Of a stretch of DNA of 52,034 nucleotides, positions 1-52,034 are shown one piece after another. The number at the start of each line of letters is the position of its first letter. The first letter of the stretch is position 1. The notes below the pieces were generated by a model. It saw only the letters and a list, made by a program, of their open reading frames with translations. It did not search any database and was not told the origin of the DNA. The position numbers and the translations under genes are program-made. This DNA comes from Pelomyxa schiedti (taxonomy: Eukaryota > Protista > Evosea): positions 1-52,034 of the forward strand of contig JAHLWZ010000905.1 in NCBI GenBank assembly GCA_020536535.1, given 5' to 3'.

Positions 1-1152
1 AACAATCACAACAGGTGCACTGACATGCAAGGCAATATGCCAAGTACAACTTTATGAAGATTTGGATGTGGCCACCCAGGAGAAGTTATTTGATTTACTG
101 GCTCGGTACTTCATTCATTCAAACCTCTCACTCACCACTTCAAGATACCCCCATTGCCTGGTGCTGAAGTTCAATGTTCTTTGTACAAAAAGGCAGTGCT
201 GTTCAGATCCACCACTTCCTCAGTTAAACACTGCCCCACATCCCGAAGCGACAACTGCAACCAGAGCTGTATTCAGAGCCACAGCCACCCACAGCCACAA
301 CCACAGTCACTGCCACAGGTTCATGTGTAACCTCCTGCCCAATAAACCGCAACCCCAAACACAGTCAAAGCCACACACACACACACCTCCCCAGCAACCT
401 GCTAAGGCAAAGGTATCACCCAGTAAGCCAGCATCTCCTTATTCACCACATTATGTGACTTTCAATATGGATGCATACATCATGCTCCTTTTCTGATCCC
501 AATTACCCACCAGCAAGAGAGAGGACTCAGGTGGAAATCGCCGGTAGGGGGCATTGGCGTGAAAAACGTGAAAAAACATCCAAATTTCATCCCCATTAGG
601 CACCCCGGCAACAAGCGGATTGTGCTCTTAAACTCAAAGAGATATGAATCAACGTGAGGATATTACAAACAAAGTGCTTCTCAATTCATTTTCAAGGAGG
701 CTTCCATATATGCACATGCATGCAGCAGCACTTGTTTGTAGTATCCTCACATTGATTCATATGTTCTGTGGTGGGTTCCCTGCCTTCTCCAATTGGAGGC
801 ACCTCAGTAGGGTTACTTTCATGATTACAAATACCAACATTCATCATCAACATCCTCCCACAGAGGTACTTCAGGTGTTGTATGGTAAATTTTTGGGTGC
901 ACAAATAAAGAACAAAACAAAAGGTAACCACAATAACAAGTGTTGGGTTGCAGGGGTGTAGAGCACCCTACAGCACAACAAAACTGATTGTATGAGATTC
1001 TCTTTCTTCTCTCAACGTGCACACAAAACTGCTCTGAGCCCTCTTCACATTTATGTCTCTGTTCCGTAGTACCTCTCCGCCAGAGAGGCTGGTCCAATCA
1101 AAAAGACCAAGATCTGAAATCTGTTCGGCTCTTTGTTCAGCGAACCACACAA

Positions 1153-3138
1153 ATGCAGCGCACCGAGTTCGGGCCGTGGGCCGACGCGGGGACGTACGCG
1201 GGGGAGTTCAACAAGGCTGGGAGGCGAGACGGCCGAGGGACGTTCACGTGGCGCGACGGCAGCCGCTACGAGGGCCGCTGGAAGGACGACGAGATGCACG
1301 GCAACGGCACCTTCACGTGGCCCAACGGCGACGTCTACGCCGGGCCCTGGAGGCACAACGCGAAGCAGAACGGCGCCGACTGCACCTACCGCCTCGCGTC
1401 CGGCGAGGTCTACGAGATCAAGTCCGGCAGTTGGTCCCGTGACGTCATCCCCACCACGGTCCCAGGCGGCGGCGGCCCAAACGGTCCGGCCAAGCTCCCC
1501 AGCGGGACTGGGACTGGGACTACTATTACCAGGGAGACTGTATCTGGGAGTGGGACGATCAGGTGGCCCGACGGGAGCCTCTACGACGGTCAGATATCGG
1601 CCTCGTTGATGGATGGACGCGGGAGCTACCAATGGCCTGACGGCGACCTCTACGACGGAGGCTGGAGGGCGGGACTGAGGCACGGCGCCGGGACGTGCAG
1701 ATACACAAACGGCGATGTGTTTGTGGGATCCTACTCCAGGGGTCTCAAGGAGGGCGCCGGAATTCTCATTCTGGATGGACTCTCCTTCAGGGGCTCGTTC
1801 ACTGGTGGGATGAGGAATGGCAGTGGCCTTTTCGCATGGAGCAGTGGGAAGACCCTGGCTTGCCACTGGAGAGATGATGGGCCTGATCCCGAACACCCTG
1901 GTGCTGTTGTCACCAGCGCCGATGGAAAAACGGTTACTACTTGTGGTTGGAAAGTGGACCCGACGAACAGAGACCCGTCCGGTGTTCTTCTTCACGGAAC
2001 CGGGAACCAACTGGATATCCTCAGTGCTAAAATAACAAATGTGACCTACGTTGATGGTGTGCTAGTTGCTACAAATGACCCAAACACTCCACCCAAAAAA
2101 GCAACCACACAACTTCTACCAATCCGGAGTTCATCGTCCTCAAACGATATTCACCTGGATACAAGTATGATATATTTGTCTCCGTGCTCCTTCCTAATGG
2201 TCTACAGCAATCGACATCAGTCAGACCCCTTCACAAGAATTTGATCAGGTTGGAAAGTTCGATGATATTCCTCATATACTGTATCCAACTGGCTTCTTTC
2301 CAAAGAAAGTTTTTGATGCATTAGTGGAAGCGGAAATTCCTGAAATTCTGTTGGTACAATCATTCAATCTTTTCCAGTTATCTTTTTTACCTGAACAATC
2401 TGCAGGTAATTTCAGAAGGCACATTGACAGCTCAAAAGGCTCTCTCTGATCCAATGGTGTCCACCTATAGCATCTCTTTAGATGAGGCCACCGCCATCTC
2501 TTGTATTACATGCCCACGAACGTTTTTGCATGTAAACAACCGCCTCAACAGTGCTCTTTTACAGAGGTGATCAAATTCAACTCTGGTAAGCTCAGCATTT
2601 TACGCAACTCATTTCCAACAGGAACACATTAGAACTCAAAAAATGGAGTAGCTTTATGTTTCTCCTATTGAGAGGCATACGTAAGCTGCCCACGATCACT
2701 GCCACTGCAGGTGGAGTATTTTATCGGTCTATCAAGACTCAGGTGAATGTTGATCAGTACCATTACTGTAAAGGAAACAACGTTGCATGGCACTGTTTTT
2801 CTACAGTGGGCACTCGACTGGAGGACGCTATGATGAAATGCAGAAACGAAGCAAGTGAAGAATGCTCAGGAACAATGTTTATTCTTGAAAATTGCTGGGG
2901 ATATGATGTATCTCTGTTCGGCGAACGGAATGGTTTGAACTAGACCATTATATTAACACAACTTGAGGAATGACACTCAAATGCAGAAATCCTCCTTGAA
3001 CCAGAGATTGCGTTTTCTGTGAGAGAAGTGAAGATCGCTACTCTAATTATGGTGGAGATGGTGATGCAACCATCCCGTTTACTACTTGAAAGGCTCGTTC
3101 CAGCACTCAATGCACCAATGGTGCGCCTTCGCTTTTAG
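1153..3138 (+). CDS. MORN-repeat protein with C-terminal R-S-E type (ARTC/VIP2-like) ADP-ribosyltransferase domain; spliced
   Basis: Exon 1 has repeated YxGxWxxxxxxGxGxxxWxxG MORN units. After short GT-AG introns (e.g. 2165-2207) the frame gives FLLLRGIRKLP..FYRS..VAWHCFSTV..GTMFILE..GYDVSLF..AEILLEP; stop TAG at 3136-3138. Confidence 0.8.
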
Positions 3139-3398
3139 GGTGGGATGTAATTTTTTTTCAGCAACCGCATGACCAAAGCAATGCCGATACCGGACCTGTA
3201 GGAATTAAGGGCAAAAAAACACATTCCTTCACACATAAAAAAAGGAAGCCACAGGAAGGAAATCTCAGAGGGTTGATTGACTCCGTCCAATCTCCCCCAC
3301 TGCGTTTCCTATCACCACCTTTAGGTTTTTTCCCTCCAAAACATCTTAATTGTAACACTCTCTTAGGTGGCTCCAAGCAGCTGTCATCCTCGGCATCT

Positions 3399-4554
3399 AT
3401 GACAACAGAGCCTCATAAGAAAACGCTGATAGCTTTCATGGAGGCTGTTCCCTACCTTCAAGAACGCGAGGGGTCTGTATATAATATTTGGAAGGTAAAC
3501 CTTGTTTTGGGATTCTGCTTTGCAAAAAAGTAAATGCATAGGAATGGTTTGAAACAATTCCAATGTCAGAAGTTTTGAGGAAATCCCATAGCCTTGGGTA
3601 TTCCCTGTCCAGTTCCGTTGATTGGAAGGAACATTCTTTCTACTACTTTGGACCACAGAGTATTGTCACCACTCAAATAGTATGCAGAGCTGTCATCTTA
3701 TACACCCATTCTTACCTTTTTTTAGTCAGCCTTCGCCCAGGCCACCAAAACAGACGCAACTTCTCTTGAATGTGGAATACACTTTCAAGGGCTCGACATT
3801 CCAATTTTAGGTTTATGCATTAGGTTAACTGCAAACGGAGCTGAATGTGGCTGGTACTCACCAGATGACGTACCACTAGGGGTTTGGTGGCTTTTTCATT
3901 ACTATTGTGGTTTTTACTTCCCCTCAGATCGTACTCAAAGTAGCCGATCCAGGAGTCCCACTGGACATCATTTTCAAGTGGTGTAACACCAATAAGATTA
4001 CACAATATTCTTTTGTTGGGCACGGAATTGGATCCCCACCAGTTTCCACAAAATTTCAGTTCCAGATGCCTTGCACTGGTTTCCAACAGCAACTAAAAGT
4101 GAGAATATACTCCTTCTAATTTACGTCTAAATCTCATGTAGGTCGCCATGAGAGCTTGGAAATTCTTTAATTTTCCTCCACTATCCCCTCAGCTAATCGC
4201 TTGTTTAACGAGAGAAACCGCACAGTCGGCGTGTGTCTCGATTACTTTTACCAATGAGCAATTCATCAGGTAATACACCTACTCAACTAACTTGTCATTC
4301 TCATTGCTTGCCTGTGCAGTATATCCATTGACTGCAAGATGCCATCAAAAACCCTTATAAGCCAACTCTCCGCCATGGTCAGAGCCAAAGCCGAATCTGT
4401 TTCAATGCTGGAGGGAATATCTGGTAAACCTGTGTCAATGGTATCCTATTGCTATCTATGTTCCGGCTCTGGTGGCGAAATATTCAGAGAAGGCTACAAT
4501 GTACTTACTTCCTATGTTCCCCATTCAACGTTGTTCACTCTAACTCAACAATAA
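3399..4554 (+). CDS. hypothetical protein, multi-exon
   Basis: ATG at 3399 (MTTEPHKK). ORF pieces 3273-3533, 3563-3769, 3907-4119 and 4339-4554 join through ~40-55 nt GT-AG introns. No recognisable domain. Confidence 0.6.
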
Positions 4555-4687
4555 CAACAGGTATTCATAACCTGTGACTTGTAACATGTGCCGGCTCCGT
4601 CTATTTCTATTTCTAAATATAAAAAATGTAAATGTAACTGACTTTTGATTGTTTTTTTTTTTTGGCGAACGTTCAAAAAGATTCGCG

Positions 4688-10562
<5,875 letters not shown>

Positions 10563-10726
10563 AAAAACCCATTTTCATTAGCGTGGTCTACTTTCTATTC
10601 CTCGTTTTTCTATTCCCAGCGTTCTATCCGTCCAAAACGACGTGTCCGACCCTTCAAGATTCACATTTGCAAAGTCAACAGAAAACACAAAAACAAAAAA
10701 GAAATAACTGTCAAACATACGAGGGG

Positions 10727-12842
10727 ATGGACAACACGATGATGTTGGGTATTGCTGGCGGTGCGGTGCTGTTCGTAGTTGTCGCAATCGTGCTGTTGGT
10801 TGTGCGGTTGGCCCATAATCCCGCTGTGATACCCCCGGCCGCCACGAAAAAGCCGTCGTCGCTACTCTTGGACGAGAAGACGCCCAGTGTGAAAAAGAGC
10901 AAGCAGAAAAAGTCGACTGCTTCCTCGGCGGCAGCTTCGGTATCTCAAGAGAAGGTCAATGTCGGCACTGCTGCTGCACCATCTGTTCTCAAGAAGTATG
11001 CTTTCTGTTATGTTCTGTTTTTTTTTTTTTCTCTTTTTCTTCTTCTCCGCTTCCCCTTGACAAGTCTATTGTGAATGCTTATTGGTCTGTAGGAGAAAGC
11101 CCGTTAAGACCGAGGAGGAAGTTGTGGAACTTGTAAAGGTAGTTGAGACCGTTACTCCTAAGAAAGAGGAGACAGTGCCTGCTATTAAGAAAGAAGTGCC
11201 AGTGCCCCTTGTTAAAAAAGAAGTTGCAATAACCCCCGTTGCTCCTGCTGTTGTGCAACAGGCACCCGAACAGCCCAAACAACCCGAAATTACAGCAGAA
11301 AAACCGGTTCCAGTAAGCGCGGAACTCCCAACCCCTGCCACAACAACCACGAGCTCTGCTTTACCAGTTGCAACAACTACCAGCACAACAGCTGTTGTAC
11401 AAGCAGAGGCACCCACCACAACGAGCGTCACAAGTGTCCCAGAGACTAAGGTCACACCAACTCCTGTAGTCTCCAAGAAACCGAAGAAAGAAAAGAAGCC
11501 AGCAGCACCTCCTAAAGCAAAGAAACCAATTGGTACAGAAACATCAAGAAAATTTTACTCTAATCCCCACCCAGAAATTGTGGATGAAGATGAGGAAGAG
11601 GAACTAGAGGCGGAACTTGTGGAGGAGCACCCTTGGGAAGTTGCTGGAGAGTGGAACACAGTTGAGAAGGGATCAGGCAACACAGTGCCCAAGTACATAA
11701 AAGAAGCACTCGAACTTCTCAACATGAAACTGAGGGCCAGGCGCTCAGAGAATGATCATCAGAAGGTTGTTCAGATTCCCCCAAACCAACAAGTTTAGTT
11801 CCCTTGGCTAATACGTTAGTAGAATAAACTGGAAGAGTTCCGTGATAGTTACCAAAAGAAGGCCAAAGAGGTTGAGGCGGTTGCGATGCGCAACAAGGAG
11901 GCATTAGCGGAGATGCAGGCTCATCTAGCTTCCGATGCACAGGTTGACCCCACTTCTCCCTCCACTAAACTAACAGAAGCAAAGGTGAAAGTTAAAGACC
12001 TTGACCCAGTGAGTTCACACAACTACATTACCCAGCAGAAGGAGTTGCTGGCTGCTCGCCAAGCTCAGAGAATTGACTCTCTCAGGGACGAGAAGAAACG
12101 CTTAGAAGCAACTCTCGCCCAGTTACTTGAGGCGAAGGCGGCAGCTGAGGCACCTGTACCCTCGCCCTCCTCAGAAACAACTGTACCCTCAACCACCGAA
12201 CCGGAAGTGGTGCCAATTCCAACAGAAGTCCAACCGGAAGTTCCAAATACAACAGTTACGTCTGCACCAACTGAACCTGAAATTTCTAGAAAACCACCTC
12301 AGAGAGAGGAACCTCCACCTACCAAATATGTGCCCACATTTTTTTCTTCTGAAACTAACGCGGCTCTTGCCTACCTTGCAATAAATACATGTGAGAGTGC
12401 TCTCCTGCTAGGCAACAGCCAGAATATTGCCACTGAGAAAGCACAACAAGCGGAACAAGAAGCCGCAGCCGAACTGGAAAGAGCAGCAGCAGCCAAAAGA
12501 GACCTTGAAGCAGCACAGGCTGAACTACAACAAGCACGCGGCATGCTGGAGGACCTCAAAAAACAAGTTGCTTCACTATCAGCCGTGGAACCGGGAGTTG
12601 ACAAGGACCTGGACAAAGAGCTGGCAGCAGAAAGCCTCAGTCTCGAGACACTCAAGAAAGAAATGGTCACCAGAGAAGCAGAGCTATCCAAGTTCATATC
12701 TGAACTTGCCGGCACAGAGCCACCCGTCAACGTGGCTCCTGTGGAGGATGAAATTGCCGCTCTTGAGAAGGAGCACAAAGAACAGGAACAAGCTCTCAGG
12801 CAAAAGATACAGGTTATGGAACAACAAATAGCCAAGTTATGA
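10727..12842 (+). CDS. N-terminally membrane-anchored, Lys/Pro/Thr-rich, coiled-coil protein (kinectin/ribosome-receptor-like layout)
   Basis: MDNTMMLGIAGGAVLFVVVAIVLLVV hydrophobic anchor followed by basic stretch KKSKQKK. Long exons at 11082-11798 and 11886-12842 with heptad-rich E/K/L/A C-terminus. Confidence 0.65.
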
Positions 12843-12923
12843 GGAAAAAAAAAAGAATAAATTTCTTCCTGAAAATTTTTGCTGTTTCAAACTATGGTGT
12901 GGATAAAGCCACATCCTGGTGTT

Positions 12924-14678
12924 TTATTCAGAATCATGAAGAATTTCACCCAGTATCCTGATTGCAGGGAACCCACCACGTGGTGGTTGTCTCCCACAAA
13001 GTAACTCTAGGTCTCGTGTCCAGTCAAACAGAGCGGAGCCACTGGACATAGTTGGGCCGAAGGGGTTTAATTCAATAACCTGGCAGTGGAAACCAGGCAG
13101 AACGACGATATCTGTGGGGCGTTGAGTGAATAGTTAAAGGATGGGTTACAGCATACCTATAACGTAATCTGTGATTTGAATATGCGGCTTAACGAAATTG
13201 TGATATTGGACAATGGCTTCCCGAAGTCGTGCAACATACTCCGTGTTGTCAATCAGGCTGGGAAATCGGACATAACAATGGTATCTTCGGAAGTGGGAAG
13301 TTTGTAAATCAATAAAAAAAGCAAGTAGCGTACTGAGAAATTGCAGTCAAGACACCATTAGAGACAAAGCACCGGAATTCGTGATCTTGAGGAAGCTGAT
13401 CCACCCAGTCACGCAAAATTATACTCAGCTCATCAGATGATGTACCAGGGATCCGATACTGAAAGAAGAAGGATATATCACTGAAATTGATCAGAGAAGA
13501 ATCGATGGAATTGTGCAGTACCTGAATACACGCTGACTCTTCGAGAGTAATTCTACGGCATAAAACGGATCCGTAACACACATGTGACGATATTTTAGTA
13601 GTAACCTTCTTGAAGGATCGGTCTCTTTCTTCTCTTCTTCAGTAAGAGATACAGCGTCCTTGGGTGAGCGAGTGCTCATCCTACAGAAATACTTCTTCCC
13701 CGGTTGCATGATGGCACCAAGTCTATCCTGCACGCATTTTAGAATCACAGAGGCAAAGATGTGCGTACTTCAATGCTCTGTCTTCCATCGAGTTCCGATT
13801 GTTTTAGTCTAGCAGGCATACCCAGTCCTTCTGCAAGTGCTACTGTACAAAGACCCCGTAGCACTGTCAGATCTTGGTCGGTAAGAGGAAGAAAGATGGT
13901 GGGTGCAGTGGCTGGAATGCCATCTAACAAATGTTAGCCAATAAGAGGAGTGTCAATTTAAATGAGGGAGTATCAGAGCAGTAACCTGTTGGTGGAAGAA
14001 CAGAAACCCACTTGTACCTTGTGAGATGGTGAGAATTGAGGTCGAAAAAATGGATTGGGAAACCATCTCTCCAAGTTATACTTCGTCGTTTGCAATGTGT
14101 ACAGCTTTCGAATGATGAGAGGAACAAATTCTTTTTCGTGTACAAAGTATAACGATTTTCCGTCACCTAGTTCCTGGATCGTGTAAGAATCAAGACAAGC
14201 AGGTAAAATTCCATACAATTACATCCTTGTGTAATGCAGTAAGGCCATCCTGAATAAATGGTAGCACGTGCTTTTCAAACGCAATACGGACTGGGTGAGG
14301 GTGTTCCAGTGTGTCAGATTCAGATATACACAAACTGCCCTTGTGCTTGTACAAAGTCTACGATTGTGTTACAAAAAAAAAAAAAAAGAAGTATCCACTT
14401 GAGAATTGTACGGTTACCGAGAAATTCGGGAAAGTGCGCAGGCACATGTCGCACATTGGCAGCGATTTGTTGTACACAGGCATTGGCACGTCTGTCAACG
14501 AGTCCAACTCCAAAACTCTGTAGTGCAAAGTGCCACCGCCGACGTTGTTGCTGTTTAGCCAATCCTCGCGTGCCCCGTACACGATCTGCACAACAACAGC
14601 TCCATTGACGTTAAGATCTTGTTCTGTAACCCTCAACGTAAAGGGCTGACTTGCCGGTGCCGTGTTGGTGGCTGCCAT
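12924..14678 (-). CDS. Cdc123-like (R2K clade) ATP-grasp protein with N-terminal extension; spliced
   Basis: Motifs KYFCRMSTRSPKDA, LLSKSQRV, IILRDW..EFRCFVSNGVLTAISQY, VIELNPFG..SGSALFDW. Start MAATNTAP at 14678 joined via short introns; TAA at 12924-12926. Confidence 0.75.
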
Positions 14679-14909
14679 TCGCGTGCGAAAAGTTTTTACT
14701 GTAATCGGGCGTCGTTGTTGTTCCGGGGAGTTCAGCAAATCAGGATTGTGAGTTACTTCTCTCACAGCCCAAGGGGCCACTGAGATCGATGACTCATGAG
14801 GAATGGGTGGCATTCGTGCCCGGCGCGGGACGTAGAAAGCACCCTGAGAGCAACCATCACCTATTTTTTTCACACAAAGACACAAGGATTGCTACCATCA
14901 TTTTTGACA

Positions 14910-17016
14910 ATGCTTCCCGTCCCAATGCAGAGCCAACAACCTTTTGTTGCTTATCCACCGATGTTAGATGTGTCGCAACAAACTATTATACCCTCGGTGG
15001 GCCTGCCCACTGGATCTCCGCGCTCGCAACAATTGCGCCTAACCGGCGGCGCGCCGTTCGCACCTTCTCAGTTGCAAAATCAATGTGGTTCCTCCCTTAG
15101 GTTGCCTCAGCAACAATCGCTCTTGCCCCTGCCCTTACCAAATCTTGGGGGGCTGCCTTTTCCCTTGATGTCGCCAATTCAGCAATCTCAAGCACCACAA
15201 GGCGAGGATGTATTTTTAGCGTACTACCAACAAATGCTGGCTAACAACGTGCAAAACCTGTCGCCTGATATACTCGCCCTCTTGGGACCTCACTCAACAC
15301 CAAGGCCTCAATCTCACGGCAATACTATGGAGCTATCGAACAACACACAGCAGGCGTTGACCCTTGTCAATCAGTTAGTCAACCAACGACCTGCCACTGG
15401 TATGTGCTCTCGCCATTCATAAAATAAGATATATAATACATTCCTATTTCTTTATGTTACCTATACGTGTAGGTTTCAAGTTTACACCTCAAGGCCTTCC
15501 AAATATTCCCACTGCTGTGCCTAATCTTAGACCCCCTCCAGCTGCGACCTACCACAGCAACCAAGCACGTCCTAAGCACAGAAGCCCAAGTGCAAACCGG
15601 GACGAGGAAAGGAGTCACAACAGGGAAAGGAGCATCAGTAGAGAACGGAGTATAAGTAGGGAAAGGGCAAGGGAGAGAGATAGGAGCCGGAGCAGAGATA
15701 AGAGTAAAGAAAAGATACGAGAAAGGAGCCGGGATAAAGTTAGGGAGAGTAGAGTTGAAAAAAGCAGAAGCAGAGAACGTAGCAGGAAGAGGGAAAGGAG
15801 TCAGAGTAACGAACCAAACCCCGCTGGCAGAAGCAGCAGCCGAGGCAGTAGCAAAAGGCGAAGTCATAGTAAAAATGGTGAAAGAAGGCGAAACCAAAGT
15901 AGAAGCTCCAGCAGAAACAGAAGTAGGAGCCGAAGTAAGGAAAGCACTGCCACTGAACCTCTGAACAAGATAGCGAGAGTAGAAAGAGGAAGAACCCAAA
16001 AGAGAGGCGAGTCCCCGTTTAGCTCGGGAGACAACCACGAAACTACTATGGTCAGGACCCCCACACAGTCTTCCATTCAAACAACCCCATCTGCCTCTTC
16101 TCGGCCTGAAAGTAAAGAACGTTATACAGTGGAGCTACCACCTCACCCTCCTCCCTTAGGTACTTCAAAATCCAGTTCGCACGCGAGTGAGCTGGAGTCA
16201 GAATCTTCAACTGCACCCTCAACAGTTTTCGACCACTCTTCAACACACAGCACACAACAAAAGCAGATTCAGTCGGCTAGGAATGTGAAAGCTAGTGCTG
16301 TTATATCTGCTCCCCCACTTCCCCGACACCCTCCAACAGTGCCACCCTCACGTCAAAACTCACTTCTTCCACCTCCAAATTCTCTCACAGCTAATAATGG
16401 AAGTTCCAACCATGGAACCCCTGTTACAACATTTTCACCCAACCTTCCACTATCAAATTCCTATATTCCAACCACACTACCCCCGAATCCACTGCTGCCT
16501 CTCCTTCCTCAACGTTATGGAAATGTTGATGGAGGAGTTACCTCTTCCTATGACAAGTTGCAATATGAGGAGGGCACATATCCCGTGCAAGGTGTGAGCT
16601 CTTACACTGGAGCTCAGCAGTGGCCACCAAACTCAATTCTTTCTACGACGCTGAGTAGCACTCAAGTTGGATTAGCCCCACAACTCCTTGAGCCATTCAA
16701 ACGTGGACCACAATCACCCCTCTTACCTACACCCATCCCTTTTTATCCATTGGAAGGCTACCCTCAATCTAGTGCAAATTCCGGAATGGCACAAGTAATG
16801 GCAAATAATAGTGGTGGCCTGTTTCCGGGGTTGATGCCACTTAATGGGAGCGGCATGTCAAATAGGCAGCAGTGTTTACAAGGGTCAGTCAGTGCGGCTT
16901 CTATTCCGAATTTTCAACCACTACCATCTTATGACTCTGGTGATATAAGCACTAGTGCATATGGTTCGTACAGTGTCTCGCCCTCCTATTATATATCTTC
17001 TCAATACATTGCGTAA
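14910..17016 (+). CDS. low-complexity protein with Gln/Pro-rich ends and central RS/RE dipeptide domain (possible splicing/RNA-processing factor)
   Basis: ORFs 14796-15422 and 15454-17016 are joined by an intron at ~15400-15472. Contains RERSISRERSISRERARERDRSRSR. Confidence 0.6.
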
Positions 17017-17333
17017 ATCGTGAAATGACAGTAAATATCTTGGCTGTGCTCTATGTTTTTTGTTGAATGATGTTGAACAGGACTTTACTGAATGGCACTT
17101 GATCCTTGAATGCAATGTTTTTGTTTTCCCCAACACACCGCCTACATTGTGTTGTTGTATTTCATTCTTTTGAAGGCTGGAATAAACATTTACCATTCAT
17201 TGTTTTGTTTGCAAAGCACTAGAAAATAACACCCAACTCCACTTGATGTTGTACAAAACCCTGCTTTACTAACACAAACACAGGCACCAAACCCGAAATA
17301 AAATCGCACTCACATAAACATTTGGAAAAAAGA

Positions 17334-20300
17334 TTATGTTACATATTTCTTGATTTCATAAGAAACTGTTGTAACTGGCAAAAAGGAGCTGGTGCCACCT
17401 CTGCCCACACCTATTTGCCTTAGAACTCGTTTGTTTAGCTCGTCCCATCTTGTGTAGTGGTCCACAAATTTCATCATTGCAACACGCAGCACATCCTCTG
17501 CAACATTGAAGTTTGGAAAGTAGGCTCGTATGTCAGATACTACGTTCTGGATATCGGACTTCCAGGAAGTGTTAAACGACTGGATGAGGTTTTCCATGGC
17601 TTCTTTGAATCCTGGTGGGCAGAAAAACAGAGAGGGGAGGTTAGAGGGATGAAAATTCACAGGGAAGTGCATACTGTTGTCGATTATGAGGGAGCGGCCT
17701 GGGGGGTTAAGGTTATCAGTTACCGTGGAACCCACAGTAGATTGTACAGTGGGCTGGGTTGTGGTAGTTGTGGGAGTTGTTGTAGGTGTAGTGGCAGCGG
17801 TGGAGGCTTCAGGAGTTAAAAGGCTTTGAGAAGTGGTGTTGCCGGTTTCGGAGGTGGTAATAATTTGGGGTGCTTGTTCAGGGGGAGGTGAAGTATTGGG
17901 TGTGGAAGAGGATTGCGGTGTGCTGACGTTTGCTGAAGAGGCTGTTGGTGGATGCAAGTACTTATTTAGAAATGTTAGCATGTGCGAAAAATATTGCATA
18001 AGCACGGCATCTACAAATGTATCCTTATACTTTTCCAATTGATGAGAAAAGTGTGATGAATCTTCACTCATTTCCATTGAAAGCTGCTTTTCTCGCTCCT
18101 GAACAGAAATTAGCTAACCTCAATAAATAAAGCTCACCCGCAGCACGGAGAGCAGCAAGTCATAATTGTTGATGAAAAACACGTATTTCATCATTGGAGT
18201 GGCAACGGAGCGTGAGAGTCGATCCAACATTAAATCCACCTCACAACGTAGAACACGTAACGACTCAGAAAGCTCGCCAGATTTGCAATGTGCATTGAGT
18301 GTTCGTAAAGAAGCACAGAACTCGGCATACTGGCGGGTAACCTTAGTTCCAAATATCACTGTTGGTGAAAACACCATATCAAGAAAAGAGTACATAATGC
18401 GGTCTGCTATCCAGCTGTCCAATGGGTTTCACAGATTGGATGCTGGACACTTGTAGTGAGAATACTTGGGAGAATCTCGCCCAGATCTGCTCATAAACCG
18501 CGTCTATTGCCGTTTAAAACAGATAAAATTTACACATCAGAGTTCACCAAGGTGGGCATCCATTTCTGGGATAAAAATCTCGCGCCTTGCTAGTGTTAGC
18601 CTATTATGTTGCGTGCTTCGCATCATTAGTAGCATCCCAAGACAATCAAAGCAATTCTCTAAAAATTTTGCCAATGTGTCCTTCGGAATAGTGAGTACAA
18701 CATCGGGATGGTGGGATTATACTCTGATGTATTGCAATGTTTTGTTGAATATTGATGTAAATAGAGTATGTCTTCTAGTGTTCCAGTCTTTTGCTACTTG
18801 AGGTATATGTTGGGCACGTTCCGGACGGAACCACATTTGCTCAAACATGTGTTCAGAACATACCTGGGCCATTCTTAGAAAGTTAAGGTAGATATGTTGA
18901 ACGTCAATACTGTATCAACGAGAAGTTGGTTTATGGATCTGAACACCCACTCAAAAGGGAAAACCAGTTTTTTCTGAAGGAGTGAGAGAAAGTTAGAACT
19001 GAAACGCTGTACCTCTGCGGCAAGGTGAGGAATGATAGGAGGAGAATCCAGTTCTCCAAGGATGGAAATCCTATTTATTATTGGGTTAATGTTGAGTTAA
19101 GTTAACAAAGGGAAAAACTACCTTGATGTTTGTTGTGGAACGTTTCCTGTGGGCTGAACAGATGTGGAGTTGAAATTGGTGAGAGTAAAAACGTTTGCCC
19201 TACTCTGTGGTTGGCTGCCTCCAAACACTGCAGTAAGAATATTAGATGGTGAGAATGTAGTTCATTCGTACATCTTCGTGGAGCATTGGATACTCCAAGG
19301 AGGTCATCTTTTGTTCCTATGCTGTACTGTTCAATTGAAGTGAATTTAGAGTTGTTTCGAAGCATCACAACCTGCAGTTTCATGATATTTGTGATATAAT
19401 AACTAAAATGAGCATGTATTATAGCACTCAGAACTGCAATCTAGACGTTGTTTGTGTGGGGAAAGGAAATAAGGATATGCACACATATCGATACACAATT
19501 TCATTTTCTAATGCTGGAGCATGCATGACAAGGAAAATGTTGAGTTTGCTGTACCGGGCAATCACATTTTGTTGAACAATTTGGAAGTTAGCTGCTTTGC
19601 CCAACCCATTTAGTTGGTCCATAAGAAAGTCACGTATCCGAAAGGCTGCCTACATTTGATAAATAAAAATTGTGGGCCAGTGTGACGCACTACAACAAAA
19701 AGTGCATCCAAAATAGGAATTACGTCAGCACAGGCAGCGACCTCGCCAACTTTCTTATGCTGTAAAAGAATTGTGTGCTTGTGCTCCAGAGTTGTGAGAT
19801 ACATAGAGTATTGTTCATTTATAACACTTGTTACGATCGCTCTTTTGAAAGATGACAATTAGTCTTCCTGGTTTGGATATGAAGAATAATCACTGGACAA
19901 GAGAAACAGGAATGTCAATTGTTTCAACAACGCGATGAAGTCCCTCTCTTGCAGCCTTATACCTCAGTAATATCAATAAAAACACAAAAAAAGAAGGTTT
20001 AATGCAATATTGCAGGATTCAAACCATTTAAAATAAATAGGTGTTGCAATTGCTCTCAAGAAGGTTTTTACCTGCAGGTTTGTAAGCACCATGCTTATTT
20101 CTCCCGACTCCAAACTTAATTCTTCAATTCGCTCAGAGATAGCAGATAGATCTGCTGTGAATTCGCTCAATGTTCCATTCATACGTGACAAAGAGCTTCC
20201 AACAGTGTGGAGCTGGTTGTGAAGCTCAACGAAATGATGAGCCTCATCAACAACTGGATTTTTGTTTGTTACGGCCAAATCGTATTCCTTGGAGAGTCAC

Positions 20301-20647
20301 ACATTGTTGTACAGCAGAACAACACAAATCAGTGATTTGATTGTCAATCTGAGTTGTGTAGAGTCGCAAGTCTCCTGCCCTGCTAAACATATTGTCTTCT
20401 TCCAGCAACTTCGAGGAGTCCAACTGCTTAAGAATGTCTTTGCAGGGTGAACAATACGAAGAAGAAAAAGACAAAGAATAGCAAGAAAATAAAAACAAAA
20501 ATCACAAAAAACCGTACCTTCCATTGCGGCCGGGTCCCAGTCCTCATTCGTGATATCGAGAGCCGCTGGGCCCATTGCGTCAACACCAAGATCTTCTTGT
20601 ACCCGTGTGGTGCTGCGATCTCCCCCATCGCCCGTAGTTGCTAGCAT
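17334..20647 (-). CDS. VPS52: Vps52 subunit of GARP/EARP tethering complex; many introns
   Basis: N-terminal coiled coil GDLRLYTTQIDNQI..VELHNQLHTVGSSLSRMNGTLSEFTADLSAISERIEEL. C-terminal VTRQYAEFCASL, YVFFINNYDLLLSVL, SFNTSWKSDIQNV..YFPNF, VSYEIKKY. Confidence 0.85.
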
Positions 20648-21371
20648 CTTCCGTTTTACGGAAAACTTTAATTTGTTGTTTTTTGATTGTCCTCAGAGCC
20701 TGAGCTGCCAGCACACTCCACGAGTGGTGTGGTCCCAGGCACGATTCCCAGCATGCTGCGTGATATGCCCGTGTGAATCTACAAACGTAGATAGGGGAGC
20801 AGGAAAAAGGTCTTTTTGTCTATTCAAGACATAACGGAAGGAACTAACAGAGAGGAGACGTCGAAGCATTACGTGGCGTGGGCGCGCGATCCATCATTGA
20901 CACATGACGTTATTGCACTGCCTTGGAGATGGTGTGCTGCTGGGGCGGCGACATGACTATACCAGGCAGGACACAGTAGCATGGATCAAGACGAAGCAAT
21001 TTTGTCCGTATATCCACTGAAGCATGGCCTCGTTGCAGCTGCACGTGAGCAATGGTGGAGCGAGAAAACTTGTGGGCTGTTCTGTCTTCAATCAAATGAG
21101 AATTTGCATCAAGGGAGGGTGTTAGCCAGTCCACGCAGGGTTGATGGCAGTCACTGGTTGGAACTAGGATCAGGTGATGGAAACCTCAAGTTGTTCTCCA
21201 TCGACGACTTGCACTGCCCGATTCGCAATTTCGTTTTGCCCAGTGAATGAAGTCGGCATCAAAGATGAGTAAGTAAATCCTCCTTTACAATAAGAAAGAG
21301 CATTTTAAAACACCATTGCAGTAATTTCAAGAGCTGAATATATTGCAGATATAACAAGGTGAGTATTGGGG

Positions 21372-21628
21372 CCCACCAGTTTCCACAAAATTTCAGTTCC
21401 AGATACTTGCACTAGTTTCCAACAGCAACTAAAAGAATCTACCCCTTCTACTTCACGTCTAAAGTTCATGTAGGTCGTCATGAGAGCTTGGAAATTCTTA
21501 ATTTTCCTCGGCAATCCCGCAGCTAATCGCTTGTTTAACGAGAGAAACCGCACAGTCCTTATGTATCAATTACCAATCAGGTAATATATATCCACAACTT
21601 ATCATTCTCACTTCATTCTCACTGCTGC
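21372..21628 (+). pseudogene. degenerate partial copy of the hypothetical gene at 3399-4554 (source ~4035-4311)
   Basis: Near-identical sequence CCCACCAGTTTCCACAAAATTTCAGTTCCAGAT...GCTAATCGCTTGTTTAACGAGAGAAACCGCACAGTC including the intron, with indels and loss of the GT donor. Confidence 0.85.
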
Positions 21629-22897
21629 AAGGCTACGAGTGCAGAACAGTAAACCTAATACACAAAGACTACAACCATTTCAATTGAGGATATCCTCGTA
21701 GTTGGCGCTCGGTTGTGTGTTTCATGGAGCAGTGGTCCTGCCACTCGCACCCTGGTACACGTCGCCCTACTTGATACCTGTTCAGAAAACCAGCTGCTTA
21801 TAGGTGGTGGAGCGGGAGTGTAATACTGTTAGACAAATACTGAGCTCAATTCTTATGACCAGACCACAAACCCCGTCTAAGTGCCATTTCACTTAAACGA
21901 TTAGTCTTCACTGAGTCCAATTCTTATACACGACAACAGCTCACGACTAACAGAAAAATGGAACATATGTTGATAAATACTTTACCACTCTCACTCCCTG
22001 ATATCCTCCTAAAATCCCTGGACTGCCACTTTTGAGGGAGCCACAGAGTCGCCAAGGTACACTTCTCTTTCTTTCCCAACAACTTACTCATTCCTACAAT
22101 AAAACAAACACCTGTGGCTAACATGTATGGTGTTCTATTAAGAAATACCAACAGAAAGTCACCCAAGCGGAAGCGGAGATTCCCGGTACTACTAGAATTA
22201 TTAATAATTCTAATAGTTCCACAGGGAGGGGAATGGCAAGGTTTTGTTGTGTGGAACAATTGGCAAATGCAATTGGTCTTGAAGTATTACCACCGCAACC
22301 TTAACGGCTGTATCCGCAGTCCCTCTATCGTATCTGCACACTATAAACTCGCAAGTTTAGGATAGTGCTATGAATGGAGCCTGCGAAGCCAAAGACCCCG
22401 CGGGGCCAAGAGTTCGTTTCCTGGTAACTAAATACAGTCACACTTTTATTCTGATATGTGCAATTATCTCCTCACAACGCCCTGTTGTTCATGTCTCTAT
22501 TTTGTAAATGTGTCTAGATCTGAGCTGCCTTAAATAGACCAAAAAGAAGATGCGCGTCAATAGTGGAATACTGTGATAAGGTTCACCTTTGCGTTGTTAC
22601 GAAAAAACACAACATGGGAGGCGAAGAAGGCGTATAATCAACTGGACTTGAGACTTGTTTTGGTACGTGGGTGGAACCCAAGATCGGGAAAAGGAGTTTC
22701 CTTTCCTTGATGTTCCGGATAGAACCTTCTGTCAAGTTCTCTTCTGAGATAGCGCAAGGAGCGGGCTTTCCGTCTTTAGGAATAATCCGCAGTGGTTATT
22801 TTTGAGGTTGTTTTAACTTTCTGCTGCAGTGTGCCCGGTTTTGACAAGAATCGAACCTTTGGCTTTATCAATAAGAAACAATTTTAAAAAATAAAAC

Positions 22898-25348
22898 ATG
22901 CAACCTGCACCCCAACAAGGCCCTCGATCCGGCACGATTTCCCCCGTACAACAGCCTCTTCAGCCCCAGTCGCAGCCCGTCCCACAATCGCCTTCCCTCT
23001 CCCTCCACAAAGTCAACGTGGTGCAGCTCGTCAACAACAGCCAACAACAGGGCTATGACGACGAGACCCTGGAGCGTCTCCAAATACGTGGAAGCCCAGT
23101 TCTCGACGACGGCCCCAACAACAACCAACAACACCAGCAGGAAGAAGAAGACCAAGACGAGTGCCCCTCCTACTCCCAGGATCATCAACAACTAGTCCGT
23201 CCAGGTTTCAGCACTCCGATGTTCAGCAACGCCAACACTACAACAACAACCACAACAACTGCAAGCCGAACGTCCAACAGGCAGCAGACCTCCAAGGGCG
23301 GCCAGCAGTGCAGCAGCAGTAGCAATAACAACAACACCCAGGAGTCGGCGCTGCTCTACGGCGGGCTTATGGGACAGTCCCTGATCGACAGCCTGCAGGG
23401 GATTACTGCCAACCGCGGGCCGTCGCCCCGCTCGGTCGCGCTGGCGTCGCTGCAGCACACCATGTCGTCCGCCTCGGCCTCCCCGCCGCTCGGCGACGCC
23501 GGCACCGGCGCGGACATTGGCTCGCTGCTGCTCCACCTGCTGACGCGCCCTCCCACGCCGGCCGCGGCGCTATTTACGGCTCGCGCGAACGGGCTCCCTG
23601 TCCCTGTCACGGGCCCCGGCTCTGGGGACGTGATTGGCGAGATTCAGATTGGGATACAGGCCCAGTCTCAGGGGGGTTGCTCCTCTGCTGGCTCGCAGGG
23701 TTTGCCTCCTCTGGGCCAGATGCTGGCTCCTACTCAGGGTACCGTATCTCGATCCGTATCTCGCTCGCACTCGAGGTCTCTTTCGCCGCCTTCGGATTCG
23801 CTGCCGAGGTCGATGTCAAACTCGCCGCCGAGGATGGACGGACAGCTTGGTTTCTCTATTCCTGGAATATCCTCACTCACGGCAAGGAACGAGTCTTCTC
23901 AGCCAAGCACTCTTTTTTCATCAAATGGAAGTCCCCCTGCTGCAGCTCCGTTAACGAGCAGCCCAACTATTCCTTTCAACTCAGGTGGTCAGCCTTCCAA
24001 TGGGAACCCTCCTGCTCATGGTACTACCTCAAATTCCGCGTCCCCGGCAAATTCTCCTGTTGCAGACCCGTCTGCCCCTCGCGGTCCATACATACGATTA
24101 CCAGTGGATAGGCGCTTCTTCAAGAATAGAACGTTCTCTGTGGCACTTATGGTTTACTCTTCTTGGAGATGGTACTTCCAACTTTTGGAAAATATTTTCT
24201 CACTTGGAGCAGTAAATACAAATTTTCGAAGGAGCAGATACTGAGCTGTGCTTTGGATGCCGTGCCTTTTACTGCCACCCCCGGAGGGCTTCCAAAAGGT
24301 ACCTTATTTTTACTGATTGAATATTTTACTGAACAATTTCCAGCACCTGCTCTATGCACAAAGTGCACCATAGGCAGTGTTGTGCGAGTTGGGGTGGCTG
24401 CCACTCAGTCCGCTTTTAAAGTTACCAATCATCCCGCGGATGATGATGACACTCTTGAAGAATACGTGCTTGATAATTGCCGATCCTTGTGCACATCCTC
24501 CAAGTACTTGCCTTTTTTAAAAAAAAAGAAGTCTCGTTAATTATCCTTTCAGAGGACATTTGCACTCTGATGTTGTCCTAGTTATGAAGTTTGGGAACCT
24601 TCAGATACACTCCCTCCCTTTCAGATTGCTTTCCTGGGACAATAAACCTTGCACAAAACAGTTGGGTGTGTAAATCCCAATATCAATCATTATATTTCTA
24701 ATTCTCGGAAACAACTAGAATTAACGAATCATTTCGTTTTTGGCTCTGGGGGTCCTCCTGATCTTCTTAACCCACCATCACCACCACCATCTCAAAAACG
24801 CCGCTTTAATCCAATTGAATCCTCACCGGATGGCAGCACGGAGAGCTATTCTCCAGATTCTGAAAGAGCTAAAGCTCTTGTTCTATCTCCTCCAAGCATG
24901 TGCACTTTTTGCTTATCTCCCGCGTTCTAACTTTTATCCAGCAAGACCTATCAGAATTGGTACACATTCTCTCAATTACTTTTTACCCACCAATCTTACA
25001 ATTATTAGACCTTGTGGTGTCCATTCGAGTGTACACTGTTGCAATTGATGAACGTTATTTGGAGCAAAGTGCCGAGGAAATGAGGTCCATACTGCAGGTG
25101 ACTACACCTGGCCTCTGGGATTACAAGTTCAGGGTCAATGGTACCGCACAATTGCCTGCCTAATGCAAAGTATTAACATTTTTAATCCAGGCAAAATCGC
25201 CTCTTCGTTCATTCATGCAGACACGGTGGACAAGGCTGCCGAGGCACATAGAAGGGCTCTGTCATACTTCTACGGCCAGCTTCCTAACAAATTTGGGGTT
25301 CCCCTGCAGAACTTTGGCCAGCTTCTCACATCCTGCAGTTCTTGGTAG
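22898..25348 (+). CDS. Q/S/P-rich N-terminus plus globular domain with CxxC and CTSS(K/R)-H-L motif; possible CudA/STAT-like amoebozoan transcription factor
   Basis: 448-aa first exon. Downstream exons give RRFFKNRTFSVAL, ALCTKC, NCRSLCTSS..HLHSDVVLVMKFG..SLPFRL and an NLS-like SQKRR; stop at 25348. Family assignment is from motif memory only. Confidence 0.55.
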
Positions 25349-25502
25349 CAACAAAGCCTCCACACAAAGAAGGGAACAGGACAAACACTAACCCGTTTGA
25401 CATCCCTTGTTGTACAACAAAAAAAAACAATTTTCCATTTTTCCTAAAGGTTCTTTTTTTTGGCGCAAAGTAAAAGAAGGAACAGCAATTTGGGTTTTTT
25501 TT

Positions 25503-26430
25503 TTAACAATAAATATTTCCATCAACCCCAATCCCGCATTCAGAGTAGTCGCCAATGTATTGTTTGAGCAAAGGCCAGGAGAAGCAACCGAACTTGTTCC
25601 CGGAGCTACTGTATGCACTGCAGTCTTTCACTTCATCCCAGTCAGCCCACCATAGTGCGTAGCTGGACCAGTTGCAGGTGTTGCAAAGAATCTGTTTTAT
25701 GTTGGTATTAAGGTTCAAGGAATGTGGAAGTCACCGTTTTCCAATTATCAACTTCTGAGTAGAAACCAATGCGTGTAGAGTCATACAGGGAGGCGAAGGT
25801 TTCAACCAGGGTAGTAACGACCTTCATTGAAGTGTTAGAGACATGAAAATAGAGGAAAAAATAACGCACTGCCACATTACTGCTGCACGAGCTGTACCAC
25901 CCACTCGGTTGTTCAATATCTATGTATATCATTGGCTTGCTTGCAAGGAGTCCTTCAGAAGTCATCTTAGAAATACAAGTTTCCACCTTCACAAGCATTA
26001 GAATGCGACGGTGTAATTTTATGTTTAATATAAATAAAACTGTCATATATTCACTTTTCAGACGCAGTAATAATTTCCATGGACAATAAATAGTTAGAGC
26101 TTGGAGTTCAAGGAATCAAAACTGAACCTGAGTGGCAGCGTCGTTTTTAACAGTAGGATAGAAATAGTAATCTATGGTTGTGAATCCCGCAGCGAGGGCC
26201 ATGTCAGTATTGGGCTTTGCGTTTGTGTTGTAGCCATTGACGCCGCGCCAGGACTCAATTATGGCAACTGTGTGGTTGTTTGTTGACCTGAGGCAGTTCC
26301 ACTCGGACTGGGTCAGGAGTGCGTAGGCGATGTCGATGCCCCTCGCACCGCTCGTGGGAGCCCCTGAGGCTCCATAAATAACTCCTGACGCTACAACAAG
26401 GAGAACGAGAGCCACTGAAGCGTGCCTCAT
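25503..26430 (-). CDS. secreted GH25-type (amoebal/Lys-like) lysozyme
   Basis: Signal peptide MRHASVALVLLVVASG; GIDIA, AIIESWR, AAGFTTIDYYFYP, IYIDIE (DxE catalytic motif), GFYS, LWWADWD, FGCFSWPLLKQY, GVDGN. Confidence 0.85.
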
Positions 26431-26552
26431 GTCACTTTGTTAGTTTTAATGGAAATGTTTAATTCAACAAAACCAACCGTTTCGTTCTGGCTTTATTCTA
26501 CTTTTGTATCCGGTTTCATCACATCATCAAAGGTACATAACAATACAGGGGT

Positions 26553-27356
26553 TTATGGTGTGATGCCAAGGAGGGAAGAAAGCCTTTGCATGAAGTGATC
26601 TGTGCGGCACCTGATTACAGTGTGGGCCACTGAGTCAAATGGAGTTGGTTGTAGGTTCACAATTACAAGGTGACCTCCATTTGTTGCAAAACTATACTCC
26701 ACGAGATTGCAGGCTGGGGTTACTTGAAGGCTGGAACCTAGGACTATAACTAAGTCAGACAGCTTGCTGTGGTGGGTAGCCAGTTCCAATTCAGAGCGTG
26801 GGAGGTTCTGACCAAATCCCACTCCTATCAATTCTCCAAACACACCAAAGTCATCTGGATCATCCACACCCGGTTTGAAGCAGGCCATGTGTGGCATTTC
26901 TGCAAGGTTTGGAGGATCCGAGAATGGAGGAGGGGCATATCCTGCCCCGCATTTACTGCAATACAACTTATACTTGCTTCCATGCAGCTCAGCAAGTTTA
27001 TCATACGGAATCCCACTCATCAAGTGCAACCCATCCACATTCTGGGTGATGACAAACTTCACGAGGCCTGAGTCCACCATTTTCTTGATAAGTATGTGCC
27101 CCAGAGTAGGTGATGGCAACTTGCCCCTTTCTCCCCATGGCTTCAATTCAGCCACGCGACCCTGGTCCAGTAGTGTCCACTGACCATTTGGTCCCCTGAA
27201 ATCAGGAATTCCAGCTGAAGTAGACACGCCAGCCCCAGTGAAGACTACAGGGTGCCTAGCTGTCTTCATCAACTCGGCGACTGCAACAACCTTTGATTCT
27301 ACAACCGCTGCATCCTCCTCTTGCTCCGGCAGAGGGTTAGCAGCACCGTGTGACAT
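26553..27356 (-). CDS. NAD-dependent deacylase, sirtuin family (SIRT6/7-like class IV), intronless
   Basis: VVFTGAGVSTSAGIPDFRGPNGQWT, VITQNVDGLH, LAELHG, VLGSSLQVTPA, IVNLQPTPFD. Confidence 0.92.
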   Translation of the reverse strand: MSHGAANPLPEQEEDAAVVESKVVAVAELMKTARHPVVFTGAGVSTSAGIPDFRGPNGQWTLLDQGRVAELKPWGERGKLPSPTLGHILIKKMVDSGLVKFVITQNVDGLHLMSGIPYDKLAELHGSKYKLYCSKCGAGYAPPPFSDPPNLAEMPHMACFKPGVDDPDDFGVFGELIGVGFGQNLPRSELELATHHSKLSDLVIVLGSSLQVTPACNLVEYSFATNGGHLVIVNLQPTPFDSVAHTVIRCRTDHFMQRLSSLLGITP

Positions 27357-27475
27357 TTCAAAATTCGAATAGAAGGGTTGTCAAACTACCTGTACGTTGG
27401 TTTGTTGTGGTGAAAGCAACGGAAAAATTCTCTCATCACAAAACGAAAACCCTTCCGTTGGTTGAAAAAAGGGTG

Positions 27476-27670
27476 ATGGGGTGCATATGTGGGAAGAAAG
27501 GGGAGAGACTTGGAGGAGGCACAGAGGGTTCGTCGACGACAACATCGACGTCGGCATCGTCTGGCGGCACCCCTGCGTCGGACGACGCGGACGCCAAAAG
27601 GGCACTCATGGCTTCCGCTGCGGAGGAGAGGTTGAAGAAGCAACAACAAAGAGGGATGAAGAAGCACTGA
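27476..27670 (+). CDS. SVIP: small VCP/p97-interacting protein (SVIP)-like
   Basis: 64 aa; MGCICG myristoylation/palmitoylation start; VIM motif R-x5-AA-x2-R (RALMASAAEER) followed by QQRG. Confidence 0.75.
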   Translation: MGCICGKKGERLGGGTEGSSTTTSTSASSGGTPASDDADAKRALMASAAEERLKKQQQRGMKKH

Positions 27671-27937
27671 CACCACGATCGATTCCTTCTGTGCCCAGAT
27701 GTCAACACCCTCAGTATTTCTATCGCCCTATTTGCTGTGGTTGCTTCTTACTTTCACAAAGGGGGAAGCCAATTCGCCCAATTGAGCGTTGGTCCGTTTA
27801 GTCTACACTCCACTCCTTCACTGAAAAAATGAAGCAGACGTTTTTCGCGACCCACAACGAAAACCCCGAAAGAAAGAAAAAAAAACCAAGTAAACCAACG
27901 AGTGTTTTGTAGCCTCTACTATTACTATACAGCACGA

Positions 27938-28828
27938 ATGAGAGGGCAACAAAAACGTGAGCTTTTCACGTGGGAGAGTATTGAGTTGATGGTGGCCATC
28001 GGTTGGGGCCTGGGCCTCGTTTTTGGTGCTGGGGTTGCCGTGGTGTTCATGGCGCCTTCCTGGCTCAACTTTGCACTTTTGGGAATCAGCATGTCTGTTT
28101 TCCATATGTGGGAATGGCTTTTTGTTGCTCTCAAACGGCCCCATGACTTGTCGGGACACTGTAGGGATCCATGTTTTTTTTTTTTTTCGTATTTTCACCT
28201 TTGTTTTTCCAAATAGCGTTTTTGCTTGATCACAGCACGGAGTACACAATTGCCTGGGGATTTTGTATTACCGAGTACCTTGTTGAACGTTACTTCTTCC
28301 CTGGTCTCAAGCAGCACACGTATATTACTGTACCTCTATCTTAGTAGTTTATTTATTCTCTATATCAAGGAACCTCACTTTACTTGGATTCTCAATTGTT
28401 GCCGCCGGACAGTTCCTACGAACGCTTAGTATGGCAACAGCAGGTGCTAACTTCAATCATTGTATAGAGGAGGACAAACGCGATGATCACAAACTTGTTA
28501 CAACTGGGATATATGGGTACCTTTACTATCCGCATTGGGGATACACCTTTACAGTTTTCGTAGTGTCCTTCGCCACCCGTCTTATATGGGATGGTTCTGG
28601 TGGTGCGTTGCAATGCAAATCATGCTGGCCAATCCTATTTCAAGCTTGGCGTTCGCTGTGGTTGCTTGGAAGTTCTTTTCTGAGAGGATTCAGTACCTTC
28701 ATAATCCCCCCTCTTCCCGTATTTGACACTTTTCTAGGTATGAAGAGCAAACACTTATCGAGCAGTTCGGGAATGCCTACCAGGAATACCGCAAGAAAAC
28801 ACGGACAGGCATTCCTTTCATTGCTTGA
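27938..28828 (+). CDS. ICMT: protein-S-isoprenylcysteine O-methyltransferase (Ste14/ICMT); spliced
   Basis: FHMWEWLFVA, MATAGANFNH, HKLVTTGIY, LRHPSYMGWFWW, LANPIS, FFSERI..EEQTLIEQFGNAYQEY..TGIPFI; TGA at 28826-28828. Confidence 0.9.
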
Positions 28829-28939
28829 GCCACAAGGCCATCACACACCCAAACGAATTCCAAATAAGTTGTTCTTTATAATTTGGAATTGCCGTTTCTA
28901 TCAACCGTAGTGTTCCACTAAGCAAGATTTGATCGCTCA

Positions 28940-30232
28940 ATGTCGGCGTCTGTCGGTGGCGCCCAACAACCCCCGACCAAGCACGTTGCGTGGGCACGAG
29001 AACAATTCGTCGCGCTTGGGCTGAGCCACCACGCGCGGTGCGGGCGCCTCAGCCCCGCCCGCGTGCTGCCGCCCCCAGTCCTCGCCGACGCAATTGGCCA
29101 GCAGTGGGTCATGTCGGTAGCCAGGACTCTGGTGGTCGGCGCGCAGAGGAGGCGGCCGGTGTACTGGGGCGACGTCCGCGAGGGGGGGATGCTGCCGCCC
29201 GGGCACCACCGCTGCGGCGACGCGGGGGAGGCGGGGTCGCAGCCCGGCAGCGCGATGTATCTCGTCGGGGTGTCCTGCACACTCGGCGTGGTGCTGGTGA
29301 GGCCAAAGTTCACGAGCGAAGACGACGACGGAGACGGCGACTACGGCGGCGCCAGATGCGCCGTGCTTGGAGTTGCAGGGATTTTGGGGAGGGGGGAGGA
29401 GGAAGACTGCGTGGTGAGGGCGTGGATCGACGGCCGCGTGGACGTGTGCGACTGGGAACATTTCGACGCCTGTGGCACCGCAAGTACAGTTTTTCCTGTG
29501 GTTTATGGCCCGGCGCAAATTCCCGACGACTGGCTCTTCAGGAAAAACGGGAAGTGGGCCGTTTTGCAGAACGACTGCAAGCGCGATTTCGCAATGTGGC
29601 CTACGATGTCGGACTGGACAAAAAAGGAAACAATTGACAGTGTTGTGAAGGTTGGGTGGAGTGGTGAGCGTGCAATGTTGTGGATTGACTTGCTTGAGGG
29701 AGATGAAGCGGTGGTGTCTATGCTGCCCCATAATTCCAGCAAGGAAGAGCTGTGGCTTGTCGATTTGGGTGTGAGCTACAAAGAATCACAAATATCCGTG
29801 AAGCAAACATTCCCTGGCTATGTCAGAACTCGAACAAACCCGTTTGCTTTGCACTCAAGAAAACATGTGCTGATTGCATCCATAATGCGCTGGGTAGGAA
29901 ACCATGGCAATATCATTGAGCTAAAGAACTTAAAAACGCGGAAACTGCTGCGTAGCGGAGATTACCACGTCGAAAAGGTTGATCCAAGGCATTTCTTGGA
30001 GTGGGACACCAAGACGGAAGCATTCAGCTTGTTTTCCACTGAGAACTTTGAGAGACCTTGCAGGGTCTACATCAACCCCACAAAAAAATACTGCTGTGTA
30101 AACGGATTCCTCGTCTTTCTTGAAGATACACACTTGGACCTTGTTGACGCCGTTTCAGGCACGTGGCTTATGCGCCAGCCACTTGGGGCCCCCTCTCGTT
30201 ATGAAGCCATGGAGCTGTTGTTGTGCCACTAA
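28940..30232 (+). CDS. intronless hypothetical protein of a probable lineage-expanded family (N-terminal WAREQFVAL..HARCG..SPARVL motif)
   Basis: 430-aa single ORF with GC-rich 5' half. A fragment of the same N-terminal motif recurs at ~20861. Confidence 0.75.
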   Translation: MSASVGGAQQPPTKHVAWAREQFVALGLSHHARCGRLSPARVLPPPVLADAIGQQWVMSVARTLVVGAQRRRPVYWGDVREGGMLPPGHHRCGDAGEAGSQPGSAMYLVGVSCTLGVVLVRPKFTSEDDDGDGDYGGARCAVLGVAGILGRGEEEDCVVRAWIDGRVDVCDWEHFDACGTASTVFPVVYGPAQIPDDWLFRKNGKWAVLQNDCKRDFAMWPTMSDWTKKETIDSVVKVGWSGERAMLWIDLLEGDEAVVSMLPHNSSKEELWLVDLGVSYKESQISVKQTFPGYVRTRTNPFALHSRKHVLIASIMRWVGNHGNIIELKNLKTRKLLRSGDYHVEKVDPRHFLEWDTKTEAFSLFSTENFERPCRVYINPTKKYCCVNGFLVFLEDTHLDLVDAVSGTWLMRQPLGAPSRYEAMELLLCH

Positions 30233-30384
30233 TACCGCAACCATCCTCTTTCCCACGATGCTAGAATCACATTGACAGAGGCTAAAATAGAAAAACAAAA
30301 AACCTCCTCTATTTAAGAATGGGAAAGTTTTTCATGAGGATCAGAAGAGTAGACGTCTCCCAAATTAATGATCACCAGAGGGCC

Positions 30385-33294
30385 TCAGTATATTCTGGCA
30401 GGCCTGAGGTGTACCCAACGATGTTGAATTATTTCGTCAAGGCTTGCTCTCTTGTCAGGATCCGGCTGAAGCATGGCCCTGATGAGCTGCTGGGCATCCG
30501 TACTAAAGTGTTCTACCGGGAAATGCACGTTCGAAAGTAATCTTACTTTGAGTAGTTCAGTGGCCAGCTTTCTCACAATCATCTCTGGTAACCTGGATTG
30601 CTTAACCATAGCTTCAAGTGTAATTCCGTCGATGCTGTGAGGATATAAGTATATAAGGCTACTGTGGGAAGTTTACTCACAATGACATCACAATATAAAC
30701 ATGTGATAGAGTTACGGATAGCATCAAAAATGTTGGTATGTTATCATGGCACATGCTGCATGCTCTATAAAGTTTTCCAAATCCACCTCTTTGTAGGAAA
30801 AGAAAGGGTTAGAAAGCACCGCTTTTGAATGGGGAAAAAAACTTCAGACTGACCTAGAAAAGGCTTTACCAAAACTCAATGTAGTCCCTTCATTCTCACT
30901 GGTTATTTCAAGAGGGGTCTTGGGTTGTTCTCTGATATTGTCAAATAGCATGCCTTCACATACTGAGAAGCCTATAAAAAACAGGAAGCGCACAAACATA
31001 AATCTCCCATCTCCCTGTGCCCCTCCATATCTCCCACTGTATTGTGTAATTGGAGGATGATACTATCTGATTGACGTGGCAGCTCTGTGGAAAATTCACT
31101 ACCAGTGCTGGAACACAAAGCCCTGGATCGAGTACAGTAATTCTGTGGTGTGCAATGGAACAGGTAACCTCTTGCTGCCCTTGCAACCTGAATGTTACGG
31201 GGTGGCCTTGTATCCTTCACATTTTCTGGGCCCTTCCAATGTTCTGCAATGGAAACTGGACTTTGCCCCCAACTACGGATATCCCACAACGTGTAATGCT
31301 GCTATGATGAAATACAAATTTGGAACTGGTCGCCGGGTGTCTGATCCCCTGATCTGACTTTGTCTTTGATTGCAGGTTCGCATCTTCTAGTTTTGTGTAC
31401 GCCGGCGGCTACGGCCCCAACAGAGTCATTTGGCTTGATTTCAGTATCAATGCACGGTTTCAACTTCGCAGGGGCAGATTTCAGCTCAAACTTTGTTTTG
31501 AATAAGAAAAGAGAAGGAGAAGAGAGGATAACCTACCTTCTCCATAATATCCCTAAGGCCTCCTTTCCTGATTGCAGCGTGCAGTCCTTCCAGAGTTTCT
31601 TGCCCAAGAATATCAAAAAGAGTTTTTGTATCCACTCTTAACAAGAAATTCTGGGAGAAAGTGAGGAGGCAAAGGGTGCAGGAAGCCAAGTGATTGTTGT
31701 GTTGGTTTGAGGGTTGGTTTTGTTTTTATTGTTGTGTATTTTTGTGAACAAGTTGTTTGGTCTGTTGGAATAATCACTTACGAGATGTATATATTTCCCT
31801 TGTGGTCTCTCCTCTGATTTATTATTATCAGGTTGACGGGTGTTACTCCGTTCCATGGATTGAGTGATTCTGCGGTTCTCGATATGTTCGGTAATTGCTC
31901 CTAATTCAAGGGTGCACCTGCTGACATTGGCCATCTTCATCTTTTTTTTTTTCTTTTCCCCAGGTCGAAATGAGATACGATTTCAACCTGCTCCCCACTC
32001 TGAGCACACACTGGCCCAAGTGAATTCTACTGAGCAATTTGAATTCAATAAACCGGAAGGAAACTCCTATTTCCATATTTTTCTTTTGCTGGGTGGGTTT
32101 CCTCAAGTCGGAGTGGTTTCCACGCCACTCCATTTATTTGGGTCTTCTCTGGAAGTTAAGGATAAACAGATTCCTTCCAGGTGTAGCCCATGGAGCACTT
32201 CTCCTGCCATTGAGAGAGATTGTTTGATGTTGTCCGAAGAGAAAGGAAATGAGAGCCAGTATTGTGCAGTGATGTGAATTCCAGGTAGCGGCTTCGCTTC
32301 TTCAAAGTGAAATCAATTGTATGTTGCTCGATATATGTCTTGTATTTGTCTCCAGTGTACTCAGCTTCAGCCTCGGCGAATGCATCCAATAGAATTTTTT
32401 TCACCAATTCCTCCCATTCATGGGCTTGTTGCTTAATCTGGGACTCCCAACGTGCTCCTTCCATCTTCTTAGTAGATCCACAGTGAAGGGTATGTCAAAA
32501 AAAAAAGCCATACCTTCCTCTGTGCAAGTTGTGGTGGTTCCCGGCTGGATGTGGTACCTTATTGGAAATGGCATTGTCGAACGAAGCTTGATCATAATGG
32601 TTTTTTACGAGTTGGTACATTGCATCACGAAGATAGCTTTTTGTTTTGTGTTAGAAAAGAGAAGGGCAGGGGAATAAAAAATTATTTACTAGTGTGTACC
32701 GAGAACATCGCTTTCCATGACCGTCAAAGATGGCGTTGAACACCATCATGCTTGGAGACCCTTCCTCCCCAATGGCTTCTCCACACACCAGGGTGTCCTC
32801 CTGAAGAGCCTTACTGAATCTGTCTGCACAAGCAGAACAGCCACCTGATAGAACATGAGATTTCCCGCCGTGCATGGCATATCTTGGGCTGTAATGTAAT
32901 TCTGGTGAACGATCTTCAGGCTGAGGCTCCAATGCACAAGTTGATCGAGGTGGGGAAAAGGGAAAAGGTGATCTTGGCTCCTTGTTGACACTGTCACAGA
33001 AACATGATGGGAACCGCGCAGGATCTATGTCTTCATTTTCATCTGGCGTCGGGACCCTCTCCACATCGCTACCCCTTTCAGCTGAATCGGCCCCCTTCAG
33101 TGCCACACCTCCCTCCTCAGCCTCCTCATTGGAAGCGGTTCTGGCTGGGGGAAAACGTCATTGTGGGTTGGACTTGGTCTGCCGACTTCGGGGCGTCTGG
33201 TGCGGTCGTCGTAGTGGTAGTCGTGGGAGGCTGAGGGGAGCTTGTGGGATCTCGGTCTCTTCTCCGGTTGCTGTGGATGACTGCTTGGGTCCAT
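30385..33294 (-). CDS. hypothetical multi-exon protein ending in a truncated kinase-like C-lobe
   Basis: MDPSSHP start at 33294 joins ORF 32651-33106 through a 29-nt GT-AG intron. C-terminus FSTDAQQLIRAMLQPDPDKRASLDEIIQHRWV resembles kinase subdomain XI. Could be two genes. Confidence 0.5.
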
Positions 33295-33460
33295 CGTCTC
33301 AGAAGGTTTTTTGAAAACTTTCTACTTTTTTTGGATCAACTTTTCTTCAGAGGACTAGGGTTGGGGTACCTCGATTATGGGAGGAGCACGGAGGCTAACG
33401 CTTCATTCCAACAAACAATACACTTCACATCAATTTTTTTTTTCTTGTTGTTTGGGTGAA

Positions 33461-36400
33461 TTAGGAACGGGACGAGGCTCTGGTGGAAAGCCACTTTAGC
33501 AAATTTGCCACACCTTTCATTTTTTTATCCTTTATGAACAGTGAAGTATCTCGGATTCTTTTGAGATTCAAAGTTAACCAAAATGATTGCTCCATGGGAT
33601 ATAAACCTGGACAAAACAGAGGAAAGTTTTCCATAGTCTGTGAGAAGGAAGTAGCGGCTTTCTCTCACCTTCGTATCCATGAACTGTTTTGTGGTGAGAA
33701 CTGAATAATAAAAGTGTATTTTACCTCTTCCACGTTTGGGGAGAGTATCAAGTCTAACATCTGAAGTTATGGTTAGACTACTACAGGTCTGTTGCTACAG
33801 TTCAAACGGAATTTTACCTGGCGGAGCTCAGCGAAGAATTTTGTACGGTCTGGGGCCACCCATCCCTGTGGTGGATGTAATGGGAAATCACAGACCATCT
33901 GTTCGACATGAATCACATCCACACTAAAGGCCTGAATTGATGGAAATGTATACTTCCCGATAGTTTTATTACAAAGCATATCCTGTGTCTTTTGTTAAAA
34001 GACTTTCCACTCAAAGGGGCTTTTCCACACCATCATTTTATTTGCAATTGCCTTGAAAAGTCTATTCAGAACATCAATAACGAGAAGTGGTGGGAGATCC
34101 TTAATCGCAGTATTTACGGATAGCATGCACATGTGAAGGTCTGCAGTTTTATGAAGTTGTAAGATTCTTACAAATCAGTTGGGATGTTACTATTCACAAA
34201 AGGATGGGGTTCAGATTTCGTTAAAGAAGCTAAAGTCCTTTGGTGTGAAGTTTAAAAATCAAAGTATGTGTGGAGGGTATTACCAATTGTAATCCGGGGC
34301 AAAGGATACAAAGAGATTACTAACGGTATTTTCATTTATATCCGACATCCGAATGATACACTCGGTTGCCGTTTTCTTTAATAATTGGTTTTCATCTACT
34401 GTCGGTATCCAGCCCATCTCACTGAAGGGGGAGGAGAAAGTGTCAAATGAGAGAAGGGGGGAACAGTGGTAGGGCTACCTTTTATCACCAAACATATTCC
34501 CAACAAGTGGGCCACAATTCTTGAGGTACTGGATATCGATTGTGAGCTGCACTGCTCCCGGCAGGTTGTTCTCCCGGACCAGTGAGCTCATGAATAATTG
34601 TATTTGCAGACAGCATGATTCAATTGCTTTATCAACAGCCTTAAGTGGTTGATGAGGTAATGAGAACGGTTTAATGGTATACATGAGCAAGGAGATTATC
34701 CATTTCAGATAAATTCTGAGAGTACTTGAAACAGTCATCAAGGAAACTCTTCATCAGGTTGAAGAAGTTCATGACCAGATTGGAATAGGGGGCTTGGGTA
34801 TTTGGCCTAAATCCACGTTAAAACCAATTTTCGGAAAATGAGAAGCAAAAAACTTGAATTCTGTATCTAGCTCCGTGAGCATCTCGAGCTCCCAGAGTGA
34901 AGGACTTGCTGGATATGTAAATCGTTTCCAGGTTTCTGTAGACAGAAGCTGAATGGAAGTTTGTGAGGAAAAAAAGAATTAAAATGAAGGCACTTTATAA
35001 AACTGAGTTCCACATTCATCGCATAGTAGATCACAGTACGAAGTTGCTATTTTCTCCAGGAATTCAAAAATTTGTCCCATATCATACCCATAGGCCCGCA
35101 TGGTGAAGGAAAAGAGAATTACCATATCTTTCACCTAGAAAACGACACAACAAAGTAAAAAGTGCAGCCAGAGCAATCATTCAAAATTGTGAAACCTCCA
35201 TAAAAACTTGACTTGACTGGCTGGATGAAACGAGCTCGTAAAGGGCAACTTTAATTTGTGCAAGGCTTAGTCGCCAGTCTTGCTCTATCTGAGACAATAT
35301 ATTAATATGACATGGAACCTGGGAGTACATACCATCACCGGTGATAAAAGATTTGTTGTCGTGTGAACAATGGCTTGATCTACAATAAAGTAGCCCGCAA
35401 TTGTGTGTAAGTACTGTTTTCGGGCTTCCAGATCACTGAGAGGTTTTGTGACCTTGTTTTGGGGCAGTCTTTAACTCAACAATGTATGAAGACTTACAGT
35501 AAACAGTTTCTCATGATGTGCCTATAGCACGACAGGATAAGAACACTCCAAAAAAGGAAATACATGTGCACCTTTCTGTTCTGCAAGAATTCTGCTACGA
35601 AGTCTTGCAGGCAATTCATATTCGTATATACATACAAACACTGGTAGAGTGGTGCAAAGTCTAACTTGACAGCATCAAATACACCCTCTGATGAAGTTGA
35701 AACTGTGCCAAGAAGAGTAATTAGTACCTTGAGGATTGGATTTTCCTTGTGTTCCAGGATCATTCATGAATGGATTAGCTGGTCTAGGTTTGGCTTCATG
35801 GCTTGAATGGCCAAGGGGTGAAGGTCCACCCCCACCACCTGTTGCAGTCAAAACTGCATGGGATTTTCTTCGTGTGCTGACACCCAACCGTGCAGATGAT
35901 GAACTCATTCCAGAGTTTCGGAGCAGTTCACCACAGCCATCTTGTATTGGGGCGCAATCAAGTGCTCCTTGTAATTGGTCCCTGAGGGGAATTAATAATG
36001 ATCACGTTCTAAAGTTCAAACCGGAAGAGTGCTGCCTCCTGTTGTTGTCTTTTGAGCAATTCTGTTTGTTTGTGTAGCATTGCAGACTTTTGCCCAATTG
36101 CAAAAGATCCTATTTGGTAGGAATGATTCCATATGCTTGTGGTAGCAAATAATGAGAGATCACAATAAATCAATAAGAAAAGCTACTTGGTGAGCCATAC
36201 ACGGTATTCTGAGAGCAGAGAAGATTTTATTTGGGCTTCAATGGCGGGAATTTGTGTTCGCTCTGAACGATAAAACTTATTAGCTTAAAAAGGTGTAAGG
36301 AATGACAGACCAAACTCTTGTGCGAATGTATACTTAGACAATTGTGGAAGGAAGACAGTCTTTATACGTTCCAAAACCTTGAAACATTTTTCTCGATTAA

Positions 36401-37100
36401 TGAAAAATCAAAATCAAATTGTACCTTCTGGGCTCTGTAGAAGTTCTTATCTTCAATGTGTTTATTAAGGCTTTGTATAAGTGTAACCATTTGTAAACAC
36501 TGAAGGATGTCAGGTGGATTGGTTGGGATGACCTTCTCACCTGTTGCATAATTTCCCGAGTTTCAGCCATATTTAATTGCATACGACGCGCATTGAGAAG
36601 CTGTTCTGACTACATGTATTTGAATTGTAAAGAGAAAATACATGTTGCAAGAATATACAGATGACAAAATGGTCTTCCCCTCCTGCTGAAGTGTTGTATT
36701 GAACTCACTCATTCCAGCCTTGAGCACAACTAACTCCTTCTGCACTTGAAGAAGAGCCTCCACACTTTTTATGAAGTCCTTTGCAAGTGTTGGCAAATGT
36801 CCATAACATAAATAGAAACAAGCCAAGGTAGGCAGTAGTAGTAACAGAAATGCCACGAGGAAGGAACAAACCTGATAATGGAACCCGCACTGATCTTGAA
36901 TCTCAGCATACTTTGCAGACACAACCTTCTTCAAGTTTGCGATTGCCGAGTTCTCTTTGTGCTCTGCAGTTGTGCTTTAATGAGTAGTTTGTTTTTTCAA
37001 GCAAAAACGCTTGACAAGGCAGGGGAATTAAAGTGCCTTGTATGATGGGCCTCAAAGGGTGCGCTAAGTTCTCCGCCTCCAATATCGGCCCAACGTCCAT
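33461..37100 (-). CDS. SEC15: exocyst subunit Sec15 (EXOC6); many introns
   Basis: LAHPLRPI, KYAEIQDQCGFHYQ-DFIKSVEALLQVQ, LDFAPLYQCLYVY..FLQNRK, IAGYFIV; TAA at 33461-33463. Confidence 0.85.
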
Positions 37101-37328
37101 TCTTGAAAGAAATCAAATGAGATTTTTCGTCATTGATTGATGAGGCTCCAATTCCTCAGGTTTTGGACACCTCTCTCGTTCAGCAAACAAATGCACAACA
37201 AAATGGGCTGAGATTAGGGCCCAACATCATTCCTGCTGCCAAGCCCTTGCCACACACATGAGTGATTCCCTGGAAAAGCCACTCGAATTTCATCGGGATG
37301 TAATTCAGATGCATATCTCATCATCACC

Positions 37329-39212
37329 ATGTCCCTCCAACCGAAAGAAGAAAAAAATTCAGCAAAACAGCAAAGAAAACAAAACCAAGTCACACCACAG
37401 GCCGGAAACCAACCATGGACTTCCTCACAAGAGAGCACAAAGAACTCCTCAGACTTCAAACAGCGCCTTCTTGTACAACTCCCCTTACCCACCCTTCGCG
37501 CCCTAATTCCTCGCGGCCGCTAACCCCATCCCCGTTTCATTGTTGCCGCCCAACGTGCAGGTGTGCCGCAAAGACCCCTCGGTGCTGCACAACCCCGAGA
37601 TTGCGTTCTTCAAGGACTACCTCGAGTCGCTCGGCGCTCGCGTCCCGCCGGCGCCCGAGGCGCCCCCCAAGGCCAAGACCGCGGCGTCGCCCCACCGCGA
37701 GGACGTGCCCATGCCGGAGCCAACCGCGGCGCCCAAGAGAACCGCGGAGCCTGCTCCCCCTCCTGCTGAGCCTGAGGAGAAATTCGAGGAGGAAGAAGGT
37801 GTATTTCAATTCATTTCCAATGTTTTCTAACTTCACAATTTAATTTAATTTAATTTAATTCAATACAATTCAATTGAATCCAAAGAATCTATGTTCTGTT
37901 CTGTGGTGCTGTGCATTGGAGTGCGATTAAATTTATAATAATTGTTTTTCCTCTTTGTTTGTGCTTTGTGCTCTAATTGTGTTTTATTTACTGTTTGGGT
38001 GTGTACTTTACTTAACCACTCCTTTTTACAGACACAGAATTGATACCAGAGGATAATGACCCTGATCTCCCTATTCCAGACGAGAATGCTGAAGTGTGTC
38101 GATGTAGAATTGTTTTCCTCCTAACAATGAAAAGGTGTCTGAGGATCAAATGGCTCAAGCAAACGACATTAAGATGCAAGCCATGGATGCACAGAATATG
38201 GGAGACGATGAGCGTATGCACCACTTGTTCTCATACCCTCAAGTCTAAACAATACAGGTGCCGTCCAACTTTTCACTGAGGCACTCAAGTGCAATCCGCG
38301 CTCCAGCATTCTGTACGCATGCCGCGCCAACTGCCTCATGAGAATGAAGAAGCCTCGTGCTGCTATTCGAGACTGTGATGTTGCTATCAAAATAAATCCG
38401 GATGGTGGCAAGGCCTACAAAGTCCGTGGAAAAGCACACAGGCATCTGGGGCACTATGAGAAGGCCAGAAGTGATCTTCAAACAGGCAACAAATTGGATT
38501 GGGATGAAAATGCCTACCAACTGCAGAAGTGGGTCGAGACTCGCTTGAAGGCTCGTGAAGATTTTGACAGGAAAATCAAAGAAAAGCAACGCGCGAAGAT
38601 GGAGCAGGAGAGAGCAGAAAAACAAAAAGCTGAACGACAAAAAGCTGAGCAAGCTGAGCAAGCCAGACAAAGAGGTTAACCTCCAATCTCGGTAGGTCTT
38701 TAAACTCAACTCTTCCAGAAATGCCTAAGGGAGGAATGCCCGGTATGGGAGGAATGGGAGGAATGCCCGGTATGGGTGGGATGCCTGGAATGGGAGGAAT
38801 GCCAGGGATGGGCGGAATGGGTGGAATGCCTGGTATGGGAGGAATGGGAGGGATGCCCGATTTTGGAGGAATGGGTGGAATGCCCGGTATGGGAGGGATG
38901 CCCGGTATGGGTGGAATGCCTGGAATGGGAGGGATGCCCGGAATGGGTGGGATGCCCGGTATGGGTGGAATGGGAGGATTTGATCCAGCAACTATTCAGA
39001 AGATTCTTGCCGATCCAGAGCTTGCCGCTGCAATGAAGGATCCGGCACTTATGGCCAAGCTTACTTCCGTTATGTCAGGTTTGTTTTGCTCTATCGAATG
39101 CAAGTTTTCAACTCACCACCTCATTCCAGACCCAAACAAAATGGCTGAGTATGCCAATGACCCGAAGATAAAAAGTTTCATGGCTCGCCTCCAGAGTGTA
39201 ATGAAGCACTGA
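37329..39212 (+). CDS. ST13: Hsc70-interacting protein Hip/ST13 (dimerisation domain, TPR, GGMP repeats, STI1); start codon uncertain (37329 or 37415)
   Basis: VCRKDPSVLHNPEIAFFKDYLESLGARVP; TPR RANCLMRMKKPRAAIRDCDVAIKINPD..AYKVRGKAHR; GGMPGM repeats; DPELAAAMKDP..YANDPKI. Confidence 0.92.
38730..38978 (+). repeat. coding tandem repeat (GGMPGM/GGM)n in Hip
   Basis: Repeated ggaggaatgcccggtatg-like units; translation GGMPGMGGMGGMPGM... Confidence 0.9.
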
Positions 39213-39307
39213 GGGTTGATTATTTTCCTTGTGTGTTGGGAATCAATAAAGAAAACGAGTTTTTTTTAACACAACAATACTTTCTCTTTCGGAAGTAAGT
39301 TTTCTTT

Positions 39308-41809
39308 TTACAAAGTTCGTCTCTTCTCCTTGAAAGAAGTCATTCTCTCCAAGAAGTTGTCATATTCAGCCTTCAGTGCGCAGAAGCAGGGACTATCTGC
39401 CGCAAGTTGATCTGTTGTGTTGCTTGTGTAGATGTTAATGTGCTCTACGGCCTCGTCATTAAGATCAACGCAGACCGATAAGGCTAGTTATTGTTAGCAA
39501 TTTGGGTAGTTGGAGGTGGACGTACTGTTTGATTCGGTGGTGATGCTTATAACTGATTGAAAGTATGCTAAGGCCGTAACTTTGTAATGGTCTCTGTGGA
39601 TTTCTGTTAGAAACAAAGTTGGAGGTGAATAGTGCCAGGTACCCAAAATTTTTTGCTATCAAAAAACAATCCGTGAATATAAATAAAGTTCTTGAGGCAA
39701 GAGCGTTGTGTGTATCAATCTGAAATACTTCCCCTTCCCAAACATATTGTCGACTTGGCTCGTTGACAAGTTGTTTCTGTTGTTAGGGTAAAGAAATCTG
39801 TAACAAAATAGGAATAGCTTACAGTAAGGGACCCAGTAAATTGAAGCTGTAATTTGTACAGTTTTTCTAAGTTTTCTGCATGCTGCTTTCTTGTATTTAA
39901 ATGCTGGGCTACAGTTTCCACCTGGAGATTGGGGAAAAAGGGTAGTACACATTCGCAGTGCCCGAAAAAACTGAATAGGACACGAAAGGCGGAATGACAA
40001 AAACACAACCAACTCAATGCATACCACACAAGGCAACCTTGTGGAGTGCTTCTACTAGTTTTGCCAGGTCTTTGTCAGTAGGGGGTGTCAATTTCAAAAG
40101 CTCCTGAAATCTTTTCAGCGGGAATTTCTGAGGGTTGAGTAGAATACCTTAAGAAGAAGAACGTATCTCTTGCAGGAACAGTGAAAATAAAGATTGAAGA
40201 AAACTACATACTGGAATTCGCTGAATGGGCATAATTAACAAAGAGGCAATGTGTACATTTGACTCTGGTTTACTCATCTTGGCCCTTTCAAATGCCTCCT
40301 AGAACGTATGCCTGGTTAGCGAAAAAAGGAGGAAAAGGAACGCACCTGCATGAAGGCAATAAACTGTTCATTTGATTTTTCTTGCTCGCGCAGTGCGGCA
40401 AGTGCTGTTGGGTAATTATTCACATATGTAATATACGACTTGAAAAAGTCGGCCTAATAGGAGCCTCACTGATTATGGAACATGTAATTCAGGATACCAA
40501 TTTTAGGAAAATCCCACACAGTGTAGATGTCTCGCGACCACTCGAATCCCATTGATTAAGATTCTCTAAAAGAACTTTGTGGTATGCCAGGATTATGCAC
40601 GCATTCCCAAAGATGGTATTAATTGATGCCTAAAGGACGAATGAAAAGGGGCACATATTACTCAAGTGTATCAGGTTTGCGGACCTGTGTTATTAAGGTT
40701 GTGTCAGGGTCCTGTGCTAGTGCTGTAAGCGGCTCAAAGTAAAACTGTGGAATTAGCTCAAGAGAAGACAACAGACACTTCTAACCTCATTCAGTACACT
40801 GAGGTACTCAACATATTTGTGCTCACTCACTAAAAGTTCGTCTAGAACATGTTCTCTTTGAGCTGCATGGTGTAAGATACATTTACCAAGGCGTTCCTAC
40901 CATCCTGGTGTTTCCCAGATTGGGGCGAATCTGAAAATAGTTTGGTGGATTCGTGTTCAGGTGACCCGTCATTCGCTTTTTTCTGCTCTACAGCACTTTC
41001 AAGAAAGCAACTAGGTTCACTTGCAGCACTTTCTTCACCATTGCTTTTGGTAAGACGTATTATACTGTTGCAGGAAGAACTAGCTGACACGCCTTTCAAG
41101 AATCATTAAAATATTAACGAATGAGAAAGCGTACTTGATGCTCTCACAGGAGGGCAGCGGACATCAAACAGGCCCTCTAGGTAAGTGAATACCTGCAGCC
41201 TCTAAGCAGGGAGGGCTTAAAAGAAGGAAAGAACTAACTTTGTGAATAGGCTCTAATAGCCGGTTTTTATAGCAAACCCATAGCCATGTTAATGGTAGGA
41301 CAACCTTGCAGAATTGAGAGGGGAAAAAAAAAAGGATATAGGACACTGAAGCTTGAAGCTAGACCCACCACTGTGACAAGGAATCCAAGAGCAAGAGTAA
41401 TTGAAATGCACAAACAGCCTACACCAGCGCCAAAAACATACCAACCGCCGCCCCAAGCCCACCACAACCAACCGCTCCCATAACTGCCAACCGCCGCACC
41501 AACTGCCGTCGAAGAGGCCGATGCATAGGAACCAAAATCGTCGTCGTCCATGTCATTTTGGTCAATCACGCTGTTGCGGTGGTAGTACTGGCATGTGCCG
41601 TCGCTAGAAATGACGTCATCGCCGTAGCAACTGCGCGTGTTGGCGCCGCCGATGCAGTTGCAGCGAGCAACAAAACGGATGGCCACGATGAGCGCGACCT
41701 GAGCAGTGAGGATGAGCACACCCATAAGTCCCCACCACCGCGCCGAGCCCCCTGCAAATACAGACGACGAAGCCGGGGAGATCCCGCCTTGGTGCTCTGG
41801 TTGCTGCAT
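39308..41809 (-). CDS. RhoGEF (DH domain followed by possible PH-like region) with N-terminal transmembrane segments; spliced
   Basis: Hydrophobic segments WWGLMGVLILTAQVALIVAI and YVFGAGVGCLCISITLALGFLVTVVGL. DH motifs QREHVLDELLVSEHKYVEYL, TIFGN, FFKSYITYVNNY, SLLIMPIQRIP..Y.LLL, ELLKLTP. TAA at 39308-39310. Confidence 0.8.
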
Positions 41810-42061
41810 TGGTGCAGCCCAACACCGGTTTTGGTTTTATAATTTGCGTTTGTTCGTTGAACACTGGAATCTCAGACTCCTGCCTCTAAGTCCTCATCAT
41901 TTCGTTTGACAGGTTGACACGCAGGGGTTTTACTGTTCAGGAGCAACACAGTGGCCGTAGAACGAAGATCTCATTATTCATATAAAAATAAACATCAAGT
42001 ATCAGAGATGAGCTCCCACGGGGTTTGTGTTGTTTATCACACTAGTTGTTTTTGACTGAGG

Positions 42062-44449
42062 ATGAAGGAGGGTTGTCCTGCCGATATCAGTCCCCTATTG
42101 ACCTGTGGCGTGTGTGGGGACGCACTTTTGTACCCCGTCGCATTCCCCTGTCACCACCGCATATGTTACAAGTGTTTCAACGACAAGCTTGCAAGTGAAC
42201 ACTCGGAGGTACCTCAAGAAAGTGCCCCTGTGCCACACCTCACTCATTTGAAGGTAGTCAATTGTGTCTACTGCGGCAAAGGCAGCAGTGTAAGCAAGTC
42301 TTGTGTTACTATAGATTCGGCACTGGGATCAGTTGCTCTTAGCGCAATTTACGGGGGTTCCACACTTCAATCTACTCCCCCACTTGCTGTTTGCAGCCTC
42401 TGTTCAAAAAAACGATCTCCCACTGTAGTATGCCGATCAAGTAGTTCCTGTGGCATGGTTGTGCAACTATTTTTCCATTCTCCTCTAACCCTGCCTTCAA
42501 ATAGATGTGTGAGAAGCATGCTCAAACCCATGCAAAATTTCATAGAAATCACGTTGTGGAAAAGGTGTCACAAGCACCCACTGCAGCACCTCCTTGTCCT
42601 CTCAACAGCAGGGACTGCTCCACCCATAGTCAACCTTGTACGATGTTCTGTCCAGAATGCAACAGATTGACTTGCACCATATGTGCCATTGATGTAGTAA
42701 CAAGCCTTCGAAGCCTTAATTTATATATGTGCAGCATCAAGATCATGGATGTTTACCTCTTCAGCAGTCGAAACCTACAATGTCAGAAAGCATGAACCTG
42801 ACGAAAACAGTTCTTGAAAGAAAGAAATACGAGTTGCGAGTAGGGAATACGTTTTTCCTTGATACTTTGTGACACCAAATAGGAATATATTGAGCAAATA
42901 CAAAGTGTGAAATCTGAAACTGAGAAGGAAGAAAAAGAACGAATAAACGAGATTAATAGTGCGGTAATAACTTTCCTCCACTGATACCTTTAAAAAATTT
43001 GGCATCAGATCGAGTTGTTACACACATACCTCGAGACTAAACGTGCTGAAATGGTTTCGCAAGTCGAAAGTGAGCAAAGAAACAAAGTTGCAAGTCTTGA
43101 CAAGCAACGTTCAATGATCGATTTGCATATTTACACAGCAGATCATGGGGTATGGCATCTCTCCTGGCTGTGTGGTAGGAACAACACCTCATTTGACAAA
43201 GATATCCAGCATTCTGCAAGCAGAGCAGGATTCAGATCCCCTTGAATTTGCCTATCATTCCACAATTGCCGCTGATGCTGCTTCTGTTATAAATTCAGGG
43301 CCAAACAGTTCCACATTTTGTTTAGCTGCCAGTGCTCCTTTGGAAGACCATCCTCTAAATGTGGAACCAGTCTGCCGTGCCATACAAGATGTGAAATTGA
43401 TCCATATGAGTCTCTACTGCCTCATTGTTTTCTTGTGGGTGACATTACTATAGTTAATGCAAGCCTATCTACAATGCAGAAGGTCGGTTCTGGCCCTGTG
43501 ATCGGCAATTTAACAACAAGTTTCCATATTAGCACTCGGGATAGATTTGGACAATTTACAACAGCTAGCAGCCCCTCGACAATTTGCCCCAGTTTGAAAG
43601 TTTCTCTCAATAAATTTTTTTCCGAAGTGAAGATCCATAGGGTCCGGCTTCTGCTGATCTTTTACTGAGAGAAGAAGCCCAAGGCCACTATGTTCTTGAC
43701 TTTGTTCCTCATACCGAAGGAGATTACGAGATCTCACTCAAATGCGACGGAGCGGACATATCTGGATCTCCACTTACTGTAACAGTTGTTCCGGTATTTT
43801 GATATTATTTCCTACTGAATAGAAATAATCTCCTACAAGGGTTTTTTCTTTGGAAGCCAAATACTCACTGGAGTGGCCATGGATGCTCAGCTTCACAAGT
43901 GGATTTGTGAAGTTGGCCGTGTCACTCCACCTCGTTGGAAGCTCCTTCTCCGTGGAACAATACATGGCTTTACTGCGAGCACGTTTCACAACATGTGTGA
44001 CACACATTCTCCCACACTGCTGGTGATAAAAACCACAGACAATTGTAGGTTATAGGCGAAATCTTTGAATACCGGGAACTCATATTCAACCAGATGTTTT
44101 TGGCGGCTTCACCATCCTTCCATGGTCTAGCACAGGGCGCTACACAGGAGGTTGTTGTGGCCGTAACTTCCTCTTCTCCCTCCTACGCAACAACACACCC
44201 TCTGGTGTCATTATGAAATGTACAGACCACGCATACTGCATACTCGGCAAATCACAACACAGCGCCGCCTTTGGGTGGGGCAATGACCTAATGCTGTGTG
44301 ACAATTGCAACACAACACCGGGCAGTTGCACCAATGTACCCAGTGGCTATGAAGCACCACCCTCCACACCCTGGGGCTCATTTTTGGCCGGCACGCACAA
44401 CCAGTGGTTAGTTTCGGAACTGGAAGTCTGGGAGCCTGATGCTTCTTGA
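42062..44449 (+). CDS. TRIM-like RING / B-box x2 / coiled coil / filamin-Ig / TLDc protein; spliced
   Basis: RING CGVC..PCHHRICYKC..CVYC; B-boxes CSLC..C..CEKH..H..H and CSTH..MFCPECNRLTCTIC; filamin-like SFHISTRDRFG; TLDc WKLLLRGTIHGFTASTFHNMCD..PTLLVIKT..FGGF..FLFSL..FGWGNDL..VSELEVW. Confidence 0.85.
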
Positions 44450-44540
44450 TGAGGTCCTTCTAATGTAATTTTGCCCCTGCAACAACCACAAAGAATAAAA
44501 AAAGAAGTGCCTTACTCTTCAGTTTTTAATTTTCCGGTAC

Positions 44541-45903
44541 TTAGACCCAGTCAAAGGTGGCAAAAAGTGGGACATGGTCAGAGGGGCATGTTGTGGAGGG
44601 AAGGCCAATCTCCCGTGACATTTCCGCGATTGTGGGAAGTCGGCAGACTGATGTGAGGGATAGGGATGATGGTGACCAGTACATATGGTCAAGAAAGCCG
44701 CGGAACGTTGGGGTGAAGTTGGTAACAGGCCCATCATCTCCGCTTCTTGTTTCCGTTGCAGAAGATACAGGTGTGGATGTGGATGTGGATGTGGATGTGG
44801 ATGTGGATGTGGATGTGGATGTGGATGTGGATGTGGATGTGGATGTGGAATCCAGTGCTGGAGTGAGTGCGGTTGCAGTTGTAGTTGTGGATGTAGAATG
44901 TAAGTTGTACTCCTGAACAGCAGCGGGGTAAATGCTGTGGAGCATGTAGGGTGAAAGCTCGGGCCGCGCTGTAACGGCGGTGTTGGGCATGCTGTTGAGG
45001 TCTCCGGCGATTATAGTCCCAACTGTTGTGTAGTTTCCACTTGCTGAGGCGGAGGAAACGAGGGTGTGGGCCGCTGACAATAGGGCAGAAAGTTGATTAA
45101 TTTGAACCTGCTGTAGCTGCCATCTCCAAAATAGATGTGTTGTCCCTATTACGACACATGGTCTCTTGTTGTATGGCAGGGGAGGTATGGCAGTGGAAGG
45201 TGTTGTTCCCTCATTGCTGGCAGTAATTGGTGCGCATTCTAGTGATGCTACTAATCCCACACAATCAGTAAAGAAAGAATTGCTCTCAGTTACAGAGGGA
45301 TCAGAATATGAAGGAGGATTGTCCAGCTTCACCATCTCTGACATACTGGGACTGCATCCATCAATCATGTTGTACTCAACTTCAGTTTTCTGAAGAAGAT
45401 TGAATCTGAGAACAGTTAGGTCTTTTCAGTGCATTAAGGTTACCATTCTTGAACAGACCTGTCCTTCTTCCAGAAAATGCCCACGCTGTCATTCTTCTTG
45501 ATGCTTGTTTTCTTTTTGTGAATTCCTTTGTATCCCAAAGTGAAAAGCTGCTCTTCCCAGAATTTGTCGTACTCCAGCTCCTGCAAATAAGGGTGTAAAG
45601 AAAAGCGTACAGTTGAGGCAAATGGCGTTGAATAAAGGTGCACTGAGAGGCATTTCTCAAGGAGACATGCGCAATAATAATATTCACGGTGCGAGCTAGA
45701 AACCTGCAAACACAAAATGTCGGGGTTTATTTTCTTGATAGTCGAAACAAGCAACGTCTTTCTGTATTTTGTTCTCAAGCAAGACTTCTTAGCGTATGGA
45801 AAATGTTTGCCTGCCGAATAGGCCGGCGACAATACATTGTATCTGAGCGAGGTCATTCGCTCAACGTCAAAACAATACATTCAACACACGTGCAGACGAG
45901 CAT
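44541..45903 (-). CDS. CCR4/nocturnin/Angel-family EEP phosphoesterase (deadenylase-like); spliced
   Basis: MLVCT|YNVLSPAY, PDILCLQ|E, DSVGIFW, VIGTTHLFW, IIAGDLNSMP, TNFTPTFRGFLDHMY, PSDHVPL. Confidence 0.9.
44773..44850. repeat. (GTGGAT)12 + 1 imperfect hexamer microsatellite encoding (ST)n on the minus strand
   Basis: Directly visible; lies in frame within the EEP gene. Confidence 0.95.
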
Positions 45904-47054
45904 CCCTGGAATTTCTAGGTTTTGCAACCCTTTTTTTTTATTCGAGAAAAAAAGCCCGCCACAGCGCGAGGGAAGAAAAGAGCACCGCCGATGTTGTAAG
46001 CAGCGTTGATTTGTAGCCAATACCCTGTTGGGCGGGATGTTGTAGGAGTGGTGTTGATTTCTTTCAATAGCGGTTGGGAGGATGTTCAATGGCAAGAGGT
46101 GCTGAGAGGTCACCTGAGTTCAGTCGATGATAAAGCCTGTGAGTTAAACACCTGAAGGCATTCCAATGTGACATTCAATCAGCGGGAGTGGCGGAACCTC
46201 GGCTTCGGCGGGGGAGATTACGGGGCGCCGACACACGCTACACCAACATGTCCCACTCCATTGCCTTGTCCCACCAGAGCTCTCCAGGCAAGCTCTGGGG
46301 TTTGCAGGGCCAGCAGTTTGTCACCCTTCCAGTGGCCAAGCACACTTCCAAATCACTGAACAGCACCCAGCCATACTATCTTTTCCCAAGGTGCCATCAT
46401 AGGTATCAACTGAAACCACTTCAACACTTCATGTTGTTCAGGTGCAGTTGAAGCCACACACATACACAGAAGCATACATTCCTCCAAGGCATTTTTCTCC
46501 AGGAACCAAGCTTGTGCTTCACTGTCCCAGTTGCAGCTTCACAAAAGCACTGCATGCACAATGTCACTTTGTGCCTGTGGAAGTGATTGTTCAACAACTC
46601 TTTGAGATGTTCAAGTCAGATTGGTGGATGCTTACAGCTTGATTCCACAACTAGCCTGTCCTAAAGGTCCTCTTTGAACCCTTAGGTATGTATGCTTCTG
46701 TGTATGTGTGTGGTGTGTGTGGTGTGTGGTGTGTGGTGTGTGCCGGGGAAGTGAGGTACTCCCCAAAATAGAAGTGAAGTGAGGAGTGGCTTGTGACAAG
46801 AGAACTGCTCCCACTATTTCTGATTAATAGCCTTTACTCGCTTGCTTTGCTCTTTTGCCCTCTGCTGTAAAATGTGAGTGAATGTGGCGAGCGAGGCACC
46901 TCTCTCGTTTTTCTCACATATCTTCGCGTGCTATCGCCCGTCAGAATTGGAAATTTAAAAGGGAGCGAGCCACGACCGCGCCGCGGCGGTGCCAACCTTG
47001 CACGGCGATAATGAGTGTGCACCACTCCCCTCTCACATTCACACATACCCGGCC

Positions 47055-47074
47055 CGCCGCTCGCGTATCCGCAC
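47055..47074 (+). promoter_or_regulatory. shared upstream motif CGCCGCTCGCnTnTCCGCAC (copy 1)
   Basis: 18/20 identical to the reverse complement of 50090-50109; both lie 5' of a repeat arm. Function is inferred. Confidence 0.45.
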
Positions 47075-47162
47075 GCAGCTCACAGGCCTTCACGCACGAA
47101 AGAGAACGTGCCCGCGTAAGAGAAATTGCTTTTTTGTTTCCTCCCAGTAGAAATAGGCGAAA

Positions 47163-47431
47163 CACCCACAAGTACGGTTCGGGAAAGAAATCGGCATGGA
47201 ACACGGGACGAAGAGGACTGGAATTCATGTGAGGGTGGAGGGGGGGTGACCAGAATCGGTATCGGAGGTGGAATCCTTTCCCGGTAACCGGTCTCACAAA
47301 AAACGGGCGCAGACCACGTCGCTCGGAGGCGAGTTCCCCACGTCCATGCCATCCCCGTGGGTCAAATCACCTGGTCGCCCAAAGGCCTCCCCCCTCACCT
47401 TGTTTTTGTTTTCTTTTTCGGTTTTCTTTTT
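47163..47431 (+). repeat. 269-bp inverted-repeat arm 1; candidate structured ncRNA gene or transposon TIR
   Basis: Exact reverse complement of 49619-49887 by manual comparison; internal stems; ends in T-runs. Confidence 0.9.
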
Positions 47432-49618
47432 GGGTTTTACTTGTTATTCTCTATCATTTTCGAATTAATTAATAAAACAAAAACAAAATGACAACAAGCA
47501 ATTTTTGTGTGATTGTGCTTGCTTGTGGGTGTGGGCTGGATGTTTTTTGGATCCTTGATCTTGATTTCTTGGTGCTGTGCAAAGATGGGCTTGCTTACTT
47601 ACCTTAATGGGAACGAATTTATTATCCCTGTACTTTGGTGGCAATGATTGGGTATTTGTGTGTGGTTCTGGAATTAGCCTGGTGTTATTGGGTTGATTTT
47701 TGGTTGTTGTGGTTGTTGAACTTGTGATGATCGACAGGACTGGGGACTGTGATTGTGATTGCGATTGTGCTTGTGCTTGTGACTGGTGTGGGAAGAAGGG
47801 GTGCGCATTGGATGGCTGGCGGTGGATTTGCAAAAACTCAATTGTTCCGCAAGTATTACTGACACTTCCCGTGACTCTTCTCGGGTACCTACTTTCACGT
47901 CACTGTCAAAATTGGTTAACACATAGTCATTGGATACCCTTTGGATTCCAATTTCAGTCGAATTCAGTGGCTTTCATATGTAAAAATATAAGAACCACAC
48001 AAGCAACGTCTCTACCTCCGGCACCACCAAAGTGAAGAATTTGTACAAATTCCAGTCTCTTTTGTCTTGAAATTAATTATGAAAGGTTGAAAAAAAGTGC
48101 TTACGCCCACCAGTGTGCATCACCCGTAATGAATATAGATGGGGGTCCATACGAGCGTGAAAATGAAAACTCTTGGCACAGCGTTCTGCTCGGGCCAAAA
48201 GGCCATGAACAAGTGACAAGTGATTCCCCCCGGTTTGAGTGAAAAACAACTTTGGTACTGCCCATAGTGTGATCCCATGTAAGAGAACAGCTGGGAATTC
48301 GTGACACCAGTTGAAGAAGGTCTACCAATTTACGTTATTGGATTGGTTTAAGTTTGCCAAAATAATGAAAAACACCTTGATCCATTGAACAATATCCCCG
48401 GCAATACTGAGAGAAGCGGAAAAACGAGAGAGCTGGTCAGAAGAGGCAAGCCATAAATATGGGGTATTATTTTACACACATACATATGACTGAACTATGA
48501 ACCCAAGAAAACAACTAAGCACCGATTGTTCTTCCAGTTTTTCTCTGAGAATCTCCTCCTCAAAGAGCACATTGCTTTTCGGAACAAAGGACTTGATCTA
48601 ACAAATAGTGCTAAACGTTGAGAAGAGAAGCAATAATGGTGAGTTTAAACCATATCCAGGTGTGTTCCTGGGGTCCAGTTATGTTAGTCTGGTCCACAGC
48701 TGTCTCCAGTTCATCAACGTAACCGGAGTGGAGTCCACCTATTTTTTTTTAAGTCAAGATATTTTTAGATCGGAAGTGGAAAAACAACATTTGGGTTCTG
48801 TGCCGAAAGGTTCTTGACTCGAATTCTTGCTTGTTGTATGAGCCCAGCCAGCCGAGGACAAAGGTTCCAATTGTTGTTTTTAGAAAAGCACAAAGGCTTC
48901 AGAAAAACTTGTTTTCGAGGTCGAACACATGTGAAGGAGGCTGTGACCCAAGTTGGTCATGCTGAGAGACACGCTGTGCTTGGACCTAATTTAGCGTTGA
49001 GGACCTGACGAGGAGGGACAGAGAGCAAGCAGGAAGACAAAAGTTTTTCTTGTCGACAGACAAGCCAGCTGTGATCCTTGAAGAAAGGGGAACACTTAGT
49101 TGAACATTAGTGACCAGAGGTGGTTCCATTCATAGACGAGGTGCCGAGGCAGAGGCATAGTTCTCGTTCTTGTTGGGCGCGCGCGCGGCGCCAGTGTGGG
49201 CGACGGCACTCCCTCCGAAGTGAGAAATCCCACTCAATTTCGGAATGGAGCCTGCTCCAAAAACGGAACGGCTGCTGGCCAAGCTGCTTCTCACGACGAT
49301 GGAAGTGTCGATTCTAGCCAGCAGGCTGGAAGGAGATGAGCACACTGCCACCTGCAATGGAATTATGGAAGTCTTCACCGAATCCAAAGCTGGAACAGGG
49401 AGGGAAGATGTTGGGCTGAAGGCACGAGCAACCTCACATTGCACAAACACCAGGCAAGCAAGCCACACTGTATGGAGCTATTAACCTTTCAAGAGCTGGC
49501 TTGATTATGGGAAGAAACTGTCCTACCTTTCTCAGGTGGTTTATGACCGGTTTCAAGTCTCCTTTCAACCACCTTGGATGTCAAAAGGAAAATAAATGGT
49601 TGGAATAAATACCAAAAA

Positions 49619-49887
49619 AAAAAGAAAACCGAAAAAGAAAACAAAAACAAGGTGAGGGGGGAGGCCTTTGGGCGACCAGGTGATTTGACCCACGGGGATG
49701 GCATGGACGTGGGGAACTCGCCTCCGAGCGACGTGGTCTGCGCCCGTTTTTTGTGAGACCGGTTACCGGGAAAGGATTCCACCTCCGATACCGATTCTGG
49801 TCACCCCCCCTCCACCCTCACATGAATTCCAGTCCTCTTCGTCCCGTGTTCCATGCCGATTTCTTTCCCGAACCGTACTTGTGGGTG
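49619..49887 (-). repeat. 269-bp inverted-repeat arm 2; candidate structured ncRNA gene or transposon TIR
   Basis: Reverse complement of 47163-47431; the terminal T-run is T10 here versus T5 in arm 1. Confidence 0.9.
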
Positions 49888-50089
49888 AAAAAAAATAAAA
49901 GTTCCAAACAAAAATGAAAGACAATCAGTCTTGAGTCTGGGATGATGGCGCACACAGGTTGTTGGGTGGGTATCCTTCTCCACTGATCTCCTTCTGAAGA
50001 AGACACCCTCTATCCCCAGAGTGTTCATTCCGCGACGGAGGAGAATCAAAAAAGAAGGCAAAGGAAGGGTGGTGCGCGAGTGGGTGTGT

Positions 50090-50109
50090 GTGCGGACAAG
50101 CGAGCGGCG
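50090..50109 (-). promoter_or_regulatory. shared upstream motif CGCCGCTCGCnTnTCCGCAC (copy 2)
   Basis: Minus strand reads CGCCGCTCGCTTGTCCGCAC versus CGCCGCTCGCGTATCCGCAC at 47055. Confidence 0.45.
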
Positions 50110-51622
50110 TTCTGGGTGCATGCACAAACGCGCCACCGATCTACTGATCATCCCATTCCCCAACGAACAAGTTGGGGAGTGCGCGTGTGTGTTTTTTTTT
50201 TTTTTTTTTTATCATGAACAGCCGCGAGAAACGCCCTCTTTTCAATTTTTGGATGGAGGGGGGAAACGCTTCGGCTGTTCAGCTTCCTTTCATGTTTCTC
50301 TGCTGGTTCCTGCATGCCATCCCTCCCCTCAGGAGCTTTTGGTAGTTTTTACTTCGCCAATCTATGGAGAGAGCATTCCCACCGCCATCCTAAAATACAC
50401 CTAGGTACTACTGTCTTCCTGTAAGTTGCAATTAATAACAAACAAATCTCAACAATTGGTGGATTAAATGGAAGGATATAGAGGAGGAAGAGGCAGTAAG
50501 TGAAACCTCTAAATTGTGCCCAGTGTCAATATTCATGAGATAAATAAATCCTGGATGATGCGCTTCTTGGCATTTGGGCGAGGCTCTGGAAGACAAGCAG
50601 TCACATTGTGTGGGACACTCTCATAGGGAATGATTGGTCAGACCCCTTGTGCGCAGCAGCACGAGTTCCATAACCACTCAATCAACAATGGCAAGTGCGC
50701 GCAACCACTCAGAACAATTATCCCGCCGGTACCAATGAGCTGCCATGGCCAGCCAAGACGATATCATTGCATACAGGAACAAACCCCATGCCATGACATT
50801 GGAAGTGCTGCTCACCAAATCGTTCATCAACGAAGCAAAGTACATCTGGGCGCTTTTTCTCCCCTTCAACAACAGAGTGGAAAGAGCAGTGCACCCAGTG
50901 GGAAGAAACCGGTGGCCCCTCAAGGAACCCAGGACGGGCTCCGCCTTGCCTGCAACAGCCTCTTCCAAGAATTCCAAGCGGTCGCTGACACTGCGTACAG
51001 CACTCCAATGGAAGAATACCACAAGTCAGGCGGAACTGTGCGTGATACGCACGCCATTTTTCCAACACAACCGGCACGCACACACTAACAACCCACTGTC
51101 AACTAGGGATTCCTATTTGCATTACTCAAGGCACTTCCCGTTGTAGTGTTCAGCCCAATAGCCGCCACAGGTTGTTCCACCGTCTTTGCGTTCCTGACTC
51201 AATTACTCACACGATACCTCTCCACAGAAACAGCACCACCAGTCCACAACCACCTCCACTTTCACCTCCACCTCCACAACCCAACCACCAACACAAGCAC
51301 AAACCCAGATCCAAAATCCAAAATACACAACACACAATGTTCCAAAACACAACAACCCTTGAGAGGGAAAGTCTTTCCGTGTGTTTTTTCTCAGAAAGAC
51401 TTTGACCAAAAAAAATCCTTTCTCCTTCTCCAGACACGAGAACGGCCCACTCCCCCACTTCCACAGGCACAGTTTCTGGTCCGCCCTTTGGGCCAGCTGA
51501 ATCCACCAGAGCATAATTTTCCCTCCACCCACTACCGAGAACAAGACCCTGATCAAAACATTTTATTCTGTCACTTTGGCAACGCTAGCCGGTCCGGCGT
51601 TTTTTTTTAATTGAGCCACTTG

Positions 51623-52034
51623 ATGGCAGCACACGCAGCAGCACCAGTTACGGCCTCAGCGAGTGCAGCGACGGCTTCGCCGCAGCAACAGCAGCAGCAG
51701 GTGCCCAGGGGCACGATGCGGTTCGACAACGGGGACGTGTACGAGGGCGACGTGCTGCCCAGCGGGGAGATCACGGGCGTGGGGACGTACACCTACACCA
51801 ACGGCGACGCGTACAGCGGCGAGTGGCGGCGCGGCGCCATGCACGGCGCCGGCACCATGCGCTACAGCGACGGCAACGTCTACGAGGGCCGCTGGAAGCG
51901 CGGCAACCGCTCGGGCTGGGGCGTGTGCCGCTTCGGCAGCGGCCACGTGTACCGCGGCCAGTGGCGTGGCGGCGAGCAGCACGGCCGCGGCGAGTGCCGC
52001 TTCAAGAACGGCGACGCGTACGACGGCGAGTGGC
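51623..52034 (+). CDS. MORN-repeat protein, truncated by the window end
   Basis: ATG at 51623; translation MAAHAAAP..GTMRFDNGDVYEG..GVGTYTYTNGDAYSGEWRRGAMHGAGTMRYSDGNVYEGRWKRG... Absent from the ORF track because there is no stop in the window. Confidence 0.9.
   Translation, partial: MAAHAAAPVTASASAATASPQQQQQQVPRGTMRFDNGDVYEGDVLPSGEITGVGTYTYTNGDAYSGEWRRGAMHGAGTMRYSDGNVYEGRWKRGNRSGWGVCRFGSGHVYRGQWRGGEQHGRGECRFKNGDAYDGEW

Follow-up and report, generated by a model that had tools for sequence, protein, structure and literature searches.

Identical convergent arms on a Pelomyxa schiedti contig are probable genes for a small structured RNA with a DUSE-like upstream promoter

The window analyzed here is the whole 52,034-nt stretch of Pelomyxa schiedti contig JAHLWZ010000905.1 (assembly GCA_020536535.1). 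Near its right end, a repeat search identified two arms of 269 nt each, at positions 47163–47431 and 49619–49887, which lie 2187 nt apart and are 100% complementary (self-BLAST E ∼1e-138). A script verified that one arm and the reverse complement of the other are identical strings, and the three methods together confirm an earlier, sequence-only reading, in which the arms were described as exact reverse complements of 269 nt lying ∼2.2 kb apart. That reading had also described each arm as ∼235 nt of GC-rich sequence followed by oligo-T, and this description holds: arm positions 1–237 have a G+C content of 60%, compared with 44% in the interior and 46% in the window, and arm positions 238–269 carry the T-runs T5, T4, T5, T4, and T5. 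The flanks of the two arms share no significant similarity, and self-BLAST reports nothing outside the arms. A 31-nt block, I5, which is found at distances of 86 and 200 nt from the two arms, was considered as a pair of promoter blocks outside the arms and rejected because of these unequal distances and its absence from the self-BLAST result.

The ORFs that overlap the arms (53–118 amino acids) gave no Pfam match, and their frames are disrupted by indels in a divergent copy of the arm located on contig C698, in agreement with the earlier claim that the arms hold no credible ORF. The spacer between the arms (47432–49618) is a noncoding low-copy repeat lying outside the predicted RNA gene; its paralogues are 90–99% identical on C721 and 71–74% identical on C791, comparison with them revealed no codon periodicity and indels that do not come in threes, and the spacer gave no Pfam match. 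Protein coding was therefore rejected for the arms and the interior alike. The interval had been called gene-free, which is true as far as proteins are concerned, a spliced gene beginning only at ∼50292. The flank upstream of the right arm (flank X, 49888–50395) is common to three other copies of the arm, two on C721 and one on C1941, which shows that some copies stem from segmental duplication and that flanks have been re-assorted at the gene. A loose-end contig at 49615, which had the appearance of a sixth flank, corresponds to an unrelated A-rich stretch on C562.

At arm positions 3–12 lies the element CCCACAAGTA (47165–47174 on the forward strand, with its 7-mer core at 47165–47171), which is invariant in all copies and recurs as a motif in known noncoding RNA (ncRNA) genes. 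In Dictyostelium, an upstream element (DUSE) is located ∼60–63 nt upstream of ncRNA genes transcribed by Pol II and Pol III (PMC3188802, PMC7919456). For comparison, reference distances were taken from 18 known genes of the P. schiedti genome: the motif CCCA[CT]AA is present at an upstream distance of 58–68 nt in six of six U6 and six of six U2 genes, 63, 68, and 64 nt upstream in the genes for RNase MRP, RNase P, and tRNA-Sec, respectively, and 61–63 nt upstream of the conserved start in three SRP RNA genes. Similarly, the closing helix of the predicted RNA has its first base 64 nt after the DUSE-like element in the arms and 63 nt after it in the C698 copy, and the 19-nt extended promoter form of the arms is one base different from that of the tRNA-Sec gene. 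A second conserved promoter block is located at 47187–47201 on the forward strand (arm positions 25–39), ∼40 to 25 nt ahead of the predicted start. When the window copy was compared with the C698 copy, arm positions 1–21 and 25–39 were each 100% identical, whereas positions 40–66 were 69% identical; that is, both promoter elements are kept between these paralogues, but the spacer drifts. Around −30, the arms carry an A-rich block containing CG, as opposed to the T-rich TTTTCGAGG type found ahead of U6 and U2, a difference that counts against the gene reading. Judged by motif and spacing, the start of each arm is a putative Dictyostelium-type DUSE of the kind carried by known ncRNA genes of this organism.

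The predicted RNA (∼176 nt plus a U tail) extends from 47229 to 47407 on the forward strand, as delimited by a start 64 nt after the start of the DUSE-like element, by the fold, and by the consensus structure. A closing helix of roughly 22 bp, in which 47229–47253 (the first 25 nt of the RNA) pair with 47372–47399 (the last 28 nt), encloses three hairpins, and the fold has an energy of −78.1 kcal/mol and a z score of −2.45 in the sense orientation compared with −0.96 in the antisense orientation. The closing helix begins at the predicted start site, and its other strand ends at the T-runs. The putative terminator region (47400–47431, forward strand; T5 T4 T5 T4 T5, located by script) lies directly past this helix, with the T5 4 nt past it in the window copies and with T9–T13 directly past it in the others. 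Likewise, the U6, SRP, MRP, and P genes of the P. schiedti genome have oligo-T 3′ ends, whereas U2 is without one. In a consensus structure built from four sequences, 99% of cells were paired and two both-sided changes were detected, a result that 60 of 500 shuffles equaled; the three inner hairpins are invariant across the four aligned sequences.

Because the helix starts 64 nt after the motif and its other strand stops at the T-runs, the arm is, as modeled, laid out as a promoter (66 nt), a ∼176-nt RNA whose two ends pair to close it, and a terminator. The left gene copy would then occupy the whole arm (47163–47431, forward strand), starting where the DUSE-like element starts and stopping where the T-run cluster ends. 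The right copy (49619–49887, reverse strand), defined by the repeat search, the motif, and the script, is identical to and convergent with the left, with the DUSE-like element at 49876–49885, the predicted RNA from 49821 down to 49643, and the T-runs at 49619–49650. An RNA of ∼235–269 nt, as long as the structured element described earlier, is revised by this layout, in which the first 66 nt are promoter and ∼176 nt are RNA. As regards the perfect 269-bp hairpin that read-through was earlier proposed to give, a potential Dicer substrate, both copies come with multiple T-runs of their own as putative terminators.

We next consider the known classes of RNA to which the arms might belong. Rfam 15 returned no match in the region 46500–50500 (E up to 1), none in the whole window at the gathering score, and none for the 196-nt gene body (E up to 10); a scan of the C698 copy gave chance-level matches only, and ARAGORN called no tRNA or tmRNA. 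These results uphold the earlier statement that the arms could not be matched to tRNA, 5S, U1, U2, U4, U5, U6, U3, SRP, or RNase P/MRP, and extend it to the other Rfam families, among them 7SK, Y, vault, and telomerase RNAs. SRP, RNase P, and RNase MRP RNAs resemble the predicted RNA in size range, in having a multi-helix fold with paired ends, and in promoter type in P. schiedti, but the arms score nothing with their models, and an SRP, MRP, or P identity was rejected in view of the genuine genes elsewhere in the genome (six SRP, one MRP, and one P, all above Rfam cut-offs). Size, a Pol III-type gene layout, and a helix joining the two ends also occur in several known RNA classes, and the arms could in principle represent one such class, for example a telomerase RNA or a vault- or Y-like RNA, that has diverged beyond the reach of Rfam. 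We regard this as quite improbable: Rfam was empty even at E up to 10, SRP, MRP, and P were found elsewhere above threshold, there was no tRNA-like call, no tandem motif resembling a telomere template was seen, and several diverged copies together with a sister family (described below) would be unusual for a telomerase RNA.

The DUSE-dependent ncRNA genes of Dictyostelium include those for snRNAs, SRP RNA, and Class I and Class II RNAs (PMC3188802, PMC7919456). The arms resemble them in having a CCCA-type element ∼60–63 nt before the start, which serves both Pol II and Pol III genes, a T-run behind the gene, pairing of the 5′ and 3′ RNA ends into a stem, and numerous dispersed copies. Class I RNAs are 42–65 nt long and have a conserved 11-nt motif adjoining a short stem, with the 8-mers CCTTACAG and CTTACAGC (PMC3188802). 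In contrast, the predicted arm RNA is ∼176 nt long, has a 22-bp closing helix with three hairpins, and is without the 11-nt motif, and both 8-mers are absent from the arm sequence; on the grounds of size and the missing 8-mers, a Class I identity was rejected. The type 3 Pol III genes of animals and plants (U6, 7SK, RNase MRP, Y, vault, and tRNA-Sec) are similar in having a wholly upstream promoter and an oligo-T terminator and in giving rise to small structured RNAs. However, they have a PSE/USE where the arms have a DUSE-like element, and the predicted RNA has no sequence match to these families. The tRNA-Sec, U6, MRP, and SRP genes of P. schiedti carry the same upstream element as the arms.

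The sequence-only reading had taken the arms for a two-copy element. The P. schiedti genome, however, contains five full copies and two fragments, in addition to a longer sister family, and a search with a shorter covariance model, R1, retrieved only these five. Multicopy dispersed ncRNA genes are usual in this genome, which has at least 20 U6, at least 30 U2, and 6 SRP genes. Four of the five copies are 95–100% alike. The remaining copy, on C698, has flanks that cannot be aligned with those of the others and yet keeps both promoter blocks at 100% and the hairpins at 92–98%, compared with 69% for the promoter spacer; furthermore, both strands of its closing helix are shortened together, a CG-to-UA compensatory change is present, and the copy ends in T13.

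These copies bear directly on whether the arms are genes or merely a low-copy DNA repeat without an RNA product, that is, dead or never-functional copies (for instance, decayed relatives of the longer family) in which the promoter-like start and the T-rich end are leftovers. Such a reading is compatible with the small number of copies, four of them so alike that recent duplication could explain much of the conservation, with covariation that is not significant, and with the RNA contigs of the single RNA run (X4), which cover the neighboring gene and small parts of the spacer and none of which lies over either arm. Contigs cannot show absence, and the X4 library may be oligo-dT primed, like the Smart-seq2 libraries of the genome paper. 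The pattern in the C698 copy argues the other way: in a copy old enough for its flanks to be unalignable, promoter blocks and hairpins at 92–100% beside a spacer at 69%, two helix strands shortened in step, and a T13 still intact would need either selection or several gene-conversion tracts coinciding by chance with the functional parts. On balance, we consider a dead repeat rather improbable and favor a reading in which both arms are full genes for a small structured ncRNA, each with an external, snRNA-type promoter and most likely transcribed by RNA polymerase III; this we hold to be probable. The earlier proposal of an unclassified Pol III-type ncRNA gene is thus supported in its core, and now has a promoter as its basis in addition to the T-runs (together with the helix and the empty Rfam scans); no transcript from the arms appeared in run X4. 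Outside this genome, metagenome contigs were scanned for exact words from the conserved blocks, which would catch near-identical sequence only, and gave no match.

A sister RNA family of ∼262 nt is present in at least six copies (two on C869 and one each on C958, C4162, C216, and C866). It shares with the arm RNA the extended promoter (two mismatches in 19), the spacer block AACACGGGA, the core motif GUCGC ... GAGG.CGAGUUCCCC ... GUGGG, and the layout, with a closing helix from the start site to the T-run and one hairpin whose tip varies. In contrast, it is ∼90 nt longer, the sequence of its closing helix is unrelated, it has one more small hairpin, and beyond the core the two families share too little identity for BLAST or model R1 to connect them. 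The sister family folds with a z score of −2.94, and an Rfam scan of it gave nothing meaningful. In two of the sister copies the promoter sequence is a different one, with CCCAYAA again 60–62 nt ahead of the start of homology. We tentatively suggest that the arm RNA and its sister form a class of structured, Pol III-transcribed RNAs not described before in Archamoebae, which would provide the RNA subunit for a new ribonucleoprotein. The proposed marks of this class are the common promoter, the closing helix from start to terminator, the hairpin whose tip is free to vary, and the conserved core motif.

Two long, perfect inverted repeats around a noncoding interior of 2.2 kb are also what the termini of a DNA transposon or foldback element would look like, here one of 2.7 kb (47163–49887); AAA is present on both outer sides, and the arm terminus CACCCACAAG faintly resembles CACTA-type transposon ends. 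However, the AAA belongs to an A8 run and so is no real target-site duplication, the interior contains no transposase or any other Pfam match, and the family of the interior occurs without arms on C791. Moreover, other copies are solo (C698 and C721:92793) or paired with a fragment in direct orientation (C721:171081 with 172751), and the outer flank X is conserved along with the arm at four loci. Transposon termini were rejected on the basis of the solo copies, the lack of a target-site duplication and a transposase, and the co-duplicated flank, which leave this explanation with hardly any credibility; copies that always occur as paired termini with target-site duplications, the pattern named earlier as evidence for a transposon, were not what we found.

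A different question is whether the inverted arrangement, or just the 100% identity of the arms, is an artifact of whole-genome amplification and de Bruijn assembly. Seven single cells were amplified for the assembly (SPAdes --sc, k up to 121); chimeras produced by amplification are frequently inverted, and a 269-nt repeat exceeds k = 121 and may collapse to one sequence that is traversed twice. In addition, unitigs from the DNA runs are interrupted at the borders of the arms, with only the junction from arm to segment Y bridged by >31 nt, run X2 contains a form that skips 47117–47488, including the left arm, and the paralogous end of C721 is rearranged and stops at the contig end. Against this, all four junctions are present as read k-mer paths (X1 46743–47192, 47362–47690, and 49867–50096), and Nanopore reads were part of the assembly input. 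Because the arm-to-Y and X-to-arm junctions recur on C721 at 92–99% identity, these junction sequences are real. We regard an artifact as unlikely, although of the alternatives weighed here it is the likeliest; it concerns the arrangement only and leaves the gene reading of the arms untouched. It is plausible that the identity of the two arms is held by selection or gene conversion, and assembly collapse of two nearly identical copies could also account for it.

If each arm is such a gene, we propose the following course of events. The DUSE-like element at arm positions 3–12 and the block at positions 25–39 would recruit the transcription machinery, and transcription would start ∼64 nt past the element, at or near arm position 67. 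The ends of the resulting RNA of ∼176 nt would pair into the long closing helix around the three hairpins, and the polymerase would stop in the T-runs directly after this helix. Our inferences from the gene layout concern transcription itself, the polymerase, where exactly the RNA begins and ends, and its function; by analogy with other RNAs of this gene type, the likeliest function would be that of the RNA part of a ribonucleoprotein. At the level of DNA, duplication and recombination or gene conversion within the gene are proposed as the way in which the family evolves, and would have spread and re-assorted the five copies; because of such events, the homology of the window copies would be confined exactly to the gene, with the flanks re-assorted. 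The convergent arrangement looks like a by-product of recombination among copies and not like a functional hairpin, and we consider it very unlikely that double-stranded RNA feeding RNA interference additionally arises from the two identical convergent copies.

If the RNA is expressed, the arms and their sister would provide an orphan structured RNA family for a lineage with unexplored ncRNAs that includes relatives of Entamoeba, and the combination of the DUSE-like motif, ∼63-nt spacing, closing helix, and T-run offers a search recipe for more such genes in this genome. The promoter result is of wider use than the RNA family itself. In motif and distance, the Dictyostelium upstream element is conserved in an archamoeba, where it would serve the U6, U2, SRP, MRP, P, and tRNA-Sec genes, and this conservation points to an ancient promoter architecture common to a large part of Amoebozoa.

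The two arms of the inverted repeat (left, 47163-47431, plus strand; right, 49619-49887, minus strand) were confirmed by repeat search, self-comparison and a string check to be exact reverse complements of 269 nt each with 2187 nt between them, as the sequence-only reading had it, and self-comparison of the window revealed no similarity between the two sides beyond the arms. Each arm opens with CACCCACAAGTAC, its form of the motif CCCATAAGTA, which is also present upstream of the SRP, RNase MRP and RNase P RNA genes of Pelomyxa schiedti. Counted from this end, arm positions 1-237 have a G+C content of 60% (44-46% in the surrounding region), and five T-runs occupy positions 238-269.

Upstream regions, including those of six U6 and six U2 genes, were aligned by anchoring on CCCA[CT]AA, and the motif was tested on 18 known small-RNA genes (six U6, six U2, three SRP, RNase MRP, RNase P and tRNA-Sec; loci L017-L034 and L042). 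It was found 58-68 nt upstream in 18 of 18: 64-65 nt before the conserved AGCCUGGG of U6, 58-63 nt before U2, 63 nt before RNase MRP, 68 nt before RNase P, 61-63 nt before the point where the three SRP genes become alike and 64 nt before tRNA-Sec on contig C1146. The tRNA-Sec gene, confirmed by ARAGORN, emerged from a search with the arm's extended 19-nt motif, its own version departing from this at a single base. The upstream sequence element of Dictyostelium (DUSE) was given as [AT]CCCA[AT]AA, some 63 bp upstream of numerous ncRNA genes (PMC3188802); its distance from the start site is about 60 nt, Pol II and Pol III genes alike use it, and the authors expected neither sequence nor spacing to be conserved outside Dictyostelia (PMC7919456). 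We identify CCCA[CT]AA in P. schiedti as the DUSE.

In this sample, the form CCCAYAAG preceded the Pol III genes SRP, tRNA-Sec and MRP, and CCCAYAATT preceded U2 and most U6 genes. Because the element stands exactly 64 nt before the tRNA-Sec gene (anticodon TCA; L042:1565-1651, plus strand, about 9231-9317 of C1146) and T14 follows it, tRNA-Sec in P. schiedti would have an external promoter, as in animals; the gene itself implies that P. schiedti uses selenocysteine. The small-RNA genes of this genome are dispersed over different contigs and highly multi-copy, numbering 20 or more for U6, 30 or more for U2 and six for SRP RNA.

In each arm, the motif begins at position 3. A further 64 nt on, position 67 (47229 in the left arm; 49821, minus strand, in the right) is where the closing helix, the arm's strongest long-range helix, starts with its 5' strand; the 3' strand extends to position 236-237 and is followed by the T-runs. 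The predicted start, the first and last bases of the closing helix and the terminator are thus all consistent with a single predicted transcription unit, giving an RNA of about 176 nt. This RNA is predicted to fold into a closing helix of about 22 bp enclosing three hairpins (-78.1 kcal/mol, z = -2.45, equalled in 2 of 200 shuffles); the antisense strand gave z = -0.96 and the full 269-nt arm z = -0.91. The folded RNA ending in T-runs that was first proposed is thus retained, but at about 176 nt, with the first 66 nt of each arm reassigned to the promoter. Overall, we consider each arm to be probably an unclassified Pol III-type small-RNA gene; the original proposal to this effect was right in substance, and its basis is now the promoter, the start-to-terminator helix and the conservation profile.

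The family check against Rfam 15 returned no match for the arm region (E up to 1), the whole window (gathering score) or the gene body alone (E up to 10), and ARAGORN found nothing. SRP, RNase MRP and RNase P RNA were each rejected as identities for the arm, the genuine genes (six in the case of SRP) lying elsewhere in the assembly and scoring above their thresholds.

BLAST and a covariance model (R1) revealed five full copies in the assembly rather than the two first noted: the window pair, C721:171081-171350 (97% identity), C721:92793-93048 (95%) and C698:20789-21036 (about 75%, flanks unrelated), along with two fragments (arm 1-74 on C1941; arm 200-256 at C721:172751). The sister family described below comes in addition. 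The inverted pairing was found only in the window, and the arms are therefore rejected as transposon termini, the alternative under which copies would always be paired and bounded by target-site duplications; the pair has no target-site duplication (only AAA, within an A8 run), and the interior between the arms contains no Pfam match or coding signal. Flanks re-assort among copies. Upstream flank X (49888-50395, minus-strand reading) is common to the right copy, both C721 copies and C1941, and the left copy has an upstream flank of its own; downstream flank Y (47432-47693) is common to the left copy and C721:171081, and downstream flank Z (49367-49618, minus-strand reading) to the right copy, C721:92793 and the C721:172751 fragment. 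The X-gene-Y arrangement on C721 thus unites the flanks of both window copies; sequence comparison places recombination between copies at the gene itself.

The end of C721 (170590-175845, L008) is a rearranged paralogue of window 47163-50395, running X, gene, Y (262 nt), 1.1 kb of other sequence, the same-orientation fragment (arm 200-256) and then the inverted window interior to the contig end; this layout is compatible with flipping of the interior through recombination of inverted gene copies or with an assembly mis-join. An additional CCCATAA lies at 49505-49511 (minus strand), immediately beyond the right copy in its downstream flank; it is kept in the C721:92793 paralogue and destroyed in C721:172751, and no definable RNA was found behind it.

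The C698 copy, which is an old duplicate because its flanks are unalignable, matches the window copy at 100% in the motif block (arm 1-21) and a second block (25-39), 69% in the spacer before the start (40-66) and 92-98% in the three hairpins. Its motif-to-helix distance is 63 nt. The 5' strand of its closing helix lacks 14 nt and the 3' strand is correspondingly shorter, GGGG...CCCC still closing the RNA with T13 directly after; one CG pair is replaced by UA and three GU pairs by GC or AU, and the first-hairpin tip bears a 30-nt insertion. Covariation, tested on four sequences, is formally weak, the observed score being reached by 60 of 500 shuffles. These comparisons are suggestive, but no proof, of a conserved RNA structure.

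An extended-motif search (C869:6997-7328, plus; C869:21578-21896, minus; C958:302-621, plus) and BLAST (C4162:326-644, minus; C216:42783-43033, minus; C866:10993-11243, plus) identified a sister family without an Rfam match, whose predicted RNA of about 262 nt has the DUSE-driven gene layout, a T-run end and a fold z of -2.94. Common to both families are the promoter blocks and a core motif in which GUCGC and a variable loop precede GAGG.CGAGUUCCCC and then a hairpin closed by GUGGG. The sister closing helix spans predicted start to T-run as in the arm, in wholly unlike sequence, and the sister copies vary chiefly at the tip of a long hairpin. In C216 and C866, whose promoter sequence is unlike that of the other sister copies, homology to those copies starts 60-62 nt after a CCCAYAATTT element, which provides an independent marker of the start site. 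In our view, the strongest argument for the RNA fold being the conserved property is the recurrence of one layout in two families whose helix sequences are unrelated.

The assembly (52,367,397 bases, 5337 contigs) corresponds to the published one of 52.4 Mb and 5337 scaffolds, for which MiSeq, HiSeq and Nanopore reads of seven single cells, taken through whole-genome amplification, were assembled in SPAdes --sc (k up to 121); the transcriptomes are Smart-seq2 (PMC8887013). Coverage was judged from Logan contigs, with one single-cell RNA run (X4), maybe oligo-dT primed. DNA unitigs extend from flanks A, Y and X, three of the four, into the arms and then break, as a repeat should at k = 31, and the arm-to-Y junction alone is bridged by >31 nt; depth on the arms is about 2.5-3x that of the flanks, as expected from shared words, and the variants within them are those of the C721:92793 copy. 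The reads thus neither prove nor disprove true identity of the window copies; gene conversion between close inverted copies would fit, as would assembler collapse, possible for a 269-nt repeat given the k used and the amplified cells. In DNA run X2, at about one third of the local depth, 47116 is connected to 47489 by a lone C, leaving out 372 nt that contain the entire left copy; this form, not shown by DNA run X1, might represent an allele that lacks the left copy, or else a deletion or an amplification chimera.

X4 contigs cover the adjacent spliced gene (with exon 50292-50402 and GT..AG intron 50403-50521) and short stretches of the spacer, and none lies on either arm. This absence is mild, not decisive, evidence against strong expression, as it concerns contigs of one single-cell library, and oligo-dT-primed libraries under-sample Pol III RNAs. 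The idea that read-through of the convergent pair gives a hairpin for Dicer is unsupported. One X4 contig links 47747-47882 to 50067-50141 across 2184 nt (no mismatches, 4-nt overlap GGGT, no GT..AG ends), and X1 and X2 DNA contain a different joint that shares this right end, from 47931 to 50067; template switching, or a rearranged copy missing from the assembly, may account for these joints.

The transcribed, spliced protein gene at 50292-52034 (plus) closes the window with repeats of 69-72-nt period (51710-52027) resembling MORN repeats, and C869 and C216 carry paralogues of parts of it at 87-90%. On the other side, a 97% inverted repeat of 30 nt (46454-46483/46684-46713, 200 nt apart) lies in a stretch, about 46350-46690, of which at least six further contigs (C809, C633, C1572, C2299, C474 and C1186) carry 85-93% relatives; this stretch is perhaps a dispersed repeat of small size, conceivably a miniature inverted-repeat element.
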